Assembly (NCBI GenBank): GCA_963662655.2
Contig: CAXXTU010000002.1
Span: forward strand, 2,432,001 to 2,496,000
Length of the DNA: 64,000 nt
From: Candidatus Cloacimonadales bacterium
GTDB taxonomy: Bacteria > Cloacimonadota > Cloacimonadia > Cloacimonadales > JAIOQZ01
Direction of reading: 5' to 3'
Shown: in pieces, positions 1 through 64,000 of the stretch
Layout: each line of letters starts with the position of its first letter
How positions within the stretch are numbered: the first letter of the stretch is position 1
Translations under genes and position numbers: made by a program
The notes under the pieces: model-generated
What the model was told of the DNA's origin: nothing
Databases searched by the model: none
The model's input: the letters and a program-made list of their open reading frames with translations, nothing else

Positions 1-954
1 GTCTTCGAGTATGACGGATACACGTTTTCCTTTCCTGCCAATTTCTCCATTCCGCCCAACAGCTTCTGCATCGTCTCCGGCGGTTCGGATCAGAGCACCT
101 TCGAAAGCGATTGGGGAGCGACCGTCGAATGGTTCGTTCAGGGCAGCTCCGATCTGCAACTGACCTCCGGTAAACGCTACCGGATTCAGACACCTGCCAG
201 CCGTGCAACGCTCGATACCTCACCGGTTGTAAACGAAGGCCATCGAATCGTGCAGCAAGATGCCGACTACTGGCTTCCGCAGGACTCCGCCGACAACGCA
301 ACGCCGGGCTACATCGACAACGACCAGACATTGCCGGTGACACTATCGTCGTTCACCGCAAGCCTGACACAGAGTGGGCTGGTCTCCATCGCCTGGACCA
401 CGGAATCGGAAGTGGATCACCTCGGATACAACCTGTACCGGAATTCGGAAAACAATCTGGACGTAGCCTACCGGTTGAACGTCGAGATCATCACGGAAGG
501 TCAATCGGACGGAGCGGCTACAAATTACAGCTATTTCGATGACGACATGGATGGCGAAACCGAGTTCTGGTATTGGCTGGAAAGCGTTTCACTGGACGGA
601 AATATCGAGATGTTCGGCCCCATTTTCCTCCAGATAATCCAGCAGGAAGAACCGGAGGGCGAAGACGCAAGCACGCCCGTTACCAGCATTGTGGTTATCT
701 ACCCGAATCCTTTCAATCCATCAACAACCGTCAGTTATTTCCTCGCGGATGAGACGAATGTCGAATTTGCGATCTACAACGTGCTCGGACAGCGTATATT
801 CCGGGTCGATCAGGGAATACAGACCAAAGGATTGCATCGGGTAACCTGGGATGGCGTTGACGCCAGAGGCAGGGCGGTCGCAAGCGGAACGTATTTCGTT
901 CGAATCAATACCGGAAGTTCCGTGGAAATACGGAAATGCCTTTTAATTAAATAA
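1..954 (+). CDS. Secreted protein with C-terminal FlgD-Ig/Por-type sorting domain (5' part outside window)
   Basis: Frame is open from base 1 (VFEYDGYTFSFP...); 'LPVTLSSFTA...WTTESE..HLGYNLYR' module followed by 'YPNPFNPSTTVSY...SGTYFVR...RKCLLIK'. Confidence 0.85.
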   Translation, partial: VFEYDGYTFSFPANFSIPPNSFCIVSGGSDQSTFESDWGATVEWFVQGSSDLQLTSGKRYRIQTPASRATLDTSPVVNEGHRIVQQDADYWLPQDSADNATPGYIDNDQTLPVTLSSFTASLTQSGLVSIAWTTESEVDHLGYNLYRNSENNLDVAYRLNVEIITEGQSDGAATNYSYFDDDMDGETEFWYWLESVSLDGNIEMFGPIFLQIIQQEEPEGEDASTPVTSIVVIYPNPFNPSTTVSYFLADETNVEFAIYNVLGQRIFRVDQGIQTKGLHRVTWDGVDARGRAVASGTYFVRINTGSSVEIRKCLLIK

Positions 955-967
955 AGGATGGTGAAAC

Positions 968-3033
968 ATGCTATGGGACAGAAAAAAAATCAGTATTCTT
1001 CTCCTGATGTGCCTTACGATTGCCTTCATGCACGCCCGAAACTACACAGGAAGGCTTTACGTCGAAGTGAAGATGAAGGAGCTCTATCGCAACGGAAGCT
1101 TGGAGAGAAAACACGAAATAAACCGAAATGCTCCCTCAATGGAGTCACAACTTGTGTATCTCTACTTCGAGAAGAAACCGAATGACACTTTTTTATCCGG
1201 CTTGAAGAAAGCGGATGTCGAGGTTTTCGAGAACTCCTGGCGTCCTCCGAACGCGAGACATCCCTGGGGATATTACACAGCCAGAATCCCTGCGGCGCTC
1301 TCGATGCTGAAACAACTGGATGCATTCCCGCAAATCAGGGAAATCCGTACCGCCGAGGGGCAAAACCAGCTCTATAACGACAGAGGTCGGCTTGAGACAG
1401 GCGCCGAGATTCTTCAGGGAGATTCCTGGGGACTGGACGGCGAAAGTGTGCGCATCGGTATCATCGATTCCGGATTCGAAGTCGCGAGTCTCGATCTCAA
1501 TCAGCCGGAAGCGGGGATTGATTACAGCGCATATCCCGATAGCGATTACACGATATCCAACGCAAACACGGGAACCGGGCACGGAACGCACGTCGCCGGT
1601 TCGATCCTCGGCCTGGGCGTGAACTCGAACAGCGTATGGCGGGGAATGGCTCCCGGGGCGGAATGGTGCGCTTACAAAGTCATGACGGACTACACGCATC
1701 TGATCACGGACGCGGCGCTCAATCAGTCATACTGGACGGCATGGTACCGGCACAACTGTGACATGCTCAACGTAAGCATCGGAGGATGGGACAATTATCA
1801 CGACGGCTCAGGAGCTCTGGAGCAGGTTATCGATCAGATTTCCGAGGACGGGTGTGTTGTTTTCCAGTCGGCTGGAAACGAAGGCAACGACGACCGTCAC
1901 GCGATGGGCACGCTCGCGGGAGGCAGTTCGGAGTTTGTCGCGATAAACATACCGGATACCACGTCCAATCGTGGAACCTATCTGATCAACCTTGTTTGGT
2001 ATGATAGTCCCGACACCACGATTCAGCGCCCTATGACGCTGAGTTTTTACAATGAGGAGATGGAACCCATCAACCAGATATGGCAGGACATCGACGACAT
2101 GACGCAATCTCCCCGTGGAACGCAATCCCGTTGGGGATCCGTTATTCGTAACGGAGACAATCCATTTTTCGTGAAGGTAGAGAACCAATCGGGCGTCACC
2201 ATGGATTACCACCTCTTCAGCATGAGCAGCGGAGCGAAATTCGTGGAACCGGACACCTCCTGCACCATCTCGTCGCCGGCTGTTGCAGACCTCGTTGTAT
2301 CGGTTGGCTCATGGACCACGCGCAATCGTTGGCATACATGGAATCACCTCGTTGCCTGGACGGACGAAGTCATTGGTGAATGCTCGCCATTCTCATCTCG
2401 TGGGCCTCGCGTTGACGGAACCCAAAAGCCTGAACTGAGCGCTCCGGGAAGCTACATTATCTCCATCCGGGACGACGATGCATGGGGTTGGCCTTTCGGG
2501 CTCTGGACAACTGCCGTGATCAGTAACGCATACGCGGAAGGAGACTCGACGGGAGGTCTACCGGCAGATTACATCATCCTGCACGGCACCTCCATGTCAT
2601 CACCCATCACATGTGGGGCAGCTGCGCTCATCAAGCAATACGAACCCGAAATATCCCGCGACGAGCTGGTCGTGCTTCTCCAAAACCACGCACGGCTGGA
2701 TGAATTCACCGGAGATTTACCCAACGAGAAATCGGTTTCGGGAAAGTCGATGTGGAAGCTGCTCTATTAGCGCTCGTCGGAGACCAAACGCCGGCTCAAG
2801 TCCAAAACATTACCCTCGAAATCTCCGATGGGAATATCGTCTTGAACTGGGACGCCGTTCAACAATCGATCAACGGTGCCCCCATTTCAACCGATGGCTA
2901 CAGGATTTTCGCGTCCACGATCCCTTACGCCCCCACTTGGAACGAACTCGGAGAAACATCGCAAACGACCTTCTCCGTTCCTGTTAACTCTGGCTACAGG
3001 TTCTTTATAATCACCTGCTTAAATAACCCATAA
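968..3033 (+). pseudogene. Secreted S8 (subtilisin-like) serine peptidase with a 1-nt frameshift near the C-terminus (ORFs 968-2770 and 2731-3033)
   Basis: Signal peptide; catalytic motifs IIDSG, HGTHVAG, GTSMSSP; the conserved S8 tail continues in another frame after 'ccc aac gag aa|atc ggt ttc ggg aaa gtc gat' (IGFGKVDVEAAL). Confidence 0.8.
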
Positions 3034-3072
3034 ATGCCTCGGTTTTTAACCATTACTCATGGTTCAACCTCA

Positions 3073-3107
3073 GAAAAAGGTCGCGAATTTCTTTCGCGAC
3101 CTTTTTC
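3073..3107. terminator. Rho-independent terminator, potentially bidirectional
   Basis: GAAAAAGGTCGCGAA-TTTCT-TTCGCGACCTTTTTC, 40 nt after the stop. Confidence 0.8.
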
Positions 3108-3122
3108 ACACTCGCTCGCAGA

Positions 3123-3311
3123 GGTGTGAGCAGATTCGTTCCATCCGCCTCCCAACGGGGTGTTTCACAGCTATTTTCGGCTTTGACGCAGTTAAAACGA
3201 AAACCTGAACGTTGTGATTTCGTTCCTCGAAATCATGTTAGTGGGAAAATAGGCTGTGGTATATCCCCGTTGGGAGGCGGATCGGGCGAAGATGCCACAC
3301 CGGTATGCCAT
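3123..3311 (+). repeat. Dispersed hairpin element, copy A (longest)
   Basis: Perfect 18-bp stem 3143-3160/3265-3282; homologous to 36383-36517; its loop is homologous to the reverse complement of 14291-14360. Confidence 0.8.
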
Positions 3312-3423
3312 CGACTGAAAACCTGAATCTTCTCGAGGAAGCTACCTACCCAAAATGATTTCCTTGCCGCGTGCGATCAAAGTTTTATTGTTGGTACAGA
3401 ATTTTCTACAGGGGATTTGCAGC

Positions 3424-6312
3424 ATGGAAATGCAGGAATTGAAAAAATGGTATGGCAAGGTAAAATTCGGAGAGGATAACTTCTATCGTCTCATGCAAAA
3501 CCGCGTGCGGGAAATCCTGCTCGTCGCGACATTCTACGACGCCTTTATCTTCGAGCAGGACGGCAGACTATCGGAGCAGATATACAACGAATATCGCCAA
3601 CTCCAGCTCAGCACCGCCCCACGCATCACAAGCGTTCCCACTGGTAAACAAGCGCTCGAAATGCTGAATATACGCCAGTTTGACCTTGTGATCATCATGA
3701 TGAGAACCGGAGACGTAGGCCCCTTCGAGCTCTCCCGGGAAGCAAAGATGCTCTATCCCGAACTCCCCGTCCTCCTGCTGCTTAACGTCCAGTCAGATAT
3801 CGAAATTATCCAGCGTTACCCCGAACGCTTGCAATACATCGACGATGTTTTCCTGTGGAATGGTGATACATCCATCTTCCTCGCCATGATCAAATCAGTG
3901 GAAGACAAGCTCAACATCGAGCACGACACCAAGCAGGGATTGATCCGCGTTATCCTTCTGGTGGAAGACTCTATCCTCTACTATTCCAGATTCCTGCCAC
4001 TCCTCTACAAGCTGATCCTCCGCCAGACCGGCAGGCTTATTGAAGACGAACTGAGCGACATCGATAAACGCCTTCGTATGCGTGCCCGACCAAAGGTAAT
4101 CCTGTCGCACACCTACGAAGACGCCGAGAAGATGGTGGAGAAATACCACGACAACCTGGTCGCAGTTATCTCGGATGTCCGTTACCCACGCAATGGCATA
4201 TTGGACGGCAACTCGGGCTTCGATCTGATCCGCCTGGTGAAAAACGACCCCTTCGATATTCCGGTTATCATGCAGTCCTCAGAACCGGAAAATGAAGTTA
4301 TCGCCAAACAACTCGGGGCCGATTTCCTCTCCAAAAACTCCCCGACATTGCTCGACGATTTGCAGCACATCACCATCCGCGACCTCGGATACGGCGATTT
4401 CATCTTCCGCAACCAGCATGGTCACGAGATCGGCCGCGCATCCAATATCGTCGAATTCGAAAAACGCTTGCAGGAAGTACCCGACGAGACGCTTGTATAT
4501 CATGGTATGAGAAACCATTTCAGCGCCTGGCTCATCGCCCACGGGGACATCGACCTCGCAAGGCAGATACAGCCGATAAAAGTCGGCGATTTCTCTGACA
4601 GACAGCGCATGAGAGATTATCTGCGGGATATCTTCCACGTCGCGCGGACATACCGCGACCGGGGTAAAATCGTTCCCTTCGCACCCTACAAGATTGATGA
4701 CAAAGACCAGATCCTCCGTCTCGCCGATGGATCGCTGGGAGGAAAAGGACGTGGACTCGCCTTCATGAACGCGATCCTTGCGGTTACCGACATCTCGTCC
4801 AAGTATGAGAACCTCGATATCCGCCTACCCCTGACAATGATTATCGGCACCTCCGAGTTCGACCGGCTTGTCGAACAGGCTGAAATCGAAGATTCCATGC
4901 ACGAGGAAGAAATCCGGTGCTCCATCATCAATAGCGAGCTCTCCCCGGAGCTTATGGATAACCTTCGCTCGATCGTCGAAAACATAGACGAACCGCTGGC
5001 CGTACGATCCTCCGGCTTGCTCGAGGATTCCCAGGCAATACCCGTGGCGGGAATCTATAAAACCTGCATGATCCCTAATTCACATCCCGACAGGGATATC
5101 CGTCTCAAGCAACTTGTCTCCGCGATCAAGCAGGTCTTTTCATCCGTTTTCACTGCAACGACGCATAAATATTTACACAGCCTGCATTACCGCTTCGAAG
5201 AAGAGAAAATGGCAATCATCATCCAGAAGGTTGCGGGGCAAAACCACGGCAGCTACTTCTATCCAGCCCTGACAGGCTTTATACAATCGTGGAACAGGAC
5301 GCTCTGCACGACCCAAAGGAACGCCGACGGAATCGTTGCTTGCGTTGCGGGACTGAGCAGCGATGACGATCGAACCGCTCCCCATTTCTTCTTCGTTCCG
5401 GAGAAAACCGACAGGCAAATCGACTGTCGCGAATTCCCCTGCAACCGTTTCCAGGCAATCGACCGTTCTCCCAATAACCTCTCGGCGGAATCCTCCGAAA
5501 TCAGGATGATGGAACTCGACTGCGATCTGTACGCCTACAAACAACGCCTTAACTGCATCGAGAAAGACGGAAAGCCGTATTTGAACGCCCAATCCTTCAT
5601 CGAGCAGAACAACATCGCCAACGCGCTTTCGGACATCCTTAAGCTCGGGAAAAAGGCCCTCGGAATGCACACGGAAATCGAGTTCGCGGTTGACATCCCC
5701 AACGATCCGAATCGGAAAAACGTCCTATACATCTTGCAGATTCGCCCGATGCCGATTTTCAATGAAGAATCACCCATCGATGTGGAGACTCTACAGGAAA
5801 GCGACATCATTATCTCAACGCCCAACAGCGTTGGGAACGGCATTTACACACCCGTGCGGGATATCGTGTATTTACCGGAAGATCAGATCGACAATGTAAG
5901 GGAGGAGGATCTCAAGGAGCTGAATCAAGCGCTTGACGAAGACTATATCCTGATCATTCCATCCAGCTGGAGCAGCCGTTTTGATAGGAAACTTCCGCTC
6001 CTTCAATGGGTTGACATCGATCGAGTCCGCCTGATTGTCGAGATCGCCCCGCGCCCCATCGAAGCGCCGAGAAACAGGCACTTCATCCACAACCTTATCG
6101 CCATGAACGCAGGTTTCGCGACCGTCTCCTCCGATCAATCGAACACCGTGTTCAAGGAAAATCTCATTCGGGTATCGCCCATGGTTCGCAGATTCGGCGC
6201 GTTCGAGTTGCATCGTTTCATCGATCCCCTGGCAATTATCCTCGACGGCAGACACGGCTCCCTCACCGTGTGCAAGTTCCATCCGGAGAGCGTTGGAGCG
6301 TCGAAAAGTTGA
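3424..6312 (+). CDS. Receiver-domain-fused PEP/pyruvate-binding (PEP synthase/PPDK N-terminal ATP-grasp) protein
   Basis: ILLVEDS and VISDVRYP receiver-like motifs; SLGGKGRGLAF, AVRSSGLLEDS, IEFA, LQIRP PPDK_N motifs; start may be 3355 or 3424. Confidence 0.8.
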   Translation: MEMQELKKWYGKVKFGEDNFYRLMQNRVREILLVATFYDAFIFEQDGRLSEQIYNEYRQLQLSTAPRITSVPTGKQALEMLNIRQFDLVIIMMRTGDVGPFELSREAKMLYPELPVLLLLNVQSDIEIIQRYPERLQYIDDVFLWNGDTSIFLAMIKSVEDKLNIEHDTKQGLIRVILLVEDSILYYSRFLPLLYKLILRQTGRLIEDELSDIDKRLRMRARPKVILSHTYEDAEKMVEKYHDNLVAVISDVRYPRNGILDGNSGFDLIRLVKNDPFDIPVIMQSSEPENEVIAKQLGADFLSKNSPTLLDDLQHITIRDLGYGDFIFRNQHGHEIGRASNIVEFEKRLQEVPDETLVYHGMRNHFSAWLIAHGDIDLARQIQPIKVGDFSDRQRMRDYLRDIFHVARTYRDRGKIVPFAPYKIDDKDQILRLADGSLGGKGRGLAFMNAILAVTDISSKYENLDIRLPLTMIIGTSEFDRLVEQAEIEDSMHEEEIRCSIINSELSPELMDNLRSIVENIDEPLAVRSSGLLEDSQAIPVAGIYKTCMIPNSHPDRDIRLKQLVSAIKQVFSSVFTATTHKYLHSLHYRFEEEKMAIIIQKVAGQNHGSYFYPALTGFIQSWNRTLCTTQRNADGIVACVAGLSSDDDRTAPHFFFVPEKTDRQIDCREFPCNRFQAIDRSPNNLSAESSEIRMMELDCDLYAYKQRLNCIEKDGKPYLNAQSFIEQNNIANALSDILKLGKKALGMHTEIEFAVDIPNDPNRKNVLYILQIRPMPIFNEESPIDVETLQESDIIISTPNSVGNGIYTPVRDIVYLPEDQIDNVREEDLKELNQALDEDYILIIPSSWSSRFDRKLPLLQWVDIDRVRLIVEIAPRPIEAPRNRHFIHNLIAMNAGFATVSSDQSNTVFKENLIRVSPMVRRFGAFELHRFIDPLAIILDGRHGSLTVCKFHPESVGASKS

Positions 6313-6464
6313 TCGCCCAGGCAGGTCGCCGGAAATGATCTTGACATCCATATCCCTGATCAGCAAATGAAAAGCAACGATAAATCAGAGCGATGCAGGG
6401 AGTTTCATGCAGGCAAATACGAGCGCTAAAGACACAGCCATTACCTTTTCCACGGGATTGATTC

Positions 6465-7940
6465 ATGAGTGATCGCATCTCCAGAACCAGGGTTCTGGCA
6501 GTGGGTAATTTCTCGCGTCTATTCATCAAGACCGCTATCGCGTTGATACTGGTTCGCATCCTGACCAAAGAGGCTTACGGGAGCTATCGTCACCTGTTCC
6601 TGATCTATCAAACAATATCCTCCATCCTGTTCCTCGGACTGCCCCAAAGCCTGCTCTACTTCATTCCGCGGCTGATCCACAAAGACGACACCGATCTCCG
6701 GAAGGTTCTCACACAGACGTTGACCATCCTGCTGGGGCTTGGCGTCCTGTTCGCGCTCGGAACAATAATCCTGAGGAATCAGATTGCCTCGTTCCTGAAC
6801 AACCCCCAGCTGCCACCGCTGCTGGTGTTGTTTTTTATATATCCCGTGTTCATGTTCATATCTCAGTTCTATCAATCAGCGCTATTGGGATTCGAACGTT
6901 CCGGTAAAGCGGCATTCTTCGGCGTGCTCAGCGTCGCTCTCGATGCGGTTTTCATCCTGGGAACAGCGTTCTACACCCGGGATTTGATGTGGATCGTTGG
7001 CGGAATCGTCATCTCCGCCGTCATCCAGTGGATTTACGCACAGGTCGGTCTGCGTAAAATCTTCAAGCCCGATTTCCATTTCGACGGCACGCTCTTGAAA
7101 GAGCAGCTCGACTACGCTATCCCGGTCGGATTCGCCAATATCATCGGGCTCCTCTCCACGCAAATCGACAAGGTGGTGATCTCCAATTATTTCACGCCTG
7201 ATATCTTCGCTGTTTTCTCGGTGGGCGCCACGGAAATCCCCTTGATATCCGTGCTGATTGTAACGGTTAACAACATTCTGCTCCCTGCGCTTACGCGTAT
7301 GGACCCGGAAAAGGATCGAGACAAGATTGAGGAAATATACAGCGGCGCTGCCCGTAAAAACGCCCTGATCATCTTCCCCATCGTAATATTCTTTTTCATC
7401 TTCGCCAGGGATTTCCTGGTGATGCTCTACTCGGAGAAGTATGCATCAGCTCTGCCGTTTTTCAGGATTTATCTGCTTATTTTATTCCTGCGTGTCACAA
7501 CCCTCAGCGTGCTCCTGAAATCGTACGGCCTGACACGAGTTCTCCTGTGGTTCAGTATATTGACCCTTGCCCTGAACATCCTACTGAACATCGTTTTCAT
7601 CAATCTATTCGGGATCACCGGGCCGGCCTGGGCTACCGTGCTGATCGTATACATGATTTTCTCGTTCTACCTTTGGGTCATTTATCGTAAGCTCGGATTC
7701 AACCTCCCGCGTTTATTTTCTCTTAGAAACTTGTTTCGCACACTGATTCTCTCCGTTTGCATCGGCATCCCTTTCTGGTTCCTCATTCCGTGGGAACTCA
7801 ATCCCTGGATAAAATTCCCCGGGCTCTTCATCGTGTATGCTGGGCTGTTTTATCTATTCGGCAGAATATTCGGCATTGTTCGCGACTACGACCGGGACAT
7901 CATTCTGGATGCCATCCGTAAGTTCGGAGTGCGAAAATGA
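6465..7940 (+). CDS. Oligosaccharide flippase (Wzx/MOP family)
   Basis: Multi-TM protein; 'LVRILTKEAYGSY', 'QIDKVVISNYF', 'GITGPAWAT' motifs; coupled to a glycosyltransferase. Confidence 0.85.
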   Translation: MSDRISRTRVLAVGNFSRLFIKTAIALILVRILTKEAYGSYRHLFLIYQTISSILFLGLPQSLLYFIPRLIHKDDTDLRKVLTQTLTILLGLGVLFALGTIILRNQIASFLNNPQLPPLLVLFFIYPVFMFISQFYQSALLGFERSGKAAFFGVLSVALDAVFILGTAFYTRDLMWIVGGIVISAVIQWIYAQVGLRKIFKPDFHFDGTLLKEQLDYAIPVGFANIIGLLSTQIDKVVISNYFTPDIFAVFSVGATEIPLISVLIVTVNNILLPALTRMDPEKDRDKIEEIYSGAARKNALIIFPIVIFFFIFARDFLVMLYSEKYASALPFFRIYLLILFLRVTTLSVLLKSYGLTRVLLWFSILTLALNILLNIVFINLFGITGPAWATVLIVYMIFSFYLWVIYRKLGFNLPRLFSLRNLFRTLILSVCIGIPFWFLIPWELNPWIKFPGLFIVYAGLFYLFGRIFGIVRDYDRDIILDAIRKFGVRK

Positions 7941-9211
7941 GAAACGTCCTGGTGATCGCATACTACTTCCCTCCCATCGGAGGAGGAGGCGTCCAGCGCA
8001 CGTCCAAACATGTTAAATATCTGAGAGACAACGGATACAATCCCATCGTCCTGACCGTGAACCCTCGCTGTGTACGTAAAATCAAAGACCCGAAGCTGCT
8101 CGACGATATCCCGGAAGGAACAACCGTTTATCGTACGGCCACCCTGGATGCAGACTGGCTTTTCAAGCTGTTGTACGGTCTCAGGCTGAAAAAACTGGTT
8201 CGGTGGATGGTACAGAACGTCTTCGTGCCGGATATCCAGATTCTCTGGATTCCCTTCGCGCTTCGCAAGCTGAAAACGATCTTCAAGCGGCACAACATCG
8301 ACCTCATCTACGTGACGGGAACACCCTTTTCATCATTCTTCATCGGCATAAAGGCCAAGAAGAGATATCATCTTCCGCTGTTTGTCGATTTCCGCGATGA
8401 ATGGACATACCACGGTGAATACCTCGATCATCTACCCGCGCCATCCGTTCAGAGAAGAGAGATGCGCATGGAGGAGGAGGTTTTGCGGAACGCCGACATG
8501 ATGGCGGTTGTCGTTCAAGAAGTGAAAAACAACTTTGTCGAGCGCTACCCGTTTCTCCAGGATATACCTATCGGGTTGATACCCAACGGATACGACGAAG
8601 AAGACTTTGCGAACCAGAAGCCGGGTAACGCAAAGAAAGAATACTTCCACCTTGTCTTTTCTGGCACTTTGTACGGAAAACGCAGGAATGCGGGAATCCT
8701 CCTGCAGGCCATCCGAGAATTGATCGCAGAAGGTGAGATCGCAAAAGAAAGGATTCGCATGGATATCTATGGCAAGAATACCGCAGCCAATTTTTTGAAA
8801 CGCGGCGATGAAGCGTTTGCGAAAGTGCATGGATACCTATCACACCGAGAAGTGATACAACGCACCCTCGAAGCGGACATTCTCGTTTTACTGGTGAATC
8901 CCGGGCCTAATTGTTTGCCTGACTACCCGGGCAAAATCTCCGAGTACCTCCGCACCGGAAGACCGATCCTTGCCATCGTTCCCGCCGGAGGCTCGGCAGC
9001 CGATGTGATCGAAAAAACGAGAACCGGTTTCGTGGCGAATTCCGCGAATCTCGAAGAAGTTAAAAAGACTCTGCTGGACTGCTATCGCAAGTGGGAGAGC
9101 GGAACGCTGGAGATCGATCCGGATTGGGACAAGATCAAGCGCTACGAGAGGCGGGAAATGACGCGCAGGCTGGCGGGGATGTTCAACAGGTTTTTCGCAG
9201 AGGGTCGGTAA
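7937..9211 (+). CDS. Glycosyltransferase family 4 (GT-B)
   Basis: 'VIAYYFPPIGGGGVQR', 'DFRDEW', 'IPNGYD', 'PGKISEYL'; ATGA overlap with the flippase gene. Confidence 0.88.
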   Translation: MRNVLVIAYYFPPIGGGGVQRTSKHVKYLRDNGYNPIVLTVNPRCVRKIKDPKLLDDIPEGTTVYRTATLDADWLFKLLYGLRLKKLVRWMVQNVFVPDIQILWIPFALRKLKTIFKRHNIDLIYVTGTPFSSFFIGIKAKKRYHLPLFVDFRDEWTYHGEYLDHLPAPSVQRREMRMEEEVLRNADMMAVVVQEVKNNFVERYPFLQDIPIGLIPNGYDEEDFANQKPGNAKKEYFHLVFSGTLYGKRRNAGILLQAIRELIAEGEIAKERIRMDIYGKNTAANFLKRGDEAFAKVHGYLSHREVIQRTLEADILVLLVNPGPNCLPDYPGKISEYLRTGRPILAIVPAGGSAADVIEKTRTGFVANSANLEEVKKTLLDCYRKWESGTLEIDPDWDKIKRYERREMTRRLAGMFNRFFAEGR

Positions 9212-9362
9212 ATTCTATCGAAGAAGCTCTACGGAATGATAGAGAAGCACTTCTTCTTACCCTCCGGAGAATGAATCTACATTAATACACTCGAAAAACT
9301 TGCGCACAAGTACCCCCTGAAATACTGTGGTTTCGCTATGGGGGAAGGGATGAAACAGGAAT

Positions 9363-10340
9363 ATGGTGCGTTCAACAATGAAAATCGCAGACATCGATCG
9401 AATTCCGGAGATTACCGGGTCCTATATTATCAAATCAGGTGACCAGGCACTTTACATCGATTTTTCAGCTAACATTCGCAAGAGTATCGCCTACCTTTTA
9501 AACCACGATCAGACTGGTCTGGAGGAGCTTAGAAACAGCCAGAACACGCTGGAATGGCAAGCGGCAAAGTCGCTGTTTGAAGCGATGTTGCAAGCCAAAA
9601 CGGCGATTCTCGACGAACATCCGACACTCAACCAGCAAGTCAGGCTGTACGCCGATTACGTCTATCTCGGCATCGATCTGAGAAAAGCGCCGGTTTTCAA
9701 ACTGGAGGCATTCACGACCGGCAATCTGTTCTACCTTGGTCCTTTCCGTAATCGCTTTGAGCTTATGGACACGCTCTACACGATGAGCGAGCTGGAAAAA
9801 ACACCGGTCTGCGATGAAGCGGATCAACCCTGCTCCAGGCTCAAGAGGAAGAAATGTATCGCGTGGTGTTTGCATGACGAAAACCTCACGGAGATGCTCT
9901 TGCAGCGATTTCTCACCCCGAACGATGACTGGCTGAAAGAGCTGCGCCAGAAGGCGGAGCGGTTGATGGACGATCTTGACTTCTCCGAAGCGGACGTCCT
10001 GAACAAACAGACCCGTCTGCTCGAGACCTACTACGACAACCTTTCCTTCCTGCTCTGCACAAAGCAAATCGAAGGAGAATTCACCCAGGGCAGCAGCGCT
10101 TGCACGGTTCAACACGGCTTGCTGCAACGGGCAAAGGTCGATGGAATCGAACAAATCTTTCGGGCAAGCCAGCCTATTCAATACAGGGATAACGAGTTGC
10201 TGGCTGTCGACAAAACGGAATACGACGAACGACGTTCAATTTATTTGAGGTTTTTGCAAAAAGAACCTGACAGGATTGCGCAGTGGATTGAACGTGGTAT
10301 CCAAACAATGAAATCTATGATTCAGGAGGATAAATCGTGA
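9363..10340 (+). CDS. UvrC N-terminal/Cho-like protein with degenerate GIY-YIG domain, Cys cluster and UVR domain
   Basis: 'PEITGSYII...LYIDFSANIRKSI', 'YLGPF', 'CDEADQPC...KKCIAWC', 'LDFSEAD'. Confidence 0.65.
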   Translation: MVRSTMKIADIDRIPEITGSYIIKSGDQALYIDFSANIRKSIAYLLNHDQTGLEELRNSQNTLEWQAAKSLFEAMLQAKTAILDEHPTLNQQVRLYADYVYLGIDLRKAPVFKLEAFTTGNLFYLGPFRNRFELMDTLYTMSELEKTPVCDEADQPCSRLKRKKCIAWCLHDENLTEMLLQRFLTPNDDWLKELRQKAERLMDDLDFSEADVLNKQTRLLETYYDNLSFLLCTKQIEGEFTQGSSACTVQHGLLQRAKVDGIEQIFRASQPIQYRDNELLAVDKTEYDERRSIYLRFLQKEPDRIAQWIERGIQTMKSMIQEDKS

Positions 10341-11227
10341 CGAAAATTAGTGATTTATCAATTGTCAAAGCGCATCGAAAAGGCAAAGTACGCGATATTT
10401 ACGACCTGGGAAGCGAACTCTTGATTGTAACCTCGGATCGTCTTTCCGCTTTCGATGTCGTGCTCCCGCAGCCCATTCCGGACAAGGGCAAAATCCTTAC
10501 ACAGATATCCATCTTCTTTTTTGAAAAGACCAAAGATATTGTCGATAATCATCTGATCGCGCACCGCGTGGAGGATTATCCCGTCGAGCTGCACCCGTTC
10601 CGCGAGGAGCTCGAATTCCGCAGCATGCTGGTGAAGAAAACTCGAGTGGTGCCTTACGAATGTATCGTCCGCGGTTATCTCTCCGGTTCAGCCTGGAAGG
10701 AATATCAGAATTCCGGCTCCGTAGGCGGAAGAAAGCTTCCCGAAGGCATGCAGAACAGCCAGGCGTTCCCGAGCCCGATCTTCACGCCATCCACGAAGGC
10801 GGAAGAAGGACACGACGAGAACATCTCCTTCGAGACCATGAAATCCCGTATGGACGATTGGCTTGCCGATCGCCTGCAGCGCGTTAGCCTGGACCTCTTC
10901 AAATTCGCCCATGAGTTCCTGAAAGAGAAAGGAATCCTCTTTGCCGATACCAAATTCGAGTTCGGAACCCAGGCAGGCAAGGTGATCCTGATCGATGAGG
11001 TGTTCACTCCCGATTCATCCCGATTCTGGAACCTGGACGAGTACGAGGTTGGCAGAAACCAGTCGAGCTACGACAAGCAATTCGTGCGTGACTACCTGGA
11101 GACGAGCGGTTGGGACAAGAATCCACCGGCTCCGAATCTTCCGACGGAAATCATTCAACGTACAGCCGATAAATACACCGAAGCCTTCAGAAGAATAACC
11201 GGAGCGAAAGTACTCCCATGGCAGTAA
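10337..11227 (+). CDS. purC: Phosphoribosylaminoimidazolesuccinocarboxamide (SAICAR) synthase
   Basis: 'GKVRDIY', 'SDRLSAFDV', 'ECIVRGYLSGS', 'DTKFEFG', 'TPDSSRFW', 'DKQFVRDYL'. Confidence 0.97.
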   Translation: MTKISDLSIVKAHRKGKVRDIYDLGSELLIVTSDRLSAFDVVLPQPIPDKGKILTQISIFFFEKTKDIVDNHLIAHRVEDYPVELHPFREELEFRSMLVKKTRVVPYECIVRGYLSGSAWKEYQNSGSVGGRKLPEGMQNSQAFPSPIFTPSTKAEEGHDENISFETMKSRMDDWLADRLQRVSLDLFKFAHEFLKEKGILFADTKFEFGTQAGKVILIDEVFTPDSSRFWNLDEYEVGRNQSSYDKQFVRDYLETSGWDKNPPAPNLPTEIIQRTADKYTEAFRRITGAKVLPWQ

Positions 11228-11598
11228 CCATACTGATTGTCGACGACGAGGCGAACGTAACCGATTTTCTCGAGATGGAGCTCAAGGACCTCGGATACGA
11301 AGTTATCAAGGAAAACTCGGGGTACGAAGCGCTGAGCCACGTCATGCAGGGGGAAGTCAATCTGGTCCTCTCCGATATCGCCATGCCCGATATGGACGGC
11401 TACCAGCTCTTCGAACGAATCCGCGAATACGACGAGAAGCTTCCTGTCGTGCTCATGACGGGATTCGGCTACGACCCCAATCACGTGGTCGTGAAATGCC
11501 GCCGGGAAGGCGTGCAGGATATCGTTTTCAAACCGTTCGATATCGATCAATTGAATCATGTACTCCAAAGGAATCTCGAATCTGCCAAAGAGGATTAG
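11218..11598 (+). CDS. Single-domain response regulator (CheY-like)
   Basis: 'ILIVDDE', 'SDIAMPDMDG', 'MTG', 'KPF'. Confidence 0.92.
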   Translation: MAVTILIVDDEANVTDFLEMELKDLGYEVIKENSGYEALSHVMQGEVNLVLSDIAMPDMDGYQLFERIREYDEKLPVVLMTGFGYDPNHVVVKCRREGVQDIVFKPFDIDQLNHVLQRNLESAKED

Positions 11599-12496
11599 TC
11601 TCCTAACCGTCTTCCTGCTGCTGATAAGCGCTTCACTTCTGGCGCAGACCGAAATACGCCAGCTCGATCGCATTACGCTCATCGCGGCCCAACAGGACAT
11701 GCAGGCGGGAGAGTACCTCGCAAAAAAGGTTTCGGCGCACATCGATCGCTTTCAGATCAAGATGGGGCTGTTCCCCCGATTCTCCTATCGCATCCACATC
11801 GCACGAGACGATAGCCAGTACCGCGAGTTCACGGGGAGTGCGGGTGGAATCATCGAGTTCAGCAACGCATTTTATTCACATAAGGATCAAACGGCTTACG
11901 TACGCAACCCAGCCGATCTGCACGACCTCGATCACGTCGTAACCGTGTTGTTCCACGAATACATCCACGCGTTCGTGTTCCGCTACTGGAAGGACGCCCC
12001 GCTATGGTTCCACGAAGGAATGGCCGTTTATTATACGGAAGGTCTCCCCTATTCGCGCTTTCTTTCTTTCATACAATTGTACATCTTCGGAGAAGTCCCC
12101 AGGCTGAACGACATGAGCGATCACTATCCCAAAAATCCGGTGGAGTGGGAAGCCTTCTACATGAAATCGGCCTACGCGATCGATTTCATGCTCAAGAAAT
12201 ATCCCCGGCAGTATTTCACACTCTGGGATTACGCACTTCCGCACCGCGATTTCAATCGGGCGATGCGAGCAGCGTTCATGGCCTCGCCGGAGAACATCGG
12301 CGCGCAGTTCGACGAATACCTGCGCAAGAAAATGCGGATGGAGATGCTTATCGGATTCTCCATGCTGATATGGATGTTCATGCCGTTCCTTGTTTTCATC
12401 GCCTGGATCAGAAAGAAATTCATCAATCGCAGAATCAGGAGAAACTGGGAACTCCTTGAAAATACGGACGAAACAATCGAGACGCCGGAGCGTTGA
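11558..12496 (+). CDS. Peptidase MA-like zinc metalloprotease with C-terminal TM helix
   Basis: HEYIH zinc motif followed by 'PLWFHEG'; signal peptide; start uncertain. Confidence 0.78.
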   Translation: MYSKGISNLPKRISLLTVFLLLISASLLAQTEIRQLDRITLIAAQQDMQAGEYLAKKVSAHIDRFQIKMGLFPRFSYRIHIARDDSQYREFTGSAGGIIEFSNAFYSHKDQTAYVRNPADLHDLDHVVTVLFHEYIHAFVFRYWKDAPLWFHEGMAVYYTEGLPYSRFLSFIQLYIFGEVPRLNDMSDHYPKNPVEWEAFYMKSAYAIDFMLKKYPRQYFTLWDYALPHRDFNRAMRAAFMASPENIGAQFDEYLRKKMRMEMLIGFSMLIWMFMPFLVFIAWIRKKFINRRIRRNWELLENTDETIETPER

Positions 12497-12549
12497 GAAA
12501 TTGCTTGCCTTATCAAAGGGATTTTTAAAAATGCAGTCAATAGATAATA

Positions 12550-14205
12550 TTGATGGAGGATGATATGTACAAACGTATTGCTGTCGTACTCATGCTTGTC
12601 GTTCTGGCGGCTTCAATGTACGCACAAAACATCAAAGTAGGCGTGCTGGGATTTGAAAACACGGATTCCAAAAGCAAGAGCATGGTCAAATACCTTATAG
12701 GTGGCGATCTGGAAGATATCTTCGAATCGGAAGCCGACCTCGAATTGCTCGATCTCAAAGACACCGAAAAACTTGTTAAGAAAGAAGGTTATACGGACCT
12801 TGCGGTACTCGGAACCACGGAAGTTGCTGGACTGGGTGAAAAACTCGGGGCCGATCTGCTCTTCTGGGGAACGGTATCCAACCTCTCCCGCACCGATTAC
12901 CGCGTGCAGATCAAACTGATGTCCATGAAGACACAGGACATGGAATTCCTGACAATCGAAGTCACCACCAACAAGAAAGACCGTCAGGCTCTTCTGAAAG
13001 AAAAGCTTTTCCCGCTCATTCGCAACATGGCCGGCGAAGAACTCAACAAGCTGTGGGATATCCCTTATCAGCAATTCCTTTCCAAGAATTTCGAAGCTGC
13101 GGAAGAAGGATTCCTGAGGTATATCGAAGTCGATCCGGATCGTGCGGACGCTTACTACTACCTTACCATGATGAACTACGAGCGTAAGAATATGGAGCAG
13201 GCCGAGCAGTACGCGCTCACCGGCAAAGAGAAATTCCCCGAAGACATCCGTTTCTACGATTTCCTCGACGCCATCTACAAACAGGCCGGAAGATTCGACG
13301 ACTCGATCACAATCCTCAATCAGCTTGTGGAAATGAAAAACGAAGACAGCATTTGGTTGCGCATCGGTAACCGTTACGCTGACATGGAATACTTCGATGA
13401 AGCGATCGAAGCGCTCAATACGGCGATCGAAATGAATCCGGAGAACAACAAGGCGCACTACCGCCTCGCCATGATCCTCTTCGACGAAGAGAACTACGAA
13501 GGCGCGCTTCCGCACATGCAAATCCTCGTAGACGCTTTCCCCGAGGACGAAGAAGTCACCCGTAAACTGGCGATCTGTTACAACAAGACTGGACGCCTGG
13601 ACGACGCGATTTCTCAGTATCAGCAGGTTATTCAGGACGAACCGGAGAACATCAAGGCATACCTGAACCTTGCCGGCGCTTACCGCGAAGCTGCTGTCAA
13701 CGCGCAGGACAAAGGTGAAAACGCGAAATCGAAGGAATACAACACCCAGGCGCTGAACACGCTGAACACGCTGCAACAGAAAGATCCCGAGAACTATGTC
13801 GTATACCTCCGCAAGGCCGATGTGAATATCGCTCTCGACGATTTTGCCAGCGCTGAAAAAAGCGCGAACAAAGCGCTCGAACTCAACCCGAATCAGTACG
13901 AAGCCTATATGATTCTTTTCCAGGTCGTTCAGAAAAAGGCGTACGCCAAGTACAACGTGCTGGTGGAAAAAGAGAATTTCATAAGCGAGCAGGAACGCCA
14001 GGGCAAGCTCTTCGGTGACGCCATGGACGAGAAAATCGCCGAGAAGAACGTCGTGAAGAAAGCCACGAACGACCTCTTCCGCCAAGCAATGTCGTATCTC
14101 GACGACGCGCAGAAAAACACAGACAAGGCTTCCGTTCTCAACGACATCAAGACGAAGAAGAGCAATCTTATACCGCTCATCGACGGAACCACACAGAAGA
14201 ACTAA
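12550..14205 (+). CDS. Exported tetratricopeptide-repeat protein
   Basis: Signal peptide, CsgG/TolB-N-like N-terminal region, many TPR units (e.g. 'EAIEALNTAIEMNPENNKAHYRLA'). Confidence 0.85.
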   Translation: MMEDDMYKRIAVVLMLVVLAASMYAQNIKVGVLGFENTDSKSKSMVKYLIGGDLEDIFESEADLELLDLKDTEKLVKKEGYTDLAVLGTTEVAGLGEKLGADLLFWGTVSNLSRTDYRVQIKLMSMKTQDMEFLTIEVTTNKKDRQALLKEKLFPLIRNMAGEELNKLWDIPYQQFLSKNFEAAEEGFLRYIEVDPDRADAYYYLTMMNYERKNMEQAEQYALTGKEKFPEDIRFYDFLDAIYKQAGRFDDSITILNQLVEMKNEDSIWLRIGNRYADMEYFDEAIEALNTAIEMNPENNKAHYRLAMILFDEENYEGALPHMQILVDAFPEDEEVTRKLAICYNKTGRLDDAISQYQQVIQDEPENIKAYLNLAGAYREAAVNAQDKGENAKSKEYNTQALNTLNTLQQKDPENYVVYLRKADVNIALDDFASAEKSANKALELNPNQYEAYMILFQVVQKKAYAKYNVLVEKENFISEQERQGKLFGDAMDEKIAEKNVVKKATNDLFRQAMSYLDDAQKNTDKASVLNDIKTKKSNLIPLIDGTTQKN

Positions 14206-14225
14206 GCATCTTACCAGAATAAACG

Positions 14226-14257
14226 ACGGCTCCCCGATACGAGGAGCCGTTTTTTTT
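14226..14257 (+). terminator. Rho-independent terminator
   Basis: ACGGCTCC...GGAGCCGT followed by a T tract. Confidence 0.8.
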
Positions 14258-14271
14258 CAGAGATATTTTAC

Positions 14272-14360
14272 GTGTGGAGAATACTAACGATCCGCAAACA
14301 CGATTTCGCAAAGCGAAATCACAACGCTCATGAATTCGTTTTCACTTCGTGAAAGCCGAA
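14272..14360 (-). repeat. Dispersed hairpin element, partial copy (loop segment plus right end)
   Basis: Reverse complement 'ttcggctttcacgaagtgaaaacgaattcatgagcgttgtgatttcgctttgcgaaatcgtgtt' aligns without gaps to 3176-3239; GTGTGG-N10-CGATCCGC matches the reverse-complemented right end of copy A. Confidence 0.7.
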
Positions 14361-14361
14361 T

Positions 14362-16521
14362 TTACTTTAGCATCACCATTTTTTTGACCGAGACGTAACG
14401 TCCGCCCTTTATACGATAGAGATAAACACCTGAAGCAACATGATTCCCGTTGAAATCTTCACCACTCCAGGTAACGGCATGATTCCCGCCCGGCATCTTC
14501 TCGTCGATCAGCGTACGTACGAGCTGCCCCTTGAGGTTGAATACTTCAAGTGTGACATCGCATGCAACCGGCAGCGAGAAGCTGATCCGCGTTGTAGGGT
14601 TGAAGGGATTGGGATACGCCTCGAGAGAGAATTCCGAGCATGGGACATCGTCTTCTCCCGCGTCCATTCCGATCTCGACGGTCTCAGCGTTTGACGGGTT
14701 CGATTCTCCATTATCGTACACGGCAATAACTGCGTATGTATATTCACCGGCCTCCAGGTTTTCGTCCATATATTCCGGGTCCACCAGCCACAAGGGGTTA
14801 ATGACGGTCCCATTCCGAAGCAGATTGTAACCCAGGAACATCCGATTCCTCGATTGCCCTGATTTCAGCACATGCTGCCGTCCCGTTGCCAGGTCCGATA
14901 TATTCACGCTGGTCAGCCACTCGCTATCAATTTGCTCCCAGGTACCCGATCCGCCCCACCAGCTATGACTGTTGTCGACGCACTCCCCCGAAGTGCTGGA
15001 CGGACAGAACGTCACCTCATCAACTGTGCGGATGGTAATATAGAAATCATCGTTAACCGTAAGAGGAGTTTCCATGATGTGTATCGTACTCACCGGAGAA
15101 CGCAGCGCCGTTTGCGGTGACGACTCATACAATACGGTCTCGAAATCCGCATCGTATATCTTCACGATGAACTGGTCATTATTGCCCCATGGGTTTGACA
15201 CGTGATCGTAGAACATGTGTTGCATTTGCAAAATGGTTGCGGGATAGGAGAAGTCAAAGGTATCATCGCTGAAGAGAATCGCACGTTCGGGACCGGCAAA
15301 CTGAATCAGGGACACTTCATCGGCGTAAGAATACCATACACCTTCATCGTTCACCGGCGGCGTCCATGTCAGATGGACGTTATTGCCATCCACCACCTCC
15401 GCGACGAGATTCGTTGCGGGAGCGAGCTCGTTCGGTTCCACCGGATACAAATCGAAAATGGCGACTTGCTCATAGGTGTAGTCATGGCTTCCAGGTGCGA
15501 GATTCGAGAAGTAGTAATAACCGTTACACGCTCCTCCCCAGCCCCAATTCACATGGAAATGATCAGTATCCTCATAACCGTCGATGACGAAAGCGTGACC
15601 GCCTCCATCTTCTTCGGTTCCGAGATAATACACTGGCCGACCCTGATCCAGTTCACCGCGCACCATTTCATCCCAAACGTCATCCTCGAAGCTGTGACGT
15701 GGCATCAATTGCGCCTGGGGATTGTATGAGAAATGTGTTGCAAAAGCATAGTACACACTCTCGGAATTCGAGCCTGAAGCGCTGGTGCCGTAATCCATAT
15801 CCATGGCCACACCGGCGTGGAAACATATCTCGGCGACTTCTTCGTTGTACTCCGTCAGGGAATCGGGCATTTCCGACCACACATAGGTAGCCTCGGAGAA
15901 ATCGGCTGAGATCGTACCGTAGTTACCGTGCTCGTAACTGTGAGAGCCCACGCCATTTACCGGATGTTCCCAGTATCGCATCAATTGCGCTGCCGCTGTA
16001 GCGCAGCATCCCACGAGAACATGACCGCCCGTTCCGGCCTCATCTTCGGGACAATGCGCATTGTAAGGCCAGTGTTGACGCCAGATGGATGTAATCATGG
16101 GCTCGACGTTACGATCGATTCGGCCACCTGGTTCGATACCTGCGAGCAGGTCGTCCCATATGGGTCGCATGGTCGCATTGGATGTTTTCTGCGTAGCGAT
16201 CATCCTCATTTGCCGCTGAATCGAAGCAAGCCAATCCTCCACCGCCGGATTTTCGGACGGACGGAAATCTCCGGTCTCGCTCCACGCGATCACCGGATAC
16301 GCAGCGTTGTCACCGGATACAAGTACGAATCCTCCTCCGGAAAATTGGCACAGCCACACGCCTTGCTCAAGATGTTGAGTTGTTGTAAGCTGTCGGCCCA
16401 TATCGTTTGTCTTGAGTTGAAACCAGTTTGTGGCTGCCTGAGCCACGACGGCCTCGTCGACGGGGAGAGAAAGAAGAATGATTGTTAACGCCAGAAACAA
16501 GATGGTGAAAATGACTCGCAT
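14362..16521 (-). CDS. C10 family (SpeB/streptopain-like) cysteine peptidase with FN3-like and C-terminal sorting domains
   Basis: 'WRQHWPYN', 'VGCCATAAAQ', 'GHAFVIDGY', 'FHVNWGW'; GGAGG RBS; 'YPNPFNP' CTD. Confidence 0.92.
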   Translation of the reverse strand: MRVIFTILFLALTIILLSLPVDEAVVAQAATNWFQLKTNDMGRQLTTTQHLEQGVWLCQFSGGGFVLVSGDNAAYPVIAWSETGDFRPSENPAVEDWLASIQRQMRMIATQKTSNATMRPIWDDLLAGIEPGGRIDRNVEPMITSIWRQHWPYNAHCPEDEAGTGGHVLVGCCATAAAQLMRYWEHPVNGVGSHSYEHGNYGTISADFSEATYVWSEMPDSLTEYNEEVAEICFHAGVAMDMDYGTSASGSNSESVYYAFATHFSYNPQAQLMPRHSFEDDVWDEMVRGELDQGRPVYYLGTEEDGGGHAFVIDGYEDTDHFHVNWGWGGACNGYYYFSNLAPGSHDYTYEQVAIFDLYPVEPNELAPATNLVAEVVDGNNVHLTWTPPVNDEGVWYSYADEVSLIQFAGPERAILFSDDTFDFSYPATILQMQHMFYDHVSNPWGNNDQFIVKIYDADFETVLYESSPQTALRSPVSTIHIMETPLTVNDDFYITIRTVDEVTFCPSSTSGECVDNSHSWWGGSGTWEQIDSEWLTSVNISDLATGRQHVLKSGQSRNRMFLGYNLLRNGTVINPLWLVDPEYMDENLEAGEYTYAVIAVYDNGESNPSNAETVEIGMDAGEDDVPCSEFSLEAYPNPFNPTTRISFSLPVACDVTLEVFNLKGQLVRTLIDEKMPGGNHAVTWSGEDFNGNHVASGVYLYRIKGGRYVSVKKMVMLK

Positions 16522-16571
16522 ACTACCTCCTAAAAGTCATCGCGGAACAAGAAGGTTATATGTGACATATC

Positions 16572-16607
16572 GGTTACACGTGTAACCTATTTGAGAAATG
16601 ATGTCAA
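16572..16607 (-). promoter_or_regulatory. Putative sigma70 promoter with a perfect 16-bp palindrome over the -10 region
   Basis: Minus strand TTGACA-N17-TACACG; GGTTACACGTGTAACC at 16572-16587. Confidence 0.5.
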
Positions 16608-16634
16608 TGTTTATCTTTTCTCAAAGGGTAGTTT

Positions 16635-17967
16635 TGTCCCGTCCTAAAATAGTTGACCAGCTTTTTCGTGTTTGATTTCATTTCGATTGCTTCCTACGCT
16701 GCGTTCAATATCTCGTTCGGTGTGCGGTAGCCCTGCGTGATGATGAGCCGTTCTTCGTTGTAGATCCGAACTGCTTCCTCTACGTACTTCAGCGCGTCGT
16801 CGAAGTCCCTGAATCTCCGTTCCAGCCCCAACTCGTGCTTCAGAATCCCGTTGATGCGCTCCGCCTTGGCGTTGTCGTAGCACTTGCCCGGACCGGTCAT
16901 GCTGGTGCGATAGCAGTAGCGTCGCAGCGCGTTCTGGAAGCAGGCGCTGGTGAATTGCGTACCATGATCGGAGTGGTGGATGCAGCCTTTGATATCCACG
17001 GCTCCGGCATTGCGCAACGACCTCATCGCCCGTTTCAGAGAGAGCGCGGGACCATGCGTGCGCAGGTCGGGCTGCAGCGAATATCCCAGGATCGCGTCCG
17101 AGTACTGATCCGAGGTCAGCGAAAGGTAGGCGAATCCGCGTTGCAAGCGGATGTAGGTGATGTCGCTCGCGATGATCTGGCCGACGCGGCGAGCGATGAT
17201 GTCCTTCACCAGGTTCGGGTGTCGACTGCGGCTGCCCAGGCTCGTGCGGAGGTATGAGCGGTACGCCGTCGACAGCAGCCCGTAGTCGCGCAGGATGCCG
17301 AACAGCCGGTCGCGACCAACCTCGAGCCCGCGCGCCTTCAGCATGTATTGCAGCTTCCGCGCCCCGACGCGTGGCTGTTTCACGCGAATCTCGCGCACGG
17401 CGGATACGATCTCCTCCACCTCCGCCTGGAGCCGATGGAGCCGCTTCCTGTGCTGGTAGTAGCTCTGCTTGCTGCGACCGAACAAGCCGCAAATCACCTG
17501 CATGTTCGCGGCTACTTCTCTTTCTTTCGCGACAGCTCGACATTCGGTGACAACAGCGAACCAGTCTTTTTTTTTGCGCTGTTGCCGTACTTGCGCTCGG
17601 TCACGTTCACGATCGCCTGCAACGCGCAGTTCTCCAGCACTTTCTCGCTCAACGCAGCCTGCAAATCCTGCACCTTCTTCTCCAGCTCCGCGATTGTCTT
17701 GTCCTTGTAATCTTCTTTCGCCATGCGACCTCGCTTTTGAGCTCCCTTGCGTCGCGCCGGCTTCACGGCGTCCTCTTTGATCCAGCGATACAGCGTGCGA
17801 ACGGATATGTCGTACTGCTCCGCGAGCTCCGCCACGCAGTAGTCGCTCGTCAGCACGTGATGCAGAACACGCGCCTTCACCTCGCAACGCTTCGCCCGTC
17901 GTTTCACATTTTCTCCCATACCTGAGCCTCCTTCGACCCAACGGTCAACCTATTTCAGGACGGGACA
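16635..17967 (-). mobile_element. IS3-family insertion sequence, copy 1 (1333 bp)
   Basis: Terminal inverted repeats TGTCCCGTCCT(A/G)AAATAG(G)TTGACC; orfA/orfB with A9G slippery site; no flanking target duplication seen. Confidence 0.95.
16694..17919 (-). CDS. IS3-family transposase OrfAB (orfA 17512-17919; -1 programmed frameshift at 17567-17575)
   Basis: HTH orfA with AGGAGG RBS; DDE motifs 'SDITYI', 'HHSDHGTQF', 'DNAKAERINGILKHE'. Confidence 0.92.
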
Positions 17968-18542
17968 CCACACTCGAGGTCAGCCTGTGTCATTTTGTTG
18001 CCATTCTGGTCGTAAATAACGACCCCGGACTGGCTGGCGAAGTTGCTGGATTCGACATTGTATCTGAAATCTGCAGCATATATACAAGGGTCATCAAAAT
18101 AGTACTGTTCATCTATAAAATCGTATGGATCTTCTTTTGGCTCTTCAAACATGAGCCAGTAGCCATTGGTATTGACAGGCACGATTTCTGATATGTACGG
18201 GTTGATCGGGCAGCGATTCAACAGATTGTTATTGGCATCGTACCATTCCCAGTATTGCAGATATTCCGATTTCCGCAGGGTAACGCCAAGGTCTGAGGTT
18301 GGTGTCAGTGTAAATTCTCGTTCTTTTTTCATTTTCTCGATCGTCACCTCACCAAGTGCATGCTTCGTTGCCGGTGCACGGTGTACCACCACAGGCTCAT
18401 CGCCGAGGTCTATCTCTTCAATAAGTTCAAAACGTTGTTCTCCATATACGGTGAATTGGGTTATTCCTTCTCCATGTAGTGTGGGATATGCGAAGATAGC
18501 CGAAACGAATAGTAACAGAGCGATGGTGGTGGTTGTGCGCAT
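17968..18542 (-). pseudogene. Secreted protein truncated at its 3' end by the IS
   Basis: Signal peptide and AAGGAG RBS; the ORF reads into the IS inverted repeat and stops there (…ECGVPS*). Confidence 0.7.
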
Positions 18543-18781
18543 GATGATCTCCTTACGATCAGATGGGACGGCAATCTGGTTAAAATGTCAATAACTATTT
18601 GTTTGTTAATTTAATGTTGGCTTCGTGTCTGAATCAATGATTTCGAGAACGATGGCGATGAAGTAGAGCGAGCCCACGCCCACGCGATTAGTGAATTAAA
18701 TAAGTGGACAATTTCAAGCGTTATGGTTACTTTTGAGTGCCATAGCATTTTTATGGCAAAAAATACTTGAAAGGATTGATT

Positions 18782-20317
18782 ATGCTGAATGTCTCAATTG
18801 CACCAGACGGTACAAAATATCCACTTCCCAAAGAGGAAGAAAATGTAAAAGAGCGTCAGGAAATCCTGCGCATTACCGAAGAACAACGTAAAAAGGGAAG
18901 AAAAATCGTCACCGTACAGGGCATGGGCTTCGTGGGCTGTGTGATGGCGAGTGTTATTGCCGACGCAACAAACGATAACGGTGAAACGATCTACTTCGTG
19001 CATGGGCATCAGCGTCCATCGCGTCGTTCGTTTTGGAAAGTCCCGGTTATCAACACGGGCGAAGCGCCTGTCAGTTCTTCCGATCCGGAGATTCCCGAAA
19101 TATTCAAGCGCTGCGTCGTGGAGAAGGACAGCCTCCGCGCGACCTGGGAGAACACGGCATACGAAGTGGCCGATGTTGTCGTTGTCGATATCCAGTTGGA
19201 CGCGACCAAACCCGCGTTCGGCGAAGCGGAGAAGGGCTATTGCGATGTCTCTCACTTCCGTGAAGGTATGCGTACGCTCGGACAGCACATCAAGCCGGAT
19301 TGCCTGGTGCTTGTCGAAACAACCGTTCCTCCGGGAACATCGGAACGAATCGTGAAGCCGATTCTGGAAGAAGAATTCACCAAGCGAGGCATCGATATCG
19401 AGAAGAACCCCCCGCTGGTGGCGCATTCCTACGAGCGCGTTATGCCCGGTGCAAGATACGTTGAATCGATTCGCGACTACTGGCGCGTTTTCTCCGGCGT
19501 TAACCAGAAGAGTAAAGACCTGGCTCGCGAGTTCCTTACCGATGTTCTCAACACCAAAGAATTTCCGCTCACAGAGCTCGATAATACAAACGCCTCCGAG
19601 ATGGCGAAGGTCATGGAAAACTCCTACCGCGCCGCGAACATCGCGTTGACCCTGGAGTGGGCTCGTTTCGCGGAGAAAATCGGCGTGGACATCTTCAAGG
19701 TTCGAGACGCCATCCGCAAGAGAGAGACGCACAACAACCTCCTGCGCCCAAGTCTTGGCGTCGGTGGATATTGCCTTACGAAGGACCCCGTTCTTGCCAA
19801 CTGGGCGATGCGCGATGTCTTCGAGATCGACGACACGCTCGCGGTTGCGATCAATGCGGTGAATATCAACGATACCATGCCGCGCCACACCATCGCGATC
19901 ATCAAGGAAGAGTATCCCGAGCTGAAGGACGTGAAGATCGCCGTTCTGGGCGTTTCCTATCTGGAGGACGTGGGCGATACGCGCCACTCGCCGTCCGAGA
20001 CGCTCGTGAAAGAGCTCAAGGGCGAATGGGCGATCGTGAACGTTCATGACGTCTATGTGGAGACCTGGCCAGAGATGGATATGGAATGCATCGAGAAAGA
20101 CATGGCAGTCACCCTCAAAGACGCGGATGTTGTCGTGATGGCCGTGGGACACTCCGACTACAAGAATCTGAAGCCGGAAGAACTCCTCGCCATGTGCGGA
20201 ACCAAGCCGCTCGTCATCGATTGCTCCAACTTCCTTGCAGATGACAAGATCAAAGCCTATAAAGACCTGGGGTGCAAAGTGAAGGGTGTCGGCAAGGGCC
20301 ACATCAAGCATCTTTGA
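18782..20317 (+). CDS. Nucleotide-sugar dehydrogenase (UDP-glucose/GDP-mannose dehydrogenase family)
   Basis: 'QGMGFVG', 'ETTVPPGT', 'ERVMPG', 'AKVMENSYR', 'GVGGYCLTKD', 'DTRHSPS'. Confidence 0.92.
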   Translation: MLNVSIAPDGTKYPLPKEEENVKERQEILRITEEQRKKGRKIVTVQGMGFVGCVMASVIADATNDNGETIYFVHGHQRPSRRSFWKVPVINTGEAPVSSSDPEIPEIFKRCVVEKDSLRATWENTAYEVADVVVVDIQLDATKPAFGEAEKGYCDVSHFREGMRTLGQHIKPDCLVLVETTVPPGTSERIVKPILEEEFTKRGIDIEKNPPLVAHSYERVMPGARYVESIRDYWRVFSGVNQKSKDLAREFLTDVLNTKEFPLTELDNTNASEMAKVMENSYRAANIALTLEWARFAEKIGVDIFKVRDAIRKRETHNNLLRPSLGVGGYCLTKDPVLANWAMRDVFEIDDTLAVAINAVNINDTMPRHTIAIIKEEYPELKDVKIAVLGVSYLEDVGDTRHSPSETLVKELKGEWAIVNVHDVYVETWPEMDMECIEKDMAVTLKDADVVVMAVGHSDYKNLKPEELLAMCGTKPLVIDCSNFLADDKIKAYKDLGCKVKGVGKGHIKHL

Positions 20318-20342
20318 TCAGTAACAACCTAAAGAATATATT

Positions 20343-20372
20343 GCCGCCGGCGGAAACTGCCGGCGGTTTTTT
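20343..20372 (+). terminator. Rho-independent terminator
   Basis: GCCGCCGGCGG-AAA-CTGCCGGCGGT followed by TTTTT. Confidence 0.82.
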
Positions 20373-20453
20373 ATTAACAGCCCTAAAATCTAATTGACAA
20401 ATACGGGATATATTTAATTCTGTTAAAAATCCTTACCCAAGAGGTTCAATCGT

Positions 20454-21163
20454 ATGCAGCAGATTTCCGTTTCTATTGTTAATAAAGAAGAAATTGAGAA
20501 CAGAGATTATCTTCTTCAAGCCCACAATTCTTTTCGTGAGGAAATTCTTCAGCGTGAAACAAATTGCATGACAGAGCTTGGGATACTCGTTACGATCTTC
20601 ACAGGTTATGCTGTTTCACTACACAAGTACACAAATGGTAGCCTGCCTGATCCGCTATTTCTTTTAATTTCTATATGTTCCATTTTAGGTGCATTAATGG
20701 GGGTAACGATATGTGTGCTTCATGGCTATCACTTTCGTTTTGCCCTGTTTCAACTCCATAAAATAGAGAATAAATTGTGTTTAGAAAAAGTTCAATTGAA
20801 CAGATGGCTTAAATATAATGATTACAAAGATGCATATATAAAAAGACGAAGGGGAAACCACTAAACAAACGAGAAGAAAAAGCATATAGTATTGAACCTC
20901 CAAATATTATAAACCTATTCAAGCATGTATTTATGATTATTATTGTGATGATTTCTGCTCTTACAATCATTTTCATTTATTTTAAAATATCTTCATTGGT
21001 TTTTTCTATTTCCAGGGCTCTTGAAATCATGTGTTACTTGAGTACACTATTAGCTGTTACACCGACGGTAATTACGATAAATCATTCACTCCCAAATTTT
21101 ATTGCAACGCACTGGAAAAGGGAGTTTGAAGACCTCCTTTACAAGGAGTTTTCCGAATTATAA
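20454..21163 (+). pseudogene. AT-rich membrane protein gene, probably one frameshifted ~4-TM protein (ORFs 20454-20864 and 20933-21163)
   Basis: The frame of the second ORF is open from 20822, overlapping the first ORF across a TATATAAAAA tract; two TM segments in each half. Confidence 0.5.
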
Positions 21164-21298
21164 TCAAAGCAATATTTCCCAAAACCCAGCATGAAGACCA
21201 GGTCGCCGTAAATGGTGTGCTCGAGGACCGTGTGCAAAAACGCCGCCTACTTCGCATAGTTATTAAAGCATGTATCCGCTGAGAATAATAAGAAAGGC

Positions 21299-21832
21299 TT
21301 ATCTTCTTTGCTGCGGAACAAGCATCAACCTGGAAGTATCATAACCCAAAACACTAGCTCGATCCACAAGCATCTGGTAGATGGAGTCGTCCATTGTTGG
21401 GGTACGCGATAAAACCCAAAGATAATCGTCAGTACTGCTACCTACCAACGCATATTGATAGTTCTGGGCGTCCAATTCTAAAATCAAGTAATCGCTCCAG
21501 AACCACAAAAAGAATGTTACCTGCAATCTTCCGGGCTTGGATTCATCAGGAACTCTCGCTACACCGTTGGCTACCTTCCTTTTTCCATCCAGCGTTTTTT
21601 TAAAACCAGCATTCAGCACATCAATTCGGCCGTCAGAACGTAGTGAGTATTCGGCCGTTACTCCAACAAGCTCCCGCTCGAAGCGGTTGTCGATACGTGC
21701 AATTTCATACCATTTACCGATATAGCGATCGATATCAACTTCTTGGACAGTAGGGCGTTTGATTAAACTATCGGTTGTTGCACATCCAAGAAATAACAAC
21801 GAGATACCCAAAATGCTAAGTGCTATCCTCAT
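21299..21832 (-). CDS. blc: Outer-membrane lipocalin lipoprotein
   Basis: Lipobox LFLGC; 'YIGKWYEIAR', 'YLWVLSRTP'; GGAGGA RBS. Confidence 0.9.
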   Translation of the reverse strand: MRIALSILGISLLFLGCATTDSLIKRPTVQEVDIDRYIGKWYEIARIDNRFERELVGVTAEYSLRSDGRIDVLNAGFKKTLDGKRKVANGVARVPDESKPGRLQVTFFLWFWSDYLILELDAQNYQYALVGSSTDDYLWVLSRTPTMDDSIYQMLVDRASVLGYDTSRLMLVPQQRR

Positions 21833-21963
21833 ATTCTCCTCCAGTATTCTATACGATAACGGAAGTAGCACAAAAGCCCACTTGAAACTTCATGGCATCG
21901 GTTTCAATTGCATTTCCGAATAAGTGATCGACTTTCTTTGTTCTTCTTACCTCATGAGAAACG

Positions 21964-22575
21964 CTACCTACTTGGATAGTTGAAAACACGAAACTGCATC
22001 GCCATCTAGACGATGATCTGGAAACGCGCCAGTTCCTCATCCTCGAAGACGATTGCTTCGTAGTCGGGATTGAATGGCTTGAGGACGACCTGCCCTTGAT
22101 AGGATCGTACTGCACCTTCTTGAGGGTGATACCGTCCGAGGTGCGAACCGCGCAGACGCAACGGTCGAGGTTATCCCAGTCTGAACGTTGGTGAATGACC
22201 ACGATGTCGCCGTGATTGATGCGCGGCTTCATGCTGTCGCCATTCACGCGCAGCGCGCAGTAGGAGTCGTGGCGGTCATGCAAAAAGGCTTTAGGGATTT
22301 GGATGTAGTCCCAGTCGAGCGCGGCGTGGTTCTCCATCGGTTCGCCTGCTGCGATTTCACCCATGAGCCGCAGAGTGATTTTGTGCGTCTCGAAGGGCGA
22401 GAGCTGAGCCTTCACGCCGTTCCCGCCTATCTCCTCGAGCTTCTCCTTACGGCCATTCGTCACCAGACTGCAATCTTCGGCGTGAAGAAACATGTCACCC
22501 TTGCCGGTGATGAGCCAGTTGAGGTTGACGTTGTACTCTTCGCTTATTCGAGCCAGCGCGGTCGACGCCGGCTTG
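21964..22575 (-). pseudogene. Phage CI-like XRE/S24 repressor remnant
   Basis: 'YNVNLNWLITG', 'GEIAAG', 'VNGDSM', 'TLKK'; most of the HTH is missing; frameshift at ~22093-22103 (continues QVVLKPFNPDY); in-frame TAG at 22006-22008. Confidence 0.8.
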
Positions 22576-22576
22576 C

Positions 22577-22959
22577 TCGGCGTCGCAAACGGTATCGCAA
22601 AGCTCGACAAGTCCGGCAAGCTGACAACAGCACAGATTCCGCAGCTCGAACCGGGCAACATCACGGGCGTCCTCGAGGCGAGCCAGATCCCCGACCTCGA
22701 CGCCGGCAAGATCGCTACCGGCGCCCTCGCCACCGACCGTATCCCGACACTGGCTCAAAGCAAGATCACAGGCCTCACCACGGCCCTCGCGGCCAAGGTC
22801 GAGACCCGCACCAAGATCAACGGTCACGCCCTTGAAGGCGATATCAAGCTCGAGACCACCGACATCATCGCGGAGGTCACAGAGCTACCCGAAGAGGGTG
22901 TCATCGGCGAAGTCGTCGCATACGGTGGAAAGCTGTACGTCTGGAGCGGTGACAAGTAG
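22577..22959 (+). pseudogene. 3' fragment of a phage tail-fibre-like gene
   Basis: 'GVANGIAKLDKSGKLTTAQIP', 'IPDLDAGKIATG', 'KINGHALEGDI' repeat-like tail-fibre motifs; no native start. Confidence 0.6.
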
Positions 22960-22977
22960 AATCGAAGAAGTTAATCC

Positions 22978-23005
22978 AGCCTGCTCGACCCGGGGCAGGC
23001 TTTTT
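22978..23005 (+). terminator. Rho-independent terminator
   Basis: AGCCTGCTC...GGGCAGGCT followed by TTTT. Confidence 0.7.
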
Positions 23006-23036
23006 CTCTGCTCAAAAACCCCCATATAGTGCCATT

Positions 23037-23186
23037 GGTTTGGCAGAATTTGCCAAACCCGTTATAAAATCTCACCCCCCTTGGCAGAAGTTACTATCGC
23101 TCGGGAAGACGGGACAAGAGACGACGACTTAATCAGATAGACGAGATTTAGCGATAGTAACTTTTTGGCAAGGATGGTTACTATCG
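23037..23186. repeat. Cluster of iterated binding-site-like repeats (possible phage/transposon end)
   Basis: GGTTTGGCA-N5-TGCCAAACC; AAGTTACTATCGCT (23088-23101) inverted at 23150-23163; third GTTACTATCG at 23177-23186. Confidence 0.6.
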
Positions 23187-23202
23187 ACCCTTTTGGTATC
23201 AC

Positions 23203-24535
23203 TGTCCCGTCCTAAAATAGTTGACCAGCTTTTTCGTGTTTGATTTCATTTCGATTGCTTCCTACGCTGCGTTCAATATCTCGTTCGGTGTGCGGTAGCC
23301 CTGCGTGATGATGAGCCGTTCTTCGTTGTAGATCCGAACTGCTTCCTCTACGTACTTCAGCGCGTCGTCGAAGTCCCTGAATCTCCGTTCCAGCCCCAAC
23401 TCGTGCTTCAGAATCCCGTTGATGCGCTCCGCCTTGGCGTTGTCGTAGCACTTGCCCGGACCGGTCATGCTGGTGCGATAGCAGTAGCGTCGCAGCGCGT
23501 TCTGGAAGCAGGCGCTGGTGAATTGCGTACCATGATCGGAGTGGTGGATGCAGCCTTTGATATCCACGGCTCCGGCATTGCGCAACGACCTCATCGCCCG
23601 TTTCAGAGAGAGCGCGGGACCATGCGTGCGCAGGTCGGGCTGCAGCGAATATCCCAGGATCGCGTCCGAGTACTGATCCGAGGTCAGCGAAAGGTAGGCG
23701 AATCCGCGTTGCAACCGGATGTAGGTGATGTCGCTCGCGATGATCTGGCCGACGCGGCGAGCGATGATGTCCTTCACCAGGTTCGGGTGTCGACTGCGGC
23801 TGCCCAGGCTCGTGCGGAGGTATGAGCGGTACGCCGTCGACAGCAGCCCGTAGTCGCGCAGGATGCCGAACAGCCGGTCGCGACCAACCTCGAGCCCGCG
23901 CGCCTTCAGCATGTATTGCAGCTTCCGCGCCCCGACGCGTGGCTGTTTCACGCGAATCTCGCGCACGGCGGATACGATCTCCTCCACCTCCGCCTGGAGC
24001 CGATGGAGCCGCTTCCTGTGCTGGTAGTAGCTCTGCTTGCTGCGACCGAACAAGCCGCAAATCACCTGCATGTTCGCGGCTACTTCTCTTTCTTTCGCGA
24101 CAGCTCGACATTCGGTGACAACAGCGAACCAGTCTTTTTTTTTGCGCTGTTGCCGTACTTGCGCTCGGTCACGTTCACGATCGCCTGCAACGCGCAGTTC
24201 TCCAGCACTTTCTCGCTCAACGCAGCCTGCAAATCCTGCACCTTCTTCTCCAGCTCCGCGATTGTCTTGTCCTTGTAATCTTCTTTCGCCATGCGACCTC
24301 GCTTTTGAGCTCCCTTGCGTCGCGCCGGCTTCACGGCGTCCTCTTTGATCCAGCGATACAGCGTGCGAACGGATATGTCGTACTGCTCCGCGAGCTCCGC
24401 CACGCAGTAGTCGCTCGTCAGCACGTGATGCAGAACACGCGCCTTCACCTCGCAACGCTTCGCCCGTCGTTTCACATTTTCTCCCATACCTGAGCCTCCT
24501 TCGACCCAACGGTCAACCTATTTCAGGACGGGACA
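23203..24535 (-). mobile_element. IS3-family insertion sequence, copy 2 (1333 bp)
   Basis: Same IRs and orientation as copy 1; the only difference I noticed is one synonymous SNP (17147 G vs 23715 C). Confidence 0.95.
23262..24487 (-). CDS. IS3-family transposase OrfAB (orfA 24080-24487; -1 frameshift)
   Basis: Protein identical to copy 1. Confidence 0.92.
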
Positions 24536-24585
24536 CAACCACACAGGGAAATTTGAAGCTCTCCCCTAAAAAAAATCTTGCCATT

Positions 24586-24621
24586 TTTGACCAATTGGTT
24601 AAATTTGACCGTGTAGTTAAA
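24586..24621. promoter_or_regulatory. Tandem putative TetR operators
   Basis: TTTGACCAATTGGTTAAA immediately followed by TTTGACCGTGTAGTTAAA, upstream of the TetR gene. Confidence 0.65.
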
Positions 24622-24655
24622 CATCGCGGTTAATCGAATCGCATTTCATTAGGAG

Positions 24656-25285
24656 TTGAAGATGAAGAAAGACATCGAATCGGTCATTTTGAAATCGGCC
24701 TCAACCGTTTTTCTGAAAGAAGGTTACGATGGTGCGCGTATGAGCGTCATCGCAGAGAAAGCGGGTATTAACAAAGCTCTTCTGCATTACTACTTCCGCA
24801 GCAAGGATCGCCTGTATCAAACCGTCTTCGAGCCGGTGATGCACGATTTCCTTTCGGGTATATTCCGCGAGATATCTGTCGTAACCGATTTTCGCAGCTA
24901 CCTGGAGAATTTCATTGAAGTTTACCTGACGGCCATCTCCAAGCGCCCGTACGTTGTCCGTTTCATGATATGGGAACTCGGTCACGGAGCCGGTAATGTG
25001 AACGACATAATCACCAAGGCGCTTCACAAGTGGCAGTTGAAGGAAATCCCCATCATTCTGGCAACCCGCCAGGCAATCGAGAATGGAGAGATCAGGCCCG
25101 TTGATCCGGTTCAGCTCTTCATCAGCGTGATCGCGCTGTGCATCTTCCCTTTCGCTGCCCGTCCGATCCTGGAACACAAGGTCGAAGGATTAAAAGTGCT
25201 TTCAAAGGAATTCATCGACGAGCGCAAGAAGGCGGTCTTCGATCTTGTCTGGAACGGCTTAGCAAAGACGAGGGAGGACGAATGA
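24656..25285 (+). CDS. TetR/AcrR family transcriptional regulator
   Basis: 'FLKEGYDGARMSVIAEKAGINKALLHYYFRSK'. Confidence 0.93.
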   Translation: MKMKKDIESVILKSASTVFLKEGYDGARMSVIAEKAGINKALLHYYFRSKDRLYQTVFEPVMHDFLSGIFREISVVTDFRSYLENFIEVYLTAISKRPYVVRFMIWELGHGAGNVNDIITKALHKWQLKEIPIILATRQAIENGEIRPVDPVQLFISVIALCIFPFAARPILEHKVEGLKVLSKEFIDERKKAVFDLVWNGLAKTREDE

Positions 25286-26589
25286 GGAAATACATTACAA
25301 CAATCGTGTTGCTCGCGGTTACACTGCTCGCGGCCGGTACGATCGATCTCGAACAGGCCTGGGAAATCGGCCTGCAGAATAATCCGATGCTCCAGCAGCG
25401 CGAGATCGTGAGTAAAATCGCCGAGGCCGAGCAGCAGATCAAGTTCGGGGCGTTCTTGCCCAAGCTTACGGTGAACGGTTTGTACTACTACGTAAGCGAG
25501 CAGGCCGAAATCTCGTTCGCCAACCTTCCTTTCGGTGTCACGATGGACCCCGTCAAGGTCGGCAGGAAGGACAACTGGGATTTCTCCGCCAAGCTGACAC
25601 AGCCTGTTTTCACCGGCTTCCGCATCTGGAAAGACCTTGAACGCGCCGAAGCCGACCACCGCATCGCCGCGCAGGCAAGAACGGCTGCCGAAAACGCGAT
25701 CCGCCTGCAAATCGCGGCCTTCTTTTACCAGTGCGAGGCCATCCGGCATCAGATATCCATCATCGACGACGGCATTCGGCGCGCGAATCTCCAGAAAAAC
25801 AGGGTACTCGATTTGCTGGAAGCTGGGCAGGTCACGACGCTGGACACGCTCGCGATGTCCAATCGCGTGCTGGAACTCGTAACTATGCGTAAGTCCGCCG
25901 AGCACGAGTACCGCATTGCCAAGGCCCGTCTGGCAGAGGTAATGGCGATGAACGAGCCGTTCACGCTCGATTTTGACGATAAAGCCCCAATCAGCGAGAC
26001 GGCTGCGCTGGAGACCTACCAGGTTCAAGCGCTCGAAAGACGGGTGGAACTGAGCATGAACCGCGACCAGATCCTGAAACAAAAACTCACGACGCGTATC
26101 GCCGAATCGGTTTTCTATCCACAGATATACGCTCAAGCCGAGTACCACTACGGGATTCCGGGCGTGCAGATGATCGACGCAGAGTGGGACGACTACTATC
26201 GCCTCGGCGTGCAAATGCAGTGGCAGGTGTGGGACTGGATGGAATCGGCCAAAAAGCGCAAGCAGTCGATTCACCTCACCGAGAAGCTCGAGTTGGAAGA
26301 AGATACCATCGCCAACCAGATTATGCGGGAAGTGACACAGACCTGGGAGCAATTGAAATCGCTGGAAGAGCAAATGGGGCTCCAGCAGCAACTCGCCGCC
26401 CAGATGGAGCTGGAAGTCCGGCACGCAGAGAACCTCTTTCAAGAAGGTAACGCCACCATGATCGATGTCCGTGACGCGGAGGAGCGTTTGACGGAAGCAC
26501 AGCTCAGATTGGACGCGCTCATGTCGCAACTGAAAATCTACCAGGTCCAGATGGACTACTATACAGGAATCATTGGAGGAATCAAATGA
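25282..26589 (+). CDS. TolC-family outer-membrane efflux protein
   Basis: Signal peptide after an ATGA overlap; 'LQNNP', 'FLPKL', 'LTQPVFTG' repeats. Confidence 0.88.
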   Translation: MRKYITTIVLLAVTLLAAGTIDLEQAWEIGLQNNPMLQQREIVSKIAEAEQQIKFGAFLPKLTVNGLYYYVSEQAEISFANLPFGVTMDPVKVGRKDNWDFSAKLTQPVFTGFRIWKDLERAEADHRIAAQARTAAENAIRLQIAAFFYQCEAIRHQISIIDDGIRRANLQKNRVLDLLEAGQVTTLDTLAMSNRVLELVTMRKSAEHEYRIAKARLAEVMAMNEPFTLDFDDKAPISETAALETYQVQALERRVELSMNRDQILKQKLTTRIAESVFYPQIYAQAEYHYGIPGVQMIDAEWDDYYRLGVQMQWQVWDWMESAKKRKQSIHLTEKLELEEDTIANQIMREVTQTWEQLKSLEEQMGLQQQLAAQMELEVRHAENLFQEGNATMIDVRDAEERLTEAQLRLDALMSQLKIYQVQMDYYTGIIGGIK

Positions 26590-27470
26590 AGACCATAAAA
26601 TTCGTTGTCGCGGCGTTCGTGCTGCTCTCTCTCCTTGCCTGCTCCGACCGTAACGAATTTCACCGTTACGTGGGGATCGCCGAAGGAACCGTCCACAATG
26701 TCTCCTCGCTCTATGGCGGAAAGATCGTGAAGATCGCCGTTGAGGAAGGCGATGAAGTCAAGGTCGGTCAGGCGGTTACGATCATCGACACCCTGGACAT
26801 GCATTTCAAACGCAACGAGCTGGATGCCGGTTATCGGCAACTTGCCATCCAGAAGGAAATCTACCTGAACATGAGGGCGCAGGCCGAGAAGGATATGGAA
26901 TACGTCGATACTATCACGGAGCGCACAAAAAGCCTTTTGGACAAGCAGAGCGTTACGCAGCAGAAGTACGATGATGTCGTGAACATGCGCAACAAGGCCC
27001 AAACGCAGCTCGAGAACGCCACCCAGCAATTGCGCCTGATATCCGCGAAACGAATGGAGCTCGACGCGGCAAAGAGCACGCTGGAAAAGAGAATCTCCGA
27101 CAGCTTCCTGATGGCTCCCGCGAACGGCATCGTCACCTCCGTCCTCTTCGAGGAAGAAGAAACCCTTCCTCCGGTTGCCCCCGTTGTCGAGATCACGGAA
27201 CTGGACGAAATTGAAACCACCATCTACATCCCAGCGGAGGAGCTCCCGCAGACGCATGTGGGGCAAAACTTGAGGGTTTATGCCGACGGAATCGGCGATC
27301 CCATGACGGGAACGGTCAAACGCATCGGGCAGAAAGCCGAGTTTACGCCGAGTCAGGTTCTTACGAAAGAAACCCGCAGCGCGCTCGTTTACGCGGTCGA
27401 TATCCGCATCGAGAACCCCGACCACCGCATCAAGCACGGAATGCCTCTGGAAATCGAGCGGATGGATTGA
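26586..27470 (+). CDS. HlyD-family membrane fusion (adaptor) lipoprotein
   Basis: 'GKIVKIAVEEGDEVKVGQ', 'APANGIV', 'AEFTP'; YbhG-like. Confidence 0.9.
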   Translation: MKTIKFVVAAFVLLSLLACSDRNEFHRYVGIAEGTVHNVSSLYGGKIVKIAVEEGDEVKVGQAVTIIDTLDMHFKRNELDAGYRQLAIQKEIYLNMRAQAEKDMEYVDTITERTKSLLDKQSVTQQKYDDVVNMRNKAQTQLENATQQLRLISAKRMELDAAKSTLEKRISDSFLMAPANGIVTSVLFEEEETLPPVAPVVEITELDEIETTIYIPAEELPQTHVGQNLRVYADGIGDPMTGTVKRIGQKAEFTPSQVLTKETRSALVYAVDIRIENPDHRIKHGMPLEIERMD

Positions 27471-28378
27471 TGGAACCGATCGTTGTTCGTAATGCCGGGA
27501 AACGCTATGGCGATACGACGGCTTACCACGATATCAATCTCCGGATTCGAAGCGGCGAGATGTTCGGAATCGTGGGGCCGGACGGCGCGGGAAAGACCAG
27601 CCTGATTCGCTCCATCTGCACGGTGATCCCCATCGACGAAGGCGAGATAACGGTTGAAGGTTTCAATACGCGAACCCAGTATCGCGAGATACGCTCGAGA
27701 ATCGGGTATATGCCCCAAAAATTCTCGCTGTATCAGGATCTCACCGTGCTGCAGAACCTTCAGTTTTACGCCGACCTCTTCGGCATCTCGAGGAATCAGC
27801 GCGAGAAGAGGATCGCGGAGCTTTTCGGGTTCTCGCGACTCGATCCGTTCAAGAATCATCTGGCGGGTAATCTCTCCGGCGGAATGAAGCAGAAGCTGGC
27901 GCTATCATGCAACCTCCTGCATCGTCCGGGCGTCCTGGTGCTGGACGAACCCACGTTCGGCGTCGATCCCGTTTCGCGAGAGGAGCTCTGGAAGATTCTC
28001 GCAGAGATCAAGAAGGAAGGTACCACGATATTTGTCTCGACCGCGTACATGGATGAAGCGGAATTCTTCGATCGCCTCGCCTTCATGCACAAGGGAAGCG
28101 TCGTCGCAAGCGGGACGCCCGAAGAGATCAAAGAGTCCTTCCACTATCCTCTGTACCAGATTCGAGGCGAGAATCTCCGGCAAATGAAGAAGGAGTTCGA
28201 TGGCGATCCTTCGGTAATCGCGATCCAGCTCTTCGGCGACGCGTTGCACGTGGCCTTCGAAAGCGAACCGGACGAGAAACTCTGCGACCAACTGAAAAAG
28301 CACGGAACCTGTGAAATATCCAGAATCAAGCCATCCATCGAAGACGTGTTTCTCCATGTTACAGGATTTCCCGAATGA
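27467..28378 (+). CDS. ABC transporter ATP-binding protein
   Basis: GPDGAGKT, LSGGMKQKL, LDEPT. Confidence 0.93.
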   Translation: MMEPIVVRNAGKRYGDTTAYHDINLRIRSGEMFGIVGPDGAGKTSLIRSICTVIPIDEGEITVEGFNTRTQYREIRSRIGYMPQKFSLYQDLTVLQNLQFYADLFGISRNQREKRIAELFGFSRLDPFKNHLAGNLSGGMKQKLALSCNLLHRPGVLVLDEPTFGVDPVSREELWKILAEIKKEGTTIFVSTAYMDEAEFFDRLAFMHKGSVVASGTPEEIKESFHYPLYQIRGENLRQMKKEFDGDPSVIAIQLFGDALHVAFESEPDEKLCDQLKKHGTCEISRIKPSIEDVFLHVTGFPE

Positions 28379-28496
28379 AGAGCCATCAAATAAAAAATAG
28401 TCTACCGGGAAATCCTTCCCAGAGAACCATTTCTGTATTATATATCTCGGTGATTCATGAATCATCAAAGCGGAAATGGTATTACAGGAGACGACC

Positions 28497-29231
28497 ATGA
28501 ATGATGTTTCCGTAAGAGCCCACAGCATCACCAGGCGCTTCGGCAGTTTCACCGCAGTCGATCAGGTATCGCTTGAAGTCGGCAAGGGTGAGGTCTTCGG
28601 ATTTCTTGGAGCCAACGGAGCCGGCAAGACCACCATGATCAGGATGCTGTGCGGACTTCTTGCTCCCAGCGAAGGCGAAGCCACCGTCGCAGGATACGAT
28701 ATCCGGACGCAAAGCGAGATGGTGAAGCGCAACATCGGCTACATGAGCCAGAAATTCTCACTCTACAGCGACCTCACGGTGCGTGAAAACATGCGCTTCT
28801 ACGGGGGAATCTACAACGTCAAGCCCTCGCTACTCATCGAGCGAATGGAGCTGTGGATGGATCGACTGGGGCTCGCCCCATACCGTAGGAAGGTCACGAA
28901 GGCCATTCCCGTGGGAATCAAGCAGCGCCTGGCCCTGGGATGCTCTTTGCTGCACGATCCGCCCATCATATTCCTCGACGAACCCACTTCCGGCGTCGAC
29001 CCGCGCGCGAGGAGGGAGTTCTGGGATGTCATCTACGATCTCGTGGCGGAGAAGAAAACCGTGTTCGTCACCACCCATTACATGGACGAGGCGGAGTATT
29101 GCAACCGCATCTCCGTGATGCAGCAGGGAAAAATCATCGCGATGGACAGTCCGCAACGCCTGAAAGACCAATACCGGATGGAGCACATCCAGGACATTTT
29201 CATCCACTTACTCAAGAGTCGGGAGAAGTAA
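28497..29231 (+). CDS. ABC transporter ATP-binding protein
   Basis: GANGAGKTT, LDEPTSGVDP, TTHYMDE; start 28476 or 28497. Confidence 0.93.
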   Translation: MNDVSVRAHSITRRFGSFTAVDQVSLEVGKGEVFGFLGANGAGKTTMIRMLCGLLAPSEGEATVAGYDIRTQSEMVKRNIGYMSQKFSLYSDLTVRENMRFYGGIYNVKPSLLIERMELWMDRLGLAPYRRKVTKAIPVGIKQRLALGCSLLHDPPIIFLDEPTSGVDPRARREFWDVIYDLVAEKKTVFVTTHYMDEAEYCNRISVMQQGKIIAMDSPQRLKDQYRMEHIQDIFIHLLKSREK

Positions 29232-29232
29232 C

Positions 29233-30354
29233 ATGAGAGGCAGCATTTCACGCATACTGGCACTTTCGAAAAAAGAGTGGCTGCACATTCTGCATGATCC
29301 CCGCAGCCTCGCCATCATCATCCTCATGCCGATCCTTCAACTCACCATGTTCGGTTACGCGCTGGATATGGAAATCAAGAGCATTCGAATGAGCGTGTTC
29401 GATTTCAGCAACAGCGAAGAATCGTGGGACCTCCTGAAAGGCTTCCAGGGAAGCGACCTCTTCAAGATTCACCACGAGAAAGGCTCCCCCGACGAGGCCG
29501 TCGATCTCTTCAAGGCAAGGAGCGCGGATGTCGTCATGGTCATCGAAAAGGACTTCGGGAAGAAGGTCGGGCGCAACCAAAGGGCAACCATCCAGCTCAT
29601 TATCGACGCGTCCGATCCAAACGCAGCGAAGCTCATGCGCGATTATTGCCGCAGGGTGATCCAGGATTTCAATGGGAAGCGCGGTATCGAGCAGCCGGTC
29701 GAGTTCAGCCTCCAGCCCCGGTTCAATCCCTCGATGGAGAGCTCGTACTTCTACGTCCCCGGGCTGATCGCGATGATCCTGATCATGATTTCAGCCCTCC
29801 TGACGAGCATAACCGTCACCCGGGAGATCGAGACGGGAACGATGGAGCAATTACTCATCTCGCCAGTCCGTCCCATCGAGATCATCCTTGGGAAGCTTAC
29901 GCCCTACATCGTACTGGCAATCGTTATCGGAACCATGATTCTCGGCATCGGCATCATCCTGTTCAACGTGGCGTTCATCGGGAGTCCGCTTCTGCTGCTT
30001 GCTCTCTCGCTCCTCTACATTCTCGTGGCGCTGAGCCTCGGGCTTCTGATATCCACCATCGCGCCCTCCCAGCAAACGGCCATGATGGGCTCGATTCTTA
30101 GCACTTTGATGCCCACCATCCTGCTTTCCGGCTTTATCTTCCCCATCGCTTCGATGCCGCTGTTGTTGCAGTATGTATCCCGGATCATCCCGGCGCGCTA
30201 CTTCCTGATTATCATTCGCGGCATCATGCTCAAGGGCAACACGATTGAGTATCTGTTAGAGCCGGTTCTCGTGCTTGCCGGGTTCTCCGTTCTACTGCTC
30301 GCGGCAGCTTGGAGGAATTTCAGGAAAATCGCCGAAAACAAATCGAGGAATTGA
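29233..30354 (+). CDS. ABC-2 type permease (YbhS-like)
   Basis: 'REIETGTMEQLLISPV...GKLTPY', 'LSGFIFPI'. Confidence 0.92.
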   Translation: MRGSISRILALSKKEWLHILHDPRSLAIIILMPILQLTMFGYALDMEIKSIRMSVFDFSNSEESWDLLKGFQGSDLFKIHHEKGSPDEAVDLFKARSADVVMVIEKDFGKKVGRNQRATIQLIIDASDPNAAKLMRDYCRRVIQDFNGKRGIEQPVEFSLQPRFNPSMESSYFYVPGLIAMILIMISALLTSITVTREIETGTMEQLLISPVRPIEIILGKLTPYIVLAIVIGTMILGIGIILFNVAFIGSPLLLLALSLLYILVALSLGLLISTIAPSQQTAMMGSILSTLMPTILLSGFIFPIASMPLLLQYVSRIIPARYFLIIIRGIMLKGNTIEYLLEPVLVLAGFSVLLLAAAWRNFRKIAENKSRN

Positions 30355-30356
30355 TT

Positions 30357-31490
30357 ATGCAACCGATCTTGCAGCTTATTAGAAAAGAGTTCAAACAGGT
30401 TTTCAGAACGCGGGAAATGATCGCGATCCTGTTTTTCATTCCGATCATTCAGACGCTCGTTCTCGGTTTCGCGATCACGAACGAAGTCAAGGATGTGAAA
30501 CTTCTGATCGCGGATATGGATCAATCGCCCACCAGCCGCGCCATCATCAAGGAAATGCTTCACACGGACAGTTTCAAGCCGATCGGCGAGGCGAAAAGTT
30601 ACGAGGAGATCGACCGGGCCATCGAGAGTTGGAAGGCGCAGCTCGGGATTCTCATTCCGCCTGACTTCGAAGCCGATCTCATGGCCGGAAAGAAGCCGCG
30701 CGTCGCTGTCGTTGTCGATGGAATCGACGGAAACACCGCTGGCGTGGCCGGTGGATACCTGCGCGATATTCTCTCGGACTGGGGCGTGGATTACGCAACC
30801 CGGATGGTCATGCGGCAGGGAATCGAAGGAATGAAAAGAGCCAAATCGCCGGTTGGATTCGAGACGGGCATGTGGTTCAACGAAAACCTGGAGGCATCTC
30901 AGTTCATGGTTCCGGGCATCGTTGTCATCATGATATCACTGGTCTCGATGATGATGAGCGCGATGGGGCTAGTCCGAGAAAAGGAGATCGGTACGCTCGA
31001 GCAGCTCATGGTAACGCCCATCAAGAAGTGGCAACTACTGATCGGGAAGCTTCTGCCGTTCCTGCTGCTGACCTTCGTCGAGCTCTTTCTATCGCTTTTC
31101 ATCGCGCAGATGATCTTCGACATACACGTTCAGGGGAGCTATTTTCTTCTGGCCGGACTCGCGCTGCTCTACCTTTTCACCACGCTTGGACTGGGCGTTC
31201 TGATATCCTCCATGACATCCTCGCAGCAGCAGGCGATGTTCTTCTCCTGGTTTTTCCTGGTGTTCATGATCCTCTTGAGCGGGTTGTTCATTCCCATCAA
31301 GAACATGCCGTGGGCGATCAAGCAGATTACCTGGCTCAATCCGATGAAATACTTCATCGTGATCATGCGGGAAATCACCGCGAAAGGTTCTTCGCTGCCC
31401 TTCCTCTTGAGCGAGGTAGTTCCCATGACGCTTTACGGAATCATCATTTTCTCCCTGAGCATCGTCAGCTTCAGGAAGCGGGTGGGGTAA
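30357..31490 (+). CDS. ABC-2 type permease (YbhR-like)
   Basis: 'REKEIGTLEQLMVTP...GKLLP', 'LSGLFIPI'. Confidence 0.92.
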   Translation: MQPILQLIRKEFKQVFRTREMIAILFFIPIIQTLVLGFAITNEVKDVKLLIADMDQSPTSRAIIKEMLHTDSFKPIGEAKSYEEIDRAIESWKAQLGILIPPDFEADLMAGKKPRVAVVVDGIDGNTAGVAGGYLRDILSDWGVDYATRMVMRQGIEGMKRAKSPVGFETGMWFNENLEASQFMVPGIVVIMISLVSMMMSAMGLVREKEIGTLEQLMVTPIKKWQLLIGKLLPFLLLTFVELFLSLFIAQMIFDIHVQGSYFLLAGLALLYLFTTLGLGVLISSMTSSQQQAMFFSWFFLVFMILLSGLFIPIKNMPWAIKQITWLNPMKYFIVIMREITAKGSSLPFLLSEVVPMTLYGIIIFSLSIVSFRKRVG

Positions 31491-31552
31491 GAGTCGCACG
31501 TTCGACTTGACATGAATACGATATCTCGAAGAGAATTGATGCGGAGGTTGAA

Positions 31553-32326
31553 ATGCCCAACGAAACCGAAAATCTGAAAGAACGCTATCGCTCGAAAGAG
31601 ATGTGGAACAACTACGATAAAAGCGGACAAATCCAGCAGAAGGTTAAGCTGATTCTGGACTACATCCCGGAAGAGGTGGTAAGCATCCTCGATATCGGTT
31701 GCGGTAACGGAATCATCACGAACGAACTGGGCGGCAAGTTCCAGGTCTGCGGCGTCGATATCTCCGAAGAGGCTCTCAAGCAGGTGAAGGGCGAGACGAT
31801 CGTTGCGTCGGCCGATTCGATACCCGTTGAAAACAACACGTGGGACATGGTTTTTTCCAGCGAGATGCTCGAGCATCTTCCCGACGATGTTCTCGATAAG
31901 ACAATGGACGAAATCAAGCGAATCGCGCGCAAGTATGTTTTTATAACCGTCCCGAACAAGGAATACCTCCCTTCGAGATGGATACGGTGTCCCAAGTGCG
32001 GTAATGAGTTTCACATCTACGGCCACCTGCATTCGTTCGGTTCGGAAGACATCGGCAAGAGACTTGGAAGCAATTTCAAGCTGATTCGAAGCGGTATTCA
32101 TGGACCGCTCAGCAGAGATTTCAACCCATTGCTTTTATCGATCAAGCATCGCGTCGCCCGGCGCTGGAAAGAACCCGAAGGATTCATCATGTGTCCGTCA
32201 TGCAAGAATACCGAATACCCCAATCTGAAAGGTAATCTCTTGTCGAAGCTGATGAATTTCGCGAATCGCATCGCAAGCAAACCCAAGCCTTACTGGCTTT
32301 TCCTGCTCTATGAAAAAAAGGGCTAA
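31553..32326 (+). CDS. Class I SAM-dependent methyltransferase with CxxC zinc-ribbon motifs
   Basis: 'ILDIGCGNG', 'EMLEHL', CPKC and CPSC. Confidence 0.88.
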   Translation: MPNETENLKERYRSKEMWNNYDKSGQIQQKVKLILDYIPEEVVSILDIGCGNGIITNELGGKFQVCGVDISEEALKQVKGETIVASADSIPVENNTWDMVFSSEMLEHLPDDVLDKTMDEIKRIARKYVFITVPNKEYLPSRWIRCPKCGNEFHIYGHLHSFGSEDIGKRLGSNFKLIRSGIHGPLSRDFNPLLLSIKHRVARRWKEPEGFIMCPSCKNTEYPNLKGNLLSKLMNFANRIASKPKPYWLFLLYEKKG

Positions 32327-32365
32327 GCGCCGAAGCGCTCAACCCTTTCAAAACGTCTTCGATCT

Positions 32366-34936
32366 TTATTGAAGCAACAACGCTTTCTGGATGTCTTGCA
32401 CTGCGCAGGCCTTGAAGCGGAAGAGGTAAACTCCGCTTGCGGTTGATTTTCCCGTCGAATCCGTTCCATCCCATTCAACTTGATGACTGCCTGATGGCAT
32501 CCGCTTATTCAGCAATGTTCGTATCAACTGGCCCTTCGTGTTAAATACCTGCAATGTGGCTTGCTCGGGCTCTGCCAGATAAAATGAAACCGTTGTTCGC
32601 GGGTTGAACGGATTGGGATAGCAGCCCACAATGCCCGTAACCTCCGGCATCATGCCGGTCTGGCTCCCGGAAGGATGTAGCGCTATCGCAACGGTCGCGA
32701 CATCTTCCTCCACCGATTCCTCATTCCAGCGAAGTTCATCCAGAACCACGGATGTGTAACCATCGTTTGCGGTAATGCAATCGAATTGCAGCAGCAAGTC
32801 AAATTGCTCGATATCGATTGGTTCAATCGAGTATCCGGCCACATGTATTGTGCCATTCGCAACGCTCATGCACATCGCCACGTCGATGTTATCATTGTTG
32901 AAATCTATGCCTTGCAGGCTGAGTTTCGTTTCATCGAAAGTATAGGTCCATGAAAAGCCGAGAATGTTCTCAAGATTGCTGAAATGGAACGGCACGAATA
33001 CGTCGGCGTTGCCGTACTGGTTTATATTGTCACCGTAGACATCCCCGCTGCCGTAATAATCTCCCGGGGAAGCGGGTGGGCAAGGCAACTCGTCGAGGTA
33101 TCCCATCAGGTAACGCATGATCAACGCAGCATCCAGCGCGGAGCATGTTCCATCGAGCGTAACATCGCTTACATATTTTTGTACCGCACTCAGATCACAT
33201 TCACCGACAAGGTATTGAAGCAGCATCGTTACATCGGTTCCTTGCACATGCTCGTTCATATCGACGTCACCATATCCGGCGGTGGTGCCGATCATGATAC
33301 TTCCGTTTTGTACTCGTACCGGAACGGCTCCTCCATTGATCATGCAGCTCGAAGCATTCAGCGGAATGCTTCCAATGTCAATCCCTTCATCGATCTCGAT
33401 ACTCATCGTCGCGATAAGCCCCTGACCGGCAAAAGGTGCTTCACCGTCACAATAGATTGAAACGGACTGGGATAAATTGCCCCAGTTACATTGCCATCCG
33501 CCATTGGCCAGGATGCTTCCGTCAAACGACACATCGACAACATTGGCGAAATCAGCGAATCCGTTAATCTGAAGAGAGAGGCTGCGTGCGCCGGCAGAGC
33601 CGGGAAAGCGCCCCGTTATCGGTATCTCGACCGTTTCTCCCGGAGTCGCGAATGCGGAGCCAATTTCGATCATTACGGAATCAGGAGAAAACTCTCCTTC
33701 AAGAGTGTAAACGGTAGCATACGTTTGATTCCCGCCGTTCGTCACGAGAACATCGTCGCATCCATCGCCGTTGATATCGCCTAAATCCTGTCCCATACCC
33801 TCGTGGGCGCAATGATACGCGACATCGACCGAGCAGGCGACGCCGTCGGGAACAAACTGGTTTCCCAGATAGAAGTCCACGGTATCTTCATAATAGCGGC
33901 GGAGCCCTAAATCGTCATATTTATCGTTGTTGATGTTGCAGAAGAAGAAGTAGGAGTATGGCAGCGATGAATCTGTGTTCACGATGGAAAATGTCGAGTA
34001 TTCCATCGCCAGGCTTTCATTTCCCCAGTATACGTATACCGTATTGAGCATGGTATAGACGATGTCGTCGCACCCATCCCCATTCAAATCTCCATTTGCA
34101 GCCAGGCATGACTCGTAGTTGTTCATACCCTCCGGATGAAAGGTCATTTCCGGTTCGTTGTCAAAATCTTCTCCACCGAGATAAATATTGAAGTAAATGG
34201 GAGAATTCGCTTCACCGTGCTGGAAAGCAGCGATCAAATCCACAATTCCGTCCCCGTTCAAGTCGGCGATCGCGTCATATCGACCAAGGCGGGGATAATC
34301 CCCATTCCCTTCGAAGTGAACATCCACGGTTGTATCCAACGGGTCTCCGCCGTAAATGATATCCACTCTTCCCATATAATCAGAGCTGGTATCGTAATCA
34401 CAGCAGATGATATCGTCATAGCCATCGTTGTTGAAGTCCATTCCTCCGTTCCAGGCACGGTATCCCCCCGGGTAGTTGAAGCTGAAAGTCGTGGTGGGCT
34501 CCACAGAGAACTGGTCGCCTTGCAGTGTGACTCTTGTATAAACCGAGTTGCCGCTCCAGCAAGTCACGAGCAGATCGTTTCTGTCGTCTCCATTCAAATC
34601 CCCGTACCAGCTTGGCTGAACGTATGACAATCCGTACGCCCCAAGCGGGTACACCTCATTGGGGATTCCCGTGAAGTTGGGGTCGCCCCAATAGGCGGCG
34701 ATGCAATTCTGGTAGTCGTCATACCGGACGACGCTACGAAGGTAATCGTACAGTCCGTCTCCGCTTATATCGGCGCCACGATCAGGGCGGAAATGTGAAT
34801 TGTAGAAGCTGAACTGTCCTCCGTAATACCCGTCTTCAGGATATACCAATTGAGCCAGAGGCAACAACGTGACTTGAGCGTTTAGTGCGGAACAAACTCC
34901 GATAATCAGAATAAGGACAACAAATCGGGTACCCAT
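32366..34936 (-). CDS. Secreted FG-GAP repeat / cohesin / dockerin / C-terminal sorting domain protein
   Basis: Repeated 'GDLNGDGxDD'; dockerin 'GDVDMNEHVQGTDVTMLLQYLVG...DVTLDGTCSALDAALIMRYLMG' between two cohesin-like domains; 'YPNPFNP' CTD. Confidence 0.8.
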   Translation of the reverse strand: MGTRFVVLILIIGVCSALNAQVTLLPLAQLVYPEDGYYGGQFSFYNSHFRPDRGADISGDGLYDYLRSVVRYDDYQNCIAAYWGDPNFTGIPNEVYPLGAYGLSYVQPSWYGDLNGDDRNDLLVTCWSGNSVYTRVTLQGDQFSVEPTTTFSFNYPGGYRAWNGGMDFNNDGYDDIICCDYDTSSDYMGRVDIIYGGDPLDTTVDVHFEGNGDYPRLGRYDAIADLNGDGIVDLIAAFQHGEANSPIYFNIYLGGEDFDNEPEMTFHPEGMNNYESCLAANGDLNGDGCDDIVYTMLNTVYVYWGNESLAMEYSTFSIVNTDSSLPYSYFFFCNINNDKYDDLGLRRYYEDTVDFYLGNQFVPDGVACSVDVAYHCAHEGMGQDLGDINGDGCDDVLVTNGGNQTYATVYTLEGEFSPDSVMIEIGSAFATPGETVEIPITGRFPGSAGARSLSLQINGFADFANVVDVSFDGSILANGGWQCNWGNLSQSVSIYCDGEAPFAGQGLIATMSIEIDEGIDIGSIPLNASSCMINGGAVPVRVQNGSIMIGTTAGYGDVDMNEHVQGTDVTMLLQYLVGECDLSAVQKYVSDVTLDGTCSALDAALIMRYLMGYLDELPCPPASPGDYYGSGDVYGDNINQYGNADVFVPFHFSNLENILGFSWTYTFDETKLSLQGIDFNNDNIDVAMCMSVANGTIHVAGYSIEPIDIEQFDLLLQFDCITANDGYTSVVLDELRWNEESVEEDVATVAIALHPSGSQTGMMPEVTGIVGCYPNPFNPRTTVSFYLAEPEQATLQVFNTKGQLIRTLLNKRMPSGSHQVEWDGTDSTGKSTASGVYLFRFKACAVQDIQKALLLQ

Positions 34937-35027
34937 AATTCCTCCTACATTAGGTAGGAACATTGGGATATATTTAATTGTTGTCAATGATTATTTATTC
35001 TTTCCCTATACCGATGTTACTTCTTTC

Positions 35028-35375
35028 CTACCGGGAGCTATTCACCAATTCATCCCAAGTTGCCATCGCACGGCGCAGATGTGGGATTACAATTGATCCG
35101 CCTACGACAAGTGCAATTGAGACAGCCTCATTGTATTCCTCGCTGGAAATACCTGCCTTGTGGCATTGAATCGTGTGGTATTTGATGCAATCATCGCAAC
35201 GAAGAACCATCGAAGCGACCAGGCCCAGAAGCTCCTTTGTCTTCGCAGGAATCGCTCCATCGCGGTAAACTTGAGAATCCAGGCTGAAAAACCTCTTCAG
35301 CTCCTGGCCGCCGTACCGAAGAGTAATCTCGTTCAGACGCTCCCGCTCTTTCTTGAAATCGTCAACGTTGCTCAT
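35028..35375 (-). CDS. Carboxymuconolactone decarboxylase/AhpD-family protein
   Basis: 'KTKELLGLVASMVLRCDDCIKYH'; GGAGG RBS before MSNVD. Confidence 0.88.
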   Translation of the reverse strand: MSNVDDFKKERERLNEITLRYGGQELKRFFSLDSQVYRDGAIPAKTKELLGLVASMVLRCDDCIKYHTIQCHKAGISSEEYNEAVSIALVVGGSIVIPHLRRAMATWDELVNSSR

Positions 35376-35376
35376 T

Positions 35377-36300
35377 TTATTCCTCCGGAGTATTTTCAGA
35401 TGGTAAATATGGTTCGATGTGCACAACCACATCCGCGATGTTGGGACCTTCCTCTATCAATCGATGCTTCACGGTCGTGGCGATTTCATGACCTTCGTAC
35501 ACGCTCATGTCCGCATCGACTTCAATGTGCAGATCCACATGCAGAAACTGGCCGATCATTCGCGAGCGTATGGCGTGCGCGGTTATCACGCCATCGACGC
35601 CAAGCGCGATATTTACGATCACGTCTTTATCCTTTTTACCAGCTCCAGCATCGGTTAGCTCTTTCAATGCCGGATATGTTATGTCCCAGGACACTTTCAA
35701 GATAAACGCGGATACGAGAATCGCTCCGACATGGTCGAAAACGGCGAGCCTCGGATCTATCACCGCCGCGACAACGGCAATTAAAGCAGGTACAGAGCTT
35801 ATCGCGTCTGATCGGTGGTGCCATGCGTTGGCGATGAGCGCTGGGGATTTGTGCTGCCGCCCCGTTCTTACTGTTACACGATACAATATCTCTTTACTGA
35901 TAATCGAAACTCCCGCACCAATGATTGCGATCCATCCCGGAACATGCTCCTCGGCCGACTGGATATTCATGATCGCCTCGCGTGCAAGGCCAACAGCGAC
36001 TATCGCTAGAACAAACCCGATGAATGCCGTGATAAGCGTCTCGATTCTGCGATGGCCATAGGGATGATCTTCGTCAGGGGGAGCCGTCCAGTATTTAACT
36101 CCTAGCAGTACCGCCAGATCGGTCGTCGTATCCGACAAGCTGTGAACCGCATCGGCGATCACGGCCTGGCTGTGCCCAAAATAACCCGTCACAAACTTGA
36201 GTGCGGAAAGAAGCACGTTCACGACAAGTCCTATCCAGGTTATGCGCTGCGTTACCCGAATACCATTGCTCCGTGGCATCTCATTTCCCTTTGCTTCCAT
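35377..36300 (-). CDS. Cation diffusion facilitator (FieF-like) transporter
   Basis: 'ADAVHSLSD', 'HPYGH', 'WHHRSD', 'VHIEP'. Confidence 0.92.
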   Translation of the reverse strand: MEAKGNEMPRSNGIRVTQRITWIGLVVNVLLSALKFVTGYFGHSQAVIADAVHSLSDTTTDLAVLLGVKYWTAPPDEDHPYGHRRIETLITAFIGFVLAIVAVGLAREAIMNIQSAEEHVPGWIAIIGAGVSIISKEILYRVTVRTGRQHKSPALIANAWHHRSDAISSVPALIAVVAAVIDPRLAVFDHVGAILVSAFILKVSWDITYPALKELTDAGAGKKDKDVIVNIALGVDGVITAHAIRSRMIGQFLHVDLHIEVDADMSVYEGHEIATTVKHRLIEEGPNIADVVVHIEPYLPSENTPEE

Positions 36301-36382
36301 TTACTACTCCCTGAATTACCAAACCGAAATTATCATGTTGCTCAATCATTGTCTATGGGAAAATTCACCAACCGAAGCTCGA

Positions 36383-36517
36383 AGCGTGAGAAGATTCTTT
36401 CCATCTGCCGCCCCAACGTGGTGTTCCACACCTTTTTTCATTGTTCGATAGTCCTAAGGTGTGGTATATCCACGTTGGGGCGGCAGATCGGAGGAAGATT
36501 CCACGCTGGAAAGCCAT
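36383..36517 (+). repeat. Dispersed hairpin element, copy B
   Basis: Perfect 19-bp stem 36403-36421/36470-36488, inner stem CCACACCTT/AAGGTGTGG; covaries with 3123-3311. Confidence 0.8.
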
Positions 36518-36529
36518 TACCCTACAACC

Positions 36530-36654
36530 GGCATCCGCGGTCACATTGGCCCGATCACGCTCCGCTCTCACTCCGGTGTATAACACCACGGCTTCCGAGA
36601 CACTCCAGCCGTGAATGAATACACCCTCGTTCGGATCGAACCAATCTGCTCCAC
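36530..36654 (-). repeat. Dispersed hairpin element, diverged inverted copy C
   Basis: 'cggatcgaaccaatctgctc' matches the reverse complement of the copy A left end at 18/20; 'gcccgatc' and 'accacggct' match the right arm. Confidence 0.55.
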
Positions 36655-36674
36655 GGAGGTGTCATATTGCAGTA

Positions 36675-36712
36675 AATACACCAAGAGCTCCCGAAGGAGC
36701 TCTTGGTGTATT
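36675..36712 (-). terminator. Terminator-like hairpin after the C10 peptidase gene
   Basis: 17-bp perfect stem AATACACCAAGAGCTCC with a cUUCGg tetraloop on the minus strand. Confidence 0.7.
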
Positions 36713-36726
36713 GTATATTCTTCAGT

Positions 36727-39700
36727 TTACTTTATCAGCACCATTTTTTGCGTCTGTGTGAAGTTTCCGGCCTGCAAGCGATAGAAATATATTCCACTGC
36801 CAACGGCTTTCCCTGAGTTATCGTCGCCATTCCATTGAACGGAGTGATTCCCGCTGTCGAGTTTTTCACGGACAAGCGTTTTCACGAGTTGACCTTTCAA
36901 ATTGAACACGTCAAGCTTCACCTGTACGGTTTGAGCAATCGAGAAGCTGATTCGAGTGGTTGGATTGAAAGGATTGGGGTAATTACCCCTCAGTGAATTC
37001 GTGATCTCCGGAATCTCGTCTGCTGCTCCCCATTCAATATCAACAGAATTGGAAGGCCCTGATTCATGGCCTCCTTCATATACTGCAGTTACATAATACA
37101 CATGAAGTCCATTCGGTATATCCGCGTCTTCATAGTAAGTTTCATCTGCATCGGTACTTCCAATGACAACATAATCGCGATACATGTTATAGCCTGTGAG
37201 TTCAGGTCTATCCCTGTGTAGCGGCGCACTGGGAATGGCAGCCGAGATATGAGGAACACCGTCGTTTTTCCTCGATTCCCTCATACTCTGAACCGCGTCA
37301 CCGTTGATATTGCGTACCGGCGAGCAGATAAAAACATCATCGAGCTTCAACCAGTACATATCCGTCACTTCATTATGAACAAAGGCTATATGCACTGTTT
37401 CACCAGCATAATCCCCCAAATCGAGATAAACCTGATACCAGTCGTTGTCCGTGATGGTTTCTTCGTAAAGAAGATCGGTAAAATTCAAGGGATTCACCCC
37501 GCTTGTCGAGAGCCATACCTCGAAATGCTCACCAACCCATTCTTCATCCTGCGGAGATACATAAAATGCCATAAAAGCATTCTGATATAGATTTACGGCA
37601 GGCGTAATGAGCCAGTTATCAGGCGTAAGCGGGCCAACTTCATTGATAAAGGATGCGGAAGCCATACAGAAGTCACCTGAGTTCGGTGTGAATCCATAAG
37701 GTGCAATTTCCCAGTAGTAAGAATCACCATCAACATCTAACCAATACCAGTCTTCAATAAATTGCGTGTCCTCAAATCCTTCCTCGATAAATTCATATAC
37801 AGGATCATCCACACCTGGAGCGCTCCATTGGAATAAAATGTCATCCCCGTTAACTGCAAAAAAGAGGTTTTCCGGAGCCGGGTAATCGCCTTCAATCTCC
37901 GCGATAACCGAGTTGGAAGGATTGGACTCCTCCGTACTATTGTAAACCGCTGTCACCCAGTAGGTATAAACACCTTCTTCCAGATTCTCGTCCGTCCAGG
38001 TAAGTGTGTTGATATCGGTAATCTCGTGAACCATGTTGCCATCACGATACACCTTGTAGCCCGTCAGGTCCCTTTCGTTTCGCGCAGAACCTTGCGCAAG
38101 CTCTATCCGTTCGCTCTCGCGACCCGAAGTGGCGTAACCGACGATGTTCCAGTTGTAATCGAGGTTTGGATACTCGGTACTGAGCGATGCCCAGCTACCC
38201 ATCTTGATCAGATCACCCTTCCAGGCAACCGCCGGGCCCTGGGAGCATCCAGCCGGATGATCGCCCTGAGTATCGGCTTCGTAACCAATCCAGAGCTCCT
38301 CGCTGGCGTCGATCTGAACCGGATAATCCAGAACCGCCGTATTCCAGGTGTTGACCAGAAGGTTATCCACGTACTGCTCGGTAAGAAGCTCACCCTCATT
38401 GGCGGAGGAACCGCTGACACTACCGCCGGCCCACACTTTCACGGTGTATTCGCAATCCTCGTAACGAGGGTAAAAGGATACTTCCGTAAGGGTCAGGCCA
38501 TTATATCCGGCCAGGTCGTCGGTATCGAATCGGATCGCTACGTCGAACGTCGTTGCCGAGTTCGACCCGATCCCGTTGTAGTTAACGCCGTCATCCCAGC
38601 GTAACTCGGCCGGCTCACCCGTGGGAGCCAGCCAGTTCAAGCGAATATCCTCATCGTTCTCGATCGTCGCGGTGAGGTTCGTTGGCGGATCACCGTCTCC
38701 AGGGCCCTCGGCCGGAACGATGTTTACCAGCGCTTGCTGATTGGATGTGAAGTTGTAGTATCCGGGATTCAGATTATTCAAGTAGAAATAGCCGTTGTAG
38801 CTTCCGCTCCAACCCCAGTTGAAATGGAAATGAGCCGTACCCTCGTATCCATCGAGAACAAAGGCGTGCCCGTATTCGCCGTAACCGGCATAGAATAGCG
38901 GTTTACCGACTTCAAGCTGGTTGATGATCAACGTGTTCCATACGGAATCGGTGTAATCTTCCTTGTACAAGAGCTGTATGGTGTTTTGATATCCGAAGTA
39001 GGTGGCGAACGCGTACTGCGTATCAACGGAGTTCGAGCCTGATCCATCTGGGCCGTAATCCATGTTTGAAGACACGCCGCAGTGGTAAAGCAGTTCCGCG
39101 ATGTCACCATCGTAGGAATAGATCGAATTCGGCATGCTGCCCCAATTGTATGTGGTTTCGCCGAAGTTGGCAGAAATCGTCCCGTAGTCGGGGTGAACAT
39201 AGGAGTGCGCTCCCGTTCCCTGGGCGGGATGCTCCCAGAAGTTCATGATCTGCCCCATCGCTGTGGCGCCACAACCTGCGTAAGCGTGTCCCCCGGGGCC
39301 GTTCGAATCGTTCGGGCAATCGCCATTGAATGGGTAATCCTGATCCCAGTTACTTGTTATCAGGGGACTGACATCGCGCGTAAAGCCAAACGACGCAAAA
39401 TCTCTTGCCAGTATCAGATTCCAGATGGGACGGGTGAGTGTATTGCCCAAGTCACTGCTGCGGACAACCTCGATCTGATTCACGAAATTGTCGTGCATCC
39501 ATCGCACGGCAGGATGATCGTCCGCCGCAGGGGCTGCTGTTTCCATTGAATATCCGAGAATCGGATAGGTGGCGTCGTCCGCCGAGACAATGACAAATCC
39601 ATCCGGCTCGTAGTTGAACACGTAAAAAGCGGGATGTTCTTCGCCAGGAACGGAGAATGTCTCTCCGATAACAGGTTCCGTTTCACCGCTGCGGTTCGAG

Positions 39701-39804
39701 AACCAAATCGTGGAAATACGTTGCGCGTCTTCCTGCGATACGAACTCGCAGAACAAGCTTGAAAAAGCGATGAGCAAAAAAACAATCGGGACCATCTTTC
39801 TCAT
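36727..39804 (-). CDS. C10 family cysteine peptidase with FN3, cleaved-adhesin-like and C-terminal sorting domains
   Basis: 'AGCGATAMGQ', 'GHAFVLDGY', 'FHFNWGW'; 'LDVDGD...PDNWLITP' cleaved-adhesin motif; CTD. Confidence 0.92.
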   Translation of the reverse strand: MRKMVPIVFLLIAFSSLFCEFVSQEDAQRISTIWFSNRSGETEPVIGETFSVPGEEHPAFYVFNYEPDGFVIVSADDATYPILGYSMETAAPAADDHPAVRWMHDNFVNQIEVVRSSDLGNTLTRPIWNLILARDFASFGFTRDVSPLITSNWDQDYPFNGDCPNDSNGPGGHAYAGCGATAMGQIMNFWEHPAQGTGAHSYVHPDYGTISANFGETTYNWGSMPNSIYSYDGDIAELLYHCGVSSNMDYGPDGSGSNSVDTQYAFATYFGYQNTIQLLYKEDYTDSVWNTLIINQLEVGKPLFYAGYGEYGHAFVLDGYEGTAHFHFNWGWSGSYNGYFYLNNLNPGYYNFTSNQQALVNIVPAEGPGDGDPPTNLTATIENDEDIRLNWLAPTGEPAELRWDDGVNYNGIGSNSATTFDVAIRFDTDDLAGYNGLTLTEVSFYPRYEDCEYTVKVWAGGSVSGSSANEGELLTEQYVDNLLVNTWNTAVLDYPVQIDASEELWIGYEADTQGDHPAGCSQGPAVAWKGDLIKMGSWASLSTEYPNLDYNWNIVGYATSGRESERIELAQGSARNERDLTGYKVYRDGNMVHEITDINTLTWTDENLEEGVYTYWVTAVYNSTEESNPSNSVIAEIEGDYPAPENLFFAVNGDDILFQWSAPGVDDPVYEFIEEGFEDTQFIEDWYWLDVDGDSYYWEIAPYGFTPNSGDFCMASASFINEVGPLTPDNWLITPAVNLYQNAFMAFYVSPQDEEWVGEHFEVWLSTSGVNPLNFTDLLYEETITDNDWYQVYLDLGDYAGETVHIAFVHNEVTDMYWLKLDDVFICSPVRNINGDAVQSMRESRKNDGVPHISAAIPSAPLHRDRPELTGYNMYRDYVVIGSTDADETYYEDADIPNGLHVYYVTAVYEGGHESGPSNSVDIEWGAADEIPEITNSLRGNYPNPFNPTTRISFSIAQTVQVKLDVFNLKGQLVKTLVREKLDSGNHSVQWNGDDNSGKAVGSGIYFYRLQAGNFTQTQKMVLIK

Positions 39805-40004
39805 AGTAATGTACTCCTTAGTCACAACAAGCAAGCTGTTTTTCTATTAAATTATGTATATTATGTTATGATAGCCATTCAGCAACTTTTCGTCAATGAA
39901 AAACAAGTGGAGGGTCATACGTGCAATTGCGAAAATGGGGTGCCCCTCTCGGGGGTGAGAGGGGCATGGCGATACATATACCAGGGTATATTTCAGGTAC
40001 AGTT

Positions 40005-40685
40005 TTAAAATCTGCGAATGATCGTCTTCAATTCTCCGATCAGGTGGATGTCCCGAACATTCTCGGGATTGACCATGATCGTTTCCATCTCCTGATTGAT
40101 CGGAATCAGGAGTATCATGCCGGTATCCGGATTCATCTGCAAACGCTTGAGCGTTATTTCACCCTCCAGGCGCACAGCGACGATTTTTCGGTTTGCGCGA
40201 TCCCAATCGCTCGTCTTGCGAATGAACACAACATCCTCGTGCGCTACGGTCGGATGCATACTTTGCCCGTTAACTCGGAACACGTAGTAATCTTTCGGAG
40301 CGTTGTTTATCAGACTGGACGAGACAAACAGGCTTCCGAGCGGCTCGCTGTTCATGGCTTCAACAGGGTCACCCGCAGCGATTTCCGCCTCGATGAAGAC
40401 CTCGATCAGATCGAGATTCTCCCGCGTATCAGGCTTGGGGAAGTCCGTCACCCTCGAAGCGACCTCCTGGTGAGACTCTCCGGTTGCAAGCCAATCGAAA
40501 TCGACCTCGAAGTACTCGGCAAGCTGCCGGAGAATATTGATGCCGGGCTGGTGCATGCCACGCTCGTAGCGGGAAAGATTCGATTTCGATATCCCCGTGT
40601 CGCGTGCAATTGTGGATATGGTTTTCCCGGATTCCTTTCTCATTTTGCGCAACCGAATGCCTATTGCTACCGTTTCGGTATTCAT
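40005..40685 (-). CDS. XRE-HTH / S24 peptidase (LexA/CI-like) repressor
   Basis: HTH 'ISKSNLSRYERG...P'; Ala-Gly site 'IAAG', Ser in 'NGQSM', Lys in 'TLKR'. Confidence 0.92.
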   Translation of the reverse strand: MNTETVAIGIRLRKMRKESGKTISTIARDTGISKSNLSRYERGMHQPGINILRQLAEYFEVDFDWLATGESHQEVASRVTDFPKPDTRENLDLIEVFIEAEIAAGDPVEAMNSEPLGSLFVSSSLINNAPKDYYVFRVNGQSMHPTVAHEDVVFIRKTSDWDRANRKIVAVRLEGEITLKRLQMNPDTGMILLIPINQEMETIMVNPENVRDIHLIGELKTIIRRF

Positions 40686-40717
40686 AGAAGCTCCTTTGTG
40701 AGATCATTCGAACCGAG

Positions 40718-40768
40718 AGTTGCATATATGGAATTGCGCGTCAAGCAAAAAGTTGCATTTGTGGAACT
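40718..40768. promoter_or_regulatory. Two imperfect palindromic operators flanking a TTGACG -35-like box
   Basis: AGTTGCATATATGGAATT (40718-40735) and AGTTGCATTTGTGGAACT (40751-40768). Confidence 0.6.
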
Positions 40769-40859
40769 TTTTATTCCTTGATACCCAACTTGGGTGAATA
40801 TTCAGGAAAAAGAAAAGGTCTGGAACAATCCAGACCTTCGATCGTTGCTCATAAAAACA

Positions 40860-42991
40860 TCACTTCAGCAGCAGCATCTTCCTCGTGCAGGAATTACCCG
40901 AAGATTCCATCCGGCTGAGATACACCCCGCTTCCGACGGGGCTTCCCTGATCGTCGCGTCCATTCCAGACAACCGAATGCTCTCCCGCGTCCTGCCAACC
41001 TTTCTGAAGCGCACGAACCTGCTGACCTCGTACGTTGTAGATCGTGATCTCCACCTCGCCGGGGTACGCCAGGGAATAAGAGATCGTCGTCTCGGGGTTG
41101 AAGGGATTGGGGTGGTTGGTGAAGTTGCTCGTCTCGACAACCGGAATCTCCTCTTCACTTGTTGCAACAGCTTCCGTGCAATCGAACACACTGAAATAAT
41201 CATGACCTCTAACATAAGCTATCTCGTCAACAACATCAATTTCATAAGTAGTGGGCATATCAAGAGCAGCGCCTACTTCTTCCGGATGCATAGGATCGCT
41301 AATGTCGAAAATTCTAATTCCCAAATATTCCGAAAGAAAGACATACGTTCCCTTCATATCAATACTGTATGGTAATTCGATCAATTCGATTCTTCCTGCT
41401 TCGGTTGGAGAAGCCGGATCGCTCACATCCAGAATAACTACGTGATTATCATAAGTGTAACAAGTATAGTCTCCCTCTACAGCAAATGAAGGATCGAACC
41501 AGATCGTTAATCCGGTATTCGACAACTCTTCAATCTGGCTGAGATCACTAACACTCAGAATTATCAAATCATTATCGCTACGTATATAGATTTTTTGATT
41601 CTCCAGTTCGATATCATCCGCAAGATACTCAGCGTTACAGGAACCGGCCAGAACCGGCTGATCGGGATTGCTGAAATCAACAACCTGAAAGCCTGCGACT
41701 GTCGGTATATAGGCAAAACCGTCTTCTACGCAGAACTCATTAAAACTCCCCGGGCATTGCCATGTACCTCTTTCAACCGGCATTTCCAGAATGCTCATAT
41801 CGAAGATCCGTATCGCATTGGTACTATCCGCCAGATAAACGTAGCTTCCCTCCGTTTCGAAGGATTTCGTATTTTCCGGTATAACCCATTCACATACTGG
41901 AGGCAGGTTGTAAGGCTCGGCAATATTGAGAATGCTGGTATTCAACTGTAGGTCTCTGAAAATAGCATATTCGCCGAGTAATCCATATTCTTGTATTGAA
42001 TTCAGTGAAAACAATTGCCCCTGCTCAACGATCTGCAATGGATCGCTGACATCCAGGGTTATAATTCCCCTATAGACATCCAAACAAAAGAGGTTGTTTC
42101 CCAAACTGCAAATGCTGCCATAACGTGATTCATGCTCGAAAAAAAAACTAGCTCCAATTGCTCGAGGTTGCTTATATCAATAACACATAGACCTTCCCAC
42201 GTTAACACATACGCATAATCACCGCATGTTGTGAGTTCATAACACCAGTATGATAGATCGAGACAACTCACTTCATCGGGCTGCAAAGGATCGTTTAAAT
42301 CACGTACATGCAATCTATTTCTAGCAAAACAGATACCGTAATCCCCCACGATTTCCATCCGCTCACCATACCCAAGCGTATCGATAATTGCCCTGACTTC
42401 CGGTAAAAGTGGATCGCTCACGTCGACGACAGGTATGTTTCCCCAGGCAGGCATGGCATAGACATAATTCTCGTATTGCACCAAACTTGTCGTAGGGTAA
42501 TCAAGCTGACATTCACCCAAAAAAAAAGGTGAAACTGGGTTACTTATATCGATAATCCGGAAATTACTCCATGTGTTGACGTAGGCGTAATTGCCATTCA
42601 CCAAAACTTGTTTAGCGCTCTCAACTGTCTGGCAATAACTTATAATCTCCGGATGATAGGGATCGCTAATGTCCACAACACAAAGGCCTCTGTCATAGGC
42701 AGGAAGATACGCGTGATCTCCACTAATTGTGAATTGAGTACCTGTAGTTTCCAAAAAAACACAACCGCACATCTCAAGATTCTCCGGATCACTTACATCA
42801 ATAATACAAAATTCTTCTCCGCTATTCAGCACATAGAGGTAATTCCCCAAGGCCTCCATATGGTAGATATTATTCAGTCCGCTAAGCATTGTCTGCCCTT
42901 TGAGTTCGACATTCCAGCATTCCTGCGCGAGAAGCGCTCCGACGATCGTCAATAGTAGAATTGTTATCGTAAGCCGCATCTTGTGCTTCAT
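40860..42991 (-). pseudogene. LVIVD-repeat secreted protein with sorting domain, frameshifted at a T9 tract
   Basis: Many 'IIDVSDP'-type repeats in both ORFs (42059-42991 and 40860-42104); a T9 to T10 or T7 change at 42139-42147 restores the frame. Confidence 0.8.
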
Positions 42992-43323
42992 TTGCCTCTC
43001 CTTTTCCGTCTTTTCAAAGAAATGCCCATTTTTGCTTCATACCACGAGAAAACTCACACCCTCAAAGTGGTATTCTATTCTACACGTTGTCAATCTTTTA
43101 ATTATGCATATCCCATCTATAATTAAATTTGTGTACATCAAACGAATCCACGTTTCCGCCGGACGTTGCTTGTAAGTCTCAAATCATATTCCTGAATTTT
43201 ATCGAGAAAAATGACTCTCCTGCAAAAACTTGTTGCCTGATTACAGAGACATAAAATAGTTGTATGGATGAAAATGGGAGATAAACACCACGTTATCGTA
43301 ACACTACGTGGCGTATGGAAAGT

Positions 43324-43782
43324 ATGAAGATTCGATGGATTCTGATTCTATTACTCATAACCGTTTGCAGCGGATTGTTTTCCGAGGACTTCACTCCGGG
43401 GAAATCACCGGTGAAAGCCGCGTTGTTCTCGCTGGTTCTGCCGGGCGCAGGGCAGTTTTACAACGAAAGCTACTACAAGGCCGGCACGATTTTCCTGGTG
43501 GAGGGCATCCTCATCGGAAAGGCGATCCACGACCACTACGAGACGGAAAAAGCCTACGATAAAGCCATGAACAGCTACGGAGACGAATACGAGAAATGGG
43601 CGGACCGTTACTACACCTATTACGATCGCAGGCAAAACGATTACTGGTGGCTGGGGATCACGATCCTGCTCTCCTCCATCGACGCATTTGTGGACGCCCA
43701 CCTGTACAACTACGAAACGCTCCGCGACGACATTCATTTACGCTTTGAAAAAGATAAAATACTAATCTCATGGGAATTTTGA
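43324..43782 (+). CDS. DUF5683-like exported/membrane protein
   Basis: 'KSPVKAALFSLVLPGAGQFYN', 'IDAFVDAHL'. Confidence 0.7.
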   Translation: MKIRWILILLLITVCSGLFSEDFTPGKSPVKAALFSLVLPGAGQFYNESYYKAGTIFLVEGILIGKAIHDHYETEKAYDKAMNSYGDEYEKWADRYYTYYDRRQNDYWWLGITILLSSIDAFVDAHLYNYETLRDDIHLRFEKDKILISWEF

Positions 43783-43800
43783 CATACTAATTGGGAGGAT

Positions 43801-45282
43801 TTGATGGTATTTAAGTATGGACTTGTTGCCGCTTACGGAATCATGATTATCGTGATCGGCATCCTGGGTCTGAAAAAGACCAAGAGTTTCAACGATTACT
43901 TTCTCGGCGGAGGCAAGGTCGGCGCGATCATGACCGCTTTCACCTATGGAACCGCCTACTTTTCAGCCGTTCTGTTCATCGGATTTGCCGGCAAGATCGG
44001 TTGGGGATTCGGTTACTCCGGCCTTTGGATTGCCGTAACCAACGCGATTATCGGCGTGGTTGGCGTGTGGTGGTTCGTTGGCCCGCGTATTAAAAGACTT
44101 TCCATCCAGATGAACGTTACCACGATGGCCGAGTTTCTCGAGAAACGCTACGATAGCAAGATCATAAAATTCATGGCCGCCATCTCGATTTTTATTTTCT
44201 TCGTCCCCTATTCAGCCGCCGTCTTTATGGGGCTGTCCTATCTGTTCGAAACGACATTCCACATTCAATACACCTACGCGCTGCTGGCGATGGGCGGTTT
44301 TACCGCACTCTATCTCGTTATGGGCGGCTACAAATCCATGACCATGATCGACGTGATCTTCGGTATGATCATGTCCGTCGGCGTTGTCATTCTCCTGGCC
44401 TTCACCATCAATCGTGGCGGTGGAATTGGAAACATTACGCAAAGCTTGGCGGCGATCAATCCCAAGCTGGTCAAGCCGGTGGGACCTCCCGGAATCTGGC
44501 CGCTGCTCAGCCTGGTGATGCTCACCAGCGTCGCGCCGTTCGCTATGCCGCAGCTTATTCAGAAATTCTACGCGATCAAGGACGAGAAAACCATCAAGAA
44601 AGGTCTTGTCGCGTCCACCGTTTTCGCACTGCTGATCGGCGGCGTAGCCTATTTCACCGGCGCAACCACCCGCATCTTCCTGAATCCGGAAGTCGCTCCC
44701 GGGGCTTTCATCGACGGGAAACCGGCATTCGATCGCCTGATGCCGGAGCTTCTGATGAACATTATCCCCGAGTCTCTGTCCGTTGTGATCCTTCTTCTGA
44801 TTCTTTCCGCATCGATGTCCACCCTTGCGGCGCTCGTGTTGATTTCGAGTTCGTCGATCGCGAAAGACATCTATGCCGGATTCATCAATCCGAATGTACG
44901 GGATCGGACACTCACGACCCTAATGCGTATAGGAAGCGCTTTCTTTGTACTTCTTTCCGTGATTCTTGCCTACTTCCAACCCGCATCCATCGTAAGCATC
45001 CTGGGAATCTCCTGGGGAGCGATTGGAGCGGTGTTCTTAGGGCCATTCATCTGGGGATTATTTTCCCGTAAGGTGAACGATATTGGCGCAATTTCTGCAT
45101 CCGTTCTCGGTCTTGGCACGTGTCTTGTATTATACGTGATGAAGGGCCCATCATTCTCGCCACAGGCGGGGTCGATCGGAATGATCGTATCGTTGGTGGT
45201 TTGCCCGTTGTTCAGCTATCTGAAGCCCAAGAGGTTGGTGAGACCAGCCCATGAAATATGGGAGAAACACCACCGGGATTGA
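43801..45282 (+). CDS. Sodium:solute symporter (SSS family)
   Basis: 'DYFLGG', 'FSAVLFIGFAG', 'SASMST'; multi-TM. Confidence 0.9.
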   Translation: MMVFKYGLVAAYGIMIIVIGILGLKKTKSFNDYFLGGGKVGAIMTAFTYGTAYFSAVLFIGFAGKIGWGFGYSGLWIAVTNAIIGVVGVWWFVGPRIKRLSIQMNVTTMAEFLEKRYDSKIIKFMAAISIFIFFVPYSAAVFMGLSYLFETTFHIQYTYALLAMGGFTALYLVMGGYKSMTMIDVIFGMIMSVGVVILLAFTINRGGGIGNITQSLAAINPKLVKPVGPPGIWPLLSLVMLTSVAPFAMPQLIQKFYAIKDEKTIKKGLVASTVFALLIGGVAYFTGATTRIFLNPEVAPGAFIDGKPAFDRLMPELLMNIIPESLSVVILLLILSASMSTLAALVLISSSSIAKDIYAGFINPNVRDRTLTTLMRIGSAFFVLLSVILAYFQPASIVSILGISWGAIGAVFLGPFIWGLFSRKVNDIGAISASVLGLGTCLVLYVMKGPSFSPQAGSIGMIVSLVVCPLFSYLKPKRLVRPAHEIWEKHHRD

Positions 45283-45325
45283 TCGCTGGATTTTTTACAG
45301 GATTATGCACATTGAGGAGAGAGAG

Positions 45326-47629
45326 ATGCGAAAATTATCATTTGTAACGATGGTCTTATTGCTAGGCGCGCTGCTTCACGGCGCGATGCTCAAGAACATC
45401 CCGATGACAATCACCCAGCCGGACGGCACAACGTTCGAGTGTCTGGCGAGCGGTGATGAATATTTCAACTACCTGCACGACGAAAACGGCTACACGATCA
45501 TCCAGAGTCAGGACGACGGCTTTTATTATTATGCCGCCATGCAAAACAATGCCCCTGTAGCGTCTGCGTACCGTGTAAACGAAGTCAATCCAGCTTCGGC
45601 CGGGCTTGAGCCCGGTACGTTGATATCGAAAGAAGAATATCTGGAACGACGCTCACAAAAAGAGAGCTCCATGCGTGACGGCGACCGCATGAATTCGATC
45701 GGAATCGTACAGAATCTCGTTGTTTACATTCGCTTTGCGGATCAATCCGAGTTCGATAATCCACGTACGTATTTCGACGCAAAATTCAACGGCGACGACA
45801 ATTCACTGGGAGATTACTACGATGAGGTCTCGTACGGTCAGATGGAAGTGCTGAGCACCCATTACCCCGTCTGCGAGACAACAACGAATCTTTCCTATCA
45901 GGATTCACATCCTCGCCGATACTACAGCCCGTACAATCAGGTCACGAATCCGGAAGGTTACCAGAACAGTGGCCAGTACAGCGATCGCGAGCACCAGCTC
46001 CTGGTCAATGCAATCAACTATATCGCCGACGAAGTTCCCGAAGACCTGGTCATCGATAATGACAACGACGGCAAGGTCGACAATGTCTGCTTCATCATCC
46101 GCGGCGGAAACGATAGCTGGGCGGACCTCCTGTGGGCGCATCGCTGGATGCTTTTTTCCTACACGGTATACGTTCACGGGAAACGCGTTTACGACTACAC
46201 GTTCCAGCCTGAGACTCAGAACGAAGTCAGTACGCTCTGCCACGAAATGTTCCACTCGGTCGGCGCACCCGACCTCTACCACTACAACGGCGGTTCTTTC
46301 GAATCCTGCGGTGTGTGGGACATCATGGATGGCGGTTCGGCACACATGGGCGCGTACATGAAGTATATGTACAGCGACTGGATTTCCGAGATCCCTGAAA
46401 TCTCCGCCCACGGCACGTATTACCTGAATTCATTGCTCGATGGCGTCAACAACTGCTTTAAAATCCCGTCGCCCAACTGCTCCACGGAATATTTTGTTCT
46501 GGAATATCGCCGGAAAGTTCCGGGGACATACGAGAACATGCTCCCATCGTCCGGGCTTGTCGTGTACCGTATCAATTCGCTTTACGAGGGACAGGGGAAC
46601 GCCTCCGGTCCTCCCGACGAGGTTTACATCTACCGGCCGGGTGGAACGACGAGCGCGAATGGCAACCTCAATCAAGCGCCATTCTCGGAAGAAAACGGTC
46701 GCAGAAGCATCAGCGATGAAACAAATCCAAGCTGCTTCCTCAGCAACGGGGATCCTGGCGGATTATTCATCCATCAGGCAGGTTCCTGCGATGATCAGAT
46801 TTCGTTCATCCTTTACCCTGAACTGGGATACCTTTCAGGCGTTGTTTCCGCGAACAACGGCGACCCCGACCTGACACAGGTACAGATCGTCATCGACGAT
46901 TTCATCATGTCTCCGGGAGCCAGCGGAGGCTTTTCGGTGCCCTACTACGAGGGCACCTACGAAGTCACGGCCCTTCTCGACGGCTACGCTCCGGCAACAG
47001 CCACCGCCGTGATCCCACCGAACGGTTTCGTGGATATCGAGCTCAATCTCGATTTCCTCGCACCGCCTTTCAATCTCGATCGTACGCTCGACGGAAACGA
47101 CGTGCACATGACGTGGTCGTTCGATAATGAAGACGACGAGAATTTCACACACTACGCAATCTACATCAAGGCGACCTCGCAGAACTTCGCTCAGTTCGCG
47201 ACTACAACCGATTGCGTCTACGATGTGACCCTCTCACCCGTGCTGGACTACGCTTTCCAGGTAAGGGCGATCTACGACAACGGCACAAGCGCTCCCTCGA
47301 ACACGATATACATCAGCTACGTGGATAACGATGATCCGACCGCGCCTCCGGTCGAGACGGCGCTCAACGGAAACCATCCCAACCCGTTCAACCCCACCAC
47401 GGAGATCAGTTTCTCGCTCAAGGATCAGCAGCAGGTAAAACTGGAGGTGTTCAACCTCAAGGGACAGCTTGTGAAAACCCTGGTGAACGATAAAATGCAA
47501 AGCGGCAACCACACCGTAACCTGGACCGGCGACGACAATCATGGCAAGAAGGTTGGAAGCGGTGTTTACTTCTACCGTATCAAAGCGGGACGCTACGTCT
47601 CAACCAAAAAGATGATTATGTTGAAATAG
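45326..47629 (+). CDS. M6 family (immune inhibitor A-like) metalloprotease with C-terminal sorting domain
   Basis: 'CHEMFHSVGAPDLY', 'WDIM', 'EYFVLEYR'; CTD. Confidence 0.9.
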   Translation: MRKLSFVTMVLLLGALLHGAMLKNIPMTITQPDGTTFECLASGDEYFNYLHDENGYTIIQSQDDGFYYYAAMQNNAPVASAYRVNEVNPASAGLEPGTLISKEEYLERRSQKESSMRDGDRMNSIGIVQNLVVYIRFADQSEFDNPRTYFDAKFNGDDNSLGDYYDEVSYGQMEVLSTHYPVCETTTNLSYQDSHPRRYYSPYNQVTNPEGYQNSGQYSDREHQLLVNAINYIADEVPEDLVIDNDNDGKVDNVCFIIRGGNDSWADLLWAHRWMLFSYTVYVHGKRVYDYTFQPETQNEVSTLCHEMFHSVGAPDLYHYNGGSFESCGVWDIMDGGSAHMGAYMKYMYSDWISEIPEISAHGTYYLNSLLDGVNNCFKIPSPNCSTEYFVLEYRRKVPGTYENMLPSSGLVVYRINSLYEGQGNASGPPDEVYIYRPGGTTSANGNLNQAPFSEENGRRSISDETNPSCFLSNGDPGGLFIHQAGSCDDQISFILYPELGYLSGVVSANNGDPDLTQVQIVIDDFIMSPGASGGFSVPYYEGTYEVTALLDGYAPATATAVIPPNGFVDIELNLDFLAPPFNLDRTLDGNDVHMTWSFDNEDDENFTHYAIYIKATSQNFAQFATTTDCVYDVTLSPVLDYAFQVRAIYDNGTSAPSNTIYISYVDNDDPTAPPVETALNGNHPNPFNPTTEISFSLKDQQQVKLEVFNLKGQLVKTLVNDKMQSGNHTVTWTGDDNHGKKVGSGVYFYRIKAGRYVSTKKMIMLK

Positions 47630-47646
47630 AGCTTTCTCTTACTGTG

Positions 47647-47678
47647 AAGCCGTTTCCAAGATGGAAACGGCTTTTTTT
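47647..47678 (+). terminator. Rho-independent terminator
   Basis: AAGCCGTTTCCA-AGA-TGGAAACGGCTT plus T tract. Confidence 0.85.
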
Positions 47679-47761
47679 ACACGCAATCAGTGTGCTGAGG
47701 AATAAGAGATTTCCCTCTTCTTAATCACTACGAAAGTCTTTATAATATCCAGTACTCGATA

Positions 47762-47806
47762 TGTGTTATATCCACATCGGAGCATGCGATCGGACGAAGG
47801 TGCCAC
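47762..47806 (+). repeat. Dispersed hairpin element, right-arm remnant
   Basis: 'tgtgttatatccacatcggagcatgcgatcggacgaaggtgccac' vs copy A 'tgtggtatatccccgttgggaggcggatcgggcgaagatgccac'. Confidence 0.55.
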
Positions 47807-47825
47807 GAGATGGAAAACAATCGCA

Positions 47826-48962
47826 CTACAGGAATTTGCCGTAGTTGTTCAACACCTCGTGATACGTTGCGTGATTCTCATTCAAAATGATCTCGATTGA
47901 AGGATGTGCGATATTCTCCACACCCTGAAGGTAGTTTCGTAAAATCGTTTCGATCTGCCTGAACTTGATCCTTCCGCCCAGGAAAAGCTCAATCGCCGCT
48001 TCATTTGCTGCGTTTAGCACCGTTGGAAGAATGCCTCCCTTCCGCGCGACCTCCAGTGCCAGATAGAAAACTGGATAGCGATCTTTCTCCACCGGCTCGA
48101 ATGTAAGCGTACCGATGTCCGACAGAGAGGTTTTTACCAGGTTCGACTGAAATCGCTCGGGGTAGCTTAGCGCGTAGAGAATCGGGAGCTTCATCGAAGG
48201 CGTACTCATCTGCGAGAGGATCGAACCATCGATGAACTCCACCATCGAGTGTACGATCGATTGCGGGTGGATCACCGCCTGAATGTCGTCATAACCAATC
48301 CCGAAGAGCCAGTGCGCTTCCATGACCTCGAGTGCTTTGTTCATCATGGTTGCCGAATCGATGGTGACCTTGGCCCCCATATCCCAGGTTGGGTGATTCA
48401 ACGCATCCCGGGGGGTTATTGTCTCGAAATCATCCAGCGGAAGCGTGCGGAACGGTCCGCCAGACGCTGTGAGAATAAGCTTGCCGATCTCCCGCTTGGG
48501 ACTTTGTCCGATCACCTGAAACAACGCGCTGTGCTCGCTATCCACCGGTATGATCTTCGAGCCCGATTCACGGCAGATATCCGTGATCAGATGCCCGGCC
48601 ATCACCAGAGATTCCTTGTTGGCCAGCGCGACATCCTTGCCCCTTTTCACTGCCTCGTTGGTGTAGATCATCCCGGCCGAGCCGGCCACCGCGTTGAGTA
48701 CGATATCGTAATCGGCATGACGAAGCAAGTCCAGAAGCGCTTCGGAACCGCTGGCCATGTTTTCGGGGATATCCGCTACCGAGCGATCGGTGATCACGGG
48801 ATGAAGGATATTGAATTCGATCGAGAGATCGATCAGGTTTTTGAGATTGCTGTGCGTGGATGCAACGGTGATTTCGAAATGGTCGCAGTGATGCCGGATG
48901 ACATCGATCGCGGAAGCGCCGATGGACCCGGACACGCCGAGAATTGCTATTTTCTTCTTCAT
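47826..48962 (-). CDS. dxr: 1-deoxy-D-xylulose-5-phosphate reductoisomerase
   Basis: 'LGVSGSIG', 'LANKESLV', 'PVDSEH', 'HPTWDMGAKVTIDSATMMNK', 'NAANE'. Confidence 0.97.
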   Translation of the reverse strand: MKKKIAILGVSGSIGASAIDVIRHHCDHFEITVASTHSNLKNLIDLSIEFNILHPVITDRSVADIPENMASGSEALLDLLRHADYDIVLNAVAGSAGMIYTNEAVKRGKDVALANKESLVMAGHLITDICRESGSKIIPVDSEHSALFQVIGQSPKREIGKLILTASGGPFRTLPLDDFETITPRDALNHPTWDMGAKVTIDSATMMNKALEVMEAHWLFGIGYDDIQAVIHPQSIVHSMVEFIDGSILSQMSTPSMKLPILYALSYPERFQSNLVKTSLSDIGTLTFEPVEKDRYPVFYLALEVARKGGILPTVLNAANEAAIELFLGGRIKFRQIETILRNYLQGVENIAHPSIEIILNENHATYHEVLNNYGKFL

Positions 48963-48977
48963 GAATCCTCGTTGGTT

Positions 48978-49937
48978 TTAGAACTGGAGTCCCAGCGATA
49001 CGCGGTGCGAATCCTCCAGCTCCGTATTTTGCTCGAACGCATAATGCAGCTCGAGCGGAAGCAGGGAGAGGGTCAGGCCGGCGGTCACATTCTCCACGTC
49101 GTATCCCAGGAACAGCGAAAGCACCTCGTGCGCCTGTATCGCCAGCCCGGCATGGTAGTCCAGGCTCATGAAACCGAGAGACGTCGTAGCGCTTTCATCG
49201 CGGTTCTCGAAATACGATTCGATACCGAATATTATGCTCACCGGCGTATGAATCCACGGAAAATTGAAGTGGAAGTTCGATTCCAGATCCAACCCGGGAT
49301 TTACAGTCTCATGTGTTCCATTTTCCCAGAATATCTGCGTACTGAAGAAGTCGCGCAGCCTTGCACCGAGCGTTACATTTTCGCCGAAATCGTGATACGA
49401 GGTGAGGTCGGCGCCAAAGCCGTACCCGGTTTCCTTTGCCAGCACGCGGTAAGCGAACTTCGGCGTAACACCGATCGGTATTCCGCTCACGTCCGTGGCG
49501 AATCCCGCGTAGATGATATAATCCGCGTTGTTCACGCTATCGTACTCGTATGGTTGATTGTTCGCAGAAAGCGAGTCGTCGGGGTTGTCTTTTCTCGTGA
49601 GTGGAATATCGTCGATACCGATGCGCGAAATCACGATCGCGAAGGGTTTCTTCGATCCAATCACACCGGAGATGGTATCATACTGGAATTCTCCCAGTTC
49701 TTCCGCGTGCATTAGCTCGAAGCGTGTATTTTGCTTCTTCGAAAGCAGCGATGCGTTCCAATACGCCAATGCGGACGAGTTCGCATCCGTCAGTCCCGTT
49801 CCGCCCATGGCGTAATTTCTCACGCCGGCTCCCATACGGAAAATCTCACCGGCATACTTTTCGGCAGATAGCGTGGCCACACTCGCGATTACCACAAACA
49901 GCAGCAGAATTCGAATCCAGTTACTTTGCCCTATCAT
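48978..49937 (-). CDS. PorV/PorQ-like outer-membrane beta-barrel protein
   Basis: 'MGAGVRNYAMGG...ALAYWNAS' N-terminal motif; C-terminal beta-signal 'SHRVSLGLQF'. Confidence 0.7.
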   Translation of the reverse strand: MIGQSNWIRILLLFVVIASVATLSAEKYAGEIFRMGAGVRNYAMGGTGLTDANSSALAYWNASLLSKKQNTRFELMHAEELGEFQYDTISGVIGSKKPFAIVISRIGIDDIPLTRKDNPDDSLSANNQPYEYDSVNNADYIIYAGFATDVSGIPIGVTPKFAYRVLAKETGYGFGADLTSYHDFGENVTLGARLRDFFSTQIFWENGTHETVNPGLDLESNFHFNFPWIHTPVSIIFGIESYFENRDESATTSLGFMSLDYHAGLAIQAHEVLSLFLGYDVENVTAGLTLSLLPLELHYAFEQNTELEDSHRVSLGLQF

Positions 49938-49994
49938 CCCATACCTCTATGATTGATGTGTTTGCAGGTAAAACGATTACAATCACATTACGTT

Positions 49995-52205
49995 TCATTT
50001 CCTGTCTTTATTCATTGGAGAGGTCTCCACGAAATTCCCCAGAATGCGTTTCAACGCCCCGCTTTCGAACGATATCGTAAGCTTGGCGTTCTCCCCGGAC
50101 CCGTCGACGCTGAGAACCGTTCCCTTGCCGAACGTGTTGTGCAGTACCTTCTGTCCGATCTTGTAAAGCTTCTGCGATTCGAGAATCACGTTCGTTTTCT
50201 TCGGCGCATTCCCCCTGCCGGGAGAGGCCTTTGTCGGGCTCGCGGTCACCTCGTAGAAATCCGACCCGGCAAGCCTCAGGTATTTATTGTCCAGTTCCTT
50301 CAGGAATCGGCTCGGCAACACCGGCTCGATCGTGTTGTATTCACGGCGCCACCGGCTGTAACTCAGTTCCAGATGACGCTTCGCCCGGGTAATGGCAACA
50401 TAAAGCAAACGCCGTTCCTCTTCAAGCAATTTTTCTTCTTCCAGGTTCAGGCGATGCGGGATAAGTCCATCCCCCATTCCGCAGATAAACACATGGTCGA
50501 ACTCGAGTCCCTTGGCGTTGTGCATGGTCATGAGCTGTACAACGCCCCGCTCGTCGTCCGCATGATCCAGATCCGTCTGTAGCGTGACGTTTTGCAGGTA
50601 ATCGAGCAGAAGAGGAGGATTTTCGTTCTCGTCCAGATACTCTTCGGTGTACTCTCTGGAAGCGGCCATGATCTCTTTCAGGTTGTCGGCCCTCGTGGCG
50701 TCCTGGATGTCTCCCGTCGATTCATAGAGCGGAATCAGCTTGAGATCGCCGATGACCCGCTCGATGATCATCGCCGCGGAGTCCGTTTCCGCTGCGATTC
50801 TCCATCCCTCGATCATCTTCGCGAAATCGGATATCTGCTTCTTCGCCGAGGCTCCAAGCAGAGGATTGTAACCGACTTCCTGCACCGAGCGATAGAGCGT
50901 CACGCCATGCTTGATCGAGTAATCCAGCAATTTCCCGACACTCGTATTACCAATTTTCCGCGGCGGAAAATTGATGATACGAGCGAGACTCTCGCTGTCG
51001 TCGGGATTGACCAGCACGCGAAGATATGCCAGGATATCCTTGATCTCCTTCCGCTGGAAGAAGTTCACGCCACCCACAACGGTGTAGGAGATATTCCGCT
51101 TGGCAAATTCCTGCTCGATAACGCGCGACTGCGCGTTCGTGCGGAACAGCACAGCGATATCAGCAAGCGCGGTTTTGTTACGGATTTCTTCCACTCGATC
51201 CGCGATGAATTTCGCTTCCTTCCGCTCATCCTCGAAGATGGACATCGCCGGCTTCTCGCCCTCGCCCACATCCGTCCAGAGGTCCTTCTGATGCCTTCCC
51301 TGATTGTTCTTGATCAGGCTGTTCGCCAGGTCGAGAATGTTCTGGGTCGAGCGATAATTCTGCTCGAGGCGTATCGTTTTGACCTTCCCGTAATCGTCCT
51401 CGAAGCGCAGGATATTGCGCACGTCGGCTCCGCGCCATCCGTAAATGGCCTGATCGTCGTCCCCGACCACGCAGAGGTTCCCGTGGTCCTTCGCGAGCAG
51501 ATTGACGATCTTGAACTGCGCGTAGTTCGTGTCCTGGTACTCGTCGATCATGATGTATCGGAACTGCGACGCGTATTTCCTGCGGATGTCCTCGTGCTCG
51601 TCGAGCAAGTAGGCCATGCGTAGGAGGAGGTCGTCGAAATCGAGCGCGTTGTTCTTCACGAGGTCTTCCGTGTAAGCCTTGTAAATCTTGTGAAAGGTCT
51701 TCGTGTATGCGTTCTCGTCCTGGAATTCAAAGAATTCTTCCGGACGGATCAGGTTGTTCTTGTTCCGGCTGATCAGATTATGCACCTTGCCGGGCGGAAA
51801 TGCCTTGCTATCGATGTCCAGACGCTTGACAATCCGTTTGATCAACGTCTTCTGGTCGTCGGCGTCGTAGATGACAAAATTTGATTTGAAAGGCAACCGG
51901 TCGCTCTCGTAGCGGAGGATCCTCGCACAGATGCTGTGGAAGGTTCCCACCCAGAGATTGCGCGTCTGCAAATGAAAGGTTTCTTCCAGGCGATCGCGCA
52001 ATTCGCGCGCGGCCTTGTTGGTGAAGGTAACAATCAGGATGTTGTATGGGTTGACTCGCTTCTCGCGGATCAGCCAGGCGGCGCGATAGATCACGGAACG
52101 GGTTTTACCGCTCCCTGCGCCTGCAAGAACCAGGACAGGGCCTTCCGTTGCCTGTACCACTTCCTGCTGACGTTCGTTCAATCCCCGCAACAGCGGATTA
52201 CTCAA
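49995..52205 (-). CDS. pcrA: ATP-dependent DNA helicase PcrA/UvrD
   Basis: AGAGSGKT, TFTNKAA, DEYQDTN, VGDDDQ, LEQNYRS, MHNAKGLEF, EERRLLYVAITRA; C-terminal Tudor-like domain. Confidence 0.95.
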   Translation of the reverse strand: MSNPLLRGLNERQQEVVQATEGPVLVLAGAGSGKTRSVIYRAAWLIREKRVNPYNILIVTFTNKAARELRDRLEETFHLQTRNLWVGTFHSICARILRYESDRLPFKSNFVIYDADDQKTLIKRIVKRLDIDSKAFPPGKVHNLISRNKNNLIRPEEFFEFQDENAYTKTFHKIYKAYTEDLVKNNALDFDDLLLRMAYLLDEHEDIRRKYASQFRYIMIDEYQDTNYAQFKIVNLLAKDHGNLCVVGDDDQAIYGWRGADVRNILRFEDDYGKVKTIRLEQNYRSTQNILDLANSLIKNNQGRHQKDLWTDVGEGEKPAMSIFEDERKEAKFIADRVEEIRNKTALADIAVLFRTNAQSRVIEQEFAKRNISYTVVGGVNFFQRKEIKDILAYLRVLVNPDDSESLARIINFPPRKIGNTSVGKLLDYSIKHGVTLYRSVQEVGYNPLLGASAKKQISDFAKMIEGWRIAAETDSAAMIIERVIGDLKLIPLYESTGDIQDATRADNLKEIMAASREYTEEYLDENENPPLLLDYLQNVTLQTDLDHADDERGVVQLMTMHNAKGLEFDHVFICGMGDGLIPHRLNLEEEKLLEEERRLLYVAITRAKRHLELSYSRWRREYNTIEPVLPSRFLKELDNKYLRLAGSDFYEVTASPTKASPGRGNAPKKTNVILESQKLYKIGQKVLHNTFGKGTVLSVDGSGENAKLTISFESGALKRILGNFVETSPMNKDRK

Positions 52206-52608
52206 CGCCCCTACCTACCGGAGTCGAAAGCGGCCCGATCAAACCCTCTTCACTCCTACCGGCTATCCGGTACCAGTAGTAGTTTCCTGCGTAAACATCG
52301 TTATCGCGATACGAGCAGGTCGTATCCGACGTATTGGGGATTCCCTGCGGAACGATACTCACGTAGGAACCATCGTAATCAAGAGCCCGGTAGACCATGT
52401 ACGCATCGGCATCTTCCGTGCTTTGCCACTCGACCTTGACCCACTTCGTAACGGATCCGCTTCCCGAAGATGTTATCGAGACGTTCGAGATTTTTGTTGG
52501 CACATCGATACTCGAATTGTTATCCGGATCGAGCGGATTACTTCTCTCCAGCTCGCAGGACACGACGGAGAAAGCGACGATAACGAGTATGAACAGTAAA
52601 TTCTTCAT
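52198..52608 (-). CDS. Small FN3-like lipoprotein
   Basis: Lipobox VVSC; 'ERSNPLDP'; 'YYWYRI'. Confidence 0.7.
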   Translation of the reverse strand: MKNLLFILVIVAFSVVSCELERSNPLDPDNNSSIDVPTKISNVSITSSGSGSVTKWVKVEWQSTEDADAYMVYRALDYDGSYVSIVPQGIPNTSDTTCSYRDNDVYAGNYYWYRIAGRSEEGLIGPLSTPVGRGVE

Positions 52609-52610
52609 GG

Positions 52611-53198
52611 TTAGAACCTCACCGAAATGCCTGTTGGTGTTATAATAACGTTTTGCCGATTGTACTCCCTGATGATATCGCTCCAGAGGTTGCTGTTGTA
52701 TTCATCGGTAACGTTGATCGTGTCGTACAGGGTATAGATCCAAACAAGGATACCCAACCCGAGAAAGGCTTGCGAATAGCGGTAGGGTTCGAGCGCGTCG
52801 TTGTAGGATTGATTCATTTCATCGACCTGGTCGGCGTTTTTATACTTGTCATAGTTTTCCATCGCCTGGTCATAGAAATAGAGCGCGCTTCCGAATAGCA
52901 CGACCTCCAGCCCGAGAAAAATCTGCCCCTTGGTGTAGCTCTTCGCCGAGAAATGCCCCCAACCGGGAACAATCGCCGATTTTGCCAGGTTTCCGGCGGT
53001 GGTCAGGCGGTTCATGCGATAGAGCTGCAAAAGCCGTTGGCGCTCCTGAAGGTCCATCTTGGCATGGTTTCGCTCCTCGAAATCTTCCCAACCGTATTTC
53101 TGTGGATCGGTAAACTTCTCCAGGTCGAAATCCTGTGCAGAAAGACTCGACAGGACACAAAATAATATGAGTACGTAACGTTTGATAAACTTATCCAT
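52611..53198 (-). CDS. DUF5683-like exported/membrane protein
   Basis: 'KSAIVPGWGHF'; C-terminal 'GISVRF'. Confidence 0.6.
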   Translation of the reverse strand: MDKFIKRYVLILFCVLSSLSAQDFDLEKFTDPQKYGWEDFEERNHAKMDLQERQRLLQLYRMNRLTTAGNLAKSAIVPGWGHFSAKSYTKGQIFLGLEVVLFGSALYFYDQAMENYDKYKNADQVDEMNQSYNDALEPYRYSQAFLGLGILVWIYTLYDTINVTDEYNSNLWSDIIREYNRQNVIITPTGISVRF

Positions 53199-54610
53199 TA
53201 TTGCAATAATTCCTCACTCACTTTGTTCAGAGGCAAAACCGTCTGATCTTTCAAATTAACAAGCCACACCAGGAAATAACTCTTTTCCGGCGTCGAGATA
53301 TCGTATCGAACCTCGTACTTCGCTTCGCCCACGGATAGAACGTATCGCCAACCGGAGGTACTTACAAGGTCCTGGTATTGCAATACGAGTTCCTGTTCCA
53401 GCTGGCTCACCCGGCGGATGATAAGCCCGTTGCGGTAGTTATTGATAACGCGTCGGGCAAAAGCGACGGGATCCTTCTCGATCTCGATCATGTTGGACAT
53501 CAGGAACATCTTGTCCTTATATGCGCTCAAGGCATCCAGACGATACGCACTGCGGTAGAGCTGCAGAGCCGTTGCCCAGTTCTCTTTCTTCTCTTCTTCC
53601 TGCGCTTCGAGGCTCAGCCGGTTCGCTTCATGAATGTTCTGTTTCAGAATATTCGCTTCGGAGATTGCCATCGCTGCCGGCTCATAATTGCTGATAATAT
53701 TGAAACACCGGCTGTAGATTCCGATTGCGTTATCGATCTGCCTGTCGCTCACCAGCTCATCGCCCTGCTGCATGAACTTGGAGCAGATATCGACAAGGCG
53801 TGCGTTCACCAATTCTTCTTTGGTCGGATCGAACTCGATGACGAACCTGTAGGTCTCTTCGGCCTGCACGTATTCGCCTTCTACTACGAGCTGTTCCGCC
53901 AGTTTCCAGTACAACTCGCTCAGTTCGAGGTAGATGCGATCCTTGAACGAAGACGGGTATTGCTCCAGATAGAACAAGCGTTCCAGCGCATGGCGGTATC
54001 CGTCGGAAAACTGTAGTTCGATCGCGTTATCGATGTATCGCTCCATAAACCGGTCGATATATTTTTGCGACATCGCGATATACTCGTTGCCCGTATATCG
54101 CTCGTTGAGAAGCACATAGTTTTCCCAAGCCGCTTCGTCGTTGTTGTAGATATCCATGTAAATCTGAATCCGGCTATGAAGAATCTCCGGGATCAACTCG
54201 GATTCAGGTAGATTCACAACGATCATTTCATAGTACTGGAGGGTGATATCGTAGTCGTTTCGCTGGTAGGCGGCATCAGCGAGGTTGAAATAGCAGTTGT
54301 CCATGATCTCGTCGGCCTTGTCCGAATTCGCCAGGAAGAAGAAACGGATCGCCAGCTTCCACTTGTCGGAGTCAAAGGCTTTAAGGCCCAATTGATAATA
54401 GCATTCCGAACGTTCCAGCTCCGCCTCGGTCGCTTTCGCGCCGTTCTTGGAGATTTTGATATAATGATCGTAGCTCTCGATGGCAGCCGCGTATTTTCCA
54501 CGCGCCTGAAGACTCTGCGCTACCGAATAATTCGATGTACATCCGGCCAGAGCCAGCGCAATAACGATTGATACAAACAGGAAACTATAAAATGATTTCT
54601 TTATTTTCAT
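53198..54610 (-). CDS. TPR-containing lipoprotein
   Basis: Lipobox LAGC; helical TPR-like repeats. Confidence 0.75.
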   Translation of the reverse strand: MKIKKSFYSFLFVSIVIALALAGCTSNYSVAQSLQARGKYAAAIESYDHYIKISKNGAKATEAELERSECYYQLGLKAFDSDKWKLAIRFFFLANSDKADEIMDNCYFNLADAAYQRNDYDITLQYYEMIVVNLPESELIPEILHSRIQIYMDIYNNDEAAWENYVLLNERYTGNEYIAMSQKYIDRFMERYIDNAIELQFSDGYRHALERLFYLEQYPSSFKDRIYLELSELYWKLAEQLVVEGEYVQAEETYRFVIEFDPTKEELVNARLVDICSKFMQQGDELVSDRQIDNAIGIYSRCFNIISNYEPAAMAISEANILKQNIHEANRLSLEAQEEEKKENWATALQLYRSAYRLDALSAYKDKMFLMSNMIEIEKDPVAFARRVINNYRNGLIIRRVSQLEQELVLQYQDLVSTSGWRYVLSVGEAKYEVRYDISTPEKSYFLVWLVNLKDQTVLPLNKVSEELLQ

Positions 54611-55334
54611 CCGCAATCTCGAAGACTTGATTTTCACGCGTTTTCAATAGCTGTTTCAGATCCTTTGACAACCCGTGGGTTAGTATGATTCTGTCGATTT
54701 CGTCTTCTCGAAGCGCATAGACTTCTTCAGCTTTCGGATGCAACGCATCGACGATGAGTATATCGGTTTCTATCAGTCGAATCCCCAGGGAATTCAGCTT
54801 CAAGATATCCGAGGTGTAGATCACCTTTTTATCGCGGTCTTCCTCTTCTTCTTCCAGAACGAACGAGAAGCTCTTCATTTCGTTCGTCAAATGCTTTTCC
54901 CGGATAACGGAGGCGTAGCTTTGCAAGTGGTCCGATTCGATCGGCGTGATAAAGGGCAGTTCCTGGTTCAGCTCTTCCATGGGCTTCAGGAATATACTGA
55001 AATGGAATTTATCGGGAATGGTATAGAACATGTGCATGGTTTCCAGAAAGTCCTTAACGCGTTCCGGCAGAAACACGGTGAGGTTCTTCACTCGCTGCTG
55101 GAGGTACATCATCTGGATCATCATGAAGAACCCCGAAACATGATCCGGGTGGTAATGCGAAATGATCACGTAATCGATGACGTCCGCGTCGAGTTCATAC
55201 TTCATGAGCTGCTGAGAGATTCCTTCTCCGCAATCGATCAATATGTTCTTTCCGTGCGTGTAGAACCATAAGGCAGAGTGGTGCTTTCCGGGCGTCGGGA
55301 TGCCGGAAGCAGAACCGAGTATCCTTATTTTCAT
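54585..55334 (-). CDS. Metallo-beta-lactamase-fold hydrolase, RNase Z-like
   Basis: 'LGSASGIP', 'IDCGEG', HYHPDH, 'YTSD', 'LTH'. Confidence 0.8.
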   Translation of the reverse strand: MKIRILGSASGIPTPGKHHSALWFYTHGKNILIDCGEGISQQLMKYELDADVIDYVIISHYHPDHVSGFFMMIQMMYLQQRVKNLTVFLPERVKDFLETMHMFYTIPDKFHFSIFLKPMEELNQELPFITPIESDHLQSYASVIREKHLTNEMKSFSFVLEEEEEDRDKKVIYTSDILKLNSLGIRLIETDILIVDALHPKAEEVYALREDEIDRIILTHGLSKDLKQLLKTRENQVFEIADENKEIIL

Positions 55335-56434
55335 GCTTTTACCTCATTTTGTTTTAGCTGGTTGGCTGGTATCGTGACGGGTATCTGATCGAGCTTCTTT
55401 CCGAAAAACAGGAAAAAAGCCGCGAACAAAACGGTCGATACGGCAAGCAAAATGATCGAGTCCATCCGGTAGATTAATATGGAAAACACAGCGATGATCG
55501 CATTGATCAGATAGATGATGAGCGCCGTCACACGCGCGGAGCCCATGGCGTTGTCGATGCGGTGCGTCGAGTGGTCCTTGCCGCCCTGGGTGATGCGACG
55601 ACCGTCTCTCTTGCGCGTGATGCTGACCAGCGAGATATCGAAGATGGCGTAACTGAGCATCAGAACGGGGAGCAGGTAGTACATCTCGCTGCTCCGATGT
55701 ATCACGGCGAGTCGGCCGCTGAGAATCCCCATGGTCGAGAGGAAATAGCCGATAAACATGCTTCCTGCATCGCCGAGGAAAATTTTTGCGGGTCGGAAAT
55801 TGTGGGGAAGAAAGCCGAATATCGCACCGGCGAATGTGAGTGACATCAGGCCGATGAAATGAGCCTGCGGGGCCAGGGCGCTGGTTTTGATGGATACGCT
55901 GAGCGCATAAAATCCAATCGCCAGGATCCCGGACATCCCCGAGATGATCCCGTCCATGTTGTCCAGGAAGTTCAGCGCGTTCATCAGCCCGATCATCCAC
56001 AACAGCATGATGGGAACGCTGAGCCACGGCGAGATGAAGAGATTCAGAAAGTTGCCGTAATGCATCTGCTGCGTAACGATGAACACAACGCACGCGAGGA
56101 GCTGCCCCAGCATCTTCACGCGAGGAGACATCGTGTAACGGTCGTCGATCAACCCTACGAGGGTGATAATCAATGCGCCACCGAGGTAGCCGATAACCGG
56201 CAGGTCGAACGAGCGATGAGGTGACAGCGCGATATGATAAATCGCAAACAGAATGAAGCCGGTGAATACGGCCACACCCCCCATGAGAGGCGTAGCTTTT
56301 TTATGGACTTTCCGCGCTTCGGGGTTGTCCATGAAATTAATGACTTTCGCCAGACGAATGATGAACGGCGTCAGAGCAAAAACAAAAAGAAACGGCAGCG
56401 TCAACGCGCCAACATATTCATAAATGACTTTCAT
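55331..56434 (-). CDS. WecA/TagO/MraY-family undecaprenyl-phosphate GlcNAc-1-phosphate transferase
   Basis: 'RKVHKKATPLMGG', 'GLIDD', 'NFLDNMDG', 'IFLGDAGS'. Confidence 0.9.
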   Translation of the reverse strand: MKVIYEYVGALTLPFLFVFALTPFIIRLAKVINFMDNPEARKVHKKATPLMGGVAVFTGFILFAIYHIALSPHRSFDLPVIGYLGGALIITLVGLIDDRYTMSPRVKMLGQLLACVVFIVTQQMHYGNFLNLFISPWLSVPIMLLWMIGLMNALNFLDNMDGIISGMSGILAIGFYALSVSIKTSALAPQAHFIGLMSLTFAGAIFGFLPHNFRPAKIFLGDAGSMFIGYFLSTMGILSGRLAVIHRSSEMYYLLPVLMLSYAIFDISLVSITRKRDGRRITQGGKDHSTHRIDNAMGSARVTALIIYLINAIIAVFSILIYRMDSIILLAVSTVLFAAFFLFFGKKLDQIPVTIPANQLKQNEVKA

Positions 56435-56540
56435 AGTATATATTTACAAATCCTTGGTTTCGATTTTCCCGATCACTCCACAAACTTCCTTATTAAGATG
56501 TAAAACGATTTTGTCAATTCATTTTACGTCATTTCGCGCG

Positions 56541-57188
56541 TCAGAGCGTCATGCCGGTCAGCAACCTGAGCAAGAAGTTGAGCGGAGGCATGATGATATA
56601 TCCGACAATCGGAATGTTGAACACATAAGAGATCAGGATGATTCCCATGAAGATGATCATCCCCTTCTTTTCCTGAGCCGTGTATTTGAAATAGGCGTTG
56701 TCCGAAAGAAATCCGCCGAGAATCTTCGAGCCGTCCAGCGGTGGTATCGGAATCAGATTGAACAACCCGAGCGCCAGATTGAAGAAGATTGTCAGGAAAA
56801 GGATTCTTCCGATGAACACACTCACCGAATGCCCCATCATGAGCGAATCGCCGAAAACACTCACGTATCCCTTGAAGATCAACGAGAAGATGATCGCCAT
56901 GATGAAGTTCGAGGCTGGACCCGCCGCCGCGGAAAGAGCGGTATCCCGCTTGAAGTTCTGAAAGTTGTACGGATTGATCGGAACCGGTTTCGCCCAGCCG
57001 ATTTTCATGATGAACAACGCGATCAAGCCCAGGATATCCAGGTGCGAAAGCGGATTCAACGTCAGACGACCGGCACGTTTCGCCGTATCGTCCCCGAGCC
57101 AGTACGCCACAAGCCCGTGACTGAACTCATGCACGCTGAGACTGATAATCAGAATCGGCGCGAGTACCAGTATTTCCGAAAAGCCCAT
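56541..57188 (-). CDS. Site-2 protease (M50) family protein
   Basis: HEFSH, 'AAGPASN', 'FNLIPIPPLDG'. Confidence 0.92.
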   Translation of the reverse strand: MGFSEILVLAPILIISLSVHEFSHGLVAYWLGDDTAKRAGRLTLNPLSHLDILGLIALFIMKIGWAKPVPINPYNFQNFKRDTALSAAAGPASNFIMAIIFSLIFKGYVSVFGDSLMMGHSVSVFIGRILFLTIFFNLALGLFNLIPIPPLDGSKILGGFLSDNAYFKYTAQEKKGMIIFMGIILISYVFNIPIVGYIIMPPLNFLLRLLTGMTL

Positions 57189-58393
57189 TATTTCTCCCCG
57201 GGAACCAGCTTCAGGAAGCGCCTTTTGCCTACCTTAAGAATCTGCTCTTTTTCAACGCTCAGGTTCAGGTCGCCGTCTTCGATCTTCTCATCGTCGAGCT
57301 TCACCGCGCCCTGCTTGAGCATGCGCCGCGCCTCTCCGTTCGTTTGGCAGAGACCCGTGTCGGTGAGAAGTTTGATAATCCAGACCGGCTCGTCTATCAC
57401 GAGTTCTTCGATATCGGCCGGAATATTTCCCTGGCTGAAAACGCTGTTGAATTCATTCTCCGCTTCCCAGGCCGCTTTTTCCCCATCATAAAGGGTAACG
57501 ATTTCCCGGGCCAGACGTTGCTTTATGAATTTTGGATTTTCGCCCGACTTGAGTTCCGATTCGATCACCTTGATCTCTTGCGGAGTTAGTCGTGTAGCAT
57601 ACTGGAAGTAGTTGAGGATGATGTTGTCGGGGATCGACATCACCTTGCCGTATTTTTCTCCCGGAGGATCGAAAACCGCGATATAGTTGCCCAGACTTTT
57701 GCCCATCTTGTTGACGCCGTCCGTTCCAAGGAGGATCGGGAACATGATGGCAACCTGCTCCGGCTTACCGAAATAGCGGAGCATGTCGCGTCCGCAGAGA
57801 AGGTTAAACTTCTGTTCGGTTGCGCCCAGTTCGATGTCGGCATCGATCGCTACAGAATCGTACGCCTGAAGGACGGGGTACATCAATTCGTGCATCGCGA
57901 GCGGAAGTCCGTTCTCGTAGCGCTTGCGGAAGGTGTCGTGGGCAAGGAACTGCGCCAGGGTGAATTTCCCGAGCAGGCTGATAACATTCGCCAGCGTCAG
58001 GTCGTCGAACCATTCCGATTGCCAGCGGATCTCCGTTTTGTCTTTGTCCAGAACCGTGTAGAGCTGATCCATGTAGGTTTCCGCATTGCGTTTGGTATCT
58101 TCTGCGGTCAAAGGCGGACGTGATTCGTCGCGCCCGGTTGGATCCCCGATGCGAGCCGTGAAGTCACCGATGATGATTACGCCGGTGTGGCCCATGTCCT
58201 GGAAATCGCGCAGCTTGCGCACGGGAACCATGTGACCGATATGCACATCCTTGCCGGTGGGATCGATGCCCAGCTTTACGCGAAGAGGGCGGCCTTCTTT
58301 CTCGGCGAGAATCAGCTTTTGCTTCAGTTCAGCCTCGGGGACGATCTCCTCCGCCCCGTTTTTTATCATTTCAATTTGTTCTTGTATCGTCAT
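57188..58393 (-). CDS. tyrS: Tyrosine--tRNA ligase
   Basis: 'KLGIDPT...HIGH', 'YPVLQAYD', KMGKS, C-terminal S4 domain. Confidence 0.96.
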   Translation of the reverse strand: MTIQEQIEMIKNGAEEIVPEAELKQKLILAEKEGRPLRVKLGIDPTGKDVHIGHMVPVRKLRDFQDMGHTGVIIIGDFTARIGDPTGRDESRPPLTAEDTKRNAETYMDQLYTVLDKDKTEIRWQSEWFDDLTLANVISLLGKFTLAQFLAHDTFRKRYENGLPLAMHELMYPVLQAYDSVAIDADIELGATEQKFNLLCGRDMLRYFGKPEQVAIMFPILLGTDGVNKMGKSLGNYIAVFDPPGEKYGKVMSIPDNIILNYFQYATRLTPQEIKVIESELKSGENPKFIKQRLAREIVTLYDGEKAAWEAENEFNSVFSQGNIPADIEELVIDEPVWIIKLLTDTGLCQTNGEARRMLKQGAVKLDDEKIEDGDLNLSVEKEQILKVGKRRFLKLVPGEK

Positions 58394-58570
58394 GCAAACC
58401 TCTCCGATTTTAATCGCTTCCAAAACATCTGGTTGCGCTCGTTTTGTCAATGAATACCGTGGAAACGTCATGAAATGCACATGATAGAGGTTATTGGAAT
58501 GATGTGGAGCTGATCGGGCTGGTTATCGGCGATGATTTATTGGATGCCGATTTGTGGGGGATTACCCGAC

Positions 58571-58990
58571 TTACTGCTGAGAATCCAGAATAATTGTGAG
58601 GATGTTCTTGCCGTTATCGTGCTTGTAGCTCATCTCGCGTGAGAACTGCTTCACGAGGTGGATGCCCAATCCCCCTACAGAGCGCTCCTCGATCGAGGCT
58701 TCGGTATCCGGTTCTTGTGCGGAGAGCGGATCAAACGGTGCAGCGTCGTCTTCCAGCCGAACAACGATATACTCATCGCCAAGCGTGACGTCCACCCCAA
58801 TCTCGTGATTGTTTGCATCGCGATAACCGTAGTTGATGATGTTGGTTATCATCTCATCGAAGATCAGGTTGATGTTGAATGCAACGCGGGGGTTGACATG
58901 GTTCTCCAGCACAAAGCCCTCGAAGGCATCCGCAAGCGGCGCAAGCTCTTCCAATCGATTGCCCAAGCGCCAGGTGAATTTCTTTTCCAT
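58571..58990 (-). CDS. RsbW-like anti-sigma factor / Ser-Thr kinase (HATPase_c)
   Basis: 'FDEMITNIINYG', 'DDAAPFDP', 'GGLGIHLV'. Confidence 0.88.
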   Translation of the reverse strand: MEKKFTWRLGNRLEELAPLADAFEGFVLENHVNPRVAFNINLIFDEMITNIINYGYRDANNHEIGVDVTLGDEYIVVRLEDDAAPFDPLSAQEPDTEASIEERSVGGLGIHLVKQFSREMSYKHDNGKNILTIILDSQQ

Positions 58991-59085
58991 CGCATCCTCG
59001 GTTAAACTCGGTTCGTTCACAGGTTGCCCAACTTGCCTGAGGATGTCAATGAAAAGGTGTTCTGTATCATAGATATAATTAAGGC

Positions 59086-61863
59086 TTATTCTCCTTCTTG
59101 TACTTTTTTCTTCATCATTTCGATCGAATTCCGGTCGAGTGTCGTATTGACATAGTCTTCAGCCTTGATACCCTGAATCTCCCATATTTTCTGGCGCATC
59201 AGCTGGGAGGTTCTGGATTCCTTTATAAAAACTTCACCAACAGAGTTAGTATAAGAATCCGACGACTCAGGAACAAACAAATCCTTGTCCCATTTTTTAT
59301 CCGTGCGATCAGTTCGACCCGTTCTTTCTCCATGGTTTAATCTCGGGACGTACGATAATGATGAGTGCGACGGCTCGTTCTCCAGACGGTCACAGTAGAA
59401 AGCATACATATCCTGCCCTTGATGAGGATTTCCATCGAGTGGCCACTTCTCTCGCCACGCATACACAATGTTATCTGCTAAAACATTCATTTGTTGTGAT
59501 ACTTCCGCACTTGCCGGGCCTGTAAATACCGCCCTTATCGCCCACTTATTCCTCAGATAATCGATAAGTGCCGGCAAGAAAAAACGATCCTGAGCAAAAA
59601 ACGGAAATCTTTCTGAAATCTGCTGAAGATCCCAGAAGACGATCCTCTGAATATGTTTCCCTGTTCTTACGCCATTAATTAATCGATTATCTAACAGGAA
59701 AATGAACTCCTCGGGAGAGATGCAGCCTGGACGAAGCAGCAGAGAATGAACCTTTCCATAGCAGTTTTTTTGATTGTTACACTTCTCCATCTCACTTTTA
59801 TCCTTGTAACATACCCAACCACACAAGCTTGCCCGTTCCTTGTATAGTTCCGGTTTCATGTCCTGAAGACAGATCAGTAATCCATGTTCGCCTTTGATTG
59901 ATCCGTCTCTTAGAAAATCAAGCGAGGCTTGAAGCTTGAATGTATGGTGCGCTCCTAAAACTGCTGTTGTACTCCCGCGATGCGGCTCTCCGCCTAATAT
60001 TTTTTTCAAGAAAGAATAACTTTCCGGGTTCTTCCTCAATTGATTTGTCAGTAAATGATCAATACCCCTTGGATCGTTATAGTTTCTGCAATAGAAACAG
60101 TGTGGGTTATGAAAACTCCAGAAAAGTCCACAGTTGTTCTTATCATTTTTTTGATCATTATTCGGCTCATCTTCTTGTTCATCTGTAAATAGAGTCAAAT
60201 CAGTATAGTCCTGCAAAATACTCTCTTCGGAGTATTCAATATAGTCATCCAACTTGTCCAGCCTGTGAGTCCGATAATGTAATGAAGGGAACACCTGAAT
60301 GCCAGATTCACGAATCTTGTACTGATGCCATCCAAGAACACTCTGTTGAAAACGCGACTTCTCAATGCAAATACGATTTAAGTAGTAATTCTGCTGTTTT
60401 TTATGTTCTTTACCTTCTATCTGGATAACCATATCGGCCAGATAATCCAAGTTTTCGTGATGGTTCGTCTCATCTTCATAGATAATGATGGATATCCAGG
60501 CTCGTCTCCTTAAATAACGTACGATAAGCTGTGCATCGATATTGCGTCGAATATCAGCCGGGAAAGTATTCAAACCGTCAATTAGAATGGCTCGTTTTCG
60601 GAGAGGCACTTGCTTTGAAGCCTGGTTCTTATTCTCTGGTTCCTGCTCTTTTGTTTGAACTTGAGCTTGAGTTCCATCCTCTGGGCCATCTCCAAGCCAA
60701 TACATCATATCTGAAAGCCATGTGTCATAAGAGCAACTTTCTGACTGGGAATTTTCCGTCTCAAGCGTTTCGATTTCTTTCAGCATGCTTCGAATATCGG
60801 TATCGAATCTCTTTTCTATATACTCTTCGATCTTTCGATCAATGAAATCTTTTATATTTTTTGCTTCTGAATCATCCTGTTTACATAGCATCTCACAAAT
60901 GTAATCAATAATCTTGAAAGCCCAAGGATCAATGGACCTAATATCTGTCATGAGATGATTCTTAACTTTCTCTGCTATTTTGGGGTATTCTCTCTTAGTA
61001 TTATTTTGCATATCATCAAACATGCAATCAAGGAAACTACAAAAAACATCCCTTCTTGAGACAATAATCTCACTAAGCTCGTTCTTTATCTCAAAAATCC
61101 TACTTGGTTTCCTCTTCCTCCTGCTATTCATACTCCTGCTGAAATATCCAACAATCTTTCGCTTTTGACTCGTAAAAGAGCTTTCCACCTTTTCAACTTT
61201 CCAATGATTAATATAGAAATCTACAATATCCGCACGTTTTGATGAGTCATATTCATATATAAACACTCCCAGCCAATAACATACAAACGTGAAGTACCAC
61301 TCTCGTAAATCATCACGACGATGTAGCCTTTTCATCAAATCAATAAACTCTTCTCTCTTTTGCTCGCAAGTGTAAACCCTTAGTTCCTTTGACTCGTTAA
61401 GAATATCGACAGTGTTCTGGATTTGATTTAAGAACGATGTGTCAGGATTGTATTTCTTTTGACATCTGAGAGGTTTATCACTTTCATGCAGGGCATCACT
61501 CTTGTTGCATTCAAGAATCCCCATCAGCATTTGCGTGGCGAACGTAGTCTTTCCCGTTCCAGGCTTACCTTTTATCAGAATAACCAGAGAGTCTGTATCA
61601 TACTTACTTTCTTTTACCACAGCTTCCGAATTATTGCCACCTTGAGGTTCTTGATTATCCCTGTTATCCCTAGTGTATTCCCGCTTCAAGAAGAACGGCA
61701 ACAACAAACCTCCGCGTAGAAGCTCATCGAATCCCATGATATTGGTCGGGATATATGGGCTTCTCTTCAATCGGCTAATCCTACTGATCCCCCGATAGTA
61801 GTTTCTCATTCTCCTGTAAATATCTTCAGCGTCAATAGTAGTATTCCCAACTTTATTTGCCAT
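59086..61863 (-). CDS. Large tandem KaiC/RecA-like ATPase (intact first domain with ~250-aa insertion, degenerate second domain)
   Basis: 'IPTNIMGFDELLRGGL', GKPGTGKT, 'YTCEQ', 'ILIDG', 'LDYLADMVI', 'IEKSRF', 'GIQVFP'; second domain 'ILGGEPHRGSTTAVLGAHHTFK'. Confidence 0.8.
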   Translation of the reverse strand: MANKVGNTTIDAEDIYRRMRNYYRGISRISRLKRSPYIPTNIMGFDELLRGGLLLPFFLKREYTRDNRDNQEPQGGNNSEAVVKESKYDTDSLVILIKGKPGTGKTTFATQMLMGILECNKSDALHESDKPLRCQKKYNPDTSFLNQIQNTVDILNESKELRVYTCEQKREEFIDLMKRLHRRDDLREWYFTFVCYWLGVFIYEYDSSKRADIVDFYINHWKVEKVESSFTSQKRKIVGYFSRSMNSRRKRKPSRIFEIKNELSEIIVSRRDVFCSFLDCMFDDMQNNTKREYPKIAEKVKNHLMTDIRSIDPWAFKIIDYICEMLCKQDDSEAKNIKDFIDRKIEEYIEKRFDTDIRSMLKEIETLETENSQSESCSYDTWLSDMMYWLGDGPEDGTQAQVQTKEQEPENKNQASKQVPLRKRAILIDGLNTFPADIRRNIDAQLIVRYLRRRAWISIIIYEDETNHHENLDYLADMVIQIEGKEHKKQQNYYLNRICIEKSRFQQSVLGWHQYKIRESGIQVFPSLHYRTHRLDKLDDYIEYSEESILQDYTDLTLFTDEQEDEPNNDQKNDKNNCGLFWSFHNPHCFYCRNYNDPRGIDHLLTNQLRKNPESYSFLKKILGGEPHRGSTTAVLGAHHTFKLQASLDFLRDGSIKGEHGLLICLQDMKPELYKERASLCGWVCYKDKSEMEKCNNQKNCYGKVHSLLLRPGCISPEEFIFLLDNRLINGVRTGKHIQRIVFWDLQQISERFPFFAQDRFFLPALIDYLRNKWAIRAVFTGPASAEVSQQMNVLADNIVYAWREKWPLDGNPHQGQDMYAFYCDRLENEPSHSSLSYVPRLNHGERTGRTDRTDKKWDKDLFVPESSDSYTNSVGEVFIKESRTSQLMRQKIWEIQGIKAEDYVNTTLDRNSIEMMKKKVQEGE

Positions 61864-62917
61864 TTTTGCCTCCCCCGTCAAGTATCTCTGCCAAGTTTTC
61901 TAGCAATTCTTTAATATCTTTGAAAGTATTCTCCGTGATGAGATTAATGCCCACACTGCGGAAGTGCTGGCCTAAAATTTCCTTGCAAGCAGTCTTGTTA
62001 TCCTCTGTAACAGGCTTGCGATCATATACCATTATATAATCTTCAGATAGATGCTTTCGATTGTATTGAACGATATCATTTTCCAAAGCCATAATTTGAT
62101 AAATATCAGGATTGTCACAGTACTCCTTGTTGGTTGAGAGGAGCCGGAGCATGTTGATATCAGTAAGTGAGGCCCCCAAAAAGATGCAGATACTTTGCTG
62201 CAAATGATAAAGCTGCGTTGAGACCTGCCAGGTATGGTGTTCCCGGATAAATCGATGATATTCTTCCAGGCTGAAAACAATATCCTGATCCAGCGATGAG
62301 AGCATCGGCGACACCCAGGGAAGATAGCCGTGAACATGATAGATCGGAAGTTCACCATACGCAAGGGACTCCCTCTCTTCTCGATAGATCGTACGGTACC
62401 TTCTTCCGCTTCTCCTGCTACCCCGTTTTTTACAGTAACCGCGGAGGCACTGTTCGAGAAGATCGTCCCAATTGTACGTGATAACGGCTCCAACTCGATT
62501 ACTCTGGCATAGCTCGGATAAAGGCTTAACGTAGCATTCACCATCATCGAGCATCGAAGGTGTATAGCTTGAATATAGTCCATCATGCACAAGCGCGCTA
62601 TAACGGCTCTTCAGGGCTGTACTGATTATGTTTGCCTTATCATATACCGTTAGTCGATCATCCATCCATGCAACAATCTCATCAAGATTGCCAAACGAAC
62701 AGCCCTTACTGCCCAAGTAGGTTACAAGCGCTTTCTTGAGAAGCTTACCAAGCATCTCGCTCCAGCGCGGTAAACCGCTCGGATTAATCCCGGCGCCAAG
62801 AAAGAGGGTGATCGGTTTTTTTATAGTCCGAATCCGAGTTAAAAAATCTTCTGAATTGATTTCTCTACCTGAAAATCCCTTATCGCAATACTCGTCAAAA
62901 TCCTTTGTTACTCTCAT
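61853..62917 (-). CDS. SIR2-like (SIR2_2-type) NAD+-processing protein
   Basis: 'LFLGAGI...LPRW', 'ITYNWDDLLE', 'IYHVHG', 'FLGASLTDIN'. Confidence 0.88.
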   Translation of the reverse strand: MRVTKDFDEYCDKGFSGREINSEDFLTRIRTIKKPITLFLGAGINPSGLPRWSEMLGKLLKKALVTYLGSKGCSFGNLDEIVAWMDDRLTVYDKANIISTALKSRYSALVHDGLYSSYTPSMLDDGECYVKPLSELCQSNRVGAVITYNWDDLLEQCLRGYCKKRGSRRSGRRYRTIYREERESLAYGELPIYHVHGYLPWVSPMLSSLDQDIVFSLEEYHRFIREHHTWQVSTQLYHLQQSICIFLGASLTDINMLRLLSTNKEYCDNPDIYQIMALENDIVQYNRKHLSEDYIMVYDRKPVTEDNKTACKEILGQHFRSVGINLITENTFKDIKELLENLAEILDGGGKNGK

Positions 62918-63024
62918 TGTGTTCCTGAAGTGAATAAATTTGCAAAGCAGAGTTAATATTCGAGAATTCGGAAAATTTATGTCAAGATTATAATTTACGG
63001 ATCAATTATTTTCCACTTTTCAAC

Positions 63025-63050
63025 AAAAAAAAAGCGCTCCGTCGGAGCGC
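63025..63050 (-). terminator. Rho-independent terminator after the aminotransferase gene
   Basis: GCGCTCC-GAC-GGAGCGC followed by T9 on the minus strand. Confidence 0.8.
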
Positions 63051-63081
63051 CTTCTCAATAATTCCACAATGAATTAATCGA

Positions 63082-64000
63082 TCAACCTTTGAAGTTCTTG
63101 AACCACTTCTCGACTAGCTTGTCCTCGTAGCCGACCGGGTGTTTGTGCTTGAACTCGTTCGAGTGCTGGTCGTAGGTGTAATCTTTTGCCCACTCGTCAA
63201 TGTTCTCGACAATCTCCTTGATTGCGTCGGCGATGAAATAGACTTCCTTGTTGGTCATGGTTGGGTGTATGGAGAAGCGGATCCAGCCCGGCTTGAGGGA
63301 GAGGTCGCCCTGATTGATCAGGTCGGTGACTTTTTTGGATATCGATTTTTTGATATAGAACAAGTAGTGGCCGTATGTTCCGGCGCAAGCGCAACCGCCG
63401 CGCATTTGTATCCCGTATCGATCGTTGAGAATCTTCACCATCAGGTTGTAGTGAATGTTGTCCAGGTAGAAGGATATCACGCCCACACGCTGTTGATACT
63501 GCTGCTCCAGAATATGCACATGCTCAATTTGGGGGAATTCTTCAAAGACAATATCCAGCAATTCTTCTTCGCGCTGGAGGATATTGTCGATGCCCATTTC
63601 CTCTTTGAGCTTGATACACATCGCGGTTCGCATGGTTTGCAGGAACGGCGGAGTACCTCCGTCTTCACGTACCTCGATATCGTCGTAATACCGCTTCTCG
63701 TTCCAGGCATTGGTCCAGGTAACGGTCCCGCCGCCCGGGCGATCGGGCGCTTTCAAGTTGTAAAGCTTCGAATCGAACACCACCACCCCCGGTGAGCTTG
63801 GACCACCCAGGAATTTGTGCGGCGAGAAGAAGATCGCGTCAAGCTTCTCCATCGGATCCTCCGGATGCATGTCGATCTTCACATACGGCGCTGAGCATGC
63901 GAAATCCGCAAAACACAATCCGCCGATTTCGTGCATCATTCTCGCAATCCGGTATATTGGCGGTTGAATGCCGGTAACATTGGAACAGGCTGTTACTGAG
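63082..64000 (-). CDS. Class V PLP-dependent aminotransferase / cysteine desulfurase-like protein (5' part outside window)
   Basis: 'ACSNVTG', 'FSPHKFLGG', 'EDGGTP', 'RGGCACAG', 'KPGWIRFS'; frame is open to the window end. Confidence 0.9.
   Translation of the reverse strand, partial: SVTACSNVTGIQPPIYRIARMMHEIGGLCFADFACSAPYVKIDMHPEDPMEKLDAIFFSPHKFLGGPSSPGVVVFDSKLYNLKAPDRPGGGTVTWTNAWNEKRYYDDIEVREDGGTPPFLQTMRTAMCIKLKEEMGIDNILQREEELLDIVFEEFPQIEHVHILEQQYQQRVGVISFYLDNIHYNLMVKILNDRYGIQMRGGCACAGTYGHYLFYIKKSISKKVTDLINQGDLSLKPGWIRFSIHPTMTNKEVYFIADAIKEIVENIDEWAKDYTYDQHSNEFKHKHPVGYEDKLVEKWFKNFKG

What the first reader, a model, noticed from the sequence alone, without database searches (positions are those of the whole stretch)
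59086..62917. Candidate anti-phage system: SIR2-like NADase translationally coupled to a tandem KaiC-like ATPase
Seen: two overlapping genes (ATPase ATG at 61863 behind a GGGGGAGG RBS; SIR2 stop at 61853-61855) sit between the aminotransferase terminator and an rsbW-like gene that has its own TTGACA box (59044-59049). The DNA is AT-rich (21/60 GC at 60901-60960 vs 39/60 at 57901-57960 in tyrS). Known: SIR2 domains with GAG / TxNxD / HG motifs are NAD+-depleting effectors in Thoeris, DSR, Sir2-HerA and SPARSA. The partner here is neither HerA nor a STAND NTPase; it carries KaiC/RecA signatures. Inference: a KaiC-like ring senses infection or gates the NADase. I do not recall this pairing as a named system.
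Basis: partly seen in the sequence, partly recalled or inferred. Interest (0 to 1): 0.82.

Follow-up and report, generated by a model that had tools for sequence, protein, structure and literature searches.

The report
Clock-protein-like ATPase paired with NAD-destroying enzyme
Two overlapping genes, one predicted to destroy the cofactor NAD+ and one whose family is predicted to fold like the circadian clock protein KaiC, occur together as a co-evolving pair in many unrelated bacteria and likely form an undescribed anti-phage defence system, with a second form in common human gut bacteria.

Summary
Observation confirmed. An AT-rich insertion holds a SIR2_2 gene (354 aa, NADase motifs intact) overlapping a 925-aa ATPase gene.

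The ATPase has a tandem KaiC fold, not HerA or STAND. A compact homologue's model (pLDDT 90) matches full-length KaiC at Z 23.

The pairing is real. The SIR2 gene lies directly upstream in 16 of 20 metagenome loci found through the ATPase alone; the other four are cut off or rearranged. It is also upstream in 2 related genomes and 1 Bacteroidales-like locus. The partner SIR2s form one clade, and the two trees are near-congruent.

There are two types. Type I, seen here, has an intact first ATPase ring, a degenerate second ring with a conserved cysteine insert, and a hypervariable insertion. Type II lacks the hydrolysis residues in both rings and occurs in gut Bacteroidales.

A congeneric genome has a restriction-modification system at the same site.

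Defence is likely but untested. Gating of the NADase by a nucleotide-sensing ring is inferred by analogy with Sir2-HerA.

The parts
61853..62917 (-). SIR2_2 (SIRim-type) predicted NADase gene, 354 aa, with no appended sensor domain
   Evidence: Pfam PF13289 E 4.6e-12; model pLDDT 77.5, best fold match ThsA Z 24.4, rmsd 3.2, 274 aligned
62789..62797 (-). GAG motif (residues 41-43), NAD-binding loop
   Evidence: G41 and G43 in 43 of 43 clade members
62465..62479 (-). TYNWD motif with putative catalytic Asn149
   Evidence: N149 and D151 in 43 of 43
62327..62338 (-). HVHG motif with putative catalytic His196
   Evidence: H194, H196 and G197 in 43 of 43
59086..61863 (-). Tandem KaiC-fold ATPase gene, 925 aa (type I)
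   Evidence: PF06745 E 2.1e-12; model of homologue P0276 matches full-length KaiC, Z 23.4, rmsd 3.7, 415 aligned
61869..61876 (-). Shine-Dalgarno GGGGGAGG inside the SIR2 3' end; 11-nt gene overlap, consistent with translational coupling
   Evidence: sequence; short gaps or overlaps (-17 to +30 nt) at 16 other loci
61546..61569 (-). Ring 1 Walker A, GKPGTGKT (residues 99-106), intact
   Evidence: K105 in 83 of 85 type I sequences
60592..61362 (-). Hypervariable insertion in ring 1 between catalytic Glu167 and Walker B Asp429; candidate sensor
   Evidence: E-to-Walker-B span 60-482 aa in type I, 262 here; this insert matches only itself among 135 family members; no Pfam family over cut-off
60352..60360 (-). 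K-S-R arginine-finger motif of ring 1 (residues 502-504; role assigned from recalled RecA/KaiC motifs), followed by the family signature FQ...GWHQYK
   Evidence: K502 and R504 each in 84 of 85 type I sequences
59932..59955 (-). Ring 2 degenerate Walker A, GAHHTFKL (family consensus GPRxTFKT)
   Evidence: K643 in 85 of 85 type I and 50 of 50 type II; aligns with the RecA P-loop
59761..59823 (-). Cysteine-rich insert in ring 2 (C681, C685, C695, C701); predicted zinc site
   Evidence: C681 in 82/85 and 48/50; C701 in 83/85 and 49/50; 3 or more Cys in 81 of 85 type I
62987..63015 (-). Promoter-like site (TGGAAA-17-TATAAT) upstream of the SIR2 gene; consensus match only
   Evidence: 10 of 12 matches; 13 sites found in the region against 10.4 +/- 3.5 in shuffles
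63028..63056 (-). Intrinsic terminator of the upstream aminotransferase, isolating the pair

Best explanation
The two genes are a conserved, co-evolving pair that likely forms an abortive-infection defence system, in which a predicted KaiC-like double ring would hold the predicted SIR2 NADase in check and release it on infection.

Shown: the gene pair and its order, its co-inheritance, the tandem KaiC fold of the family (model of a homologue), intact SIR2 catalytic motifs, an intact ring 1 and degenerate ring 2 in type I, and loss of the hydrolysis residues in type II.

Inferred:
(1) The ATPase forms a hexameric double ring, as KaiC does.
(2) It binds the SIR2 directly, as HerA binds Sir2.
(3) Nucleotide occupancy, rather than motor activity, sets the state. 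Both Walker A lysines and Walker B aspartates survive in type II while the catalytic Glu and Arg finger do not.
(4) A fall in ATP and/or a phage protein binding the hypervariable ring-1 insert switches on the NADase, depleting NAD+ and arresting the infected cell.

I put defence at about 0.75, and direct nucleotide gating given defence at about 0.65.
For: Co-occurrence: SIR2 lies directly upstream on the same strand in 16 of 20 metagenome loci retrieved with ATPase motifs only. It does so too in 2 of 2 related genomes carrying the ATPase and in 1 of 1 type II locus.

Co-evolution: the paired SIR2s form one clade, support 1.0 (33 of 136 tips). The SIR2 and ATPase trees for 23 pairs are near-congruent, Mantel rho 0.69 against a maximum of 0.32 in 2000 permutations. 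Two related SIR2s outside the clade have no such ATPase in their 80% and 89% complete genomes.

SIR2 type: its closest folds are the defence NADases ThsA, KomC and DSR2 (Z 20-24), above a Plasmodium sirtuin (Z 15). It has no CxxC motif in 21 of 23. SIRims lack the zinc tetrad and are enriched 12-fold near defence systems (10.1101/2024.09.18.613514, passages).

Mobility: the ATPase is in 3 of 232 phylum genomes and 0 of 7 others in the family. The pair is lower in GC than its flanks in 13 of 16 loci.

Context: the same site in congeneric G002 holds a HaeIII-like restriction enzyme and a D12 methylase. Other loci have an adjacent MmeI RM gene (L043), a DrmMI-like gene (L047), FRG-NACHT (L044, L047, L051), or a TPR-S plus cyclase gene (L006).

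Insert: 44 long type I inserts fall into 35 clusters.

Precedent: in Sir2-HerA the Sir2 is inactive alone, activated by HerA binding and repressed by ATP (PMC11514289 section 6). That HerA has no ATPase activity (passages).
Against: No phage, NAD+ or binding data exist.

Many loci have no recognisable defence neighbour (window, L007, L033, L034, L037, L041, L032). I computed no baseline for enrichment, and L044, L047 and L051 look related, so they are not independent.

The type II insert is conserved (48 of 50 in one cluster), which does not fit an arms-race sensor in that type.

The window's own 925-aa protein was not folded; the model is of a 554-aa homologue.

Type II adjacency was seen directly in one locus only. 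Six of the 23 tree pairs rest on matching contig lengths, not on read DNA.

In L048 and L049 the ATPase C-terminal half lies without a SIR2, fused to a restriction-helicase fragment.
Confidence: 0.55

Rival explanations
1. It is a defence system, but the ATPase acts indirectly. It senses infection and nucleates SIR2 filaments, or acts through a small molecule, without a stable nucleotide-gated complex.
For: The closest folds to the SIR2 model include helical or filament structures of ThsA and KomC. The SIR2 has no ligand-binding domain of its own, so any signal would need the partner.
Against: No signal-making enzyme is part of the pair. Coupled translation and congruent trees fit a stoichiometric complex better.
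Confidence: 0.2
2. It is a toxin-antitoxin or addiction module. The SIR2 is constitutively toxic and the KaiC-like protein neutralises it, with no role in phage defence.
For: Two coupled genes, patchy and AT-rich, often in non-defence surroundings.
Against: A 550-1290-aa double-ring protein is unusual for an antitoxin (inference). No match was found in plasmids or viral contigs. Characterised defence SIR2s are inactive without infection (PMC11514289).
Confidence: 0.1
3. It is a non-immune energy or stress switch. A KaiC-like ATP/ADP sensor or timer controls NAD+ turnover or ADP-ribosylation, for example for dormancy.
For: The full tandem KaiC architecture is kept. Long co-inheritance. Some loci lie beside signalling or polysaccharide genes (L032, L034, L041).
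Against: No KaiB in the own genome. The distribution is sporadic even within a genus. The SIR2 is of the immune type. Ring 2 lacks the glutamate pair.
Confidence: 0.12
4. It is a divergent member of an already named system such as Sir2-HerA, Avs5, Thoeris or PDC-S25.
For: Same gene order as Sir2-HerA (recalled). Weak PADLOC hits of the SIR2 to ThsA and PDC-S25 (E 2e-6).
Against: The ATPase fold and profile match KaiC across two domains. None of the ATPases scanned against PADLOC hits a HerA or STAND model at E 1e-3, and the only hits are weak. The SIR2 lacks the extra domains of ThsA (478 positions) and PDC-S25 (517-528).
Confidence: 0.05

Closest known systems
Sir2-HerA (Nezha) anti-phage system
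   Same: Two genes: a stand-alone SIR2 NADase plus a RecA-like P-loop ATPase. The Asn/His catalytic pair is conserved. ATP-gated activation is the model borrowed here (PMC11514289 section 6; PMC13434337 passages).
   Different: The partner is a tandem KaiC-fold protein with two P-loop domains, a cysteine insert and a hypervariable insert. HerA has a HAS domain, one ATPase domain and a helical bundle. Sir2 chains from Sir2-HerA rank low against the SIR2 model (Z 14-16 versus 24 for ThsA).
Cyanobacterial clock protein KaiC and double-domain KaiC-like ATPases
   Same: Both domains superpose on full-length KaiC (Z 22-23, 415-445 residues aligned, 17-20% identity). Ring 1 keeps Walker A, catalytic Glu, Walker B and K-x-R.
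   Different: Far below the KaiC cut-off (NF006799: 26.8 against 408 bits). Ring 2 has a degenerate P-loop and no glutamate pair. No KaiB in the genome. Paired with a SIR2 wherever the upstream DNA was intact.
Thoeris ThsA, Kongming KomC, DSR2, Avs5, SPARSA (SIR2 effectors)
   Same: Same SIR2_2/SIRim catalytic domain; these are the best fold matches.
   Different: No SLOG, STAND, APAZ or DSR sensor domain is fused. No TIR, HAM1 or Argonaute partner was seen at the loci read.
Human FAM118B (SIRanc)
   Same: Top hit of the SIR2 clade profile among solved structures, over nearly the whole length (E 7.5e-17). Also a stand-alone SIR2_2 protein.
   Different: By fold it ranks 38th (Z 18.6, rmsd 3.5, 271 aligned) behind ThsA, so a special kinship is not supported.

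Membership tests
SIR2_2 / SIRim NADases | Pfam SIR2_2 domain over cut-off and Rossmann sirtuin fold | tested here: met
   46.7 bits against a cut-off of 24.5; Z 24.4 to ThsA
SIR2_2 / SIRim NADases | GxG, xxNxD and catalytic His conserved | tested here: met
   43 of 43 clade members
SIR2_2 / SIRim NADases | No zinc-binding cysteine tetrad of deacetylase sirtuins | tested here: met
   0 CxxC in 21 of 23 paired SIR2s and one in the other two; criterion from 10.1101/2024.09.18.613514
SIR2_2 / SIRim NADases | NAD+ hydrolysis | not testable with these tools
   needs a biochemical assay
Sir2-HerA (Nezha) | Stand-alone SIR2 gene coupled to an ATPase gene | tested here: met
Sir2-HerA (Nezha) | Partner is HerA: HAS barrel, single RecA-like domain, helical bundle | tested here: not met
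   the homologue's model has two RecA-like domains that align with KaiC from residue 1 to about 536 of 554, leaving no room for a HAS domain; the window protein begins with the KaiC-type N-terminal motif
Sir2-HerA (Nezha) | Direct complex with ATP-repressed NADase | not testable with these tools
KaiC-like (RecA superfamily) tandem ATPases | Two RecA-fold domains in tandem | tested here: met
   Foldseek E 5.7e-24 and Z 23.4 to full-length KaiC for homologue P0276; two PF06745 stretches in the window protein
KaiC-like (RecA superfamily) tandem ATPases | Walker A, catalytic Glu, Walker B and K-x-R finger in the first domain | tested here: met
   83, 81, 85 and 84 of 85 type I sequences. In type II the Glu is lost (Asn 29, Asp 7 of 50) and the Arg is lost (Val 34 of 50)
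Circadian KaiC proper | Score over the KaiC equivalog cut-off; canonical P-loop and glutamate pair in the second domain | tested here: not met
   26.8 against 408 bits; GAHHTFK and LQD in place of the canonical motifs
Circadian KaiC proper | KaiB partner in the genome | tested here: not met
   no PF07689 match in the 99% complete genome; the control found it in Synechococcus
Circadian KaiC proper | Autophosphorylation sites equivalent to S431/T432 | tested here: inconclusive
   the sequence alignment to KaiC did not reach that region. By a recalled motif the equivalent columns are Ser 61/85 and Ala 55/85 in type I, and Asn-Val in the window protein
Avs/STAND (SIR2-STAND) | STAND NTPase with helical/TPR sensor, fused to the effector | tested here: not met
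   nSTAND3 21.7 and NACHT 13.6 bits, both under cut-off and near the P-loop only; fold is tandem KaiC; separate genes
Thoeris | SIR2-SLOG effector plus TIR gene | tested here: not met
   the 354-aa SIR2 has no SLOG, and the ThsA hit covers 107-275 of 478 positions; the only partner in the window is the ATPase
Any DefenseFinder system | Match to a DefenseFinder model and rule | not testable with these tools
   only PADLOC-DB 2.0.0 (2023) was available

The most novel reading that the evidence does not exclude
A KaiC-type double ring, best known as a clock and signalling hub, has been recruited as an immune switch. It reads the cell's adenylate state, or a phage protein through an exchangeable insert, and unleashes a SIR2 NADase. 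The system has split into an ATP-hydrolysing type with a hypervariable sensor and a hydrolysis-dead type that is common in human-gut Bacteroidales and that PADLOC does not detect.
Probability: 0.45. Interest if true: 0.85.

Novelty: new variant of a known kind. Interest (0 to 1): 0.74.

Why it matters
It would add a new class of ATPase partner to NAD-depleting immunity and give the KaiC fold an immune role. It offers a natural comparison of a hydrolysing and a non-hydrolysing version of the same switch, which directly tests whether ATP binding or ATP turnover gates SIR2 effectors. The type II form is in cultured gut species, so it can be tested at once. The ATPase is in Bacteroides uniformis (one sequence seen on 442 contigs) and Butyricimonas. 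The SIR2 is in B. uniformis, B. finegoldii, Parabacteroides distasonis and P. johnsonii. It may help explain phage resistance in gut Bacteroidales that PADLOC does not annotate.

Tried and rejected

The range across named genomes is therefore unmeasured.

No relatives were found in viral contigs or plasmids. The single 'phage' record MT835535.1 has glycosyltransferase genes around the pair and looks like a bacterial polysaccharide locus. The viral fold search gave only single-domain RecA/DnaB matches (TM at most 0.32).

No clean empty site exists, because the aminotransferase, tyrS and rsbW-like genes are not neighbours in the five relatives searched. No boundary repeats of 8 nt or more were printed.

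A special link to human FAM118B was suggested by the profile search but not supported by fold ranking. HerA was not listed in the fold searches of the ATPase model.

Two apparent SIR2-ATPase fusions (P0189, P0247) carry only the first 100-140 SIR2 residues, and no canonical ring-1 Walker A was found in either. I treat them as deletions or assembly errors. A search for longer fused forms was not run.

BLAST of ring 1 against ring 2 showed no significant similarity. No RNA holder was listed. The Makarova 2017 KaiC survey is not held. Look-ups of earlier scan findings returned nothing on this pair.
Full report
1. The observation. SIR2 runs 62917-61853 (354 aa) and the ATPase 61863-59086 (925 aa). 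They overlap by 11 nt, with GGGGGAGG at 61876-61869. A terminator (63056-63028) separates them from the upstream class V aminotransferase, and a promoter-like site lies at 63015-62987. Promoter-like sites in the region are no more frequent than chance, 13 against 10.4 +/- 3.5. The block is 41.4% GC in a 51.2% genome, among the lowest 0.45% of same-sized windows, and third-position GC is 0.42-0.47 against 0.67-0.68 in three flanking genes. Each gene is single-copy in the genome. The TTGACA before the rsbW-like gene exists but was not scored as a promoter. The organism is probably Candidatus Cloacimonadota; this is inferred from source names of homologues.

2. The SIR2. It passes Pfam SIR2_2. 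Its model (pLDDT 77.5, pTM 0.81) matches ThsA (Z 24.4), KomC (23.3) and DSR2 (21.6) better than Sir2 of Sir2-HerA (14-16) or a Plasmodium sirtuin (15.2). G41, G43, N149, D151, H194, H196 and G197 are present in 43 of 43 members of its clade. An Asn/His pair is the proposed catalytic dyad in S. aureus Sir2-HerA (PMC11514289, section 6). It has no zinc tetrad and no strongly hydrophobic segment, and no fused sensor domain. This places it among the SIRims, which are 12-fold enriched near defence systems (10.1101/2024.09.18.613514, passages).

3. The ATPase. The family profile's best solved relatives are KaiC proteins (E 3.4e-14). I folded a compact homologue (P0276, 554 aa, 77-row alignment; pLDDT 89.9, pTM 0.89). 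It superposes on full-length KaiC over both domains (Foldseek E 5.7e-24; Z 23.4, rmsd 3.7, 415 aligned). It is far from clock KaiC proper (26.8 against 408 bits; no KaiB in the genome). A profile search of 1.84 billion representatives gave 319 proteins at E 1e-30 or better, of which the best 150 were listed. I aligned the 135 sequences of 540 aa or more, leaving out P0018, P0019 and shorter fragments. I split them by score rank into 85 type I and 50 type II; P0218 was placed in type I by motif, and a few rows are near-duplicates.

In type I, ring 1 is intact: K105 83/85, E167 81/85, D429 85/85, K502 and R504 84/85 each. Ring 2 has a degenerate P-loop (consensus GPRxTFKT, aligned to the RecA P-loop) that keeps its lysine (85/85) and Walker B Asp745 (85/85). 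It has Asp instead of the catalytic Glu, and no K-x-R was evident in the columns examined. The roles of these motifs are assigned from established RecA/KaiC knowledge (recalled). Ring 2 also has a cysteine insert (C681 82/85, C701 83/85).

Type II is homologous over 537 columns (probability 100). It has lost the ring-1 Glu (Asn 29, Asp 7 of 50) and Arg finger (Val 34 of 50). It keeps both lysines (42/50, 50/50), the Walker B aspartates (39/50, 48/50) and the cysteines.

Between the Glu and Walker B of ring 1, type I carries a stretch of 60-482 aa, 262 here. The window's insert matches only itself among 135 sequences, whereas a core segment matches 135 of 135. The 44 inserts of 100 aa or more fall into 35 clusters. 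Three inserts tested have no Pfam family over cut-off. Type II inserts are conserved, 48 of 50 in one cluster.

4. The pair is a unit. A metagenome scan with motifs from the ATPase's C-terminal half gave 20 loci. Sixteen have the SIR2 directly upstream on the same strand (L044 and L045 are one region). In two (L051, L052) the contig begins inside the ATPase. In two (L048, L049, apparently one rearranged locus) the C-terminal half is fused to a restriction-helicase fragment with no SIR2. The ATPase reading frame is split in L033 and L036. Both related genomes with the ATPase have the pair, as does the one type II locus I could read. Spacing is -17 to +30 nt at 16 loci.

The 23 paired SIR2s fall in one clade of 33 among 136 SIR2 sequences (FastTree support 1.0). 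The SIR2 and ATPase trees are near-congruent: Mantel rho 0.69, maximum 0.32 in 2000 permutations, with six pairs resting on contig lengths. This shows long co-inheritance; it does not prove physical contact. In the reverse direction, 5 of 232 phylum genomes have a SIR2 match at 1e-25. Three score near 1e-102 and have the ATPase. Two score near 1e-49, show no ATPase match (80% and 89% complete) and lie outside the clade.

5. Distribution and context. The ATPase is in 3 of 232 phylum genomes including this one, and was not found in the 7 other genomes of the family searched. The loci range from about 32% to 62% GC, and the pair is poorer in GC than its flanks in 13 of 16. The site after the aminotransferase is variable in the genus. 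G002 has a SAM methyltransferase and then a D12 DNA methylase with a HaeIII-like endonuclease there, while G001 and G003 have unrelated genes.

Defence or conflict neighbours occur at L043 (MmeI), L047 (DrmMI-like), L044, L047 and L051 (FRG-NACHT; probably related hosts), L048/L049 (restriction helicase) and L006 (TPR-S and cyclase). L050 has a DUF433 gene nearby. The window, L007, L033, L034, L037, L041 and L032 have none, and I ran no baseline, so island association is moderate and unquantified.

Type II ATPases are named from Bacteroides uniformis and Butyricimonas. SIR2 homologues of the type II locus are named from B. uniformis, B. finegoldii, Parabacteroides johnsonii, P. distasonis, Phocaeicola and a Lachnospiraceae MAG, and a clade member from Alistipes. 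Atlas feature search independently returned unannotated clusters of 62-273 members, commonest Bacteroidota in the largest, as the nearest look-alikes.

6. Mechanism. The best-supported reading is a defence system in which a KaiC-like double ring controls a SIR2 NADase. The SIR2 has no sensor, so regulation likely comes from the partner. In Sir2-HerA the Sir2 is inactive alone, active when bound, and repressed by ATP, and that HerA does not hydrolyse ATP. A type III variant also needs a phage protein and an ATP drop (PMC13434337, passages). The loss of catalytic but not binding residues in type II fits the same logic of nucleotide occupancy as the gate. The hypervariable insert of type I fits a phage-protein sensor. 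Ring formation, binding, the direction of control and the trigger are all inferred. Rivals are indirect activation, a toxin-antitoxin module and a non-immune energy switch.

7. Novelty. PADLOC gives no strong hit. The window SIR2 has partial ThsA and PDC-S25 hits at 2e-6 (the best among paired SIR2s was 1e-13 to ThsA, for L007). The ATPases have only weak hits, and 1 of 43 type II members hits anything at 1e-3.

Ten full-text searches of the held library found no description:
- KaiC + Sir2 + anti-phage: 0.
- KaiC + Sir2: 6, unrelated by title and abstract.
- KaiC-like + phage defense: 0.
- KaiC + sirtuin + ATPase + conflict: 4, unrelated.
- Three of KaiC / antiphage / defense system / NADase: 164, none of the 30 listed containing KaiC.
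- Sir2 + ATPase + defense + RecA: 107, 40 listed, none naming such a pair in title or abstract start.
- KaiC + defense island: 4, one read by passage.
- KaiC + phage + abortive infection: 1, a viral KaiC gene.
- Two further searches on FAM118B and on Bacteroidales loci.

Papers seen: PMC11514289 by passages and section 6. PMC13434337, 10.1101/2024.09.18.613514, PMC12700824, PMC12118408, PMC13700489 and PMC5512222 by passages. All others by listing only. Subscription papers, bioRxiv supplements, supplements of large defence screens and DefenseFinder were not checked, and could hold this pair as an unnamed candidate.

8. Verdict. This is a real, conserved, apparently undescribed two-gene module. 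It works most plausibly like Sir2-HerA but is not a member of it. It is a new variant of a known kind; interest 0.74.

Noticed in passing
L060:2300-4095 (G002), site equivalent to window 62918-63081: A congeneric genome carries a D12 adenine methylase beside a HaeIII-family endonuclease after the same aminotransferase. The site is a variable cargo position.
   Followed up: partly
L032:1-13000 (MT835535.1): A record deposited as a bacteriophage shows polysaccharide-synthesis genes rather than phage genes in the 17 kb read. The type II pair sits between glycosyltransferase genes. L041 also lies near a NusG-family / UDP-sugar dehydrogenase locus.
   Followed up: partly
L035:3624-7465: Three-gene operon on the opposite strand next to the pair: an unannotated kinase-like P-loop protein, a NUDIX-domain protein and a second P-loop protein. 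Possibly another nucleotide-based conflict module.
   Followed up: no
L044:9314-16312, L047:6422-8910, L051:876-5054: A recurring FRG-NACHT gene preceded by an unannotated gene (about 260 aa in L044 and L051). L044 has a further ORF with an HNH-type endonuclease match.
   Followed up: no
L006:10024-12002: A TPR-S / MAP3K TRAF-binding gene and an adenylate/guanylate cyclase gene lie as two ORFs directly upstream of the SIR2. They may be one split gene.
   Followed up: no
L058:179-1300 and L059:7302-8411: Stand-alone SIR2_2 genes of about 370 aa from a related clade, with an N-terminal extension and no ATPase partner found.
   Followed up: partly
L049:6053-8221 and L048:2-1639: Chimeric ORF joining the Mrr-nuclease/helicase start of a restriction enzyme to the C-terminal half of the KaiC-like ATPase, beside a transposase in L048. 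Probably a deletion remnant.
   Followed up: partly
protein P0220: A 1077-aa type II ATPase that appears to carry extra, partial KaiC-like repeats at its N-terminus.
   Followed up: no
window 58571-58990: The rsbW-like gene is only 45-50% identical to its best match in three congeneric genomes, against 79-87% for the aminotransferase and tyrS, and is not beside tyrS there. It may also be a later arrival at this site.
   Followed up: partly
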